Below, one piece after another: positions 1-64,000 of a stretch of DNA of 64,000 nucleotides. Position numbers and translations under genes: made by a program. This stretch comes from Yuukianura sp. NJ FZ-2021 (Eukaryota). Under the pieces are notes generated by a model that was not told where the DNA came from, searched no databases, and was given only the letters and a program-made list of their open reading frames with translations. The stretch spans positions 8,494,001-8,558,000 of the forward strand of contig CM102287.1 in assembly GCA_046563655.1 (NCBI GenBank), given 5' to 3'. Each line of letters begins with the position of its first letter. The stretch's first letter is position 1.

Positions 1-2
1 AG

Positions 3-1352
3 GAATCTAGCGACGAGTCGGATCCGGATGACATTGACTTGGAGCTTCCCGCTCTTGTCAAATCATCGCTTGACAACCCTTGGTGTTTGACAGATTCGGT
101 GAAGGATAACGACAAGGTCAACATGTACTACACTGGCTACAAGAAGTTTTGGGACGACGTCAACGAACGGAAGGAACGTGAACGTAGAAGACTTGAGAGA
201 GAGGAAGCTCGTCAATTAGCGGAAAAGAAGGCTAAGCAGGAACTTCGAGAAAAACGCAAGGCCGAGCGTCTAGCGGAAGTTGCAAACGAGGACTTAGCGG
301 AAGAAGTTGAAATTATTGCTACCGTAGCTTCTCCCAAGAAGAAGAAAAAGAACAAAGGCAAGAAGAAACCAGTAGTTCCAGCAACTCCGTTGGTGTCTGC
401 CAATGATGTTCCCCAAGAAATGAGTGTAGACGACTTGGACGAATTGATGACCTTGGCCAACCAAAAGTTACAACAAAAGTTAACTAAGGAAGTGAAACGC
501 CTCAATAACAAGAAGCAGCCGACAACTCCGATACAAACCGAAACGGAATCCGAAAGAAGCCGAAGACTTCGAAACCAAGATGGCGACATTGACGAAATCC
601 GTGACCTTGTCGTTGACGAACAAGAAGTTAACTTTGAAGGAAACAATCCAGACGAAGCTCCTCAGAATGTTACTGTCACTCCACAAAATGCAAATACTGA
701 AGAAACTAGCAAGGCCAAGCCTCCGCCAGCACAAAAGATCATCGATCCTACACACTTTTTAGAAATCAAGAAATCAACCAAGTTTGATATGCGAGATGCC
801 CATGCTGATATGGACTCCGACAATGAAATCCTACCAGAAGATGAAGACGACGAAGAACGAGAGCATCTGAAGATGATTGCTGAAGCATTTGAAGATGAAG
901 ATTTGTTGAATGATTTTGAACGGCGAAAAGGCGAAGAAATTGAAGCTGGAAAACCGAAGGACATCAACTTAACACTGCCAGGATGGGGTGAATGGGGTGG
1001 CAAGGATCGTAAACCATCAAAATCGAAACAAAAACGATTTACCAAGAAAGCACCTAAGCCACGCCCCCGTAAAGATGCTGCTCTTCCGCATGTCATTTTA
1101 AATGAAAATGCTAATGCAAAAATCCGGGAGCATCAGGTCAAAAGTCTTCCATTTCCGTTTACACGGGTAGCCGATTATGAGAAAATGGTGAGAGCTCCAA
1201 TTGGTCGTACTTGGATGCCAGAAAAAGCAATGAAGGACCTCATTGCTCCTAAAGTGGTTACTCGTCTGGGACAAGCGATTGCACCAATCAGCGATTCTGT
1301 TCTGTTCAAACCGCGGAATCAGAAGTCCAAGACGCTGAAACTCATCAAGTAG
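3..1352 (+). CDS. UTP14: U3 snoRNA-associated protein 14 (SSU processome), last coding exon; 5' part lies outside the window
   Basis: Frame is open from nt 3 to TAG at 1350-1352. Contains UTP14 C-terminal signatures IAEAFEDEDLLNDFERRK, TLPGWGEWGG, LPHVILNE, SLPFPFT and PIGRTW. AATAAA at ~1477. Confidence 0.92.
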   Translation, partial: ESSDESDPDDIDLELPALVKSSLDNPWCLTDSVKDNDKVNMYYTGYKKFWDDVNERKERERRRLEREEARQLAEKKAKQELREKRKAERLAEVANEDLAEEVEIIATVASPKKKKKNKGKKKPVVPATPLVSANDVPQEMSVDDLDELMTLANQKLQQKLTKEVKRLNNKKQPTTPIQTETESERSRRLRNQDGDIDEIRDLVVDEQEVNFEGNNPDEAPQNVTVTPQNANTEETSKAKPPPAQKIIDPTHFLEIKKSTKFDMRDAHADMDSDNEILPEDEDDEEREHLKMIAEAFEDEDLLNDFERRKGEEIEAGKPKDINLTLPGWGEWGGKDRKPSKSKQKRFTKKAPKPRPRKDAALPHVILNENANAKIREHQVKSLPFPFTRVADYEKMVRAPIGRTWMPEKAMKDLIAPKVVTRLGQAIAPISDSVLFKPRNQKSKTLKLIK

Positions 1353-1768
1353 AACGTTAGAGTTTAGATTCTAAAGTTTAGAATTGACGAATTCCTGAGT
1401 ACACAGTGGCGATATGTTATGGAAAGTGACGATTTAATTTCATTTCCACGGATATCCATCATCAGTCTAGAAATGAAATAAATAAAAAGGTACATTTTCT
1501 ATAATATGTAATATGTTTTTAAGTAATGATTGTAAAACAGAGGGATATGTGATGAGTCTATTTTGTAAATCGGAAGTTCCAACCCTCTGGATCCACAAGT
1601 GGAAGGTCATCAATGGAATGTAACGTTGATTGTTTCTGGTGATATTTTGGATTGTTCGCGAGTCTTTAGTTAAGGATGACGCCGTCGTTGTCGTGTCGCG
1701 TTTAAGTATTAAGTAATAAGTTACGGGTTGTTGCAAGTACGATGTTGATTGAGTTTCCAGTGCTTCAC

Positions 1769-4700
1769 TTATTGAGCTTGCCCTGTACAAACACAATGCA
1801 GTACGAAAGTGGTTTTTAGTGCTTTACGTAAGGATTCTGTATAACTGACAGTTTGAAAAAACTTACATTTGAATTTCGATTCCATAATCCATTCTTGTGC
1901 AGCAGTTCCATCACATTGTGCCAAAACTGGGTTGGTCAAGTCATCCGTCAAGGCTTTGCTGAGACACTTTCCACTCGACATGTGCTTGAGCGTGCGTGTT
2001 GACCGATTGTAGTTCCATGCTTGATTGCCACCAAGGCCATGACATCTTACAAGTTTCACACTAGCAGAAGAGCCAGAACCAGTCGAGTCCAAGCAGTTGT
2101 CGTCGGACATTACTTGCTGTCTCTTCGTATAAGCAAAAACCTGGAACACAGATCAAAAATCAGTTCAACTAACTAGTTTAGTTTGTTAATTTAAGTAAGC
2201 CTTGGATTAATTGCTTCAGTTCTTACTTGGTTTCCACCCAAACCGTGACAGTACCCCATGCCCACTGCTTCGCCGCTCTTCCTTCCCATTGTGTCCAAAC
2301 AGAACTGCGATTCTTCGTTTCTAATTTCTCCCAAATGATAGTAGTCTAAAGGCATAGGAGATTCGGGATAAATGTTTTCCAAGTACCACCGAAAACTTTT
2401 GCAATTTAGCTTCTTCCTGAGATTCACACGCCCTGATACATCTCCAATATCTACTTGTCTTGCTCCTGAAACAACCAAAAATCATCATTACACTTTACAT
2501 TTCAGACTAAAATTGTCAATGTACTAACTAATATTTGCATTCATGATTCTAACAAGCAACCAAAACGTAAGTGAAGCGAGATCAAGCAAGTGAAAGTGAC
2601 GAACATGCAGTGAAAACATAAAGCCAGCATTTGGAGCAAATGAATCAAAATGGTGCACTGGTGATGGTGGTGGTGGTATCCATGGTGGTAAGTGCTGGAA
2701 TGTCGCCAATGTTCCACCAAAATATCCAAATTCCAAACTTTCCAACCTGGAAACATTGCGAAGTAGAAGGATCGCCATTCGTCCAGCCAAACTTCCGCTA
2801 ATCTTCCATTGTTCTTGTCTACGATATGTGAAGTTCCGCCTGGGAATGAATATGGAGTCGTTTTCCGGAAGACATGTCCAACTCTCGAGCAAGGAGTAAT
2901 GACCAGTCGACCTCCGCACATCCAAACCTTAAAAGTCAATTACAGTGGCAAGCATAGTTAGAAACATGTTAAATTCTGCTTAGTGTTAAGATTAATTCGA
3001 TTAATTGAGTTACACATAACGTCCATTTCACTTCCCATTACGCTTCACCCCGAGAAAACAAAAATCAAAAAACGAAAAGCAAACAGAACAAAACGTTTTA
3101 GAAAAAACTGCGAAATCAGCGGAGCTGCAGAGTTCTGGCAGTTTTTAAAAAAGAATTTCGGTTATAAAAACGGTCAACGCAAAAACTGCTTGTAAAATCA
3201 TGAACACAAAAAAACAGAACGTATAACTGAAAGGTAAAAAAATGAAAATAACCTGGACTCATTTCAAAATAAAAGTGCTTCCAATCATCTAACCAAACGT
3301 CTGCTAGGCGAGCTGTGTTGTGCAATATAATTTTGGACACACCTCCAGGGAATGTGTAAGGACTTTTGTCCCGGAAAACGTGCCCAACATGGCTACAAGT
3401 GGCAATTTTCAACAAACCACCACACTGCCATACCTGTCCTCATAATTAGTTTTTTAGACAAACTAAGAACAAACTCAAAATCAAATCAAGTTAGTGTTTA
3501 CGTTACCCGAAATGACATTTCCAAGTTCTCTCCGCCCCAAATGTCCTGCAACATTTTTAGAATACGAATAGTTGATGTAGAATTTTAAAAGTTGTGACAA
3601 CATTGATGCTTGAGAAACTGACCATTCCAGTGTCGTAGGATCCAATCTCATAAAAGTAGTCTCGATCAATTGAAAAGAGACCTCCAGCCATAGTAGGCGT
3701 CAATAGTGGAAGAGTTCTGTCACCTCCTCGTCGTTCCATCTCTCTCTGCGGTACTCGATACCTGTATCGGACAAACAACGAAAGTTACCACCAAGAATTT
3801 CAAATGCGGATCAAACGGAGGTTTAGGTTTGAGTTTACCATCTAAAGTTGAGTTTCCAGTTGAAGCCACCCCAGGTCATGTCACTGGCAGTGACATATTC
3901 AAAGGTATTGTCGGAGATTACGTCAATGATAGGACAAACCACTGATTTCCGATCCTCAGCGATTTCTTTCAACAGCGGCTCAAGCCATCCCTCGGTACAC
4001 TGATAGAACAAACATTATGAGGATTTTTAGGATTTGTGATTTCTCTTCAGTTTGAGGATGCTATTAGAATATGTCGTTATGTATTTACCTCACAATGAGC
4101 ATCCAGGAACGTCAAAGTGGCTCCCTGTAAACGGAACACAGTTTTAGTCTCAAGGATTTTAGAGATGTCATGGTCTGACATGAAGCTTATACCTTTGCAT
4201 TTTTGGCACCAAGGAGTCTGGCCCGGATAAGTCCAGACCGTGTCCCTGTCCGGAAGAGACGTACAGGAACCGGAAGATTCGCAATGTATTCTTCCAGTTT
4301 TGTTCCTAGGAAGTCTCGTTCTGACGCGTCGTCAACGAGAATAATTTCTTTGAGTAGTGCCCTGGGTGACCTATTGATAACGGAATGAACCGTGCGCAGA
4401 AGCGTACTCCAAGCTTCGTTATGGAATACTATGATTATTGACGTATCCGGAAGATATTTAGGATATTTCTTCGATTTGCACCTAGAAAGCCAAATATATT
4501 ACATATTCAATTCTGCTACACTCACTATAAGTTTGATAATTTGAATAGTGAATCTTACCCAGGAAGCCGCACGTCTGGAAGGGACCGATTGAGTGACATG
4601 ACATCCGATGCAAGGACATTGAACTGATTCAATTTAAATTGATCTTGAGCTAAGCGTTCCATGTGCGCTGCCAGTTTGACAGCATGTCCCATTTCCCCTG

Positions 4701-5107
4701 GCTTATTTGGATTTTCTGGCACAATCGGAGCAGACTTCCATAAGTGAAGTTTGTCTTGCGAGTAGAAAGATGACACAGGCTAAGAAATAATCAAAAACCG
4801 ATCAAATAACTCGAATCTCATAATTATTCGGTTCATTATGAACATAACTCACCTTGTCATCCATATCAGCACCGCCACGATGATGCTCGGCTCCTACCTC
4901 ATTGCTATTTTGACTATTGACATTGACCTGGTGAAGGGCTTCAGCAGCTTCTCCATGATGGACGAAAGAATCTGCCGATGGACCCCCGTTCCCAGCTCCA
5001 GCTCGGTTGACACCGTCGGTGTAGTACAGTAATACGACGATGTCGATGAGAAACCATATTAGAGAAGTTGCTAAAATGATTTTACAGGTTTGCATTCGTA
5101 TCCGCAT
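1769..5107 (-). CDS. pgant5: Polypeptide N-acetylgalactosaminyltransferase (pgant5/GALNT1-like): type II membrane anchor, GT27 catalytic domain, ricin-B lectin domain
   Basis: Exons: 5107-4853, 4779-4559, 4481-4193, 4124-4089, 3999-3839, 3761-3623, 3545-3507, [3433-3253 OR 2927-2747], 2465-2227, 2140-1867, 1782-1769. Motifs: [21 protein letters not shown] (DxH), [30 protein letters not shown] lectin repeats, C-terminus MESKFKWQAQ*. Confidence 0.95.
2747..2927 (-). other. GalNAc-transferase mutually exclusive exon B (181 nt)
   Basis: aag|GTTTGG...CCAG|gttgga. Encodes [60 protein letters not shown](G). Same length and phase as exon A. Confidence 0.9.
3253..3433 (-). other. GalNAc-transferase mutually exclusive exon A (181 nt)
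   Basis: cag|GTATGG...CCAG|gttatt. Encodes [60 protein letters not shown](G). Confidence 0.9.
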
Positions 5108-6442
5108 CTTCGTTGAGAATCGGTTGATTGATATGATGTGACGTATTCCGTTGAGTTACTATTGCCGGACTACAATAACGTTCCCTTAAAGTCTAACAAC
5201 TAAAAGTTTCTATTCTAATAACAATTCGGGGTAACGGGCAGTGACAGAGACAGGTGACATGTCACCATGCTTCTGACCTTGACATTACCCAGTTATTTCA
5301 AAGCTAATCTTAAACTTAAACAACAATTAGACAAATACAGTGACCTTATCTTATCACAGAGACAAGTGAATGTGCCGTTTCTTAAGTAAGATTTAAGTAG
5401 AGGTGGCTTGTGGTTGTGACACTGGAACCATCAATTGATCACCTAATAAACAAAACGTACATCAATCAACTACAAAATTTTCAGCCATTTACATTACAGC
5501 CGTACCTTCATTTTCTTCTTCACTAAACTTCCGTTTCAGCAAAATTAGCTAATTGATGGATGATTGACAAATGACGAGTGACAAACAGCTGATACCGCAA
5601 ATCGCCAATTTTCTCCACGCCTTGACCAGAGATTCACTGATATGCCCGTTCTTGTATCGTTACAGTGGTGCACTTAAGCAGGATCACCCACAGCAGTAAT
5701 TAATTTAAGCGTTAATTACAACTAGTTTGTTCAAAATTAACCTAAAACGGATCCCGGAACTACTTGTCACTTTCCCTAGAATCCAAAACAAAGTGGATGC
5801 GCAGAGGAGAAGGCGAATTCTTTTCGAAACGCCGCAGGCCACACGCACACGGCACACCAACGAAAAAAAATTTGCAAAAAATTAGCAATAGGAAAGTTTT
5901 ACCAACACTTTGCAAATTGCAATTCCCCAATTCTGGGCAATTAATTGAAGTCCTAAAACTTTGCCAAGAAGCCAAGATCCTCCTTCTGATCTTCCAAAGG
6001 GAGGGGGGTTGAAATTTGAAAATAGAGATGAGGTTACAGACGCAAGGGAGGAGTAAGATGTGCAAGGTGGTATAAAGTCCACTAATTTTGCAATTTCAAT
6101 TTGCAAGTTAGAAGATGAGCTCAGGTGAAAATACCATATGCTGCTGGGTCTCTTCAATTACTGGTCTGTGTACACGTCACGCCAAAAGGATTTGGGTAAT
6201 CATCTACATCATCTCTAGTACAATGGATTAATTCTTTAGATTAGGCAGTTTGACACGGATCTGGTCGGTAGATAGAAATTTATGGATCACTGAAGCTTCA
6301 GTAATAAAGGAAGCCGCATCTGCAAATAATTTTGCCAAATAAAGTAGCTTTATTACTAATTTATTGCTAACACGTTAATCAAAACCAAACACCCTTTAAT
6401 TGACAGGCTGCCGAATGCTGAGCGTGACATCAATTCGTTAGT

Positions 6443-6516
6443 GTACTGGACACTTCTGGACAGTACTGTACACTTCTGGACAGTACTGGACACAGTACTG
6501 GACACTTCTGGACAGT
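6443..6516. repeat. Short tandem repeat of ~10-bp units, about 7 copies, alternating GTACTGGACA and CTTCTGGACA
   Basis: Directly visible: gtactggaca cttctggaca gtactgtaca cttctggaca gtactggaca ca gtactggaca cttctggaca. Confidence 0.85.
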
Positions 6517-8537
6517 CGGAAAAATTGAGTGAAAGAAAACAATTTTTTGTCGAATTCCAAGAAATGGTGAAAGTTGAAGTGAAATTCTGCTTTCCCTTTC
6601 AAGAATGATTTGAAAAAGTTTGTAAAAAGTGAACACTAAAGTCTTATTTTACAACAACATTTATTAGTCTTATTATTATTTTTTTATTTTTCGTTTTTTT
6701 CCGAGCCAATTTTTTGAATTTTTATCAAGAAGAGAAAAACTCGACAGCTAGTTTTGTGAATCTTTTTTTTTATTGACGCGAGCAACACTTTCGAATTCAA
6801 ATTGCAAACTTTTTAGTTTTTGTTTTTGCCAAATTGTTACAGACTACGGCAGGTCCAGTTGCATTGTTAAGTTGAATTAAATGTTGGACTGTAAGGAAGT
6901 GAATGTCCATAAATCTTAATTTTGAAGCTCCTAATCGTATCAGTCCGAGACGAAATGGATCCCATGGATATCCTAAGTCTCTTCCTGGATGTAGCAAAGC
7001 CCTCCCGAACAAAGATGATGATAGAGCAATAAATAAGAGTGAATTTGTGTATGGAATAATACATAAATGTTAATGTTTGGAATGGTAGGGAGTGGAGAGG
7101 GATGGTTTTATTGCCGTTGACTTCCAAGGGTGACTTCCGTCGTAGAGGGAAAGTAAGAGACAACTTTCCACTCCACTGCTTCCTACATCCTAAAACTTTC
7201 CCTGTCTCCACCCAGCTTAAACAGTAACCAACGTCCAAATCAAATCCACTGGAACAGAAACAACGTTGGTACTTGGACACATCCTAAGGAAATTTTAATG
7301 TTAGTGATAGTCGACCAGTTTTAATCAGTCGTTCGTGTGTTTTCTTCAGTTATGTTAAAAATCTTCGGACAAAAAGAGAAAGTGGATTTTCACTTTTGCA
7401 ATAGCCTCCCGCTACATAAAAAATTTCAATTTTTTTTTTCATAATATTTCTTGCCCAAAACCATACAAGATATGACAATAACACAGTAACTGGTTACAGA
7501 ATTAAAATTTTTGATTTTTTTTAAATTTCCAATTTTTTTTTTATTTCTTAGAATTTTTATACAAATGTTTTAAATTCAAAATCTTCAAAATTAATGTTGA
7601 GTTTCTCTTTTGCTAAGTCTTCGCGCCATGTAAAAATTCAACTATTTTTTCACACTCATTCCCGTTTAATATGTATCTAAAAAATAGTGAATTTTTATAT
7701 AGCGTCTTAATGTGGCATTAGCAATGTCAAACTTTTTTTTCCCGAATTTTGAGATGTGTTAAGCACACGTTCTGCAAACTTCATTGTTTGTCTAAAATAG
7801 TTTTAGCGGAAGTGATTTAAATCGCTGGTTGATGTTTTCAGAGCCTTGACAGTTTGAATCTCTGCTTGACAACAGAAAATGCTGTGTCAGTCCTAGCGTC
7901 CCTTCCTGGAAAAAGTTGCTTTTGTGCCTAAAGTGAAAGGAAGTGAAAGTCGGAGCACTTACAGAAATAAGTTAGAGTAGACAAATGTTCATCCTTCAAC
8001 AAAGGACAAAGTACTTGTGACAGATACATCATCATCCCTCTCACAAGGGGATGAGCACTTCCCTCTCCCTGAGACTTTCACTTACTTTCACCACAAAAAT
8101 ATTACAAGGCTTGTCCATTTTCATAATCACAATTTATATAAAAGTTACTCCCATTATCACGGGGGCTTCAAATTATATGAAACCTCACGAAGGACTGTAT
8201 ACTTTATTTTCAAAAAATTGAAAAATAAAATCATCAATCAGTCCGCTCTTGATAACAACTTTAATCCGTCCATAAAATTTTGCCAAGTTCAAAGAACGTC
8301 AATAAAATACTTACACTTTCTTATTGATGCATAGATATTAAAAAATTGTAGTCGTACAAGTACTAATTACTTAAACTTAAACAGTTAAATTAAAAAGTTA
8401 ATGAACTTAAGTTAAACGTCGATTACTATGATACCATAATTACGATGTATGATTAATGACTTAAGCTAGATTCTCAAATTAAAGTTTCCCATTAGAATGA
8501 TGATCAGATTTAAATAGCTTCATCGCTGCTGCCGAAG

Positions 8538-9080
8538 TTACGTGTCCTCTCTGGGGTCAATTTCTGGGCAAGGTCCGTAGGACACAAATTTAAGTTCTGG
8601 AAAAGTTAAAATTTGGAAAATTCATGATTTAGATTGTAAGTGAACTACTTTCTGATTTTCAAAATTTAGTCTTTACTATGATTGCACTTGAAAGCGCAGT
8701 TAAGCGTTCCTGGATTCTGATACGTTTTTCCATCGCTTCCTAGAATGTTCAAATACAAAAAGTTAAAAAGTACTCTGCAAGGATTTATATGTAAACGTTT
8801 AGTCTAAAATCAAAACAATCAAAATTGGAAGATTTCGAAAAAGAAAACACTTTAATATGTTTTTAAAATATGAAATTCCAAAATCAATTTCCAGAAAACA
8901 TTGGTTACCGCAAACAGGAATGTTATGCTGACTTGGAAAGCAGTGCGGACATCTCGTTTGATTGAACTTTACAATTTTGTTCGCCACAGTTTCTTCATTC
9001 GTCAGAGAAAAAATTAAATCAACTGAAAATAGCGACAGACCAACCAACACTAACAATACAACTCTCAATCCTCGCACCAT
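8538..9080 (-). CDS. Secreted single-domain Kazal-type serine protease inhibitor (~97 aa)
   Basis: Three exons: 9080-8909, 8739-8677, 8596-8538, with GT-AG sites and consistent phase. Protein MVRGLRVVLLVLVGLSLFSVDLIFSLTNEETVANKIVKFNQTRCPHCFPSQHNIPVCGSDGKTYQNPGTLNCAFKCNHKLKFVSYGPCPEIDPREDT*. It has a hydrophobic leader, the Kazal core PVCGSDGKTYxN, a terminal GPC and 6 Cys. Confidence 0.9.
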
Positions 9081-10085
9081 TTAAAATAAAGTTCACAATT
9101 TCTAAGCTTTCCAAAATTCAAAGAAGTTCCTTAAACTCAATTTCCCTGTTTGAAGCTTTTATAAGATCAAAAATTTTCTTGTTTTCAATTTTGGAAATTT
9201 CCGTCTCTGTGCCCCTTCCCAGTAAAAACTAAATTAAATTTGATTGCCTCCCGTTCAACTTAACCAATAAAATAATTTGGCTCTCATCCAACTACCCTCT
9301 TCTGAGTAAAGTTGTAAAACCTAGTAAAAGTTATAGCGATATTGTTAAAGTAAGGACAAGACATTATGGAATTGTGCCATTTAAGAAGGGACATTTGAGT
9401 GTCAACTTTAATTTTGTGGCTACTACTAACTTATAGCACTTTTCAAAATTTATGTTCTTTCAAAATACGAACTGGTGAAGCGGAATCTGGGAGGTTTTCC
9501 AGTTTCCAATTCGGGGACTTTCCCTAAAGGAATTCTGGGCGGAGTTTAAGTGGTCCAGTAGGAATGGTTTAGTGAAAGTCCTTCAACCATACAGAAATGC
9601 TTTCACTGCGTGTAGTCAATGCGCAGAGAAAGTTCTGGAAGGGAGTGCAGAGTGGGTAATGAAGCATTGCTGGAAGGGGATGCTGGAAATGGTTTGACTT
9701 TCACCCTGGGAGGGATGGAGGGTCAAAGTGGCTGGAGAGAAATGAGGCAAGGAAGATGAATTACGCTTTCCTTCCTGTCTGGGATGCTGCTGAGGAAAAA
9801 AGTTTTTGGAAACAAACTGAAAGATTTGTTTCCGAAAGTTGAGGAAAATGATTAAGTGTCTGTCAAAAATTTGACAATGTAACAAATCTCTCACTTCTTG
9901 ATTTTTTCAAAATTTTGATGAGTCAGTCAAATAGCCAAAGTTTTTAAACAAAGTGGTGAAAAGCGAAAGCAAGTGAAAGTCCTTTTGCAATTATGAAATT
10001 CTGACCCTAGCCAAAGAAAACAAAGACAAACTAGTAGGATTTGAAAAGAAAATAATTTTTAAAAAACTGTTTTTTAAAATAAAAT

Positions 10086-10132
10086 AACAGATTTTGAAAA
10101 GTGTTTTTTAATAACACTTTTCAAAATCTGTT
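10086..10132. repeat. Perfect 20-bp inverted repeat with a 7-nt loop
   Basis: aacagattttgaaaagtgtt (10086-10105), ttttaat, aacacttttcaaaatctgtt (10113-10132). The arms are exact reverse complements. Confidence 0.9.
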
Positions 10133-12517
10133 CGCCATGTATAACCGCTATACATTGAGTACGATTAGGAAGGAGTCGAAAACTAACTTCAACTTAAGAC
10201 TTCTACTGCTTAAAGAATTTCAATTTCAAACAATTGTAAAATGACACAAAACAAGAATGCGTACTAAATTCACAAAATTTAGCAAACATTTCTAAAATTT
10301 CATAAAATTCTACTAACAATACAAAAATAAAAACTATTACTAAGCACATTTTAGAATTGAGCTTGCGAAGAACTGGATAAGATTTTAATCTGTATTTGCA
10401 GATAAACCTTCAAATTGCATAGCCTCAATTTTTATCAAAAAGGTTTCTACTTATTTTAAGCTAATCCCGCAAATTAAATTTTATAAATAAATTTTAGCAT
10501 TTTTCAACCATTTTCCTGTCCCATCTTTTCTAATTGCAATTTTTGGTAAATTTGGAGCCACTCTTCACTCCCAAAGAAGCAACTAAACTTGAAAACCAAG
10601 AGTTTTCCTTGTGGTTTTGTGTTGGTTTCCCTTTTTAAATGACAATTATGTTATTCGAAAGTGAGGAGGAAACTGGCAAAATTGTGAACGTCAAACTTTA
10701 ACAAAATAACAAAAAATACGTAATCGTAGGTTGAGGTTAGTTGTGTTCCTACATACGTTTAAGTGCTTCTTACTTGGTGTTAAAATATTTCCCTTTTATT
10801 AATCGCCAGTTCATTTCAATTTCATTGGTTCAAGTTTTTAAAAGTCAATTTTCCGAATCATTTCTTTCAATAGAATTCACATTCTGCGTCCATATCCTGG
10901 AACAAGTACCAAGTGAAATCAAGGTAATTTAATAAATAACATACAAGAATACATTGAAAATAATATTTATTATTATTTTTTTAAGTTGAATTCAGATGAT
11001 ATGTTTCAAGAAATTTTTTGAAAAAAAAAAACAGTTTTCTTTTGCTAAATTTTGACGTCGTCTGAAATTTTCTTTATTTTGCCTTTAGAAGGTACTGTAT
11101 TTAAAATTAAGGTCGGAAAAAAATAATTTTGTAGGACACTTTCCTGCAGCATTGGAAATTGCAGATTTTCAAAAATATTTCTAAAATTTTCAAAAAAAAA
11201 ATGAAGTAAAGTAACTATGCGATGATCATCTAAACGAATAACTTCATCATTCTTAAATTAGTTTAACTTTTTCCAGAGATAAAATTAGATTAGTCAGGTT
11301 AGTTAACAAGTTATGTTAAATGTGTTAACAATCTCTAGTTATGGTTATATTCTATAAATTGCCTACATGTTGATTACATTACATGATTAATTATTTTATT
11401 ATATTTATAGTTTATTTTACATTTTGCTTTAGAATAGGTTTCAGTAGAGTACTTTATTAAGTTAGGTTATACGTTAGCGCGTGGCTCTGCATTAACTTAA
11501 TTTTTAGTTTCCTCGGCCTGTCTAAAGAGCAGAATTAGGCCAATGTTAGCTCTTTCTTTGTTGACCCTTGTAAATTAAAGTTAAGTAAAGCCTGGTTAGA
11601 TTAATTAGTGAAGATGATGGAAGAGTGTGGTGTTGTTGGTGAGTCTTCCGCTAGGTTAGTGTGGGTGTTGGAGCCTGTTTGGGAAGATGTTGGAGTGTAT
11701 ACTTGGGTGTTATTGTTTGGGAAGCTGTGCGTCTGCCTCAGTTTGTGAATAGAAGGAAAAGGAAATGTTCCGTAGTGGCTCTGTCTAATATCGATTTCCC
11801 CTCTCTCCCTTCGCACTTCCAATATTGATTTCCACACTTAACTTTTACTCTAAACTTATTCACGCCTTCACATCCACTTCTAATTGCTAACTCCCTTCCA
11901 GGAAAACTTATCTTGGACTGGAGATAACACTTTAGCAAACAACTACAGTTAAGGGTCAACTGCTTCCAGAAACTAACAAGGTGTAGTCATCTTCAACAGT
12001 CATCCGAAAGCCATATCTCATAGGACCTCCGGTTCCTGGAACTTAAAAATTCAAAATTTCGAAAAAGTGGATTTAAACTAATTTGGATTTCAACTTTCAC
12101 TTGGTCACTTTCTCCCGATTAGCTTCAGGTAAGCGCCACTCACAAAATTTGTTTCTCAGGCTTGCATAAATTTTTTAATAGAAGTTCTGTTTTAATTTTC
12201 GTCAGACGCTTCAATTTTTCTTGGATTGATTTAATTTTTTTACTTAACCTAACCTAGCTAAAGTTAGAGTTTAACTTGCAAATTTTAATTACAATTAAAT
12301 GTAATTTATATAGGCCGTATGACAAGATCAACTAAACTTTTAGCAGGATGAAGACACGTTTGTGTGTAAATTTTTTGTTTGGATTTTAGCCTAGCCTTGG
12401 ACGAATGACTTGACTATGGGAGTGATTCAGTGGGATTTCTTGCCTTATTCCCTTTTTCGTCTTTACTAAGAAGTTACTCAGGGCCCACCCACATCTGCCC
12501 CCACTTTTTACTCCGCC

Positions 12518-12615
12518 AGGTCACTCCTGAGGTCATTCGACCAACTGGGCAGGTCAAGTACTCCGTCTTTTAGTAAATGGTCGGTAGACAGAGGTCAGTG
12601 ACCTGGTTCAGGTCA
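12518..12615. promoter_or_regulatory. Cluster of nuclear-receptor half-sites including a perfect IR1 (EcR/USP-type element)
   Basis: AGGTCA at 12518, 12530, 12551, 12592 and 12610. AGGTCAgTGACCT at 12592-12604. Confidence 0.6.
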
Positions 12616-13073
12616 AGGAGCTACAAAAACTGGCGGTTCAAGCATAGCATAGCACGCCCAGAAGGATTAAGGAGCCCGGACGCTCGTTTTGTTGTTTTAA
12701 AACTGAAAGGCATCTCTTCATATGAACAAGATCGCGGCACATGTTTTTACAGCTTCATAAGATCCATGTCGTAGAGGAGCCAAAAATTTCAAGAGGTTCA
12801 AAAACTTTAAAAGAAATGTTGTTTAAAAAATTAGGTGGTTCGTTCAACTCTTGTGTTCATTGAAAAAGTAAAGTGCATAGGATAAGTTTGATAGGGCGGA
12901 AGTCGGTTTGAGCCTTAAGTTGACTGAGTTTTGCGAAATCCTTGCCACATCCGTTGCTCTTTTTGAACGTCCTGGAAAATGTTTTTCTATTATGAAAAAC
13001 TTTTTGACTTATTTTTTCAAAGTTGTTGAAACTCATGATGATCAAATATGCTTAGTGTTTGCTAATTTTTGGA

Positions 13074-13086
13074 AGGTCAGGGGTCA
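13074..13086 (+). promoter_or_regulatory. DR1 nuclear-receptor element
   Basis: AGGTCAgGGGTCA, with another AGGTCA at 13100. Confidence 0.45.
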
Positions 13087-14422
13087 GACGGCGTCGGTTA
13101 GGTCAAGACGAGCTGAAAGTTTTGTTTTTATGTTAGGTTTAGGTGTGTTTTTCCCTTGTAAGAAGTTAGCATGTGAAGATGATTTTGTGGGGGTGGACGT
13201 GGATGTGTTTTTTCTTTTTGGATATAAGGAAATAGTGTTGTAAGAAACTAAAAATTATTTTTAGAATCTTGACTTTGGCATCTTCTTCCTCCTAAGATTG
13301 AATTTTTGTGAGGTACTGTGCTGCAGAACAGACAGAGGAAGTGAAACTTCAGTTTGCTTTTGCGGTATTTCTAGGAACGGGATTCACTACCACAAAAAAT
13401 ATGAAGTTTTAAAGTTCAGTTTTATCAAAAAAATATTTTCACTTTACTTTCACTCAAATCCTTGTTTACTAAACTTTAGTTTAAAAAACACTAAATTATG
13501 AAAATGTTGATAAAAAGATTTTTTGTTCAAAATTTTTATAAAAAAAGTCGATAATTTAATGTTACACCTTCACGATTGCAGTTTCTTGTTGAAATACTAC
13601 AAAACAATGCTTACCTCATTTTTTTTAGTTTTGACTTAGGTAGGCTACTTAACTTTGGATGATTTGAGCAAAAGAACAATGAAGTTAGGCGATTGAATTA
13701 TGGGTGTATGACAGAATGCGTAAATTGCGTATGGAACTGGACGTGTAAATTGCGTGGGAGTTGATAAAATGCGTGTTTTGAATAAGGAAGTGCATCTCTT
13801 ATGCCGTTCCATTGTGGATTAATGGATCTTGAGATTATGAATGAAGATCATCGGCAAATTGCAGTCTGTAATTTCTTCCTTTCGTTACACTTAATTCTAA
13901 GATCAGTTGTTGAGGTGTGGTCACCCAAAGGCTCTCCAATGAATCAATCCACACACGTAGTTACTTCCTCTGAAAAAGTTAGGTTTGCACTTAACATTAA
14001 GCGGCATGTGGAAGGGGCGTTTGAGTTCAAAATCAAATAGTTATGGACATGAATATTTTAATAACACGCACCACCGCCAAAATTTTAGTACTTTCATCTC
14101 GTTCCGTAGTAAAACGTCTATTGTTTGATGAGATCTTATAACTCATAGTCTTTAAAGATATGTTTGGCATAGTATAGGTTGTAGTACAGTGTGGAATGGT
14201 CCATTGTTTGCATCTTCATCTGGCATCACATCTGTAGAGACTTCCTTGTAAGGCCTAATGCATCTTAAGAACTCCCACACTCTAGTATCCAAAAAGTACA
14301 TAGAAGATGGAGGGATATGCTGTGCCTTTAATTCTTTTTAGTAAGCATTCCATTCTGTCTTGGGTTTCAAAGAAAATGAAAATTCACGCTAAGGTTTTAA
14401 TTGGTGTCGACGTGGAGTAGGG

Positions 14423-14436
14423 AGGTCACGAGGTCA
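14423..14436 (+). promoter_or_regulatory. Perfect DR2 nuclear-receptor element
   Basis: AGGTCAcgAGGTCA. Confidence 0.5.
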
Positions 14437-17048
14437 ATGCATCGTCAGCACTTTTGAAAATTAAAAAATTGTGAACAGCTTGTCAAAAAAGTAGAAGCGA
14501 AAGTCATTTTCGATTGTGAGAGTTGCAGAGATGCAATTGTTTAAAAAAATGAGTTACGCAATCACTAAAAGATGAATATGAAATCGGAAATGAATGAGAT
14601 GAGTCACGGAAGACAATAAAAATGTAGACAATGACGACATGTCACATTTTATGACAACTCATTTCCAAATTTCGAAATTTAACTTTGATACCTTGTTAAT
14701 TTAAAATTACACAAAATTTTGAGAAAGTTTCATACAAGAATGTTTTAGGTTGCAGTTTGTGCTTCCACAAATTTTTCTTTTTGTTCGAAAAGTTTTTTTT
14801 TGAAATGTTGAGATTGTAAGTGAAAGTCTGGATGGAAAGTATAAGTGAATTAAGAAATTAGTTTCGCTAGGCCTGTCAAGCCTTAATGAAAACAGAGGAA
14901 TCGGAGAGTTTAGCACTTCCACCACCAGCATCAGCAGCAGTTAGAATCCTTTTAATTTGATTGGTTCCCTGGACCTACGTTGTACTTTGTACAAAATGCT
15001 GCCAGTAGCTTTCAGCTTCCATTTTTTGTACAAAGTGTAGGATTCGGATTATTCGGAGATGTTCTTCATCCGAATCCGACAGACGAAGAAGATTAGCCAT
15101 CCGAATCCATTCCCCTAATGGAACCCAAAGTCCAAAAAATAACAAATCATAATTCTCACTTTCTCCTTCAAAGCACTTGCTTACAATTTCAAAATTCAAA
15201 ATTTCAAAATAGGCAGCTCCCGTTTTTAAACTTTTTGAATACATTTTCAAATTCGGAACTTAATTGTGTGGATGATCCATTTACACAAAAAAGATGCACT
15301 TTGTTGAAGAGAAAGTTTTGATAGCTGAGAGGAGGGGAGACAGGGACTCTCCGCAGTGTAATTTACGACTATCTTTTCATTTCTGTCAGATTTGTACAAA
15401 AAATGGTCCATTTTGAATCAGTAGTTTTGAAAAGGGAGAGATGCTGAGTTGGGTTACACTTATTTTATGTTTTTAGAACATGTAAAGTTATGGGAAAATT
15501 ATGTATACATTCAGTTGCAGGAAAAGGAGAGAGAAAAAACGAAAAAAGTTTTTTGAAAACTTTTCTTTTTTTGAGAGAGATGAAAGTAAAACGGAAACAT
15601 TTGAAGGGAGACAACTTCCAATTTTTTTCTTGTGAAGTTGTATTTCATTCTACGCCGTTTCCGGTCGGTTCTCTCCGAATCGGTTTTTCGGATTTTGATG
15701 ACACCGGAAGAAAATCTGGATTTGCCATTACAAACATTTTTACAACTCGCTTTTAGTTTAAGAATCTTCCGAAACACGCTCCAGATTCAAACGGAATTGA
15801 AAAAATTCTGCTCTTTCCTACTAAGGTTGAAGCCTGCAATGTTATGAAGGAAGCGAGAAGGCAAATTTACAAAATTGAAAAATATTTTTCATCAAATTTT
15901 CTTTGAAATTTTTCAAATTTCAAATTTTGAAGAATTTTGGAAGCGTAAACGTAATTTGAAACTGCTTTTGAAACAATTTTGTTTAATTTAGACGCCAGTT
16001 GAACTTTTAATTTTATAGGATAGGCAAATTCTCATGTGAAAAACGGCTGTTTTTCCCTGTGTATTTTTCCTATCTCGTTCTCTATCTCGCTTAATGCTTT
16101 TTTGTTGGACCAATCAGAATCGTCCATTAAAATTATTCGAGTCCACGTAAACTTCCATATGCCAAAAAGTTAATTTTTTATGTGGCGTCTACCTTATTTC
16201 TAAATTGCAATTTATTTTATCTTATTTCGAAATTTGAAAACCTGATTGATTTTCAAAGAGTTGTCCTAAAAATTAAACTGAGGTGTCAAAATTTATAAAA
16301 AACCAGAGCTCCATGGACCATAGAGTCTATGGTTGATTCAAAAACATTTTTCAAAAGTAAATTTTGGTTCAAATGGTTAGGATGTGATTTGGAAAATGAA
16401 AAATTTTCATTTTTGTAGCAACTCATCACAAAAACAGAGAGTAGTTTAACTCTGATGACTAAAAAGATAGGAAATGACGAGGAAAATTTCTTCCCTCTTT
16501 TCAAAACTTTTCTTTCGAAGCAACAACGCCCTCACTTGAAGTTTACTTTGTATCCATAAAATGGTTACAAATGGTTACGCTATCAGGTTGTAAGAAACCA
16601 ATTTCTGGAAAAGTTACTACTTTTATCAGTAACGGAAATCAGCTGACTCATACTTCTGTTTTCACAGCAATCTATTCTTGACATCGTTTCTTGTTAACAG
16701 TTACAGTAACAGCGCGGTCGGTAGTAGTCTCTCGGGACATGTCCAGTGTAGTACTCGTTCAACCACTCTTCTCGTCCTGGAAGATCACATTTTTGAAAAA
16801 AAAAATACAAATTTTATTGTTCAAATTCTCAAATTTTAAATTCAAAATGTTCAAATTTTAGAATTTGGATGTTCGAATTCGGAAACTTACGGTAAATCCG
16901 CAAGTCAATGCAGGGCTTCAAGAAATTGCACTGCGGCCATCTTTTTTCGCGCCCATGATTCATACGGCGTCTGGAAGTGAAAGCATCACATTAAAAACTC
17001 CATAACGCCACGATTCACTTGAAGTATACAGCAATTTTTTTTTGAAAA

Positions 17049-17061
17049 AGGTCAAAGGTCA
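17049..17061 (+). promoter_or_regulatory. Perfect DR1 nuclear-receptor element
   Basis: AGGTCAaAGGTCA. A near copy, AGGTCAaAGGTTA, is at 19140-19152. Confidence 0.5.
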
Positions 17062-19408
17062 ATGTCAGCTTATTTACCCTCTCCAGCAGTCAGCATTTGA
17101 TTTGAGGTCAGGGCATCCTAAATTCCCGAACCCCATTGGTGGACAACAAAATGGCGGCGGAATCGGTGGACAGCAGCAGTTTCCATTGTTAGCCATAATT
17201 TTTACCGAAATCAGTTCCTGTCCCTAAATTTAGAATTTAGAAAAAAGCGGGTACCTGGTCGTGACGCTGCTGCTTCTGCTGCAAGCTTTTCAAAATTTTG
17301 GATTTTGGAAACTCCGGAATATTCAAAAACCGAAGCTTGTACCGAAGCATGTTATTCACCGCAGCCTAATCCATGTATTGTCGCCATGGCAGCAACATTA
17401 GTACAGAAAGGTTAGGTTGGGTGCATTCATGTATTATAAACTCGTTCGCACTGAAATAAAATATATTTGATAAGGTTCCATTTTTTTACAATAATATATT
17501 ACATATGTTAAATCCAAATTTTGAAACATAGGTACTTGTGTCTGACTAATCAAAACCACTAATTTTGCATAAGAACAAGAACTTTTATACACATAAAATA
17601 TGTATAAAGTAATACAAAAGAATTTAAAAGTGTATAAAAAGTGTGTCTTTTCTTTGATGTAAAGTGTGTAATTTGTTTGATACACTGTATAAAGTGTATA
17701 ATTTCTTTGATGAGGTAGAAAATGAGTTTCAGTTGACTCGTGTTTATTGGAGCTCTTGGAAGAAAGTATTCAAGTGAAAGGCGTCTGGGTGAAAGTTTTG
17801 TTCAGATTTTATGAAGCGTAAGGGAAAGCACAGGGAAGGGAGATGTTTGGATCTTCAATTTTTCGTTGGCTCGTCTTTTGTTATTTTTTCAGATAAAATT
17901 CATTTGAGGCAGAAGATAATTGTGAAGATAGAGGAAGAGTGGAGATGGAGATCTTATAGTTATAAAGTAATTCTGGAGATGCTGGGGAGAGATCTGACTG
18001 TGATGAACAAGAGGGAAAGTGGAAAAAGGCAATTCAGTGGAATGGAGAATTTCTTTAACAGTTTTATTGCTCCAGCGTACAGTTTGATAAAAACGAAAAA
18101 AAAACTTCCAGTTTCGAAAAAAAATTGGAGTTTCGTAAAAAACTTCCCGTTTGGAATAGCGTTAAGCACAAGGAAAAAGGAATTTGTCAAAAGTTGAATT
18201 GACATGGAGGAGGAAAGTGCGGATTCGGCTGGCGCCAGCAAGTCGCCTCTGACGACAAATGGATTGAACGGCACTTTCACTGCTTTCACCGCCGCCACGG
18301 TGTCTGGCAGGGGTTGGGCTTAGTGGAGACTACTGACTCCGCCCAGTTTTAGGTTGTGCCTGTAGTTAGTTTAAAAACTTAGCCAACCTTACCTCTTGTT
18401 AGCAGCTTAACGTTAGGTTTGAAAATCCGAAAGCAGCAGTAGAGTGAACATTGGATATCGTTTTGTTTGGAAGGATTTTCAGACAGTCTGAGACTTGAAG
18501 CAGTCGAGTGCGAACGGAGTTGACTTTCACTGCTTTCTCTCCAGTTAGGTTATGGCCTTAGAACGGTTGAAGTCTAACGAAATACTAGAGACAATAATTG
18601 ATAAGTATCAGGGTAATCCAAAGGCTAAAGTCCAACAGCAGTACAACACTTGTAATACAGATCGGCCTCCTCCAAGATATTTTTGACCTAAACTGTAATT
18701 CAATACGTTTTACGAATTCATAAGTTAAAACTTTTGATACTTACAATTTTGAGCCAGAAATTTAGACACAAAATGATTGTCTAATCGTCAGATTTTCATA
18801 ATAAGTAGAAAGTCTTTGATGCTTGAAAGAAGATCTAGTAATTGTTTGCAGATTAATTCGTTTACAAGTTACCGAATTTTTTGACTTTTTGAAAAAAAAG
18901 TGAAAATATCCCAGTAATTTCAGTAAAGTTTAACACAAGTCTATTAGTTAAACTCCGTATGAAATTTCTCGGCTTTTATCCCACGTTTGTCAAAGTTTTT
19001 TTCAAAGGTTCTGGTTCATACGTAACTGCCTTGCAATCACCCTTTTTCCATAAACTATCAGTAGAACTGATTATTATTATAATATTAATGAATAAACTAA
19101 TTAAAGTTAATCCTTGTTTATTATGTTTTTGCAGAGGGAAGGTCAAAGGTTAAAAGTTTTAACCGAGAAATCGATGAAAAATCGTCTCTGAAAAAGCGGA
19201 CCAATTTGAACACACTTTTCCCGCTGGATTTCAACTCGTGAGAAAAGTAAATAAACATTTTTTTTAGTTTATTTTTTGCTGAATTCTTTCAATCTTCCTT
19301 GTTAATTTGGAAGATTCATCATTTTCTTGGGTATTTGGGTTGGAATTGAACTTTTGTGGGTAAGGATTAATTAATTAAGTCGATTAATTGCTACTATTTA
19401 AGGAAGCT

Positions 19409-22400
19409 ATGGCCTTGTCATTGCGAATGCAAATCATGGAAAAGAGTGTTACGAAGACTCTTCAATTTGACCCCTCCACTACAGTATTTGACGCTTGCAA
19501 AATTATTAGAGATAAATGTTCAGAGCTTCCGGATTTGGGACAACGTAAGTTCATTTTCCGTATTCAATATTACTTGATCTGTGGTAAATTTGGCTTGTCA
19601 AAAGTGTAACGTGTGACATGAGATAGACAAGGAATTGAAAGTGAATGTTTGTTTGTTTGAACATGTTCCAGCAAAGGACTATGGCCTGTTTCTGCCTGGA
19701 GAGATTTATGGAAGTGGGGCGTGGCTGGAGCCAGGGAAAACACTTGACTACTACCTTCTTCGAAATGGAGATACGATTGAGTACCGGAGGAAGATCAGGA
19801 CGTTACGAGTCAGAACGTTGGATGGAGTTCATAAGACGTTGCTTGTAGATGATAGTCAAGTCGTTTCGAATCTAATGGTGGTCATCTGTACAAAAATGGG
19901 TATGTCAATCGTTGTAATTTGTTCCATGTATAATGCCTGACTTGATAGCATGCTTAACATAAAGCAGTGTAATGTTTCTCTTTCTGGACTCATTTACGGT
20001 CCACTGCTGCTATAAGAAATTGCCACAAATTCAACAACTGGTGACGTTGCTGTAGACCATGATTTCACATGTAATTTTGTTATGTGACGTTTAGGTATAA
20101 CAAACCATGATGAATTCAGTTTGGTGCGTGAACTTCCAGAGGAGAATGATACCATGAAGGAGAATTATGGCACGTTAACCTTGCGACGGAAGAAGGAAGA
20201 AAGGGAAAAAGATGCCAAAATGGACCAACTACGCAAGAAATTAAAAACTGACGACGAGAGTAAGAAATTAATTGTTTACATACCAAAAAGAGAGCAGGCG
20301 TAGAAGCTAATCTTATGAAGTAACATGTTGTACTTCCTTTTTTAGTCAATTGGGTTGACCATACAAAAACACTTCGGGAACAAGGAATTGAAGAAGGCGA
20401 AGTACTCCTGCTGCGTCGAAAATATTTCTTCTCTGACCAAAACATTGACTCGCATGATCCTGTCCAACTAAATCTTCTCTACGTACAAGCAAGAGATGCA
20501 ATTCTGGATGGAACTCATCCGGTGACACAAGATAAGGCCTGTGAATTTGCTGGAGTGCAATGTCAGATTCAATTTGGTGACTACAATCAGCAAAAACATC
20601 GTCCGGGATATCTTGAGTGAGTAACATTATCTCTCATTCCAAAATTCTGCCGTTTTTAGTTTCACTTCTTTTACTAAACGATTTTAAACTTTCAGCCTCA
20701 AGGATTTCCTGCCGGTTTCCTACATTAAGAACAAGGGAATCGAGAAGAAGATTTTCTCTGAACATCGAAAACACGCCGGACTTTCCGAATTGGACTCTAA
20801 GGCTTTGTATGCCAAGAATGCTCGAGCACTTGACACATACGGTGTGACGTTCTTCCTCGTCAAGGAGAAGATGCCTGGGAAGAACAAATTGGTTCCGCGG
20901 CTTCTTGGGGTTACGAAAGATTCGGTCTTGCGTTTGGATGAAAGAACAAAGGAAATATTGAAAACATGGCCGCTGACAACTGTCAGACGCTGGGCGGCCT
21001 CTCCAAATACTTTCACTCTTGACTTCGGTGACTATTCTGACCAGTACTACAGTGTACAAACTCCGGAAGTAAGCTATTCACATTCTTAACACAATTTAGC
21101 CATATGATGTCAATTTTAAAATTAATGTCTTTCTTTTTCACGTGTCAGGGCGAGCAAATTGCACAACTCATTGCGGGATACATCGACATCATTTTGAAAA
21201 AGGTAGTACATCCATATTAAAATGCTGGGCAGGAAAACATCAAATCTCAACTAATAATTGTTATGTCGAATTCAGAAACAAGCCAAAGATCATCTGGGAA
21301 TTGAAGGAGACGAGGGTTCATCGCTTACTGAAGGTAAGATTTTCCATCTAAACAGCTGATTTGCCAAAAATAACTAACATCAATCGTTCCTTCAAGTACT
21401 TCAAGCCCATCATCTTCTTTTCAGAAATTGTCAGCCCGTTTCAAGCGACGACAGTCCAGCGTCAAACAACTGCCAAGCCGCAACCGCTTGTCACTGACTC
21501 CGTAGCGAAACCAGCCATCATTCAAAGCGCACCGGAAGGTAAGCACAGTTTTTATGAAGATTTAGTTTAGCCAACGCTTCTCTTTAGTTGACAGCTTTGG
21601 ACTCTGTAGGAATAAATACGATCCAGACGGGTCACTTACAACGTGAGCAGTATACGACTACGCGAGGACAATTTGATGTGGCGCATAGTCCGCAGCCTTC
21701 GGTAAGAACTTTAAAGTCTCAGTCAAATCAGCACTGACCACTGCAGCGGTTATCAATTCGTGTACTCTAAATTAATTGAATCCAATCGGCAATTTAACAA
21801 ACAAATGCATGGCTGATTGGCTGAGGCTACTTGAACAATTTACCCTAAAATACTTTCTTTGTCTTTCTTCCCTTCTGCTTTCTCTCTCGGAATCATTCGG
21901 AACCGTCCGATCTTAACAGGCAAAGTACGATTAACAATCTCTTAATTGTTTAATTTCAATGCCAATTAAGTTAATGAATTGCGAGGTGTAGGTTTCTACT
22001 GCTGTGTGTAGTTTTGCGTCATCAATGTACCAAACAATTTATTGCGTTTTTTAAAAAGCAAAACACGTTTTTTTCCCAATAAATTCTTACTTTATTTTTG
22101 TTATTTCAGATTCAGCGAGTCCATCATACAGAGACGATGTCAAGAACTCAGCGCAGTATTTTGAGTGGACAGGATGCAATTGTGAAGTCTCAAGAGTACT
22201 TGGACACTCCGCTGAATCTGCCACCACTTGGAGATGACAAGGTAAAGTTGTACAGACTATCATACAGCCGCCACACGCAGTTTCGCTGAGCAAAAATCCT
22301 TGTCGCACGCTCATTTTCTGCCTGACATGACATACACTTTCAGTTTTGGAAAAATTGACAAGATTTTACAATTTTTGATTTACAAATCAAAACTACTTTT

Positions 22401-25400
22401 CATTAACTCACTCACCCCGATTTAAATTTTATTTTAATTCAAAATATTCAAAATGTGAAAAACAAAGCATTTCAAAACGCACATTGTGAATATATGCGTA
22501 AACTTTTATATTTTTCTAACCCAGTAACATTTTTAGCAAATGAATTTTTTTAAAATTTTGTAACTCCCGTTTTAATTTGGAATAAAAGTTCCATACGATG
22601 ATGGGTTAATGGGAAATGGATTTGATTTTTATATCAACTGTTGTGCACTCACGTTTCGCACGTTTCATGTCATGTATCAGTTCTGTGTTGTTATTTGTGA
22701 TGATACTACTGTTGCTTTTGCAAAGTTGCTTTAATTTGGTAATGTGAAAAAATCTGAGTGTTTTATTCGGGAGAGTTGGTTTTTTGAGGAAGATTTGCCT
22801 GGATATGTTACACAGGCCTCACAAAAATGGAAGGAAACGACATTGGATACGAAGAAGCAGAATGTGCAGACTCAAATTGCAGCGATGAGCTCATCTGTGG
22901 CTCATATGGTGTCCATTACCTCAACGGAAGAAGTAGATGCCAATGGAACGGCCGTTGACGAAACTGTTCAAGCCATATCGTCAGGCCTGCCAGAAGTTGC
23001 AAAGGACATGCGCATGTTGGCTGCTCTGATGGACGATAGTGGAGAGAAACTGATCGATGCTACGAAGAAGCTCTGTGCGGCCTTTTCCAATCTACTCACT
23101 GCTGCTGACCCAAGCACCAAAGAGGTACGGATCAGATTCAGAAGTGTCATAATTCATAACTTTGACGTACTAATTGGTGAGTCTGTAATTAATATGTCAT
23201 GTTCTCTGTTTCTCTTGCAGCCTCGACAGAATTTGCTGAGTGCGGCCGGAAGAGTCGGTGATGCGAGTCGTGTTCTTCTGAGTACGATTGATGAAGGGGA
23301 TGAGAGTCAGGAACTTCTGCTGGGATTGGCCAAGGGTGTGGCAAATTCGGCTGCCAAGTTGGTTGTTCAAGCCAAACAGTGTTCAACCACTACGGACGAT
23401 CTCCAGGAACGAGAAGCAATCATACAGTCGGCAGCACATGCTGCTCTCAGTGCCTCGGAACTAGTCGCTTGTGCAAAAGTTGTTGCTCCAACGGTAAGCA
23501 AAATTGAAATGAAATTAAAAAAAGTAGTTGGAAATTGAAAAGTTTAAAAGTACATGAGTTTTGTAACTTTTTTTTTGTGGTACTTGCAGATTCAAAATGA
23601 CAAATGTCGAAGCGAGCTGATGAGTGCAACACGAAAGGTTGCCCAAGCCGTGGAAGCGGTCCTCAATGGTATCTTGATAACAGACTTTTCAAAATTAAAC
23701 ATTTTCAAATTTTGTCATAATTGTAAAATTTGAAACATTTTTCTTATGTTTCAGCATGTAATGCTTCATCGGCTGACAAAAACCTCAAGGGTGATCTGCA
23801 CGGAGCAGCTCGCGAGGTCTCGGATTCGTTGAATAGACTTCTTGACCATATCCGGTTAGTGTGAACCCAAAATTTAAAACACAAAAACGTTGAAGTTTTT
23901 TTTAGATTCTGATTTTTTAAATTTTTTAAATTATTGTTGAATTACTTGTGTTTGTAGGCCGGCAGCACGGATTTCGGCTCATGAAAACATTCAAGAGGGA
24001 GCTGTTGACACGATTCTTGTAGCGACAGACAAGATCATGACGAGCGATGACTCTGCTGATATGGTCAAACAAGCGAGGATTTTGGCTCAAGCAACAGCCC
24101 AACTTATTCAAGCCATCAAAGGAGAAGCTGACAAAACACCAGACTCGGAACTTCAACAAAGGTTGATAGCTGCTGCGAAAGTATTGGCCGACGCAACTTC
24201 GAAGCTTGTAGAAGCTGCCAAATCCTGTGCTTCCAATCCACAACAATCTGGAAGCCAAGATCAATTACGACAAGCTGCCATAGATTTGCGAGAAGCTACG
24301 AACTTGGCTGCCGGCGGAGCTCTACAACGCAAATCCCTGCGACGACTTGAATCTTCGGCGAAGAATGCTGCTGCAGCAGCGGCTCAATGTATTGCCAGCA
24401 GCCAGTCGGCTGCAGCAGTATGTTCAAATGCCACAACGAAAGATGCGATGTCGTCGGATTGCCGGTAATTTAAACATTTTGGAGTAAAAAATTTAATAAT
24501 TGAGGACTTAAAATTATGTTTTATAATACAGAGCTGTTGCGGACACAATTCCAAAATTGGTCAGCGCTGTGAAAAGCTCTGTTCAAACAAGTGACGAGTC
24601 TTCACAGTTGAACTTGATTGAAGCCACGGAACGATTTATTGCTCCTTCCATGTCTCTTGTCACCACAACGAAAAATGCTTCAAGTTTCCTAGGAGACCCC
24701 AACGCTTCTCGTCATTTGTCTCAATGCTCACAAAAATTGGCTGTGGAATTGGTCGAGTTGAGAACAGCATTGGATAGAATGAAGTCTGACAGTGGCGTAC
24801 TCCATCCCGCCAAGCAAATGGAGTCAGCTGGACACAAAATTCGAGAAGCGAAAGAAGAAATCGTGGCTTGTCGAAAAGCAGCGGCAAGAAATGAACTTAG
24901 GCCATTGCCTGGTGATACGCCACAAAATGCAATCCAGAGGTATGCTGTTTTTAAAACTTTTTTCTTTTAAAAAATATTTGTTATAAAATTTTTAAAAAAT
25001 TCATTTTTATTGTAGGTTAACAATATGCATTCGCACCGTCTCATCTTGCAATGATCAGCTGCAGGATGCTGTCGTCAGCTCGGACTCCGCTAGAGCAACT
25101 TCCGTTGCCCAAGGAATGTCATCTGCTCTTAGTGATCTTGTTCAGGCATCAAGAGCAGTAGCAGCAACGAGCGGAGATCAGCGTGTTTTGAGTGCCACGG
25201 AAGAAACGCTGGAACGATGCTGGACATTGTTGAGAGAAAGTGGAATGCTCTTGTCTTCACCCGGTATGAGTCCAGAAGAGAGACAGGAAGCACTGCAGCC
25301 GCTTGGGCGAGGTGTACAGGAATCTCTACTTAAAATTCAAAACGCAATTCCTGGACAACGGGAGCTGGAAGAAGCGATTCAGAATATTACGGCTACTTCG

Positions 25401-28400
25401 CTTACACTGGAGCGCAATGGACATAAAGGAAACGGAAAGAACTACGGGTAACCACAAATATTTTTGACTTTGAAAATTTTTTGTCCAAAAAATTGCGAAA
25501 ATTATCATTCTACATTTCAATTGCAGACAACTTCAAGCTGAACTTGGGACGCTGGCACAGCAAGTGGACGACTCAGCTTCAGAAATTGTTAAATCTACTG
25601 CAAATCCTCAAAAATTGGGACAATCGTGTTCACATTTTAGTTCAAAGGCGATTCAATTGCTTCAAACTGGAAGTCAACTGGCGTCTCTGCATGAAGATAC
25701 TCAAGCTCGAGAAGAAATTATTCTAACGCTGAAAAATACGTCAATCGTGAGTTCAAATCTGTTGGTTGTTGCGAAAGGATATTCCACAAATCCTGATACT
25801 CCTGGTGCCCGAAACCAGCTCAATGCTGCCGCCAGGTAAAAAAAAATCTTGGAGTAAATAGTAAGGTTTTGTCATTACACGAAGTTCTCATCTTGGTATG
25901 ATGTGTTTAGAGCTGTGAGCGAAAGTTTAAATCAATTGATTGACGCCTGTTCGTCAGCGGCGCCTGGACAGAAGGAATGTGACAACGCAGTTAGAAGGAT
26001 TCAAGGACTGAAGACGTTACTGGAAAATCCAAGCGAACCGTTGAACAACTACTCTTACTTTGATTGCCAGCAAGTTGTAGTTGACAAATCCAAACTTCTT
26101 GGTGAGAAAGCGACAATTTTTCGAATTTTTTCAAATGAAATTTGTTTTTGAAAGGAAATTGATTGCAATTTTGAATTGTAGGAGACAGCATGACTGGAAT
26201 TGCCAACCATGCAAAGGAAGGTCGACTGGATCAATTTGGACGGAGTGTCAATTTATCGGCGGATGCTATTTGTGGATTGATTGAAAGCTGTGCACAAGCT
26301 GCCTATCTTCTTGGAGCTTCTGATCCAACATCAGTTGCTGGTCGGCCAGGACTCATTGACATTTACACTGTGAATCAGTCTGCCCAACAAATCAAAACGG
26401 CGTGTCAAGCTCTGCAGGCTTCCAATCTGAAGCAACCCCAAGTTCTAAGTTCGGCAACACTAATTGCTCAGCACACTTCGGCTCTCTGTACAGCTTGTCG
26501 TACTGCCTCTGAGAGAACAAATGACGCCATTACGAAGAGACAGTTTGTTCAAATGGCAAAGGAAGTTGCAAATGCTACATCGACGCTTGTCAGGGAAATT
26601 AAATGTAATTAACTTACCTCAAAAGTTGTTTAGAAACGTTTTAGGAAGAATTTTACTAACGGTCGTGTTCTATTTCTTTTAGCATTGGATTCTGAAGCAG
26701 CGGATCAGCGTGAATCGGTGGTCATGCCAAGCAATGCACTCATCCGAGCAGTAAATAATCTCGTTCAGTATGCATCCTTGCCAGAATTTGCACCAGTTCC
26801 AGCCAAAATTAGCGCCAAGGGGAGACAAATGCAGGAACCAATTGTCAGTGCCGGAAGAAGTGCAATTCAAGGATCGTCTATGATGCTCCAGTCTGCCAAA
26901 TCCCTTGCAATCAATCCTAAGGACCCTCCTACTTGGCAACAATTGGCTCAGCACAGTAAGCAAGTTTCGGATTCCATCAAAAGACTTGTCACTGAGCTAA
27001 GGTACAAAAAAAAAACAAAATCGAATGTGTACAATTGGTGATTTGACGTTAGTTAAAACTGTGTCTCTTTTGTTTCACAGAGAGAAAGCACCAGGTCAGA
27101 AGGAATGTGAAACCAGTCTTCACAGAATTTCAGAACTCCTCAATCACCTCAATCAAGCGTCACTCTCAGCCGTTTCTCAGAGTTTGGTACCCAGGAAAGA
27201 CAACACGCTGCGTGGATTTGTAGAGAATGCTGAAAATTCCCTCAGAATGGCCGAAGACCATGTAGAACGATTAGGTAGAGCTGGACGTTCAGAAGCAGAA
27301 AATTTGGGACATGAAGTCAGTTCGCTAGTGGCCATCATGGAGTCTCTGGTTGCCAACATTCTTGGAGTATCTTCAAACATTATTCAGACGAAAGAGCAAG
27401 TCAATATTCTCGAGAGGTCAAAAACTGTCCTGGAAAGTGCTCACCAATTTATCATGGCAGCGAAGGAAACTGGCGGAAATCCAAAAGCAACTTCGCTCCA
27501 TCAAGAGCTGGAACTCAGCGCTCAGGTACTTGTTTTGAAATTTTAATTTTTCTAAAAAACTCATTTTCATTTCTTGTCAATTGTGTTGTGTAGTGCTTTC
27601 AAGAGGGGCTGGATGACTTGAAATCATCGCTGGAGAGAATATCATCTGGAGCCGGAGGCTTTGTTGGTTCAATTACAGAAACAATTGCTGCGTCAATGGT
27701 CAAGTTGGATCAACAAAATATGTTTGTCCCATCAACTCAAACGGAGAGTTACGTTGACTTTCAAACAAGGATGGTAAATTCGGCTAAGGAAATTGCTAAA
27801 TTGTCGCAGGTAAGTTTAACACAGGGATGACGTCTTATATAAAACAATGCATACGAGATTCATGGTAAACTAACTTTTGTTTTAACTTTTGCCAGGACAT
27901 GGTAGCCAAAGCGTCTGTGGATCCAACACAAATTCCTGGTCTATCGTCGGATGTGTCACGGCTATACATTCAGTTGGCAAATGATGCGAGAGGAGCTGTC
28001 GCTACCACGATTAGTCATGAAATTGGAGTACGGATTCGGGGAGGTGTGCAAGAACTGGGAAGAGCTCTTATTGATCTCGTCCGATGTGGTGGATCAGTCC
28101 AGTTCTCACCGAATGATACTTTTGCCCAGAGAGATTTGTCGGATGCAAACAGGTATAAAATTTGATTAAATCGTGAGAGCGAAAGTGAGGAAGGCTTATC
28201 TATCGTTTTTTTTTCTTTTTACAGAGCTGTCGCTGAAAAAGTTTCGGATATTTTGGCGGCCTTACAAGCTGGATCACGCGGGACGCAAGCTTGTATTAAC
28301 GCTGCTTCGACTGGTGAGTAATGAAATATTTATTTGCGTGGGTGAGGAAGGTGATAAGAATGTGAAATGCTCAAATCGGAATTACTTTTTCTAACTTTTT

Positions 28401-31400
28401 GATCTTACTCGAACAGTTTCTGGAATAATTGGAGACTTGGATACAACGATCATGTTTGCCACGGCTGGAACGCTGCATGCTGAAGGAGAAGAAACGTTTG
28501 GAGATCATAGAGAAAATATTATCAGGACTGCAAAAGCGCTTGTTGAGGACACGAAAACGCTTGTCACAGGTTAATTCAAACTCTGCTGTTAAAGTTTGAG
28601 AATTTGTATTTGATTTTGGTTGTCTTCCGTATTACTTTAGGTGCAGCGTCAACTCAGGAGCAATTGGCATTGGCCGCAAACAGTGCTGTTTCGACAATTG
28701 TTCAGCTGAGTGAAGCTGTGAAGTTTGGAGCTGCAAGTCTCGGTTCCAACAATCCAGAAAGTCAAGTGATGTTGATCAACTCGGTTCGTGATGTTGCTGG
28801 TTAGTTAATTTAAATGCCATTCACTTTTAAGTAAGTTCTGTTTGTGCAGAGTAAACGGTAATGGTTTTAGTTTCCTCAATCTTCGCGTTGTTAGTTGTTA
28901 AGCTTATTTGTGATACTAAAAGCGCTGAAAACAATAGCTTTCTTTTTCAATAACATTGGAATTTATTTGATTTTCAGGGGCTCTCTATGATTTGATTCAT
29001 TCAACGAAATCTGCTGCCGGTAAACCACCAAATGACCCGTCGATGCTTCAACTCAAAGAATCCGCCAAGGTAATTGTTAAAGTTACAACTATTTGTAAGT
29101 AAGTGGTACTGGCAGTTAAGATGGCGACTGCAAGAGTTGAGTGTGTCGAGTGTCTGGAAGGCGAAACCTGTCCCTGAGGAGTGTTGTTGATGTTGAGGGC
29201 AGGAGGACGATGATGAGGGCTGGGTCACATGCCCTTCTGACCAGGAAGAAGAGGCACTCATCAGGGAATTGGTTGCTGCTGGTGCTGCCGCCACGGCCTG
29301 AGCCAGTCACTGTGTAAAGCCTACGGACTCCACGACAGATCACGAACGAACGGAACTGCCAGAGCTTTTAAATTTTGAAAAAGGGGTCAGTGACCCTGGG
29401 CTATTTTTCTTCGCAATTTTCGAATTTATTAAAATTTCGACCATTTTTTGTTGAAAAGTAAATTTTATAAGTTAAAAATGTAGTTCAGAGATTAGGGAAG
29501 CTGACGCCAAATTTGGTTGTTGCGATTTCCAAAAATTAGTGACAGGTTAAGCGTAAAGGTAAGTCCCCATTTTTTGATTTTCTTCGTGTTTTGAGCACAA
29601 TTAAGAATGAAAACCCAAAATTATGTTGTAGTTGGCTAAAAACTTGTTTGTGGAGTCCGTATGGCCTCGCTCAACAGCTCATTGCAACGTTATTTGAAAC
29701 TTGTGATTTTGAACTAACTTTAAGTTTTGTGACATTTGTACACCCTGGTGTGAAGTATTCACTTTTTACGGTTTGGAAAGTAACAAAGTGTTTGAAATGT
29801 GTGACTTGATTTTACTAAAAGTTCGTTTTGAAGTGGACTTATCACACTAAATGTTACATTAATGCAAATTACGTAGCATGCGCTGGATTGTTTCAGCGAT
29901 TTTACAAATGTGGAGATACTTGACTAATGATGTTTTTGTATTTGCAGGTTATGGTGACCAATGTGACTTCTTTGCTGAAAACTGTCAAGTCAGTCGAAGA
30001 TGAACATACAAGAGGAACGCGGGCGCTGGAAGCTACAATTGAAGCTATCGCTCAAGAAATTCGGGTATTTTGAAACGTTTTCAACTTTTATTTGACAATG
30101 TTTCAAAATTTTGGAAAATAAATAATAACAATTACGTTTTTATGTTTAGGCCTTCGACTCGTCGGAAATTCCACGAGGACGTCCGATAACAGCCGAAGAG
30201 TTGGTTCGTGTAACAAAACCAGTGACAATTGCAACTGCTAAGGCCGTTGCTGCTGGATCCAGTTGTAGACAAGACGATGTAATTGTGGCTGCCAATATGG
30301 GTCGAAAAGTCATTTCGGATTTGCTGACTTCTTGCAAGTCGTCAGCGTACAGCGTCGACGGAGATTTACGAGAAAGACTTACTCATGCTGCGAGACAAGT
30401 TGCAGTTCACTACAGAGATCTTCTACAATTTGTGCTTCAATCGGTCAATCATCCTGGTAATGATGTCAAGCCACAACTTGCTCATTCTTCGAGGGAAATT
30501 GGTAAGTTTCATGCTAAAATTTACAATATGACACTTTGTTGGAAATTCGAAATTCACTTTTTCGTTTTCTATTTCTAGCTACTGCGGTGACAGAAATTGT
30601 TGCAGTGGGTCAACTAATGAAAGGTGAGGAACTACAAAGAGCAAATAACGATTTTAACCCTTTAGCATTTGAGGAGCCAGTTAATCGTGGTTTTGCAAAC
30701 AAAATTAATGATTAATTCAAGTTTTAACGTTAACCGAATTAATAAGGTTGTGAAGTTGACGTTAGATCTAACGTAATTTTGTAAAAAGCTTAATTTATCC
30801 AGTTTAAATTCGAGTTTGTTGGAAATATTTAATCGTAGGTTGTGTTTTCTTAGCAGGCCCTTGCATATTCCTCGCATATTGTCTCACCAAAATATTTGCT
30901 AATTTTGTTGTGTTGTTCTAAACAATTGCTAAACAATTTAGTACTGCAGAACCAAGTGTCGACGAATCCATTGCTTGGTCATTCACTTCGTGCACATTCC
31001 CAACAATCAGAGAAAGGTTCGTTTTCTCCACCTTTCCCAAATCCGCTTATTACGTGCATCTTATTCTCTACTGGCTTCAAAATGTGCTGCGAAATTGCTG
31101 TCTATGTCTTTCTATTCCTTGTTTTTTACCTAAACTGTTAATAACTCTGTCCAAAAAGTAGTTTTATAGCGAGCAATTAAGTTGAAATGCTATGCTGATC
31201 TTTGTTTTGCGTGAGTTCCTTTTGTAGAATAGTTTTTGAACATGTAACTGCATGACAAAAGTTCCGAATTCTTCTTGGTTTTGCGTTTCTGGAGGTTTAC
31301 TTGGTTTCAAATTCTTAATATTTTTTTAATTTCATCTAATTTCTTAACAATGAAAAAAACCATAGTTTTTAACCAATTTCTTAACCAAAGTTTGTGATTT

Positions 31401-33579
31401 TCTTTTTGCAGGAAGTCATTTTGAAGATCCTGATGATCCAACTGTCATGGCCGAGAATGAACTACTTAGAGCCGCCAATTCTGTAAGTCTGATGAAAGCA
31501 GGAGTTTTTAAAAGAAATTGCGGAAGTTCTGAGTTTATTAAACGAAAATTGTTATTTTGTTTCTAGATTGATGCTGCAGCGAAGAAGTTGGAGAAACTGC
31601 GACCAAGACGCTCTTCTGTAAAGGCAAGTTATTTTTTAATTTCACTTTTTTTTACGTTTGGTGCTAACTGGAATGCGGGGAAGATTCAACGCTCAATAGT
31701 TCACATCTCTGTAAGATATGTTTGATATTCTTGGTTGTGTAATTGAAATCAACCGGAAGTCAAACATATTAATACGGTGATGATGAGAAGTCTACGAATT
31801 GCAACAAGGATTACAGTAAAAGAACTCAAACTGAATTTATGAAATTTTGGATCCCAGGTTTTTCAAAAAATCATTCACATGGAATTAAAATTTGACACTT
31901 TTTTCAGGAAACGGACGAGTCACTAAATTTTGATGAAATGATTCTGGAAGCTGCCAAGTCAATTGCTGCTGCAACATCAGCGCTTGTAAAAGCGGCAAGT
32001 GCTGCTCAGAGAGAATTGGTTGACAGTGGACGTGTGAGTCGAAAGGTGACGACGGGTGACGGAGATGAAACTGGACAATGGGCTGAAGGACTCGTTTCAG
32101 CAGCACAAATGGTAAGTATTACAATTTACAAAGTGGTACTTGATATGATTGTTAACATAACTTTGACGCCGTGTAAACTTTGATTATCCCTAGGTTGCAG
32201 CCGCTACGCACAGCTTAGGTAAGCTTCTGCTCCGTTCAACAGAATAAAGTTTTGCAATTGTGTTCAAATGAGAAACTGGCAAATTAATTTTCGCTTTTCA
32301 GTGGAAGCGGCGAACCTCCTTGTTCAAGGGCACGCGACAGAAGAGAAACTAATTTCGGCTGCAAAACAAGTGGCCTCATCCACCGCTCAACTGTTGGTTG
32401 CATGTAAAGTCAAAGCATCTCCGGACAGCGATTCTACTCGAAGGCTTCAGGTCAGTGACTTCCGGAATTCATCAAAATTTTTGAATTTTGAAATTGAATT
32501 TCGTAATTTTTGTTAGGCTGCTGGTAACGCCGTGATTCGAGCAACAGACAACTTAGTCAAAGCGGCGAGACAAGCTCTATCGCATGAAGAGGAGCAGCAA
32601 CTTGTTCTTCATCAAAAGAAAGTTGGAAGTATTGCACAAGTTATTGACGCCAGAGCGGATGTTCTTCGAATAGAAAAACAATTGGAGGAAGCTCGGAAGC
32701 GATTAGCTGGAATTCATAAAGCCAAGTACCAAGATTCTCCTAGCGGTGGTGGTGCGGATGATGTCGATTACGAATTTGACGCTTCGCATCGATCTGAAAG
32801 TTCCAGGTAACTTTTGCACTGACAAATTTTAGAAAATTTTGAAATTGAAAATGTTTTGAAATTTTTGGTTAAACAGACTCGACACTCTTCTGGAATCCTC
32901 TGCCGAAAGAATCAACAGTACAACGAATTCGTTTAGTCTCATGAAACTTCAGCAATCTCCTCAAAACGGACAAACTCCAACTCCTAACGTCACCTCACCG
33001 CTGAAACCAGCAGTTTCGCCAAAACCAGGGTCAGCCGCTTGGGAGAAGCGGGTTTTGTCTTCCCCTTCCTCCGTTTACTCAACAACAGTCAGCACAACAG
33101 TATCTGACCCGGCGCTTCCAGTCCCACCACCAGGCACAATGTTGATTTCAGTCCCACCGGCTCCACCGCAGAGTAAATCTTTTCAGTCCTTTGCGACAAT
33201 CCCAGTTAGTGAAACTGGAGATACTCCAGGGTCAGTCACTGCCGCCAAGAAAATGTTCATGAAACCGTCCGAGTTCTTACCAACGTCACCCAAACCGAAA
33301 CCTAAGATTGGAGGAATCTCTCACGTTACGCCACCGACGACATCCTACTCTTCTACATCTTCTGTGAGACTTGGAGATGACAGGAAAGAGGAACTTGTTC
33401 AGTTCAGCTACGACAGTGGGCCAATTAAATCCGAACAAATAATCGAAACGACTTCGGCTGACGGAACAAATATTTCGTTGAAGAGGATTTTTCAGCAACA
33501 GGAAACAACTTCTACTTCTAAAGTGACTTCGACAAGAAAGATCTTCCAACAGAAACAGGAACAACATCATGAGGGTTAA
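19409..33579 (+). CDS. rhea: Talin: FERM head, 13 rod bundles, I/LWEQ actin-binding domain, dimerisation helix and a Pro/Ser/Thr-rich C-terminal extension; ~38 coding exons, ~2800 aa
   Basis: Starts MALSLRMQIMEKSVTKTLQFDPSTTVFDACKIIRDK. FERM motifs YGVTFFLVKEKMPGKNKLVPRLLGVTKDSV and RWAASPNTFTLDFGDY. Rod motifs APGQKECD, AGSRGTQACINAAS and VMVTNVTSLLKTVK. I/LWEQ ILEAAKSIAAATSALVKAASAAQREL...QWAEGLVSAA. Stop TAA at 33577-33579. Confidence 0.97.
29111..29564 (+). promoter_or_regulatory. Candidate internal promoter and alternative first exon inside talin intron 29070-29947
   Basis: GC-rich island in an unusually long intron. GCAGTT followed by YY1/Pho-like AAGATGGCG (29118). IR1 GGGTCAgTGACCC (29384-29396). 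Orphan consensus donor AAG|GTAAGT at 29559. The next exon has an in-frame ATG at 29951. Confidence 0.55.
30942..31016 (+). other. Candidate 75-nt symmetric cassette exon of talin (R12-R13 linker)
   Basis: tttag|TACTG...GAGAAAG|gttcgt. Phase 1-1, open frame (V)LQNQVSTNPLLGHSLRAHSQQSEK(G). Lies in a 787-nt intron with a downstream TGCATG (31249). Confidence 0.5.
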
Positions 33580-33840
33580 GAGGTAATGTAGTGACCTGGA
33601 CTAAGCATTACGTTTGTGTTGTTAAAGTTAGGTTTTTAACCTTAACGTCCTGCTGTAAAGTGTGAAGCTACAAAGTGTAAGCAATTAAAATCTAGACAAT
33701 CTCAAAGGAGTCATAAAAACCACCCTGGCACTTCTACTTAACTTAAATTCAGGAGTCACGAATGCTAGCCTAAGTTTTGTACGGTGGTGCTGGACATGGC
33801 AAACTTAACGAGATTGTTGCGTGATTAGTTAAAAAAGATT

Positions 33841-33970
33841 GGAAATTTGAAAATTTTAGAAATAGGAACACGGAGATTTTGAAATTTTAGAAATAAGAAC
33901 ATGGGAGATTTTTAAAAATTAAAAATAGGAAAATGGGAGATTCTGAAAATTTTAAAAATAGGAAAATGGG
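33841..33970. repeat. Minisatellite of ~32-bp units, 4 copies, in the talin 3' UTR region
   Basis: Unit ggagattttgaaattttagaaataggaa(c/a)atg, starting at 33841, 33872, 33904 and 33936. Confidence 0.85.
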
Positions 33971-34905
33971 AAACAAAATGAAATTTTAAACTTGAATTGC
34001 CTTGAGTTCCACAACTAAAAAACTAAATACACAAAGTGTTCCATCCTGTCGTCTGAGATTTGAAACCTAAGTTAAAAAGAGATGCCTTTGAGAAAGGAAC
34101 AGAAACTAATTAAGTTAATTAACTAATTAATTGATAATTAAATAATTAAAGACTAAGTATTAATAACGATGCACAAGCAAATGCAGGCAAGAGAACTTAA
34201 CCTTCTTATACTAAGCGTGAACTATTGTTACTAAAAACAGTTTTAACCTAACCCTGGAAGTTAATTTGTTAATTAAGGCTCTTAACTACCCAAGGTGTTA
34301 ATTAATTTAGGAAAGTACGCAAAGAACACTTACATTCGTGTAAGACTTGTTCAAGTTGTGCCATATAGAGCCATATCAACTGAAACGGACTCCACTGCAT
34401 TTGATGCACTCTGGGACCGACATGACATGCAATGAAGTTACTTCCGTTAGGTTAGCCTAACCTGCTTGGTTAGGCTAATAACCTAATTTAGGTTGCCTAA
34501 CCTAATAATATGTCTTCTGTCAAAGTGTTATTGAAGCAGGTGCTTTCTTCTCTCAACAAAATGCTCCTAACTTTCTCTTTCTTTCTCCACTCGTGTTAAA
34601 TAGTTCTATTAGAAATTAAATATGTTAGTTTAGTTAAAAGGTGACAAATGTATAAGAATTTAAGAACTTATTGAAAATCTGCCTTAGTTAGACTTGGCTA
34701 ATAACGTTAACTGAATGGACTGCTCTTGAAAAAACAATTGATTAGTGCCTAAATACCCAAGTTCAAAAGGAACGCAGTCTGTCTCTACAACAAACTATTG
34801 TCTTCATTCACTCTCCTCAAACTGAGAAAATTAAGTGTAAAAGTTATAACTATTATAACTACGAATATTAATTAATTACAAATGTTTAATTAAAGAGATT
34901 AAGAA

Positions 34906-34989
34906 AATTGCCTTGCAAAGAAAATTTTGACAGGCCTGTAAACCTAGGTTTAGAAAAACAGATTATTTATTCGTTACAAATAAAGGAAA
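34906..34989. repeat. Dispersed ~85-bp direct repeat, copy 1 (copy 2 at 35581-35664)
   Basis: Shared blocks aattgccttgcaaa, aattttgaca, gtaaac, aaacag, tttattcgttacaaat, aaggaaa. Confidence 0.8.
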
Positions 34990-35580
34990 AGAGCTTTCCG
35001 AAATTGCTTTTCCAAAATTTTGGTGAAACTTTGCGAAAATTGATGAATTTTAGTTGTATTTACAGATTTTATGAAGAACTTTTTACTTCGATTTTCTATA
35101 AGATGAGAAATATATAAGGTCCACGGCGTTTAAAAAAAATAATTAGTTTCGTATAAGTAAGAAGCAGGGGATGGAAATATTTTAAACTTCAGTCGGTACT
35201 TTAGACTATTCTGAATTAATTCGCGAAGAGATCAAATCTCTGGAGCGTTTCGTTCCAGAGATATGAATTTTCAAAATTTTTTGGTTTTTTGAATTTTCCA
35301 AGAAGGATTGCTATGAGAAGTTGATGAGAAACTGTCCGGAGCTATGCGGAGATCATACGGCTCAGAAAGGCTCCCTGCCTTCTCAACTTTTTCCCGCCGC
35401 TGCTGGCATTCCCATTCAAAATGAGTGAAGAACCTGATTCGCTCCGTTGATGTTGATGACCCTATCTTCCTTCTGCCAAATTCAAACTCAAGCTTTATGA
35501 TTTACGTATAAACGTTAGAAAACTTCAATAAATTGCAAATTGCAACGATTGATTGACGATTATGACTAAATTCTAATCAT

Positions 35581-35664
35581 AATTGCCTTGCAAAAATGAC
35601 AATTTTGACACGCAAGTAAACTTGAGAAGGGAAACAGTTTTTATTCGTTACAAATTCAAGGAAA
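35581..35664. repeat. Dispersed ~85-bp direct repeat, copy 2; contains the likely Tctex poly(A) signal
   Basis: Same blocks as 34906-34989. Minus-strand AATAAA at 35640-35645. Confidence 0.8.
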
Positions 35665-35846
35665 TGTTATTTTTAGCACTAAAACTATGTAGTTCTGTAA
35701 AAAGATTGACTTAAAAATTATAAATTTAACATCACAAATTGTGACATCACAATACTGACGTCCGAGAGCAACTGAAAATCGTCAACGTTAAGGTCACGAT
35801 ACTAGCACTTCTGGATCTGGTGACCTACTTAGTGTCATCCAATTCC

Positions 35847-36297
35847 TCAGTCGATGCAAACAGCATAAATAACGGCGTTACAAAGTATCGAACCCTGTAA
35901 AAATCAAAACAAAGTGTAAATACATATTTTTTAAATGTGCTATGCAACTAATGTCATCGTAGCATGTCATTACATTGCGGAATGTATACGAGGTCATCCT
36001 GTCAGTCTCTTGGTCCCAGAAGCACTGAGAGTCAGTGGCAACGGCAGTATCCTCGTCTGGTTTTGGTAAGCGAATAATGTTAACGTTGATGATCCGTTTA
36101 TACCGAGAAAGGTCCATCCTCTCCAGTTGAGTACCGATGTCCGTTAGAATACCATCAATCCAATCCGGTACTTTTCGAGGATCGTAGACTTGACCATTCA
36201 AATACTTGCGAAGAACTGTTTCAAGACAACGATATGCTACGGACGGGTCAAAGTAGCTCCCACAATCCGCTTCAATGTACTCTGACATGGAGCCCAT
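35847..36297 (-). CDS. Tctex-1 family dynein light chain (TCTEX1D-like)
   Basis: Exons 36297-35974 and 35894-35847. Sequence FDP..LETVLRKYLNGQVYD...DLSRYKRIINVNI...SQCFWDQETDRMTSYTFRNGSILCNAVIYAVCID* fits the Tctex-1 pattern (RYK, CxWDxxTD..Y.F.N). Confidence 0.85.
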
Positions 36298-36848
36298 CAA
36301 GTATCCGTCGGCATCTTCAGTATCAGCTGCTGTACTACTTTACATTTGACCCGGTTAAAGCTCCTCGGAGTGGCGGGTTTGTGTTTGTTTACATTTTCAT
36401 ATGCCGAATCAAACCGTAAAATTCATCTGAATCACTACACAATTACAAATTGTAAACTGTAAAGTCTGGAGCCGAGTAATCACGTTATTGTGAGTGAGGT
36501 GAACTGTCAATATCTCTTATTAATCAAATTGTCGTTTGTTTATCAGATTCAGACGTCGGTAGGTGATCTCATTACTCTCCAGTCTCCACCCTTAAAAAAT
36601 TGGCTCCAAAACGTCTCTGCCACTGGCACTGTTTGTTGAGTGTTGAAGCTTATTGAGGTGAGTGTGGAGTTTATAAATACAAAATCAGCTGTGAATAGTT
36701 CGAAGTAGAAAAACGTTTTTCTTTGTTTATTAGATACGATGCGACAGATACGGATAATCGGCGAGACGGATAAATACTGCTTGTAATTAGTGAGTGGAAG
36801 GAAGCGTTCGATTTGTATACCAGCGGTCGACGGCGACAGGCAACAATC

Positions 36849-39800
36849 ATGAGTCAATGCTCGCTGGATTTATTTGGGCAGGCAGTTCTGTCCCAGAGGA
36901 TTGCGTATGTCGACAGTTACACATCGTTTCCAATACCTGAAATGGACGTTGTCTACTCACAGCACCGGAGCAGAGAGGTCAAGCGTGTGCCAGTGATTCG
37001 AATTTACGGACCTACAATTCATGGTAAGACAAAACTGATTCAGGTTATGAAAGAAACCGTTGTGTTTTGATAAACTTAATGGTAATTATAGGTCAGAAGG
37101 CATGCGCACACGTTCACGGAGTGTTTCCCTACTTATATATTGAGCTGGACAACAGTGTTTTCGGTTTGGAGGAACGTTTGGCAGACGAATTGGATCGAGA
37201 AATCAGTGCCTCTTTGCTCGAGTTCAACTCGAAGACTGCGGAACACGTTTATAAAATTGTTCAAGTAACTGGAAGGTAACAGCTTAACTAATTTAGTCTT
37301 TTACTACGATTTGAAACTCAATTGTCTGAATATCGTTTATTTGGTCATTAGGTCGTTCTACGGATTTAAACCTCAATCTCAATGTTTCCTGAAAATCTTT
37401 TTCTACAGTCCAATTGCACTTACAAAGGCGATAAATATTTTACAAGTAAGGTAACCATTTACGAAAGTAACTAAAATTTGCCAAGAGTAGATGTGGAAGT
37501 GTCTATTTTTTCGTTTCAGTCAGGCAAAATCTTTGGACAGAGATTCCAGCCGTACGAAGCCCATATACCATATGTTCTCCAGTTCTTTTTAGACTTCAAA
37601 CTGCATGGAATGAACTTCATTCATTTTTCTAACGTTAAATTCCGTGGATCTGTCAACGACAGAGGAAAAGATAATCACACTTTATTCCAGGACTTGGAAT
37701 TTGGAGCGAAGGTGGATCTCGAACGGCTTCATCGTAACCATTTTCTTCCTGAGAAGGTGTCAAGACGATCTCGGTGTGAACTCGAATTCGATGTCACCGT
37801 ATCTGACATTCTCCAGAGCAACTCATCGACAAGTAAGTAAGATAAAATGATCATATGATTTTCCAATGTAAAAACTAAAAGTGTTTGTTTCAAATCTTAT
37901 GTAAAAATCTAGGCAAGAATCCTGGAATTGAAGCAATCTGGCTCGACGAGAAAGAACGAAGAAGACAAAATGGAATGGATGATTGGGCTGAAATAACAAT
38001 TCCGATATCACAAGATCGTCCTTGCAATTCCTTCTTGTTCAAACGTGAACTTGAACTTAGAGGCGTACTCCAGTCGAAACTGGCAGCTCACCTGGAATCA
38101 ATTAATCAATCGAAGAAGGAAAATCGAACGCCTACTACGTCTTATCCGTCGTCCCCAGTTTTGACTCCATCGTCTCAAGTTTTGATGGAAGACGTAGCAT
38201 TGATCAATTCTGATTCCCCTGCAGTGAGTCAGTCACTGTCTTGTGAGTGGAATGAAGAAGATGAGGAGATGGTGTCCATCTTGGAAGAAATGGCTAGAAA
38301 CCGTTGTATTGACGATGATGAAGATAGTATAATGAATTCTCAGGTTCTTGCTGATTTCGACAATGATCCTACCATGTCTCTCATAGAAGACTCTACAGCT
38401 GATGCAGATACTACTTTAACCAATAACGATGCAGATAACGTTGGAGATGACAATGAAGACACGGAAGATGACTTCTTCACATCTGAAGTCTTTGAACTTT
38501 TGGACAAGTGTGAAAATGAAGCCTTGCAACAAAATCTAGTCAATCCGTCCACTCCCAGTAAGGAAGGTGACTTCAAAGTGAACCAGGCTGATGGGCAGTT
38601 TGACTCTTCAGAAGACGACGACGATGTTCAATTCATTCCGCAGCCAAAACCCAAAGTCTTTCCCGGGAATCCATTGAAGCGACGACGTGGACTTCCTGTT
38701 GCTGGTGGCCACTGGCTTGATAAAATGAAATCCGCAGAAGACGTTCTTCAGGCCCGGAAGAAAACAACTATTTTCCGAACTGCTTCATCTTCATCCCTTC
38801 CTCCTATGACCAGCCCAAGTCCGAATCGAGTGAGACGAAGAGTACCTCCTTCACCTCCAATGATCAGTTCGAGTGACGATGAGGATGTTGGCTCCAATAA
38901 ACCAACTTCGTCAGCACAGGTTCCCGTTTACAATAGTACGTCAACCATTTCGCCCGGAAATCCTCCAACTCCGCGGAAACGTTTGGGCACCAGACCTTCA
39001 TCACTGCTAAGTCCGATCAGATCGTTGGTCAATCGTCCGTCTTCACCTCCCTTAATTTCTTCTGAGGACAGTAGTGCAAATGACTCGGACGAAACGAATT
39101 ACGTTCCATCAGATACTGATATTCCGAACAAAAATGTGGATGGTGATGGGGATCAGCTGACAAATAGCACTACTAACAAATCAGCAACGGAGATAGTTGA
39201 GGTTGAAGCGATTGAGCATAACATTGAAGATGTTGAAGAACCGCGTCTTACGCAATCTCAGGAAGGAGTTGATTCCGGAATTCGCAGTTTTTATCAATAC
39301 CCTGCGGATATTTTTTCTGAAGATCATTCTACGACACAAGAGGAAGAACAAGGAGAGTGCTCTCCATGTCCGCCGTCACAAACGCACTCAATTAACAGTT
39401 TCTACGAATATTCAGACACAGAGGATGCTAATACTACCCCAAGAAGCTTAAACACTTCATGTCAAGATGTTTGCGTGATTCAATTAGATAGCAGCAGCGA
39501 ACCTGATTGTACTCCGCCTGGTCAGACGGGCAGAACATATTTATTGAAGAAGGCTCAAATGTCCAAGTTGAAATTGCACCAGGAACGTAAATCAGTACGA
39601 AAACCGTCGCTGAGAAACGTGCAAGGGAAGGGTGACACAGCAAGTAGCGGAAGCAGTTTGAACATAAATAAGAAGATTATCACAGGTATTTCTACCATGA
39701 AGGACCGCCAAGTAACTGGAAGCAATGTAACTCCGACTACTTCAAAAGCTGCACTGAGACATAAGGCAGTATTGCCGGAACCAGATTTCAGCGATTCTGA

Positions 39801-42800
39801 TTCTGAGGAGTTTCCATCACATACAGTTAGAGGGTTCAGATTCGGAGGAAGCCGTTCAGATGGGGAAGACGAACTGTCAAGTGAAATTAGTGACAACGAT
39901 TCACAAGTTGGACCGACACCGCCGCCGCGCCCACTTCCAACACCGTCATCTTCAAGAACAAGATTAAGAGCAGTTACGCCAAAGTCTGGAAGTTGGATAG
40001 CAAGAAAGCGACGTCGATTGAATTGGGGATCACAAGAAGGGAGTCAGCAGCATAGTCCAGGTATTCCAATGTCACTGGACGAAAGTGAACTGGATTCACT
40101 TTCATTCACTTCTAGTCAATCACCTGGTCTACTCAATACCTCGAACTATCAGGATGTAAAGGCGCTTCAAGTGGTAAGAGAACTATTAATTTGGGTGTAA
40201 ATTGAATTTTAATTGAATTTTACTTTGAATTTTCATTATGTTATGTTTTGATTTCAGCATCAATTTTTACGTACAATGGCAATGGAGGTGCACTGTTCCG
40301 CCCGCGGTTCGTTGATACCTGACCCCGCTGTGGATTCCATCCGAGCCATTTTTTATTTGCTGCATGGTGAAACTGCCGAAGTGAGCTGCAGCAATAGTAG
40401 TCAGTTCGGTAAAACAATACTAAACTGAATATCGAATTGAATTATCTGTTTGATATTTAATTTTGATTTTGTTCTAAAAGGCTGTCTGATGGTTTCTGCA
40501 AAGTCTGTGATTGGATGTAGTCAAAATCCGGGATCGATTAAGGAGTTTCCCGATGAGCTGAGCATGATCAAAGCGTTCGTTAAAATCGTGCATGAAAACG
40601 ATCCAGATATCTTCGTCGGATACGAAGTAAGGTAGTAGCATTTTCCGTTCTTTAGAACGTTGTTAATTTTTGTATGTTTTCAGATTTGTCGATTCTCTTG
40701 GGGATACTTAATTGATCGCGGACGGCAGCTTCAATTGGATATGATCGCTGAGCTCTCACGCTTACTGCCACTTGGAAATGCTGGAAAACATGTTCGTCCC
40801 CAAGAGCAATGGAACGAAAGTATTAGTGGCCGAATTGTTTTAAACCTGTGGAGATTGTTGCGGCATGAGGTTATAACCATTGCATCTTGAATAATCTAAT
40901 AATTTAAATAAATTAAGTTAAGAATAGTTAATAGTTAACATAGCAATGTGAAGCGAACGTATCTGAGCAGATTGGAAAGCGAAGTACCGATTACTAATTG
41001 AAATTCTTTTCAGATGACGGTTACGAGCTACACTTTTGAAAATGCAGTATTTCAAATTCTCCATGAACGGGTTCATCTCTTGCCTTATCGAGTACTTGCA
41101 GATCAGTGGGAGATTCTTCACCAAAAGTGAGTGTAAATGCTTAGGAATGCTGCAATTTGTTAAAAATTAGTCATTTATTACGTACACAAGCTTTGATTGT
41201 TTGTTAATTCTCAGGGGCAAAGTGATTTCGTATTATAAACGTCGGGTGACTGATGTAATTCGGATAATTCAGAAGCTGGACTTGATAAACCGGACGTCCG
41301 AGTTAGCGCGTCTGTTTGGAATCCAATTCTTTGAAGTTTTGTCACGCGGATCTCAGGTACGTTAAAAACAGAGCTTGTTTGTATGTAACTAAAACTTTAA
41401 AAGGATCTTCATCTAAACTTTTTTGACAGTTTCGAGTGGAATCTATGATGTTAAGATTAGCTAAGGCTTATAATCTTATTCCACCATCACCAAGCCCTGC
41501 CCAACGAGGCGGCATGAAGGCTCCGGAGTACTTACCGCTGATTATGGAACCGGAATCGAAGTAAACAGATAATACATAACTTTTTTTACGACTAAATACT
41601 CTGTGGTACTTATGCCGAATTGTTTTTTTCCCAGATTTTACAAGGATCCAGTGGCAGTGCTTGATTTTCAGTCCCTCTACCCTTCTATGATGATTGGATA
41701 CAACTATTGCTTCTCCACTTGCATTGGACGAGTCAAGAGTATTGAGTAAGATCCTACTTTGCAATTCAAAATTGTTCAAAATCCTTTACAAATTGATGTC
41801 TAATGCTATGTTCCACTTTTCCAACAGTGAGGGTTCATTTGAATTCGGATGCTTGAGTCAAACCATCTCATTGGACGAGCTGAATTCTTTATTTTCTCGA
41901 GACTTAATCCATATTTCTCCTTGTGGAGTTGCGTTTGTAAAGGAATCTGTGCAGAAGGGAGTTCTGGGTGAAATGTTGGAGCAAATACTGGATACTCGAC
42001 AGATGGTAAAGAGGTAGGACCAGCAAGTATGGTTTAAATTCTTAGCTCTCACTTCATACCGCATTACTTTGTGTACTTTTCAGATCAATGAAGAAGTGGA
42101 AGACTGATGCTACGCTTCAGAAAGTACTGGATTCAAGACAGTTAGGATTGAAGCTAATTGCCAATGTCACGTATGGATATACTTCGGCCAATTTTTCGGG
42201 AAGAATGCCATGTGTTGAGGTAAGAGTTGAAAAAACAAATTCAGATTCGAAAATTACAAGTTTACTTGCGTTACAATTTGCTATTTTTATAGATTGCCGA
42301 CAGTGTTGTAAGTAAAGGACGTGAAACGTTGCAGCGAGCAATAGACTTTGTGAAGGAGAATGAAGACAGATTTCATGGTCAAGTGGTTTACGGTGACACG
42401 GATTCTCTGTTTATCCATTTCCCTGGAATAACACGGTCTGAGGCGTTTAAATTTGCACAACAAATTGTTGACGAAGTGACTGCCGCAAATCCGAAACCAG
42501 TAAAGTTGAAACTGGAAAAAGTTTACCAGCCGTGTATATTACAAACCAAGAAGCGATATGTCGGATATGCTTACGAAACGCCGGACCAATTCGAACCGAA
42601 ATACGATGCCAAAGGAATTGAAACTGTTCGGAGAGATGGGTGTCCTGCTACTGCGCAAGTACGGTTTCATTTACAACGCTTGAACTTTATTATCCTAAAT
42701 TCTAACTCCGTGCAAATTACTTAAGTTATTACTAATGAATTATTTCGTTTTTAGATTTTGAAAGGAGCTCTGAAAATGCTATTTGTGACACAAGATGAGA

Positions 42801-43636
42801 AAAAAGTGAAGGCGTTTGTGCAGGAACAGTTTCGGAAGATTTTCATGGGACGTGTGAGCCTTAGCAAGTACACGTTCGCACGGGAGTATCGCGGACGTGC
42901 TGGATATAAACCCACAGCAGTTGTTCCATCACTTGAAATTGCAAAGTAAGCAAATTAATCAAATTACTACAAACTAATTAGTTTGTGCCAGGATTAACAT
43001 GAAACTTATTACAGGCGTCTGGCTGAAAAGGATCCAAGAGCAGAACCACTTCAAAGTCAGCGTGTTCCGTACATTGTTGTTTACGGAGATCCGAACTTAC
43101 CGCTAATCCAGCTCATTCGTCGTCCAGAAGATTTCATTGGCAATCCAAATCTACGCCTCAATGCTCATTACTACATTGAGAAAGCCATTATCCCACCACT
43201 CAATCGCTGTTTCAGTTTGGCCAAGATGGATGTGAGCAAATGGTATGAAGAAATGCCTAGGAAGTATCTCAAATCGCACTACACTGAAGGTGGACCTGCT
43301 GGAACCGGTAAGAAAGGAACAATTGACCAGTACTTTTTGAGTGAAAGTTGTATCAAGTGCGAGTCTCGAACTAAAACTGGATTCTGTGATGCTTGTTTCA
43401 AAAATATTGGGGAAGTGAAAGACTTTTTAAACCAAGAAGAGAATCGACTGTGCCTAAAATTCCAAAGTTGTTGCAAAATTTGTACTGACTGTTCCAAAGA
43501 GGAGGCTGGAGTTTGTGTCAACATGGACTGTCCAGTGAAACATAGATATCTACGGTATGATCGTGATTACAAGACTAAACTACCAAAATTGCAATCGTTG
43601 AGTCAAAAATTAAGTTTAGCTATGAGCGCATGGTAG
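36849..43636 (+). CDS. REV3L: DNA polymerase zeta catalytic subunit (B family, translesion synthesis)
   Basis: N-terminus [24 protein letters not shown] and [38 protein letters not shown]. Large disordered exon ~37912-40173. Polymerase motifs [22 protein letters not shown] and YGDTDSLF. C-terminal CysA (CIKC..CDAC) and CysB (CTDC..CVNMDC). Confidence 0.96.
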
Positions 43637-43924
43637 TCGATTAACTTTTGATTATATCGCAACCGATTAAGTGTTAAATTCCAAACGATTCCAATGTTAA
43701 ATCTACGTTAAATGTAACAAAATGATCAAGATTGAATAACAAATCAAAGTGTTGGGTTTACTCATGGGGATGCAATGTTTTTATAATAGCGTAGTAACTT
43801 GTTCAAGGTTTCTCTAGGACTCGTCGGACAACTGAAACTAAACAGTGTTACTGTTGTGTAGGTTTGGATTTGTTTTGGTAGCGTTAAATGCCTAACCTTA
43901 ATCGAAGATTTTGGATTATCTGGA

Positions 43925-44620
43925 TCATTGGAATTGCGATTGAGATTCCGATCCAATTGGAGGAGGTTGGCCGCTCATGAAATTCGGATCTTGGTTTCGC
44001 ATCATTTCAATTTGTTCCTCCTGCAAAAGTTAGTCGGGAATTAGAGCTTCGAGCTTTCGATGTACTTGATCTTCTGGATTAATGAAATTCAAAGGTTGCA
44101 AAAACTTACTGGTGTGAGTGGTCGGAATTGTTCAGATGTAAAGCGGGTAAAGAGGATTCCGACACCTTCGATCATAGCCAACAGTACTCCGCCAATTAAA
44201 GCACTGCCGACCATTGCCCCAGGACCACTTCTAGCTGCCAGTATTCCGCCAGTTGCGGCTCCACTCATGATGGCATTCCAAGGATCTTCCTTTCCTCTGA
44301 GTTTGATCAGTGAACAGTCAATTGTAGAAAACAGACCACCCCACACTGCAAAGTTTCCACCGATAATTGGTGCTCTTGTTTTGATTGCTGTTAAACTTCC
44401 ATTGAAACGATGTGAAATCCCAGCAGGAGAGTTACGGAAACCTTTGATTGCTTGAAAAATTGAGCCACCGATGGCACCCATGGTAAATGCTCCTCCGCAG
44501 TCATCGACAATTCGCCAAGGACTAAAGAAAACAATACAGATATATAGAGGCTAATCGTTTATCATTTGGACGAACAAGTAAGTCACGAACTTACCAAGGT
44601 TCTCTTGCATATTCCTCCAT
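43925..44620 (-). CDS. TIMM17: Mitochondrial import inner membrane translocase subunit Tim17
   Basis: Exons 44620-44595, 44521-44110, 44020-43925. [28 protein letters not shown]...[41 protein letters not shown]. Confidence 0.97.
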
Positions 44621-45174
44621 TTCTTAATTCCTTACGTTTATCTGAAAAACCAGTCAGTTCTAAACCTGCAATGTCATAAAAAACTCACAAATTAAAGGAC
44701 CGACCAAATTAAGTTCACGGATTACGGATCAGATACTACTAAATTGATGACTTACAAAAACAACACCGTTGACACCCAATCCCTGTTAATAAGGGTACAA
44801 TTTAAGTGATTTCGTAAATTACTTTCCAAATTACTTCGAGTGTCGAGAAGAGTATAATATCAAATCTAAAAGAAATTAATTGATGTTGACGAAGCTAAGG
44901 TGAGAAGGCAAAAGATCGGAAAAACGAAAAAGTGAATTGGAGATGATGAAATTTGAAAAATTAAAACTATGTGTGTGTGAATTTAATTCAAATATACACG
45001 TGGTAGTTCTATCTCCCGCCACTATATTTTGAGACGAGTGAATTAATACGAGGCAAAAAGGTTCCCTGTAATGGATGGTTCATTTAAAAAAAGGCGCGAA
45101 ATATTTGAATTTGAGTTGTCTACCTTCATTTTGTTTTTCTTTTTGCAAAAAAAAAAAAAATAAACAAAAGTGAA

Positions 45175-47170
45175 TCAGCGAGTGTGAGGACGAGGAGAGG
45201 CTGTTTGTTTATCTTCTTTGTTCTGATTAATTAATCAATTAACTGAGATGGACGACGCCATAATAATCTTTCTTGGTGCAGTGAACACACAAACCAATAC
45301 CTAGATCTAGGGAAACGTTTCTAAAAGTCGCAAAACGTTCGTAAGTACCCCGAATATTGACAAAAATTTTAGCAATTTATTTTTTAACTTTTTGTAACAA
45401 ACACAACGTTCTTTGCTTGATTAAAATTAACGCTAATTTGATATTTGCCTTAAGTTTTTACATTCAGCCAGCCGTATTTTAGGAATCCAAATCGAAGGAC
45501 GAAATCTTTCAATTTCCTTAACGTAAGTTTAGTACTCTCAAGGTCCACCGTTATTTTAGGACATTTTCTTTTTAATTTTTTTGCTATTTCACAACTACTC
45601 TTGCTTATATCAACATAAAATTAAAATATTGGAAATGATCAACATCATAATCGTAATCGTAACGTTTTCTGCCCCTAATCCAAATTATAATTAGAGCAGA
45701 ACTTGTTTAGTACTTTTCAGATTCGAATGTGTAGTGGAAATTTAAGTGCAATTAAATTAGTTTAATAGACATTTACAAATTAATCGCCATACATTTACGT
45801 AACTAATTAATGAATGTTACTTTTCAGAATTAACAAAGGACTCTGCTGAACCTTATCCTCTATAATAATTCTCACAGTTCTTTTGTTTAAATTACTTGTT
45901 GAGGCGGAATGGATTCACAGTGACAACAAATGTAAGAATAATTATATCAGTTTTTGTCTTATGCTTTTATATTACTTAACTTATAAATCTATTCTAGGTC
46001 AATTACTGAAGTCAAGTGCAGCCAAGAGGTCAACTTGGTCGAGTTAATTGAAGTGAAAACAGTTTAACATGGAAAGGAAGAAAAGGCGTCGGCAGGGTGT
46101 GTAAATCGAATGTTTAACTTATCAGCGTCGAAGTGAAAATTTCAGCGGTGACGCGGTGGTGACGACCACGGCAGCGGTGATTTCCATTCTTTACTTCTGT
46201 AAGACTTGCACTACTCTTCTCATGTAATTGACTTTGATTAGACTTAATGATAGCTTCTAATTAATTAACTTTCAGTGTTTTGGTGACCGTGGCAGTGACA
46301 CCGTTTGCGGTTCCATTGGATGTGGGTTTTGAAGATCTTCTATTAGTAAAGTAGGCTTTGACGAAGAAGTTGGCAAATAATATGAAGTAGGTGGCGTACA
46401 TGCCGAGGGCAAGGTACATGGCGTCATAGCTCCTGTCGAAACAGTTCCCACGGTTTGCTGCAAGTACAAATCAACGTCGTCATCAAAAAATAAATACCAT
46501 AGGTAAGCGAAAACCTAAATGGGAAGTTTTCCTGAAACTTGGGAGTATTAACATTTTGATTGCTAATTGACATGCATACGTTAATTTTAATTTTGTTTGT
46601 ATAGGAAGAAGTTGAGGGAAAATTGAAAAAAAAAATTATTCGTCGCAATCTCGGAATTCCATCAACCGGGATGGCTTTTTCAAAATCGCAAGTTCGCCAG
46701 AGGGAATTCGCGTTAAATATTGGAACTACTTGACGCAGCATGCCCCATGTTCCGAAAACTTACATTTCATGTACAGGGAGTAGAGGTTGATGTAGACTCC
46801 GACTACCATTTGACTCAACTGAAGTGTCGTTATCGTCATTGGGAGATACTTCGGCATCTTCAGCTGCAGCGTCTGAAATTCACATCGATTTTTGGTAAGT
46901 GTTAAACATCCTACATGCTTTTAAACACGGAATTCAATTTAAATTTTGAAGCAGAAGTGGGTCAAGGAGTTTGTGCGTTAAATGTTTTTGAGTGGCGACA
47001 TGCAATGGTATAGCAGAGTTAAAAAGTGGCAGCCGAAAAATCGATGTCTTCTTACATATGTGCTGGTTTGTAAAATTTCAATTTAATTTGTTGATTTCAA
47101 TTTAATTTATTTATATTTATAGTTTTCTCCAATACACATGTGAATTGAGAAGCTATAAATATGTAATAAG
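45175..47170 (+). ncRNA. Predicted multi-exon lncRNA, divergent from TIM17 and antisense to the ELOVL 3' end (ends approximate)
   Basis: Ordered + strand introns: 45341-45467, 45523-45827, 45932-45997, 46199-46275, 46503-46604, 46895-46951/46954, and possibly 47066-47122. The first six donors are GTAAG(T/A/C), and the acceptors have T-rich tracts with (C/T)TAA(T/C)-like branch points. No long ORF after splicing. Confidence 0.6.
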
Positions 47171-48278
47171 TTTCCTGATTTTGTAATCATGAAATCGATT
47201 TTTCTGCTAAACTTATTTTGAGCAAAGCAGAAAAAGAGTATAAATGAGAAAATGAAAATACGAGCGTCGTGATGTGCTTACCTTGGCGGCATAGTAAGAG
47301 TACATGAGACCGTGTACAAAGAAGTTCATGCACATGAACCATCGGAGACTGGGGTCATATTCCTCATAGGTCACCCAACAGTAAACCAGCACTGTAACAT
47401 GGTGATACCTGGAGATAGGTCAATAGGCCAAGGTTAAAACCTGACAAGATAATGCATACTTTGACCTCTATTGTAATGTTAGGTCACACTTACCAATGGA
47501 GGAAGATAAGTGGTTGCTTCCGGAGTACCACAAAGGCAGTGTCACCCAATTCCAGGAGCTTCGACAAGGTCATGTACCACCCCCAGAAGGCAGTTGCCGA
47601 GTTATGATCTTTCCTGGAACACAAAACGTAAGCAATTATACTAATGAAATTCTCCATTTCATTTCACAATTTTCAGTTTTCAAGACAAACAGTTAAATTT
47701 TTAACTTAAAATTAGCAAGTTTCCAGAGAGCAAGTGCAGGAGGGAGAAAAAAAAACTAAAGTTTTGGAAGTTTTTCTGAATTGTTTTGAAAACAGGAAAC
47801 TTTAATTTTATTTTTATTTTTTTTTGAAATACCTTTCACAGACTGAAGTGTGGAAGCCTGCGTATCTGAGGACGTGCAGAATTTCGGGGAAGGTCCTTAT
47901 GAATCCAAAGAGAGAGAACGCTGCCAGGAAAATGTTCCAGAACAGAAGTCTCTTCCGCAGTCCAAACGGTTTCCGATTCTTCATCCATGCTTGTCCAGAA
48001 AATATCAGAAGGACGTCTATGAAAAAAACACAGAAGGTGACAACTCAATTACAAAAAACTGCAAACTTTAGTGAACTTTTGACTCAAAAATTTTGATTTG
48101 ATGTGCTTTTTTTCTTACATAGGAAGGAAGCGTACAAGCTCCAGTCCCAGTGACCTCCCATCCAGCGACGACAAGAGTTGAGGTCAACATGTTCCCAGTG
48201 AAAGGGATCCAAGTACGTGTCAACCAGTGGAACTTCCACAAACGTTTTGTTCACTCCTGGACTGGCTCCCGGCAGCAT
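46261..48278 (-). CDS. ELOVL6: Very-long-chain fatty acid elongase, ELOVL3/6 (baldspot-like) subfamily
   Basis: Exons 48278-48119, 48016-47833, 47613-47494, 47408-47282, 46872-46764, 46457-46261. Motifs [60 protein letters not shown] and MYATYFILFANFFVKAY. Ends KTLKVN*. Confidence 0.93.
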
Positions 48279-50599
48279 CCCAACCACTTTCAAAGGCTTC
48301 CTGATTCAACTTTGTCAAGACGCTGAGCAGTCTCTCTCTGCGGCTGTCGTCGGTTGCTTGCTGCTGGGTGTTGCCCTTTGGCCAATGACAAGATGGCTGC
48401 GTGCTTACTGACACGAACTTCTGGAAGAGACACAGAAAATGGTTGAATGAGACACACGGCCAGAATACCTGTTTGGCTCAGCGTCCTGATCTGATCTGAT
48501 GGAAGCGAGGCTAACCAGCTAAACCTAGCCGCAGCTCCTCACCTCATCATTATCATCCTATCCCAAGTAAAGTCCAACTTATGAGCAGCAGCAGTGGGTG
48601 CTCCAACTATAGTTTGCATGCAAATTGTGCCAATTCTAACCAAAGGAAACTAGGATCATTTGGGTTTCAAGGTATGCCGCATGGTTCGTCATACTTATCC
48701 AATGGCATTACTCTCCCTTTCATGCTTACTGGATCACTAATTCATTTCATTTTGCACAACCTACAGAAAAAAGTTGCATGCTGAGGAGGATGCTATAAAG
48801 GCTCATTCCAAATGCAAAATTGAAAAAACGATGACACCTTAGCAGCTCTGACGAGATGGTAAGCTCCAATACCTTCCGTCTTTACTCTATGATTATCCCA
48901 ATTATAAAAGTTCACCAAAAATTAAGCGGTAACATAGAAAAAAAAGTTGGCAAAAAGTAACTTTTCGGGATTTACGCAAAAGCATAACTTTTTCAAGCAA
49001 AACCGCCAAGATTTTTGTCAAATGCTGCGTGCTTTCCGAGTTTCTTTGTCCAGTCTGCGCAGTTGACACTGGAAACTGCTTGAATCATTCTAAATTTTTC
49101 AGTAATCGGAAAATTAAGAGTCATTCAATCAAGTTTCCAGTTAAAAACGACTGCTGATACATGACACAAACTGGGTAAGCAAGGCAATATGCTTTGAAGG
49201 CGTTATTGTGACATAACATTTTTTCATTTGTTGAAAATGATCCCGAAGAACCGGTTTATTTGGCTCGTTCGCACGTACGCTTTATGAGTAAAAAGTGTTT
49301 ACACATAAAAGCTGCTTTTAAGTTGGCTAGAGATGCTGGCGCTGGAGCGAGAATGATGACAGGCAGATGCCAAATGTCATGCAGCCACTTGAAACTGCCT
49401 CGTGGCAAAAGCAATTGGAGAGTTTAAAATTGAATGATCTGCTGTCGGCTTAAAGAGTTTTAGATTACTACACTTCTAGTCCAGAGCCAGACCAAGGTCA
49501 TGGAATCAAGTGACCTTTGCTTTGTCCATATCAAAAGTGAAAACGCTGTAACTGACCTCATTCAGGATGTAGACTTTGTTCTAGAGCTGAAAGTGCACTT
49601 TTCAACACCCTAATCTAAGTGTTACTCCAAGCAAAATGAAGACTGACAGCTAGTTTCTGTCTTTTTTGAGACTTTTCGAAAGTGATAGTGAAAAATTTTC
49701 ACTGAAAATGGGGTGAAAATGTTGAAAAAGGCACAAACGCTAACTGATAGGAAACAGGAAAGGAATGAACTAAAAGTTTAAAGAGGTACAATGTAATGGT
49801 AATAATGCGGTTCAATGTCTTAACAATTAGGGTGAATTTCAATTATATTTGAGTGTTGGTAGGAAGGTCAGTTAGAACCTTGGTTATTCCGAAACAGGAG
49901 TGACACGAGCTAAAATGCTTGGCGAACAACAATCAACACCCTGCTGACCCTACATGTAGTTAGTATTGTTACATGTTACTTTTGATTTTCAAATTTTTAG
50001 CACGTTAGCATCAGATCACGTCTTTTAAAGTTACAATTTTGAATGAGTTAAAACTAAAAGGGAATGGACGAGACGAGGCTATCTGCTTTGAAAACTATAA
50101 GAATCGCAAACATTTTTGAAAAGAAGGGCAAATCTTTGTGAATCATTTTCGAATGGAGAAGTATCGCAAAAATTGTGTTGACGTTATCTACTTTTACCAA
50201 TTTGAAATTATTTTTTGTAGACAAAATGTTATAAAAATTGGAGTTTGTTAAATTATAATTGCAGTTTACTAGCTTATCTGCAAGTTCAAAGAACAACCGT
50301 CTGTCAACTAAACACTTTACTGCACTTGTCAAATCCGTTCGGAACTGACTCATCCCTGTAAAACTTTAGTAAATCACACTTCGATTAGTCATGATCATTC
50401 AATTGACATTTAACTGTAGCCGGCAAATGACAAATTACAACTGACATAATCTGTGTGACAAGAATGACACAAAGCTCTACTTCAGCCATTCCAGTGTGGT
50501 CGTACGACCACTTTTATGTTGTGGCGTGACGTGACGACAAGCTTTTCCAAGTATTAATCAAGCATGAGGGTTCAAAGACCAAAAAACGTTTTTACTTAC

Positions 50600-50817
50600 G
50601 TTTGACCTCGGAGAAATGGTCGAAGTGGAGTCAACGCTGTAGCGATTGAGTTACAGAGCCAAGAAGCGTTGAGCGAAGTTAGTAATAGGGTGATTAATTA
50701 TCAAAATTAATTAACACTTGACTCTGGAACTCTAAATTGAACTGATTGACCACGATGACTACACCACGACCACACCAACCAAACTGGAGGAGGAACTGTG
50801 GCAAATGAGAACAGACT
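50600..50817 (-). promoter_or_regulatory. Probable non-coding first exon and TSS of the elongase
   Basis: Minus-strand initiator ATCAGTC at 50814-50820 and donor AAC|GTAAGT at 50599. Matching acceptor ttttctgtgtctcttccag at ~48421, upstream of the ATG. Confidence 0.5.
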
Positions 50818-51570
50818 GATAGGAAATTCGGTTTGCAAAAAATAACCGGGCACCCGGCACTAGTCGGCCAAAAGAAGGAGGGAGACGAGGAAAACGCCCC
50901 TAAAATCCCATATAACCTAAACTTATATCAAATTCATCACCCTAGTCTAACTATAACCTAACCTTATGCTTGCCAAAATGGCTTGGGTTCTGGAAGATGT
51001 CCATGCCAAAGTGGCAGCAAGTGGTTCTTCTATAGATTTTTTGCTTTACTTAAACAAGATTGGCATACATATTGGCGTTGGTGCTAAAAAGTTAGGTTAG
51101 ACGATAAGACCACCACCGATTACAATAGAAAAAGTAATGACTCAGACTCACCCACTTTTTCTGGACAGACGAAAAAAGAGGACTGACTACACTGTATGAC
51201 GCCTATTTTTAGATTGATGGTCACCCGTCGATACTCTCACTTCAGTGAAAGTTAGACTAAAAAGTGGCTCAAATTCGGAAATGTCTAAAATTGGACACGT
51301 ACTGGGCGGGGTTCCGGTTAAAGGCGTCCTTCTGGAATTTCGAACACAGCTTTTAGTGGACGGTCCACATGACCTGTCAAACTTAAGCTCAAGTTAAAAT
51401 TCTAAAGGAGCCTGTTAAGCTCAATGACCTTTACTCGAACAATTGAAATGAACGACTGAACGGACGCTCTGGGGATGTCACTGTGATTGGTTGTACATTT
51501 TTGAATTTTCTGAAAACAAAAGACAAAAGGGAGCGTGGGATGTGGAAGGTTTTGGATTTTTGTTGCTAAA

Positions 51571-51630
51571 ATTGAAATGTTAAGGCTGACCCCCGGGGGT
51601 TATTGAAATGTTAAGGCATACCCCCGGGGG
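51571..51630. repeat. Tandem 31-bp duplication, each copy ending in the palindrome CCCCCGGGGG
   Basis: attgaaatgttaaggctgacccccgggggtt followed by attgaaatgttaaggcatacccccggggg. Confidence 0.85.
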
Positions 51631-52888
51631 AATACAATGGAATTCATAGGTACTTGAGGATTGAGGATGCGTTACAGAAATGCGGTGAAAAAAGAGCAAT
51701 GTTTTATGCATTTTCCATTTCTAGAAATTCAACGTTCGATTTCAGCAGCATACTAGTATGAGACTTATTCAAAGCAGACTTTCAATGAAAACGACTAGTG
51801 AGACAACTAAACAATATTAGTGTATAGTAAATAATAATACATTAGTGACGAGACGACGATGGCTAACATAACGGTAGTGTTTTTCACTACTGTCTGAGGG
51901 ACTTTGATATCCATTGACACTGAAAAAGACGCTTTCCTTCAAAATCAATTCCAAATGTCAAATGTTTAACTGGCTTTTACCGCAACGTTAATTTAAAGTT
52001 GTAGCTTACTAAGAAGTTCTTTAAAGGGCAAAAGCTGATGTTGGAGCTGTAAGCAAGTCGTCGAACTTGATAAGTTTTACTCAATTTGACAAGTTTACTT
52101 GACAAGTATATACACGCTAACCAAGTCCAATATTGGTGTACTGGATTGGCTACTTTCATTGACAAGGAATTGTCTTTTTCTGGCTCATGCATGCCTCTCC
52201 CATTCCAGCCGAAGCTACTAAATAATTTTTGTGTTTTTTTTTATTAGTAAAGTAACAATTGAGCTGGTGCTAGTTAATTATTTTAGACTCTTCAATTATT
52301 GGTGAAAATGACTAAAACAATACTGCGAAGGCGCAACAATACGTTTCGTATCGTTTTTGGGCTAAGCGTATATCGAATTTATGTTTCCGACTTGCGTCAT
52401 AATTTTTAATAATGTTATAAGAATTTCCGTGAATCTTTCGTAACGGTTTTGTTTCAAGGTATTAAGACAATGAAAATATGATAGTAAACTTGCCAGTAAA
52501 ATTCCCGTGTGACAAATTGTCACTGACAATGTAATAAAAAGGAAAACTTTAAAGAACGAGCAGAATATGGGCTTTAAATTGGGAAAAATAATTTGTGTAG
52601 GGTTCATGGGAATCGCCAGAATGAGGCAATTACTGGTTGCAAAATTACATCGGTCAAGGTTTAGATCATGTTTAAGTAACATTTCAGTTTTAAGTGCGTC
52701 GTACTTATTACGTTTGTAAAACGTTCGATTAATAGGATTCATTCATGAAATTGTTGAATGCCATAATAATTCCCAATTGGCATTGGACATGAATGAAAAT
52801 CGATGTGAAATTAACAAAAATGAATGAATAATGGCCATAAGTAGAGCGTGGGAGGAATAAAAACCGGCGGGGTGAATGACCCCTACCA

Positions 52889-52932
52889 TTTTGAATTTCC
52901 CGCTCTAGAGAGTTTTCGCGGGATATTCAAAA
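52889..52932. promoter_or_regulatory. Inverted pair of E2F/CHR-like composite elements at the probable DENND4 promoter
   Basis: ttttgaatttcccgc (52889-52903) and gcgggatattcaaaa (52918-52932), a 14/15 inverted match. Spliced 5' UTR signals follow, e.g. AAG|GTAAGT at ~53106. Confidence 0.5.
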
Positions 52933-54383
52933 ACGTAAACAAACTAACCTTTCTCTTTTTTTCACCTTTTGCCTTTTTCCTTATTTAGGTTGCAAGCAAA
53001 TTAGATTGCAGACTTTGTTTTATTTGTGCAAAAATTAACAAAGAAGACTTCCGGCGCTGGAAACGAGTTAGAGGGCGATTACTGAATTAATTTTGCGGTC
53101 AAAAAGGTAAGTTTACGACATAGCGGTATACCCCTCGTCCTCTGTAGCTTTACGAGAGATGAATACATAACAATAATTAAATCGATAGAATAACCGTTAA
53201 CAGACTTCTCATTCTTTGCCTTCACAGCTCACTGGAGTTTGGAACAACATCACGTCTCATTGTCGTTCTGCTCCTGGTCATAAAATTTTTGCTGCTGACT
53301 TATCAAATTTCACGAAGACGAATAATATTGCTCGAAACTAATTCACCCGGCACTCAATTCCCATTCCCACACTTACCAGAAACTAAATTGCAAATCGAAA
53401 TTGGCGGAAGCACTCCGGAAAAGTAATACTGTAGCTCGAGCGGTGATTTGTTCCAAACTTCTCGGAAATAGGTGAGGTGATCCTGCGATTGCTAATCGTG
53501 ATATAAAGTCATTGCTCATCTTCATCATATCGATTTCATTCATTGATTATTGTGCTTTTGTTGTAGAATCTCATTTTTGGAATTCCATTTCTAACTTCGT
53601 CTTTGATCGTGTTTAGTCTGCGAGTCTCAAAGCTGTGGGTGCTTTTGGCAGTGTGACGTAACGTCGTGTGGGAGGTAACAAGGAAGATCCAAGGTAAGTT
53701 ACCGTACACAGACAGACACACCATGTCTCAAAGTCATATGCTCGTCCTTCTTTTATTGTTTTTTTTTTCTTTGCAATTTTTAGAAGTGTTTGGAACCTGT
53801 TTTCGACACTTAATATTGTGACGAAGATAGGGAAATTATCTACAAATCGAGCATCAGTCTACTGCAACCTACAGCTGAACCTTGGACGGATTTGTGTTTC
53901 GCGATAGTGATTAAGTTCATTAATTCTCTTGTTTTGTGAATTGTGATAACTTGGAACTGGTGCACACTTCAACGATTTGGTCAATGTTCGGCGTCTAGTT
54001 GATTGTTTTCATCTCAAAGAACTTTGAAGGACTTTGATCATCTGATCTGTCGGACGAGGACGATACATCACATATCCTAAAGCGGAAATACAAACTCATA
54101 AAGGTTAGTTAGAAGTTTTTAAGAAGGAAAATTGGATAATAAGTTGTCTACGGTTCATGTGTTGGTAAATCTAATGTGGTTGGGGAATACTTACTTTTCA
54201 GTGACTATGTCTCTTGAGAAGGACGGGGTATTACGTAAATCATAGCCAATAGACTGAAACAGCGGTCAGACTAAACCAAAATCTTCTTACTTCGTGGTTT
54301 TCTTTTACGAATTACACTACTAATCTTCATCGTCTACCTTCGCCGTATTTATTTAACTCAAACATCCAGTTACCCAGTTGAAC

Positions 54384-57300
54384 ATGGAAGAGAGAACAGT
54401 TGCAGATTATTTTGTGATTGCCGGATTACCGGATAACCCGGAACGGGTTGAAGAAGAAACATACTGTGAAGGACTCAATCCTAATCTTAAGGACACCGAA
54501 CCAATTACTGATATTACAGTTATTTTCCCCGGGTTTGGCGAGGAAGTACCGAAGGGATTCTACTGTGTAGAGAAAACTCCGTCAGGTAATGTTTCACAAC
54601 AGATGATTCATGGTTTGGTATTTCTTCAAGAGTACCGTAAGAGCAGCATTTATTTCAATGAGTTTGCTGCATTTTTTAAGGTTACCCTGCAAACTTGAAT
54701 AGTGGCAGTATACGAAGTCCTGAAGTGTACCTGTGTTACCGGCGAGGAAGAGATAAACCACCACTGGTTGATATTGGGTAAGTTTGCACAAATTGCACAT
54801 TTGAACAATTTTTTAAATATTTCATTTTTCATTTCTTATTATTTAGTGTCATGTACGATGGGAAGGAGCGATTACTGCCCGACGCCGAAGTTGTGATCTC
54901 TACCCCAGAAGGAAGGCCAGCAAATGTCAACAATACGGCAGCTAGGATTCTCCTTACGTATCGGAGAGCCCCAGAAGCGATGCCATGTAACGAGCTCGTC
55001 GTCACTGATGTCTGTGTGATAATTACAAATAAAGGAGAACGAGCACCTCATGCCTTTTGTCAAATTGCCAAGAATCTCAATAAGGGAACGATTGTAAGGC
55101 CATGGAGTTTATGCTTTCCAAGAAATTATGTTAACACATCTATCTGACAATCCTCATTGTTTTTTAATTGATTTAGATGGGGTGCGATGTTTATCTCTGC
55201 TACAAGAAATCAATGAATCGCCCACCATTGATTACCTACAAGGCTGACGTTCTGCTCCGATATCCTAAGATTGACCGTAGAGGATTCCCGTTTCCCAGTT
55301 CAGTAGGAATGTTTTGCTTGCCAATGATGGCAACTGTGGAATGTTGGCCTTCAAACGCATCTCAACCGCGTCCGGTCTTTTCCACATTTGTTTTAACCGT
55401 AGCCGATGCAACTGAAAAGGTATACCAACAACATCTCTCCATCAAAGTAATTGAATTGAACTTTTTATGTTAATGTTAAATCTTTGTATGTTAAATCTAG
55501 ATTTATGGAGCCTCGGTGACATTTTACGAGAAGTACGACGAACAAAAGTTGTCAGAAGAGCAGCGAGTGGAACTCGGAATTGCACTTCCAGGTCAAAAGA
55601 ACGACAAGAGCATACATGTCAACAAGTCCATTTGTATCCTGTCACACTATTCGTTCTTTGATACTTTTCGGACTTACCTTCTCTACTTAACAAAGATGGC
55701 CTTGACAGAGTCCAATGAAGTTCCGATTGAACGGTAACTCTTTCGTCAATCACTTAATTGTTTTCACCATTTCACCAAGTAATGTTTATGGTAAACTGAA
55801 ACCTAAGCAAATACAATTTTTGTTTGCAGGTACATTTCACATTTGCTAAATGAAGTACCATTTCCATCTCCACAAAGGCCTCATATTCTTCTGCAGCTAT
55901 CGGCTACTCAATGCGTCCTTATGTCACATCCTCACGATTCACCGCTACCCAAAAGGTAAAGTGCTATGTTTTCCGTATCTCATCTCATCAAGTAGAAACT
56001 TTACCTATCATTTAGAGTTAACATCCTCAATCCAGTGCGGAATCTTTCAGGTATTTTATTTACTTATTTTGGTACTTTCTTTGTTCTTTTCAGTGGCGCT
56101 TCGTTTCGATTTCTGCTAAGTAATTTAGGACCAGAGAATTGCCTATTAGTGCTTCTCATGGTTTTAACGGAACAAAAACTGCTGATTCACTCTTTACGGC
56201 CTGATGTTCTGACAGCAGTCGCCGAAGCTGTGTCGGTGGTAAGTTAAAATTGAAAATAATCCAGAGTATTTTAGAATCCGATTTTGAAATTAACTTTTGT
56301 AATTTTTTTGCTTTTTCAGCTAATTTTCCCTTTCCACTGGCAATGTCCTTACATTCCGCTTTGTCCGTTGGGTCTCTGCGCTGTGCTCCAGGCACCAGTA
56401 CCATTTTTGATAGGAGTTGACTCCCGGTTTTTTGATCAATTTGAACCACCATCAGATGTGGTTTGTGTGGATCTCGACACTATGTCTGTGACAGAGTAAG
56501 TTTGAAGTGGCCATTATTACACGAATGGGTTCTTTGATATTAGTTTTTGAAATGAATATGTCTTTTTTCTTTCAGAAATGAAGACAAACGACATCAGTTG
56601 ACAACAAAATTACTGCCGAAGAAGCCTGCCCGAATACTCAAAAATACATTAGAGGCTCTTCAAGAAAAAGTTCATCAGTTGAGTCGAACGAAACTGAGTC
56701 GACGAGGAGACTTGATGGAAATGGACGTGGAGTTTAAAATTAAGAAGAAGGAGGTGAGACCTTGATTTTAACCTGTTTTGAATGACAAGTTGCACAAGTT
56801 TTGGACTTTGTTAGCGGATGCTGGAAACTGAAATCCAAGAATCTTTTCTACGCTTCATGACTGGAATCTTGAAGGGTTACAGAAGATTTCTTTTGCCAAT
56901 AACCAAGGCTCCGACTGTTGGAGCTACTGATGCTACAGCTCTCTTCGACTTTCAGGTAAGCGATACTTTTTTTGCTTACTAAAATTCTTAGATTTTTCTG
57001 ATACTTCGCGCACTGATTAATTTTCTATGCAATTTACAGGGATTCCAACGCTCTCGAGACAAGAGTCATCAAAAATTTTATCAGATGATGCTGCGCACAC
57101 AAATGTTCATCCGATTCATTGAGGAACGGTCGTTTGTCTCAGATATTGACACCGGACTTGCATTTTTCGATGAGTGTCTCGATAAAGTAAGTCCGTAAAC
57201 TGTCTAACTTAAAAGTTTGGAACTCACTCCATGTTTTTTTTTAGGTTGAGCAAGATGACAGCGAATCCATTCGATTTGTTGATTCTCACGAAGCCAACCA

Positions 57301-60300
57301 AAGCGAACGAACTCTTTTTGTTACGCCTCCCGACCTTGGTGGCCTTCCTCCAGACCAGGTTTACAACTACAACGGTCAATTCGTTCTGAACGAGGTACTT
57401 TTTGGCGGGACACCGAAGATCAAAAACGTTTGTCTGGACAGAGTCATACAAGGATCTGAATTTGCTACTCCTGGAAGTCCAGTTGCTCGTAGAACAAAAC
57501 AGGAAATTAAAAAAGCCAAAAGCAACGCAAGCAAGTTTTCGGAAAAGCCGGTGCACTGGAGCAAGTATCTTTTGGCTACGTGCTACAGGTATCGTCGTCA
57601 TTATTAAGTAAAGTGATTACTAATTGAATTGTTAGTCAGTTTTTTTAAGCTAAACTTGAACTTTTTTGATTGTTCTTTTGTGCAGCCTGTGGTTCATCCA
57701 TTTACCAAGCTACTTGACCGTAGCTTCGTCGAAACACATGGCTCTTTGTTTAGCTTACGAAATGTTAGTCCGAATGGGTAAGAGTGGGTTGCAGCTCAAG
57801 GACGAAGTTTGTTATCGCGTAGTGATGCAGCTCTGTGGGCTTTACAATCAACCGGTGCTTGCAGTGAAGGTATGTTCGTCAAACGACGGAAATTAATTTG
57901 AAAAATTGTTCTGATCTTCGTATGCTTTTTTTCAGGTGCTTTTCGAGATGAAGCGATGTGGTGTAACTCCGAATGCTTTGACGTATGGCTATTACAACAA
58001 AGCTGTTCTTGAAGCCGTTTGGCCATCGAATGTCTCAAGTTCCGGACAGCTCATGTGGAACAAACTGAGGTTTTACAATTTTACCGACTTTTTACTGGAT
58101 CACAATTGTTCTGGTATTAACATTTCTTGTTAATTGCAGAAACGTGATTGTGGGAGTAGCTCAATTCCGAGCAGCAGGTCGTCGAAATCGTCGTGTTAGT
58201 TTGTCCACGACGGACGAAGTTGATCGCCTATCCACCGGAAGCGGTGGATCAGCTGAATCTCAGAGGCCCGCCGGTGCTTCAATTTCGTCGAATTTACTCT
58301 CTCCATCAGTTCCCGATAAGTCGAGTTTCAGTGCCAGCTCGGCTCGAGCCAGTGCTTCATCAGATGTTGGCTATGCGTCAATGCCTGAACACGAACATCA
58401 ACATGGAGTGAAACCAGTAACTGAAGAAAGCGAAGAAGACAAAGTAGTTGATGAGCCTACGAACAAATTTTGGGGCAAAATGGGACAGAGTTTTGATTCA
58501 TGGGTGAAATCCAGTGTGAACACGCTAGCCAGCAACGTAGCCGCATTGGCAGAGACGAGCATCTACAGTCCATCGGGTCTCATCATGTCTTCCTATCGTG
58601 GTGACTTTAGTTCGCCAAAATATGAACTGGACTATGACGATGATGACCTTGACGAAGAGGTCCTGCCGCCCCTGAGGCCAAAACCACAAGTTCAACGACG
58701 ATTGGATTTCTCTCCACAGTCGTCATCCGGTGAAAATGAAAATACAATGAGACTACTGCGTTCTGTGAGCTTCGGAAACGATAAGGAAATCATGTCGAAG
58801 CTGAAGGAGTTGCGAAAGGAAGAATCAATTCTACGCGAACGCAGTGTAGATTCCAACGGAAGTTTAGAGAAGAAAGTAAACGAATTCTACGAAGGTTCTG
58901 GATCGAATCAAGCAACGTCTAGAGAAATTTCACCAGTAGGAGAAGACTCTTTTCCGAACGGTCCAAGGGCAGCACCGGGTCTTCCTATCGTTAAAGTCAA
59001 AACTCGTGAAGATCCGGAAAATCTTTCTGAAGGAACTAGTCCAAATGTGAACAGTCCAGCGAGAACTCCAGTAACTCAGAATGATCCACTGGGAGCTCTA
59101 GGAACAGAATCTAAAGGAACATTACTAGAAGTAGAACGAGCAGTTTCAAGAGAATCTCCTAAGAGGACTGCTAGCGAAGGAAATATTGGGCAGATTCAAA
59201 ATGTCCAAAGCGGTCTGGCAACTGCAACTCAAAATCATAATGGTGGATTAGAACTGAATGGTGGTGGTGGTGTGAAAGGATTTCACAGGTCTTCAACCTT
59301 GCCAAACTATGCAACAAGTTTAGGTGAATCGACAGGAACTGGAAATTCAACACCGACAAAAGAACACAAGATAGGAAGTTCTGGAGGAGGAATTGACGCT
59401 GGAAATGGAAATCAAAATGTGATATCTAGCTTGTCTGTGTTTGGTTCCAGTCTAAAATCCTTCAGGTAACATCATAACTTCAACTTAAGATGAAAAAAGA
59501 GCAGACGTATACATGTGGGTAGTTATGTGTTGTGCTAAAGTTACTAGGTTATTTAAGATTATGTTAGGGATAAGTTTGGCTAAAAAGACTTTCTTCTTAC
59601 TTTAGTCGCTACAGTCCTGGCCGTCTCAGTCTTCGAAAAGCTGGAACACAGTTGCTGGAATCCACAATTGGGAATAAGAAGGCTGAAGCGTTCATGGAAG
59701 GATTCAATCAACTCAAGTCAGTGGCAGCAGTAACAGCGAAGAAGACACTGGGCGATATCAAGGTCGCAATAAACAATAACTCTCCAGCAAACAAAAACGG
59801 GCCATTCGGGTACGTCTATTTCCGCAAATCTAATAGTAGTCTAGTGTATTTTGAAAAAATAATAATCTTTTTGGGATAATTCTCATATTTCATTTTCAGG
59901 CGAACCGAAGAAGGATCTGATTCTGGAGATATTGACTACGAAAATGGATCTGAACCAGCAGTTGATCAATGGGCAAGTGTATCCGAGTCTTACTTGGATC
60001 AATTACTCACTACCGGAGAAATCATCTCCAACCAAGAAAGTTTAACAGAACCTGACGGAGCGAGTCAGAGCCACATAGGTAATTACTTCATCATGATAAT
60101 TGTAAAACGTACTTCACTGTTAAAGTGAGAGTTAGTTACGTTATGTGTGGCTAACATCTTTCGATTTCTGGATTTCAGAAATAGAAACACCGTTATCCAG
60201 CTCAAGACAATCGTTGCTGACTTTGGAAACAATGGCGAGGAACTTAAATCTTGGACTTGCTGGACGGCGGGAGGTTTGTCAGTTTCCAGTGGCTCTTGAG

Positions 60301-61953
60301 ATTCATATGACGACTTGCTCCGTTTGTCACAACTGTGAATCCATTTTGTACGATGAGGATATCATGGGTGGCTGGGATTCAGAAGATTCAAATCTAAATA
60401 CCAAGTAATTTAATACCAGAGCAAATCTCTACGATTAGCTTAAATTCTTATGCTAACTACTTTTTTTTTTCAGATGTCCACACTGTCTCAAATGGGAAGT
60501 TCCATTTCTAGAAGTGGTAGTCAAAGATTTTCGTCATGCTGCACTTTCTCTCTCTCTTCATCCAAATCTTTTTGGAAACAACTTGGCCGCAAGTCGGGAA
60601 AGTATGAACAGCGCCGTCAACGGTGGACGTCGAAGTTCATTCAATCCTTCACTCTTGACTCAGAGTTTGGGAAGTATTCCTCAAGCGAGAAAATTTAGTC
60701 TCAATCCTGCTGCAGCTTATGTTGACCCTGCTCAGCTAGAAAACAATGTCACAACAGTTTTGAAGAACAGTTCAACTACTGGCCAAGGGACTTTGGAAAT
60801 GGATCCCTTAGGAGTGCTTGGAGAAAAAGACAAAAGTGTTGATGAAGTTGATGCTCCTGAAGTTGTACTAACTTGTGACGACGGCTTTAAAGAAAACGAA
60901 AGCGACAAGGTGACAACCCAGACGGAGACGGACGTTGAAGGACTTGAGAGTGACCCAATCATTGTTCCGTATTTGAGTCCGCTAGTACTTCGAAAAGAAC
61001 TAGAAAATGTTCTGGAGCATGAAGGCGATTCTAGTCTCATCCAGTCGGCTTTTGTCGATGAACATCCCATCATCTACTGGAATTTGGTAAAAATACTTTC
61101 CTGATTTTCAGTTTTGTGATTTTCATTTTTTTTGTATTACCGGTCTAATTCTCAAAATTTTTTTTTACCAGGTTTGGTTCTTCCACCGCAGTAACTTGAC
61201 GAGCCATCTAAAAGGCCTTGCTCTTCATTCGAATTCGACAAAACCGAAACAGGAGCTGGCGATTGACAAGTCGTGGGAACTCGCAGATCAAAGGAATGTT
61301 GTTATCCGAGCCAAATGGGACAATCCAAAGTTCCATGCGCAATACGGTCTCCCGTTGTATGTCCAGTGGCTACAGATTCGGAATCAATGTAGTAGCGATG
61401 GCGGGAAAGAAGAAAACCAGAAAACAAGTCCTTCGCAGTCTTCCAGCACAAATGAAACTGAGAAGTACTTGTTTTAAACTTACTGCTGATACTTAAAACG
61501 CTATGTTAGTTGAGGATATTAATTTTGTGTAACTCTTTTGTCTGTTTAGATTAATCAACGAAATTCTAAAAACTGTCTCAAGGAGTGGTGACATGAGTCT
61601 TGTTTGTTCAAAACTTTTGTACCACTATCACAGAACCGGCCGCTCTCGTCACTTCCCAGCCTACCGAGACATCCTCTTCCTGGCAGTCTTGGGGTTAGAA
61701 AGAAACGCCGTCGATTTATGTAAGTCCAGCTTACTTTTTGAGACATCACCACTTTCAAAATTTCGAAATGTCCAAATCCAATTTCATTTTCAAAATAACT
61801 ACAGATGAGCATGGATTTGACAAGGAGTACAAAAATGCTTACGACCGATTACGAAATTCGGATGAGTTTGAAACCATGGATTTGGGAGATGCACCTCCTA
61901 CTGGGATGGCTTTAGTTTCTAGAAAACACTTTCGAGACCTCGAGCTCATCTAA
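54384..61953 (+). CDS. DENND4: DENN domain protein 4 / Crag (Rab10 GEF): MABP, uDENN-cDENN-dDENN, PPR-like repeats, C-terminal domain
   Basis: [19 protein letters not shown] motifs PITDITVIF and [114 protein letters not shown] and [12 protein letters not shown]. Stop TAA at 61951-61953. Confidence 0.96.
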
Positions 61954-62697
61954 AACCTGAATGATATTCAAGCAAACCGTGATTTTTGATCCAGGAAGGT
62001 GCTGGAGGGTCTGTTCTCAACCGTGGTTAGTAATCACTGGTTACCCATTTTGGAGTTGACTTCTTAGACCCCCTTTTCATATCAAAGTCTCTTTCTGTAA
62101 CTACTCTTGGCCTCCAGTTTTAAAGCGATGATGCTGGCGACTGTTTACTTTGTATGTCATGTGCATGTGCTGTTTTAGGTAAGTTTAACTCAACGGAACA
62201 CGCTCTCATAAAAGTTACGTATTGGCTTTAATGTCTTACTGCGGTTATTAATAGTTTTTAACTGAAGTTATACCGTACTACGCGTTTTTAGTTTGAATTT
62301 CTCAGTTAGTTGGCCATAAAACTTAGTTTAAAAAATGTTTTAAATGTTGCATGAAACCTGTTTAAAACCAATGTCCCTTTCTTTTAAAATCTCACAAAGA
62401 AAAAAGTATTGTCCCGTATTTTTATCATTTTAAATAAATCGTGTTTTAAAGTTTAAAAAGCCGATTTATAAGTTCACAGCAAGGGTCCCGACTACACAAA
62501 AGTCCTATCTATAGCCTCTACATGTATTTATATTTTTCGTAAGCATTGTATAAGGTAAATGTTAGTCCCTTTAGCGTTGACTTAGAATTTATTTCAAAGT
62601 TACCGTCTTTAAAAAGAATGCGTAACGTGGAATTGTGACTGTTAGAATTTCGAATTTGGCTTCAAAGTTATAGGATAAAGCAAATGTTATTCTGGTT

Positions 62698-63945
62698 TCA
62701 TTCAGCTTTGTTTTTGCCAGTGCGACCACTGTCGATCAGCTTTTGGAGATCGGAGGCCCAACCCATCGCCTCAGCAAACTTTAGCACTTGATCGTCACAG
62801 TCGCCAAGAAGAGCGACGTCTTTGTTTTGCGAATCTTCAAAATTAAGGCCTTCCTTTCCCAAAAGAGCTCCAAAGGCAGGACTCGTCTTGTCAAAGTCCT
62901 TCTGCGATGTAAATCGTTGTAAGAGTCTGGCCAAGAATGATGCTTCATTGTGGGAACAAACCTTCTCACGGTTGATGAGAACTCGCGGACACGTTGGTCG
63001 AACTCTAAAATTATTTTACATTTCAGGAATCTTTAGATCTAGAAAGTACTTCTAGTAGTAATGGTGAACTCACTTGTCCACTAGCGATGCAAATGGCTGG
63101 ACGACGAGGGAAGTGCCCATGATCACCAGTAAGTCACATTTTCCGAAGTCTTGACTAGCACAGTGGAAAAACCGGGGCGGAAGCGCCTCTCCGAAGAAAA
63201 TAATGTCGGGCTTGATTATCGAGTTGCAGCTACAAATTGGTAGAACGTCTTGCCGGATCTTTTCTGTAAGTCAAAGTCAAAGTGTTACTTTAGATTTTAT
63301 ATTTGTTCATGGCACCAAAATGATATTATAATTTAACCTCGCATCCAATCGAAGGAGTACTCTTTGTCACAACTGGTGCAGTGAGAGAGATGGAAGGATC
63401 CATGAGCTTCGACGATCTTTTCATCGGGAAGGCCCGCTAATCTTTCCAGCCCATCGACATTCTGAAAGTAAGTTAAACAATTGATTTCTTTATGACCATG
63501 ACCTTGCTAACAATCTGGACGCCGAAGATGAACTCTATTTTTACCTGTGTGTAGTGGCGCAGCAGAAGGCCTTTGTCGTGAAGCAACTTAACGAAGTAAT
63601 GGGATGGAGTTGGCCGGAATCCTTCGGGTAACAAATCTTTCGCCAGCGTGTAAAATGGCTTTGGATGTTTCTTGAAATATCCGATTTCAAACATTTGCTG
63701 AGGATCATGTAATTTATACGTTTGTTGAATTTTAGCGTACAGGCCACACGTCGGAGATCGAAAGTCGGGAATTCCAGCCGCTGTCAACACAGATCAATAC
63801 CTCTTAAATGATAAAGGAAATGGAGAAGCATCTGGAATTAAAACTTACAAGTAGAGATCCCTGCACCAGCCATGACGATAATGTTTCTGCACTTCCCATC
63901 CTCGATGTATCGTTTGATTCCATCCAAACTGGCATTCTGTAGAAT
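62698..63945 (-). CDS. SIRT2: NAD-dependent deacetylase sirtuin-2; 5' part lies outside the window
   Basis: Exons 63945-63849, 63780-63545, 63461-63338, 63263-63074, 63004-62698. Motifs [82 protein letters not shown] and DVALLGDCD. Confidence 0.95.
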
Positions 63946-64000
63946 CTAAAAGAAGAGGTATAAATTCCATATTCAGTACCTCTGCTTCAACAATCATCTG

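Follow-up and report, generated by a model that had tools for sequence, protein, structure and literature searches.

Why would a polypeptide GalNAc-transferase gene keep two different copies of one exon side by side? This question is raised by a window of 64,000 nucleotides from Yuukianura sp. NJ FZ-2021 (positions 8,494,001 to 8,558,000 of contig CM102287.1, assembly GCA_046563655.1), where an earlier note, made from the DNA letters alone, had described a pair of tandem exons in such a gene and proposed that the gene makes two enzymes. We describe here the anatomy and frame logic of this pair, the probable orthology of its two members (exons A and B) and the purifying selection acting on both of them. 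The gene is very probably the springtail-lineage orthologue of pgant5 (GALNT1/13-like), endowed with a conserved pair of mutually exclusive exons and encoding two enzymes.

The coding sequence was located by tblastn with the Folsomia candida isoform X2 and by Pfam on the minus strand (like all features described below), at approximately 1769..5107, with outer exon borders that are only partly refined. It begins with the ATG at 5105-5107 and presumably ends with the TAA at 1769-1771, in a terminal micro-exon (1769-1782, encoding WQAQ and the stop) deduced from its splice sites and from the KFKWQAQ with which the Orchesella proteins end. Pfam recognised Glycos_transf_2 on 4489-4193 (E 2.8e-17) and 4002-3838 (E 1.3e-06), and Ricin_B_lectin on 2143-1868 (E 1.2e-16); Ricin_B_lectin also matched 2481-2224 with 27.7 bits, under the cut-off of 29. 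The DxH motif is present as the DAH inside FLDAHCE. With its GT-A domain, manganese ligands and lectin domain, the gene product is, judging from its sequence, a polypeptide GalNAc-transferase (a family which we take to be CAZy GT27), with a predicted GalNAc transfer activity. In the tblastn comparison of the Folsomia X2 protein (P0126) with the window, each part of the gene was found a single time, except for the duplicated segment. We thus ruled out the presence of two tandem genes, because every other exon occurs only once.

The duplicated segment stands between two constitutive exons. The upstream one (39 nt, 3507..3545) has an AG before 3545 and a GT after 3507, and ends in phase 0; in frame and splice signals, its donor at 3507 is compatible with either alternative exon. 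The downstream one (2224..2465), which reads (G)ARQVDIGD..., is entered in phase 1 from the AG before 2465 and codes for the last part of the catalytic domain and the first part of the lectin domain, its 3' border at about 2224 being placed by tblastn only. In between are exon A (3253..3433, A-type) and exon B (2747..2927, B-type), both 181 nt long (60 codons plus one base), preceded by AG, followed by GT and free of stops over their 60 residues. The three introns measure 73 nt (I1, upstream exon to A), 325 nt (I2, A to B) and 281 nt (I3, B to downstream exon). Direct reading of the minus strand therefore bears out the earlier description of two open tandem exons of 181 nt, in the same phase, with intact AG and GT, and the coordinates place them, as had been said, between the 3545-3507 exon and the GARQVD exon; the two differing loop sequences that had been quoted match the translations of A and B. 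The A and B peptides are identical at 37 of their 60 residues (62%, BLASTP E = 6e-30), and their likeness is therefore far beyond chance.

The length of these exons, 3n+1 nucleotides, dictates how they can be used. Upon translation of the joined exons, A alone or B alone reads on in frame into the lectin domain, A and B together lead to a stop at 2323-2321, and skipping both leads to a stop after four codons. The frame shift that had been announced for both or neither is thus real and, since each of these two combinations ends prematurely, only mRNAs with a single one of the exons encode the enzyme. We propose that each mRNA would take either exon A or exon B. As a separate observation, a 21-nt inverted-repeat pair is found between the two exons themselves (2859-2879 and 3360-3380); it simply reflects the palindromic TTCCGGAA contained in their common VFR codons.

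Which part of the enzyme is exchanged? In a PDB sequence search, the best matches of the exon peptides were GalNAc-T1 and T2 (E of about 1e-20 to 1e-24), and the A/B segment aligned with residues 342-401 of human GalNAc-T2; the 60-residue peptides taken alone had no Pfam match. The VGHVFR His, residue 18 of either exon, falls on T2 His359 in the alignment, and exon residues 21-32 fall on Arg362-Ser373. According to passages of PMC4432651, the manganese ligands of T2 are Asp224, His226 and His359, and Arg362-Ser373 is its flexible loop. As the segment corresponds to T2 342-401, the VGHVFR His is the counterpart of the manganese ligand His359, and the alignment confirms the earlier statement that this segment carries both the metal-binding His and the flexible loop. 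Either exon would supply this third manganese-binding His, the flexible loop, which closes on both UDP-GalNAc and acceptor peptide, and a helix-turn-helix abutting the lectin domain. Exon residue 22 is Asp in A (FRDKS) and Lys in B (FRKTT); the A form would have an acidic loop residue, and the B form would retain the ancestral Lys.

The A/B exon system of the window is already known, as pgant5 has been described in the fly and Folsomia candida has annotations for both isoforms. Similarly to the window gene, Drosophila pgant5 (UniProt Q6WV17-1/-2) belongs to the GALNT1/13-like family and swaps 60 residues that comprise the flexible loop and helix I-turn-helix II, and at matching loop positions both genes have Asp-Lys-Ser in A and Lys-Ser/Thr-Thr in B. 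The fly B form is the closer one to vertebrate GalNAc-T1. The fly gene belongs to another hexapod lineage, the window exons being 75% (A) and about 70% (B) identical to the fly ones, and the window gene is known from its sequence. Passages of the pgant5 preprint (bioRxiv 10.64898/2025.12.22.695686) state that the two isoforms differ in residues 398-457 (60 aa), with a loop that reads D419-K420-S421 in A and K419-S420-T421 in B; that PGANT5A and PGANT5B have unlike kinetics and in vivo rescue, their difference being described as a shift of activity to, or away from, mucin repeats of positive charge; and that the D419K and K419D swaps bring kcat/KM on Sgs1-MD closer to that of the other isoform. 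In the same passages, the difference in substrate preference is modest (1.6- to 2.7-fold in kcat/KM) and concerns Drosophila only, in a preprint. The word "exon" occurs 0 times in the main text of this preprint, and its passages are silent on exon structure, conservation beyond flies and RNA structure. The fly assays support the proposal of the earlier note that one gene makes two enzymes with unlike peptide preferences; the window gene shares the Asp/Lys difference and, by orthology, both of its forms would be expressed in the window species and would differ in substrate preference.

Alternatively, the helix-turn-helix that comes after the loop and contacts the lectin domain could account for most of the difference between the two forms, in which case the exchange would act on glycopeptide (prior-GalNAc-directed) activity or on stability, and not on a loop-set preference for naked peptides. 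This would fit with the 23 of 60 residues that differ, most of them past the loop, with the diagnostic A/B positions 37, 40 and 43, which are beyond the T2 loop range, and with the end of helix II, where the spliced residues differ between PGANT5 A and B according to passages of the preprint (bioRxiv 10.64898/2025.12.22.695686). We nevertheless regard it as rather unlikely: in these passages single loop swaps, D419K and K419D, moved kcat/KM on Sgs1-MD, and the Asp/Lys position (PGANT5 419), which also served for sorting the rows, does not vary among 43 A and 36 B rows. The loop and the helix-turn-helix are not exclusive of each other.

There are other counterparts. Folsomia candida, a springtail of another family, has two models of GalNAc-transferase 5 (X1, P0229; X2, P0126), which are 608 aa long and identical save for this segment; they are computational RefSeq gene models, and our literature search found no study of them. 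In Drosophila pgant9, similarly to the window gene, an alternative exon (8A/8B) alters the charge carried by a loop close to the active site, hence substrate preference, in a tissue-specific manner; unlike in the window, the swap concerns about 30 residues in the alpha repeat of the lectin domain and not the catalytic flexible loop (PMC6115407). The homologous GalNAc-transferase exons 9a/9b/9c of gly-5 and 8a/8b of gly-6 in Caenorhabditis elegans are mutually exclusive by experiment; unlike those of the window they are 102-111 nt long (3n), so that exclusivity is not enforced by the frame, and very short introns (34 nt, 11 nt) exclude by steric hindrance (PMC4165533). The genes gly-5/gly-6, Pgant5 and GALNT13 have been grouped as recurrent events of tandem-exon substitution (PMC9741552).

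Are both exons of the window maintained? Exon A is 98% identical to that of the metagenome locus L001 and 93% to the Allacma-like sequence P0020, and exon B is 95% identical to that of Orchesella cincta and Folsomia candida X2. When selection was computed for each exon, as had been suggested, pN was far under pS in both: between the window and L001, pS was 0.49 and pN 0.014 for exon A, and pS was 0.77 and pN 0.033 for exon B. Between the window and L002, pN was 0.10 (A) and 0.06 (B), and pS was saturated. Judging from these comparisons, in three springtail-like genomes neither exon is damaged and purifying selection acts strongly on each. These figures (pN 0.014-0.10 against pS 0.49-0.87) bear directly on the possibility that one of the copies is an unused and decaying pseudo-exon, which would leave the gene with a single enzyme. 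The acceptor tract of exon A, purine-rich and weak-looking, would be in keeping with such a decay. Given the selection data, we regard it as very unlikely, all the more so as both copies have 181 nt, AG/GT and an open frame in the window, L001 and L002/L003, as A and B types are both retained across insects and crustaceans, and as the Folsomia candida annotation includes both isoforms. Furthermore, P0020, a contig of 2036 nt, has an uninterrupted ORF of 339 aa that joins SFR, exon A and GAR, and is therefore a spliced A-form transcript of a springtail relative; that the B form is used in springtails is documented only by gene models from databases (those of Folsomia X2 and Orchesella cincta).

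The two maintained exons have counterparts well beyond springtails. When looked for in orthologues, the pair was found, in the A-then-B order, across insects and crustaceans. A precedes B in 17 of 17 database models holding both types (there are 19 multi-copy models), and in all 12 distinct two-copy metagenome loci of arthropod type (L001, L002, L006, L007, L010, L015, L032, L035, L041, L046, L049 and L053, the near-copies L003, L009 and L017 being counted with their twins). Among the window and 11 two-copy loci, 181 nt with AG and GT was found in 12/12 cases for exon A and 11/12 for exon B. The pair, its order and its length of 181 nt are common to springtails, many insect orders, and copepod-, decapod- and Daphnia-like loci.

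Phylogeny was examined with a 105-row tree, in a quick version only, and with a careful tree of 52 rows and 60 alignment columns, chosen so as to represent every major taxon and both copies (the near-identical insect rows were mostly omitted, and the additions were 13 rows from springtails and from Daphnia-like and copepod-like sources). In the 52-row tree, the A clade comprises 22 rows (UFBoot 87 / SH-aLRT 54), pancrustacean A is supported at 83/81 and B with the outgroups at 91/87, and the A-type and B-type groups each contain springtails, insects and crustaceans. Together with the purifying selection on both exons, these wide groups support the earlier idea of an old and maintained duplication.

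Could the exon pair nevertheless have arisen, or been homogenised, within springtails, resembling the insect A and B exons by convergence and not being orthologous to the pgant5 pair? An AU test that forced all 11 springtail A and B rows into one clade did not reject it (p = 0.144, lnL 17 lower, 60 columns), and in the 52-row tree the springtail rows are borne on long internal branches (0.67 and 0.97). Since the AU test does not reject, the evidence for ancient orthology is the free tree, together with the diagnostic residues and the common exon order, which give such a springtail origin only a slim chance. First, in both free trees (105-row and 52-row) the springtail A exons fall inside pancrustacean A, and the springtail B exons join the B-type rows. 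Second, of the seven diagnostic positions, one of which (position 22) also served to define the A and B classes, window A has five A states and one B state, and window B has six B states and no A state. Third, the other arthropod loci share this order, A before B, and the length of 181 nt. Fourth, within species, pS between A and B is saturated (0.71-0.84), so no recent homogenisation took place.

The diagnostic positions also help to tell which copy is the older one in character. Of six rows from outside the pancrustaceans, five (ticks and mites, Lingula, Saccoglossus and the second millipede copy) have 6-7 of the 7 B states, and the nematode row has 5/7; the first copy of the single millipede model is intermediate. 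The three tick and mite proteins examined that hold the segment, a small part of the ranked match lists, are B-type only. By these residue states, B appears as the ancestral-like copy, and A as the derived copy with the acidic loop.

How is the choice between A and B made? Two stretches of the introns, which form an inverted repeat, provide a candidate RNA helix whose arms bracket exon B. Arm 1 (3186..3210) is in I2 and starts 42 nt past the donor of exon A; arm 2 (2534..2559) is in I3, with its end 68 nt ahead of the downstream acceptor. Two simple ungapped helix scores were fixed, and both are given. In the window, the best contiguous helix between I2 and I3 has 18 bp and was reached by 0/200 shuffles; the extended duplex has -32.1 kcal/mol, and the helix is seen in the MFE and centroid folds. 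Both arms are among the clearest conserved blocks between the window and L001, the introns of which are otherwise largely unalignable, and arm 2 has a 13-nt block, TCATGAATGCAAA, that is identical in the two. The arms of the window and L001 differ by one-sided G-U changes only, with no clear compensatory pair. Two other calculations were discarded, namely a gapped local score with cheap mismatches, which did not separate real from shuffled introns (the window I2-I3 value was reached by 4/60 shuffles), and RNA.duplexfold on whole introns, which gave an unrealistic all-through pairing of -100 kcal/mol.

Overall, a helix above shuffles was found between I2 and I3 in 5/11 loci, each reached by 0-1/200 shuffles. 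By comparison, among 22 control intron pairs, none was reached by at most 5/100 shuffles with the same score, and one (I1 with I3 of L046) with the mismatch-tolerant score. In L006, L035 and L041 the helices stand at the same position and are not homologous. The intronic complementarity could well be fortuitous, or serve another purpose, with exon choice left to splice-site competition and protein factors and the frame-shifted products being removed. We hold this to be nearly as probable as not, for 6/11 loci (L002 included) have no such helix above shuffles, the pairing of L002, which is springtail-like, is weak and interrupted (-12.1 kcal/mol), the fold of the entire 787 nt does not exceed shuffles in stability (z = -0.34), and no second, competing pairing was found, neither I1 with I2 nor I1 with I3 giving a helix above shuffles in the window or in L001. 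The low shuffle counts in five loci against those of the controls, the conservation of the arms between the window and L001, and the presence of the helix in both folds speak against mere chance.

A role for the helix has precedents: the mutually exclusive exons of 14-3-3xi and Mhc are controlled by RNA pairing. In Drosophila srp and Dscam1, similarly to the window, complementary elements lie between the variable exons and in the downstream intron, and their pairing loops out the distal exon and brings the donor of the chosen exon to the constitutive acceptor (PMC4691838, which does not mention pgant5). Unlike these genes, the window has one pairing only and no competing upstream pairing. A literature search for RNA structure steering the exon choice of pgant5 found no paper on it and matched only a GBE list paper. 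By analogy, we propose that the pairing of I2 with I3 would loop out exon B and may steer exon choice; from the sequence evidence above, the odds are about even that the helix helps to set the A:B ratio. A wider proposal, towards which we lean slightly unfavourably, is that an I2-I3 helix steers the A/B choice across pancrustaceans, its sequence having turned over between springtail-like, ant-like and two copepod-like loci while its position was kept since before their split.

The exon pair itself adds little, since splicing that retunes the substrate gate of a GalNAc-transferase was already demonstrated for fly pgant5 and pgant9. Yet, as the pair, its order and its length are shared across pancrustaceans, and as B is ancestral-like, the fly result probably describes a very old arthropod mechanism that provides two O-glycosylation specificities from one gene. 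The candidate helix bracketing exon B offers a testable lead on how A or B is chosen; if it were to act across pancrustaceans, pgant5 would be a simple two-exon model of structure-guided mutually exclusive splicing, and an RNA switch would be linked to tissue-specific O-glycosylation specificity. Finally, of the 225 database proteins that two protein searches returned, 19 carry at least two copies of the segment, and annotators should take such repeats as a mark of both alternative exons read into one protein.

Two open exons of exactly 181 nt each lie on the minus strand between a 39-nt exon (3545-3507, ending in phase 0 and followed by GT in the minus-strand reading) and a downstream exon that starts at 2465 and is preceded by AG. 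Re-reading lengths, splice sites and translations from the minus strand, we found exon A (3433-3253) and exon B (2927-2747) to be each flanked by AG on the acceptor side and GT on the donor side; according to the coordinates, the introns before exon A (I1), between the two exons (I2) and after exon B (I3) measure 73, 325 and 281 nt. The two translations align without gaps and are identical at 37 of 60 residues (BLASTP E = 6e-30). When joined in silico, exon A alone and exon B alone both keep the frame into GARQVDIGD..., while joining A and B together shifts the frame into a stop at 2323-2321 and joining neither leads to a stop after four codons; both joinings fail likewise in L001 and L002, two loci from metagenomes. 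The observation of the earlier note, that the paired exons are intact and that taking both or neither breaks the frame, is thus confirmed. Judging from the sequence, the reading frame alone would guarantee that only mRNAs with a single one of these exons encode the enzyme.

Using the full-length Folsomia candida protein P0126 as a tblastn query, we found all other parts of the protein once in the window, from the ATG at 5107 to about 1868. As each of these parts is present once, we are dealing with a single gene with one duplicated exon, and the possibility of two genes is ruled out. The exon translations comprise the Pfam domains Glycos_transf_2 and Ricin_B_lectin, the DxH motif sits in FLDAHCE, and a terminal micro-exon (1782-1769, minus strand) completes ...KFK-WQAQ-stop, as in the Orchesella C-termini. 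The inferred stop of the gene (1771-1769) places it tail-to-tail with the 3' part of a gene for the U3 snoRNP protein Utp14 (3-1352, plus strand; Pfam Utp14 E 2.2e-52), which runs off the window start. The peptides encoded by the exons match the solved GalNAc-T1 and T2 structures (E 1e-20 to 1e-24), and the alternative exon corresponds to residues 342-401 in full-length T2 numbering, so that its His18 equals T2 His359, which binds Mn together with Asp224 and His226 (PMC4432651). The flexible loop of T2, Arg362-Ser373, has its counterpart in exon residues 21-32 (PMC4432651). As previously claimed, the swapped segment therefore holds both the metal-binding His and the flexible loop.

This loop reads FRDKSPY in exon A and FRKTTPY in exon B, and on such sequence grounds we identify the two exons as the A and B forms of pgant5. 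The Drosophila A/B system is treated directly in a December 2025 preprint of the Ten Hagen and Samara laboratories (10.64898/2025.12.22.695686), which reports the following. PGANT5A carries D419-K420-S421 and PGANT5B K419-S420-T421; in the salivary gland PGANT5A predominates, and the knock-down is partially rescued by PGANT5A and not by PGANT5B. The kcat/KM on basic mucin repeats is higher for PGANT5A (2.7-fold for Sgs1-MD and 1.6-fold for Sgs3-MD); D419K lowers the activity on basic mucin repeats, and K419D raises it on Sgs1-MD. By orthology with these enzymes, the proposal that one gene would make two enzymes differing in peptide preference is supported. Tandem duplicated exon substitution is listed for 'GALNT13 (Pgant5, gly-5)' in vertebrates, arthropods and nematodes (PMC9741552), and mutually exclusive exons were confirmed in C. 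elegans gly-5 (9a/b/c, 102-111 nt) and gly-6 (8a/b) (PMC4165533). Unlike the 181-nt pair, the C. elegans exons have lengths divisible by three. The 8A/8B exons of the pgant9 switch lie in the lectin domain (PMC6115407). Our pair represents the known pgant5 A/B switch in the springtail lineage and has low novelty, the A/B isoforms having previously been annotated in Folsomia candida; only the wider comparative picture and a candidate RNA helix bracketing exon B are new.

Springtail proteins are the nearest named matches of both exons. Exon B shares 95% identity with Orchesella cincta and with Folsomia candida isoform X2, and exon A shares 93% with P0020, a database protein that clusters with an Allacma fusca protein. 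The Folsomia candida isoforms X1 (P0229, A-type, i.e. of the class of Drosophila isoform A) and X2 (P0126, B-type) are both 608 aa long and differ solely in this segment; the gene models contain A in Orchesella dallaii and B in O. cincta. The P0020 ORF, uninterrupted over 339 aa of a 2036-nt contig, reads ...EMSFR-(exon A)-GARTVD...; it crosses several exon borders and thus must originate from spliced RNA. It is the sole direct springtail transcript evidence in our analysis, and it is of the A form.

A scan of metagenome contigs with exon A as the query yielded 77 loci. Springtail-like relatives are represented among them by the genomic contigs L001 (98% identical to the window in A and 97% in B) and L002/L003 (90% and 92%), which carry the whole gene, with A and B each exactly 181 nt long and flanked by AG/GT. 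Between the window and L001 (Nei-Gojobori), the synonymous (pS) and replacement (pN) differences are 0.49 and 0.014 for exon A (dN/dS about 0.02), and 0.77 and 0.033 for exon B; between the window and L002 they are 0.87 and 0.104 for A, and 0.82 and 0.057 for B. With synonymous sites at or near saturation and few replacements, both exons are under strong purifying selection, which agrees with the maintained duplication suggested in the earlier note and excludes the neutral decay of one copy. Inside one genome, A and B differ at a pS of 0.71-0.84, so that no recent homogenisation has taken place.

Among the 225 proteins returned by two database searches, 19 contain at least two copies of the segment, and 17 of these have both an A-type and a B-type copy, with the A-type first in every case (17/17). 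These 17 models come from Odonata, Orthoptera, Hemiptera, Diptera, Lepidoptera, Coleoptera, Thysanoptera, Phasmatodea, a copepod, a lobster and a millipede; the other two come from Lingula, where both copies are B-like, and from Phthorimaea, with a single full copy and fragments. The pair was likewise found in A-then-B order in 12/12 distinct arthropod-type two-copy metagenome loci (near-copies L003, L009 and L017 merged with their twins), and the length of 181 nt with AG/GT holds for exon A in 12/12 and for exon B in 11/12 (window and 11 loci). The copepod-like L041 has a longer B-type exon (1457-1646; 63 residues, insertion FPASKGGSVG) with no GT at +181, and an A-to-B intron of just 110 nt. 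The 19 multi-copy public models (317-759 aa; e.g. P0003-P0019, P0123, P0124) present the segment copies in series; since two 181-nt exons cannot share a frame, they are annotation artefacts in which both alternative exons were translated into a single protein and which require non-canonical borders.

Several lines of evidence bear on the age of the pair. First, a quick tree of 105 rows separated an A group from a group comprising the B-type exons and chelicerate, Lingula, Saccoglossus and Gordionus sequences. Second, a careful tree of 52 rows gave the same separation, with UFBoot/SH-aLRT supports of 87/54 for the A group (22 rows including a millipede copy; 83/81 without it), 91/87 for the B group, and 100/99 each for the six springtail A rows and the five springtail B rows. 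Third, 43 A rows are distinguished from 36 B rows by seven positions, six of which are independent, position 22 having also served to define the classes; the A state occurs at 5/7 in window A and the B state at 6/7 in window B, and 7/7 B states are present in ticks and mites, in Lingula copy 1 and in Saccoglossus. On this pattern of trees and diagnostic states, B is the ancestral-like and A the derived copy. As an AU test did not reject a tree uniting all 11 springtail rows (p = 0.144, lnL 17 lower, 60 columns), the case that the pair predates the pancrustaceans, although good, falls short of being formally decisive. In P0124, from the millipede Chamberlinius hualienensis, the first copy falls between the two types (FRDRSPY, with 3 A and 3 B states) and the second is B-type (6 B states), so that the duplication may predate the myriapod-pancrustacean split, P0124 being a long branch with a weakly supported place in the tree.

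Dendroctonus ponderosae (P0003, P0053, P0103, P0178) apparently has more than two alternative copies: four matching stretches occur in one gene model, three RefSeq isoforms each contain a different segment (A-like in two and B-like in one), and the loop of yet another copy includes RGQT. The same exon is duplicated in tandem in non-arthropods (P0019 of Lingula anatina, and L055, L059, L065, L066, L070, L071, L072 and L074), where a GalNAc-T1-like copy (FRKATPY) precedes a far more divergent one, e.g. with FRRF(T/S)PH and an extra GG insertion; the second copies of L074 and Lingula are similar. This duplication may have an independent or an older origin.

An alignment of the window, L001 and L002 introns showed that two of the clearest conserved blocks are mutually complementary and coincide with an inverted repeat from the window scan. 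One arm (3210-3186, minus strand) lies in I2, 42 nt past the exon A donor, and the other (2559-2534, minus strand) in I3, 68 nt ahead of the downstream acceptor. In the window, the helix has 18 contiguous base pairs (G-U allowed), its extended duplex (3210-3186 / 2559-2534) reaches -32.1 kcal/mol, and it is present in the MFE and centroid folds of the 787-nt stretch between the exon A donor and the downstream acceptor. In L001, 15 contiguous pairs form at the homologous places, and L002 has only an interrupted 7+5-bp version (-12.1 kcal/mol). When the best contiguous helix score was compared with dinucleotide-preserving shuffles in 11 loci, the I2xI3 score was reached by 0-1 of 200 shuffles in five (the window, L001, the ant-like L006 and the copepod-like L035 and L041), and by 62-185 of 200 in the other six. 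None of the 22 I1xI2 and I1xI3 controls fell at or below 5/100 shuffles with this score; a mismatch-tolerant score, applied to all pairs, retained the same five I2xI3 loci, with one of the 22 controls at 1/100. The helix sequences are unrelated between lineages, and the window and L001, which share one homologous helix, count as one.

By looping out exon B, such a helix would place the exon A donor beside the constitutive acceptor, as in the 'downstream pairing' half of the model described for srp and Dscam (PMC4691838). That article does not mention pgant5, and our literature search on pgant5 RNA secondary structure or mutually exclusive splicing returned only a list paper in GBE and a study of TDP-43 unrelated to this question. 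Neither a competing upstream pairing nor a clear compensatory change in the helix was found, and the overall 787-nt fold is not unusually stable (z = -0.34). Considering these points and the six loci devoid of the helix, we regard the chances that it steers exon choice as about evenly balanced. Within the I3 arm region, 2542-2553 can pair with 2957-2968 (12 nt, 92%), a site some 30 nt ahead of the exon B acceptor, which may constitute an alternative pairing. Outside the helix, a second conserved block of the intron after exon B, CCACCACCACCATC (2663-2676, minus strand), shows no difference between the window and L001, in spite of a surrounding intron that can hardly be aligned, and may be a binding site for a splicing regulator.

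Follow-up and report, generated by a model that had tools for sequence, protein, structure and literature searches.

The question that this locus raises is whether the plus strand running from the 5' end of TIM17 into the 3' end of its neighbour, an ELOVL gene, gives rise to a spliced non-coding RNA, as a first-pass annotation had proposed, or whether the splice-like motifs found there are a chance cluster. We addressed it within the window, i.e. the whole 64-kb stretch of DNA analysed, using the splice signals of the genes that the window itself contains.

The locus and the proposed plus-strand exons

The two genes were identified by their protein domains. TIM17 matched PF02466 (Pfam, E 2.7e-34), and joining its exons 1 and 2 gave a frame that was open from the ATG. 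ELOVL, of the ELO family, showed PF01151 matches in five exon ORFs (Pfam), and its six CDS exons, once joined, formed a 924-nt open frame with the stop at its end. They are a tandem pair on the minus strand with ELOVL as the upstream neighbour, and the ELOVL stop, TAA at 46263-46261, closes a last exon that is preceded by a penultimate one at 46872-46764. These genes and the proposed plus-strand features, with donor and acceptor scores in bits, are as follows.

44089..44620, minus strand: TIM17, coding part seen (exon 1 44620-44595, with the ATG at 44620; intron 44594-44522; exon 2 from 44521)
44621..45174, no strand assigned: segment from the TIM17 ATG to the proposed plus-strand start; putative divergent promoter, probable TIM17 5'UTR intron
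45175..45340, plus strand: proposed exon 1, GC 40%, start putative
45341..45467, plus strand: proposed intron 1, 127 nt, GTAAGT...TTCAG, donor 6.4 and acceptor 8.4
45468-45522, plus strand: proposed exon 2
45523..45827, plus strand: proposed intron 2, 305 nt, GTAAGT...TTTCAG, 8.2 and 6.6
45828-45931, plus strand: proposed exon 3
45932..45997, plus strand: proposed intron 3, 66 nt, GTAAGA...TTCTAG, 6.8 and 5.3, interior 58% T
45998..46198, plus strand: proposed exon 4, GC 45% against 19-32% in the adjoining putative introns
46199..46275, plus strand: proposed intron 4, 77 nt, GTAAGA...TTTCAG, 3.1 and 4.4
46276..46502, plus strand: proposed exon 5, lying antisense to the final coding exon of ELOVL
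46503..46604, plus strand: proposed intron 5, 102 nt, GTAAGC...TGTATAG, 8.9 and 10.4, the strongest of the six
46605..46894, plus strand: proposed exon 6, spanning the penultimate ELOVL coding exon (46764-46872)
46895..47122, plus strand: proposed intron 6, donor 8.1, acceptor uncertain
46261..48278, minus strand: ELOVL coding region, six CDS exons (48278-48119, 48043-47833, 47613-47494, 47408-47282, 46872-46764 and 46457-46261)

The six plus-strand introns of the first-pass annotation could be recovered from the letters, all six beginning with GTAAG and ending with AG where it had placed them. It had also put the start about 550 nt upstream of the TIM17 ATG, and the distance measured from 45175 to the ATG at 44620 was 555 nt. 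Its geometry with respect to ELOVL was likewise borne out: proposed intron 5 falls inside the ELOVL intron 46763-46458 and proposed intron 6 inside the ELOVL intron 47281-46873, the ELOVL stop lies in the branch region of proposed intron 4, where a CTAAT (46257-46261) abuts it, and the overlap of some 300 coding nucleotides came to 291 nt (182 nt in 46276-46502 plus 109 nt in 46605-46894). CTAAT was also present 32, 22 and 39 nt upstream of the 3' ends of proposed introns 1, 2 and 5, respectively.

The individual candidates differed in quality. Their totals were 14.8, 14.8, 12.1, 7.5, 19.3 and 12.5 bits for introns 1 to 6, so that five of the six lay at 12.1-19.3 bits, within the range of the training introns (9.7-24.8) and mostly in its lower third, and intron 4, the weakest, scored below all 41 training introns. 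The median of the latter was 18.4 bits by resubstitution and about 14.7 when each intron was left out in turn, and the candidates sit low in comparison. Their lengths (57-305 nt) were inside the 44-409 nt of the training set. For intron 6, the first-pass annotation had used 46895-46951 (57 nt), with further AGs at 46954 and 46957; the acceptors at 46951, 46954 and 47122 scored 1.0, 4.4 and 10.3 bits, respectively. Proposed exon 1 holds an alternative internal pair, 45184-45281, of 13.9 bits, and in proposed intron 2 an alternative acceptor at 45720 would bring the total to 15.7 bits.

The donors of this six-intron model are all six plus-strand GTAAG in 45175-46960, where the motif occurs six times in 1.8 kb, compared with a density in the window of about 0.9-1.3 per kb. 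Since every one of them was used, and only 18 of the 41 training donors are GTAAG, the exact exon model was led by the motif and is probably wrong in part.

Upstream of TIM17, the region 44621..45174 contains GGCGCGAAA at 45093-45101 and CACGTG at 44997-45002. On the minus strand, the 5' region of TIM17 shows two donors (44822, 44755) and two acceptors (44665, 44641), all of 5-10 bits, and the probable TIM17 5'UTR intron would put the TIM17 and plus-strand starts about 200-350 nt apart. Judging by position only, the plus-strand start would be at 45175 and the promoter a common, bidirectional one.

Strength of the splice-signal chain

We trained the splice matrices on 41 introns from the same window, a set obtained by reading-frame logic instead of RNA or protein alignment and containing some errors. 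The final versions came from restrained re-picking between long open frames, followed by filtering and hand correction; a program that chained exons by length only was set aside for over-extending them, and an unrestrained iterative one, which produced 219 false introns, was discarded. The chain was measured as the number of non-overlapping donor-acceptor pairs of at least 12 bits and their summed excess. Chain counts at a threshold of 8 bits did not discriminate the strands and were dropped.

On the plus strand, 45171-46960 contained seven such pairs with a summed excess of 52.8, and the reverse complement of the same interval three pairs with a sum of 20.3. Dinucleotide shuffles matched the count in 35 of 10,000 trials and the sum in 13 of 10,000, a local P of about 0.001-0.004 that carries a look-elsewhere factor of some 70 independent windows. 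With an earlier matrix, three kinds of shuffle, two of which were local, were run 400 times each, and none of the runs reached the observed value. Real DNA gave a similar answer, as neither the count nor the sum was matched by any of 128 windows on the antisense strands of known genes (maxima 5 and 39.9), and this result (0/128) persisted when the ELOVL and TIM17 introns were excluded from training. The value was above that of 74% of 128 sense-strand windows. When both strands were scanned (624 windows), 44 windows matched the sum, and all of these were on the sense strands of known genes except for a block at 9.8-12.8 kb. Taken separately, the half 45171-46280, which contains no ELOVL intron, was the stronger and was matched by none of 279 antisense windows; for the half 46276-47130, one of 294 antisense windows matched the count and none the sum. 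These results show that the plus-strand chain exceeds chance, moderately to clearly, and that it is as strong as the chains on the sense strands of real genes.

Base composition, polyadenylation motifs and coding capacity

The composition of the segment follows the proposed exons and introns. Outside the ELOVL coding sequence, GC was 40.3% in the putative exons and 27.0% in the intron interiors, those of true introns having 30%, and a difference of this size was reached by 26 of 1,100 circular shifts of the exon-intron mask. A branch-like CTAA located 8-50 nt before the acceptor was present in four of the six candidates and in 19 of the 41 true introns, against a fraction of 0.24 in AT-rich tiles, and four of the seven plus-strand CTAA fell inside the six branch windows, which span 252 of 1,786 nt (14%).

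The segment was also searched for poly(A) hexamers. On the plus strand of 45175-46960, ATTAAA occurs at 45420, 45620 and 45751, always inside proposed introns 1-2, and the sole AATAAA, at 46489, is in proposed exon 5, 14 nt before the strongest donor. Neither hexamer was found on this strand in 45752-46488 or beyond the last proposed exon as far as 48600. Because the former stretch has none, a plus-strand RNA, if transcribed, cannot avoid overlapping the last coding exon of ELOVL. Given transcription, this overlap holds even if intron 4 does not exist. On the minus strand, hexamers resembling poly(A) signals are at 46195, 45973/45971, 45766, 45576 and 45381, and proposed exon 4 is likely to be ELOVL 3'UTR as well.

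That no plus-strand protein gene exists here, as had been claimed, agrees with our analysis. The spliced model of 1,262 nt is interrupted by stops in each of its three frames; the longest stretch between stops, 79 codons, is antisense to an ELOVL exon. None of 17 plus-strand ORFs of at least 35 aa had a Pfam match below E 0.09, and a protein search with the 62-aa ORF at 46717-46905 gave no homologue. A snoRNA scan, suggested by the first-pass annotation for the intron 45523-45827, gave no Rfam match at E<=1 on either strand of 44000-48600; the fold of that intron had a z-score of -1.25. A transposon origin of 44651-47200 was rejected because self-comparison disclosed no repeat within the window beyond an A/T run of 30 nt.

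Interpretation of the locus

The strength of the chain, the GC contrast and the placement of CTAA make it likely that the plus strand encodes a spliced non-coding RNA, and we consider it fairly probable that this RNA is multi-exonic, divergent from TIM17 and convergent with ELOVL. Thus, of the spliced antisense lncRNA put forward by the first-pass annotation, the multi-intron non-coding unit is favoured by the statistics, and the exact exons are doubtful, above all at intron 4 and at the acceptor of intron 6. If real, it would count both as an ordinary divergent-promoter lncRNA and as a cis-natural antisense transcript of the tail-to-tail kind. The elongation of divergent promoter-associated lncRNAs and upstream antisense RNAs is governed by a U1-poly(A)-signal rule. 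In our model, the RNA would start in the region of about 0.5 kb upstream of TIM17, head away from that gene and converge on the 3' end of the tandem neighbour upstream, ELOVL, overlapping the 3'UTR, the last coding exon and probably the penultimate one; the dense 5' splice (U1) sites and intron-confined poly(A) hexamers would favour elongation over early termination. Any effect on ELOVL would most likely be exerted in cis, by transcriptional interference or through duplexes of 182 and 109 bp with the ELOVL mRNA.

The same motifs could have arisen by chance as a GTAAG/AG cluster, picked out by its GTAAG in AT-rich non-coding DNA that gives no spliced plus-strand RNA, two of the six sites being branch or pyrimidine elements of ELOVL mistaken for donors on the opposite strand. 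The use of all six plus-strand GTAAG as donors speaks for this, as do a uniformity (6/6) atypical of true donors (18/41), the poor scores of intron 4 and of the acceptors at 46951 and 46954, and a shuffle P (0.0013-0.0035) that is marginal by itself when multiplied by about 70 windows. Moreover, CTTAC, the reverse complement of GTAAG, is enriched about 3-fold in the branch windows of true introns (4/41), and donors 46503 and 46895 read CTTAC on the minus strand about 47 nt upstream of an ELOVL acceptor and about 24 nt upstream of the one at 46873, respectively; since the motif is both near ELOVL acceptors and branch-enriched, these two donors could be ELOVL branch or pyrimidine elements. However, no real antisense-strand window reached the score (0/128 and 0/279), every other window that did so was the sense strand of a true gene, bar one unknown block, the stronger half has no ELOVL intron, and the GC alternation and CTAA placement lend partly independent support to splicing. 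We therefore regard a chance origin as rather unlikely. The plus-strand exons might alternatively be upstream non-coding exons, or mark an alternative promoter, of a longer plus-strand gene such as the DENN-domain gene with coding exons from about 54.36 kb onwards, in which case ELOVL would be nested antisense in its 5' region. A uDENN/DENN gene does lie downstream on this strand, the plus strand has no poly(A) hexamer between the last proposed exon and 48600, and plus-strand pairs of at least 12 bits rise somewhat again, to 4-5 per window, at 48.4-50.6 and 51.8-54.3 kb; yet the signal falls to 1-3 pairs per window at 47.0-48.4 kb, about 7 kb would have to be bridged to reach the DENN coding start, as compared with lengths of 44-409 nt for the 41 training introns, and six or seven non-coding exons totalling some 1.2 kb would be unusual for a 5'UTR. 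This makes the longer gene an improbable explanation.

A further reading, which accepts the antisense RNA and makes it a dedicated regulator, holds that pairing with ELOVL mRNA leads to endo-siRNAs, A-to-I editing or interference and couples ELOVL output to the activity of the TIM17 promoter. To our knowledge, most cis-natural antisense pairs have no demonstrated regulatory effect. What the locus offers for this reading is geometry, namely 182 + 109 nt of exonic complementarity and a likely 3'UTR overlap, and there are precedents, endo-siRNAs from convergent mRNAs being known in Drosophila (PMC11840564) and regulation spreading through bidirectional-promoter antisense RNA in yeast (PMC3063692). 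Against it, the TIM17-ELOVL neighbourhood showed no sign of conservation among TIM17 relatives in metagenomes: none of 76 related loci contained an ELOVL, adjacent to TIM17 or otherwise, although the closest relatives have almost no upstream flank. In these loci, coding DNA identity was about 77-78% at most, and no alignment extended upstream of TIM17. We consider such a regulator highly improbable, and we hold the same strong doubt about the full scheme in which a bidirectional TIM17 promoter yields duplexes that are diced or edited, so that the elongase is tuned post-transcriptionally, in cis, to mitochondrial import.

As a spliced divergent antisense RNA, the reading that we favour, the locus would have partial counterparts elsewhere. 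It would share with divergent lncRNAs a predicted start on the strand opposite a coding gene and a few hundred nucleotides from its 5' end, an abundance of 5' splice-site motifs, and poly(A) hexamers restricted to introns or to the vicinity of a donor, whereas upstream antisense RNAs are typically short, unstable and not spliced, unlike the long, multi-exonic one predicted here. According to a study in yeast (Xu et al. 2011, PMC3063692), antisense RNA initiated at bidirectional promoters carries regulatory signals over to adjacent genes, and the arrangement there is similar in that, in tandem genes, RNA from the downstream promoter extends antisense over the upstream neighbour's 3' end; the yeast RNAs, however, are unspliced, and six or more introns are predicted here, in an animal-type genome. 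In Drosophila, convergent cis-natural antisense pairs yield endo-siRNAs, as described in PMC11840564 and PMC3439971. Like those pairs, the present one would be convergent with exonic overlap at the 3' end, giving potential duplexes of 182 and 109 bp predicted from the sequence, but the classical pairs are two mRNAs overlapping in their 3'UTRs and here the partner would be non-coding and reach coding exons. Human ELOVL2-AS1 is presented as a lncRNA antisense to ELOVL2 in PMC10621244 and PMC9013481; the likeness is one of name only, the ELOVL gene, the organism and the genomic arrangement all being different and no relationship in sequence being expected.

The general view of such loci would not change, because such pairs are known in their thousands, most of them lacking a demonstrated function. 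Of more use is the method itself: chains scored with splice matrices built from the same window cleanly separated sense from antisense strands, and they flag both the present locus and the block at 9.8-12.8 kb as transcription units that have probably gone unrecognised. If the proposed RNA is true, it would be one more divergent-promoter lncRNA and cis-antisense pair in an animal genome, of use for annotation, and it may act as a local regulator of an ELOVL gene.

Gene context and geometry of the candidate unit

The window is eukaryotic, with a GC content of about 39% and short introns. Across its 64 kb, 134 open frames were scanned against Pfam, which gave the following gene map.

Genes of the window (Pfam)
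1-1349, + strand: Utp14
about 1.5-5.2 kb, - strand: GalNAc-transferase-like gene
about 19.4-33.6 kb, + strand: talin
35.9-36.3 kb, - strand: Tctex-1
36.8-43.6 kb, + strand: REV3 / DNA polymerase zeta
ATG 44620, intron 1 44594-44522, - strand: TIM17 (PF02466, E 2.7e-34)
stop TAA 46263-46261, - strand: ELO-family elongase, ELOVL (PF01151 in five exon frames)
from about 54.36 kb, + strand: uDENN/DENN gene
63.5 kb, - strand: Sir2 gene

The six coding exons of ELOVL join into an open 924-nt frame closed by this TAA, and the gene models therefore make TIM17 and ELOVL a tandem pair on the - strand, with 1.64 kb from the ELOVL stop to the TIM17 ATG. The first-pass annotation had placed a spliced + strand antisense RNA here (about 45175-47170), and on re-reading the sequence every one of its coordinates was correct, including six GTAAG...AG intervals on the + strand.

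Proposed introns (+ strand) and their donor plus acceptor matrix scores
45341-45467: intron 1, 127 nt, 14.8 bits
45523-45827: intron 2, 305 nt, 14.8 bits
45932-45997: intron 3, 66 nt, 12.1 bits
46199-46275: intron 4, 77 nt, 7.5 bits
46503-46604: intron 5, 102 nt, 19.3 bits
46895-46951 or later acceptor: intron 6, 57-63 nt, 12.5 bits

Of the ELOVL coding exons, the last is covered over 182 nt by the proposed exon 46276-46502, and the penultimate (109 nt) lies wholly within proposed exon 46605-46894. Introns 5 and 6 sit within ELOVL introns, and the CTAAT of intron 4 adjoins the ELOVL stop. The absence of a + strand protein gene was likewise confirmed: the spliced model of 1,262 nt is closed in all frames, the longest (79 codons) being antisense to an ELOVL exon, and Pfam gave no match below E 0.09 for any of 17 + strand ORFs of at least 35 aa. 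GTAAG occurs six times on the + strand of 45175-46960, each time as a proposed donor, and evidently each had been paired with the next plausible AG. Downstream of intron 6 there is another 57-nt intron-like pair (47066-47122, +; 15.3 bits), which may be the possible seventh intron of that model.

Splice signals against real and shuffled sequence

Donor (3+8 nt) and acceptor (20+3 nt) matrices were derived from 41 training introns, inferred by reading-frame logic between long open frames of known genes and then filtered, with hand-checked ELOVL and TIM17 introns added; the set is self-derived and holds some errors. These introns are 44-409 nt long, with 30% interior GC and a GTAAG donor in 18 (44%), and score 9.7-24.8 bits by resubstitution (median 18.4; leave-one-out median about 14.7). 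The candidate introns are plausible, yet on the weak side by comparison, and intron 4 scores under all 41. Against the model we count the poor acceptors 46951/46954 (intron 6 rises from 12.5 to 18.4 bits with acceptor 47122), the atypical use of GTAAG by six of six donors versus 44% of true ones, and the best unconstrained chain, which keeps five of the six donors, joins two of these to other acceptors (45720 and 46021) and adds further pairs.

The chain statistic was the best set of non-overlapping pairs (45-320 nt each) per 1.79-kb window, measured by how many pairs had at least 12 bits (count) and by the summed excess over 8 bits (sum). For 45171-46960 it gave 7 and 52.8 on the + strand, and 3 and 20.3 on the reverse complement. 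Dinucleotide shuffles matched the + strand in 35 (count) and 13 (sum) of 10,000 cases; with an earlier matrix, 0/400 shuffles did so in each of three schemes (one global, two local). The local P, at about 0.001-0.004, still has to be corrected by a look-elsewhere factor of about 70, which counts against the candidate. More telling is the control with real sequence, comprising 624 sliding windows on both strands, with 128 antisense and 128 sense windows of known genes. No antisense window equalled the candidate's count or sum (0/128; maxima 5 and 39.9), also when ELOVL and TIM17 introns were left out of training, and the candidate scored above 74% of the sense windows, which had themselves served in training. 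The 44 windows that attained its sum were all on the sense strands of known genes, bar a block at 9.8-12.8 kb (+). The half at 45171-46280, which holds no ELOVL coding sequence or introns, was equalled by 0/279 antisense windows, and that at 46276-47130 by 1/294 in count and 0/294 in sum; 46276-46960 alone was weaker (23/304 and 1/304).

The exceptional block (9800-12800, +) is the only one outside the sense strands of known genes to attain the candidate's score; at up to 8 pairs of at least 12 bits and a sum of up to 68, its splice-signal chain has the density of real genes. Its ORFs of 75 aa or more gave no Pfam match, and a further spliced transcription unit may have gone unrecognised here. 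At 48400-50600 and 51800-54300 (+), in a stretch without a Pfam-supported gene, signals are mildly raised (4-5 pairs per 1.8 kb) and could represent 5' exons of the DENN gene or other non-coding units.

Two partly independent features agree with the splice-chain result. Outside ELOVL coding sequence, GC is 40.3% in proposed exons versus 27.0% in intron interiors; circular shifting of the exon/intron mask matched this contrast in 26 of 1,100 cases. In this genome the branch-like motif is CTAA: it occurs 8-50 nt before the acceptor in 19/41 true introns, versus 0.24 of AT-rich tiles, and in 4/6 candidate introns. Of the seven + strand copies in the candidate region, four lie in the six branch windows, which take up 14% of that region. 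The placement of + strand poly(A) hexamers is compatible with an elongating unit: the three ATTAAA (45420, 45620, 45751) lie in proposed introns, and the sole AATAAA of the region (46489) precedes the strongest donor by 14 nt. Since neither hexamer was found on this strand in 45752-46488, a predicted transcript reaching 45.8 kb should cross the final coding exon of ELOVL with or without intron 4.

The region upstream of TIM17

Putative splice and promoter-like elements
donors 44822/44755, acceptors 44665/44641, - strand: putative TIM17 5'UTR splice sites, good matrix scores
44997-45002: CACGTG, promoter-like, in the interval from TIM17 to the proposed + strand start
45093-45101: GGCGCGAAA, promoter-like, same interval, presumably E2F-like by consensus
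45148-45161: run of 14 A, putative promoter-like element upstream of the proposed + strand start

The splice sites suggest a TIM17 5'UTR intron with a non-coding first exon (44641-44822, -), so that the predicted TIM17 and + strand starts would lie within a few hundred nt; the + strand start at 45175 is itself putative. Among 76 metagenome loci with TIM17 relatives, the closest have coding DNA about 77-78% identical and no alignable sequence upstream of TIM17; ELOVL was found in 0/76, the closest having less than 160 nt of upstream flank. The C-terminal exon of REV3 is tail-to-tail with TIM17 also on the contigs of the closest relatives (L001, 881-1294; L059, 947-1911), and the REV3-TIM17 adjacency is thus conserved.

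Readings of the candidate unit

The + strand splice signals reported by the first-pass annotation are accurate and above chance, and its interpretation as a cis-natural antisense lncRNA is supported in part. We believe that a spliced + strand RNA of some form is probably made here. It is somewhat less certain, though still favoured, that this RNA would form a non-coding multi-exon unit of its own, diverging from the TIM17 promoter region and converging on ELOVL. With such a layout it would count both as a divergent-promoter lncRNA and as a tail-to-tail cis-natural antisense transcript.

That the signals are fortuitous and no spliced + strand RNA exists seems unlikely given the antisense windows of known genes, even with the uniform donors and the look-elsewhere factor. 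Two donors could nevertheless belong to ELOVL: on the - strand, GTAAG at 46503-46507 and 46895-46899 (+) is CTTAC, which precedes ELOVL acceptor 46458 by about 47 nt and acceptor 46873 by about 24 nt. Because of this nearness and the roughly 3-fold enrichment of CTTAC in branch windows of true introns (4/41), both may serve ELOVL as branch or pyrimidine elements. More improbable still, the proposed exons would be the non-coding 5' exons of some longer + strand gene, for instance the DENN gene, a reading that would accord with the lack of a + strand poly(A) hexamer after the last proposed exon (to 48600) and with the mildly raised signals at 48.4-54.3 kb.

A snoRNA suspected in intron 45523-45827 was not found (Rfam at E<=1 over 44000-48600; intron fold z -1.25). 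The mechanisms put forward earlier for the antisense RNA (endo-siRNA, editing, coupling of mitochondrial import to elongation) are possible in principle. Published work describes antisense transcription from bidirectional promoters that spreads regulation to neighbour genes in yeast (PMC3063692), and convergent transcripts that feed the endo-siRNA pathway in Drosophila (PMC11840564). The predicted architecture of the TIM17-ELOVL locus matches the yeast case (PMC3063692). If real, the candidate unit would belong to a very common kind of feature.
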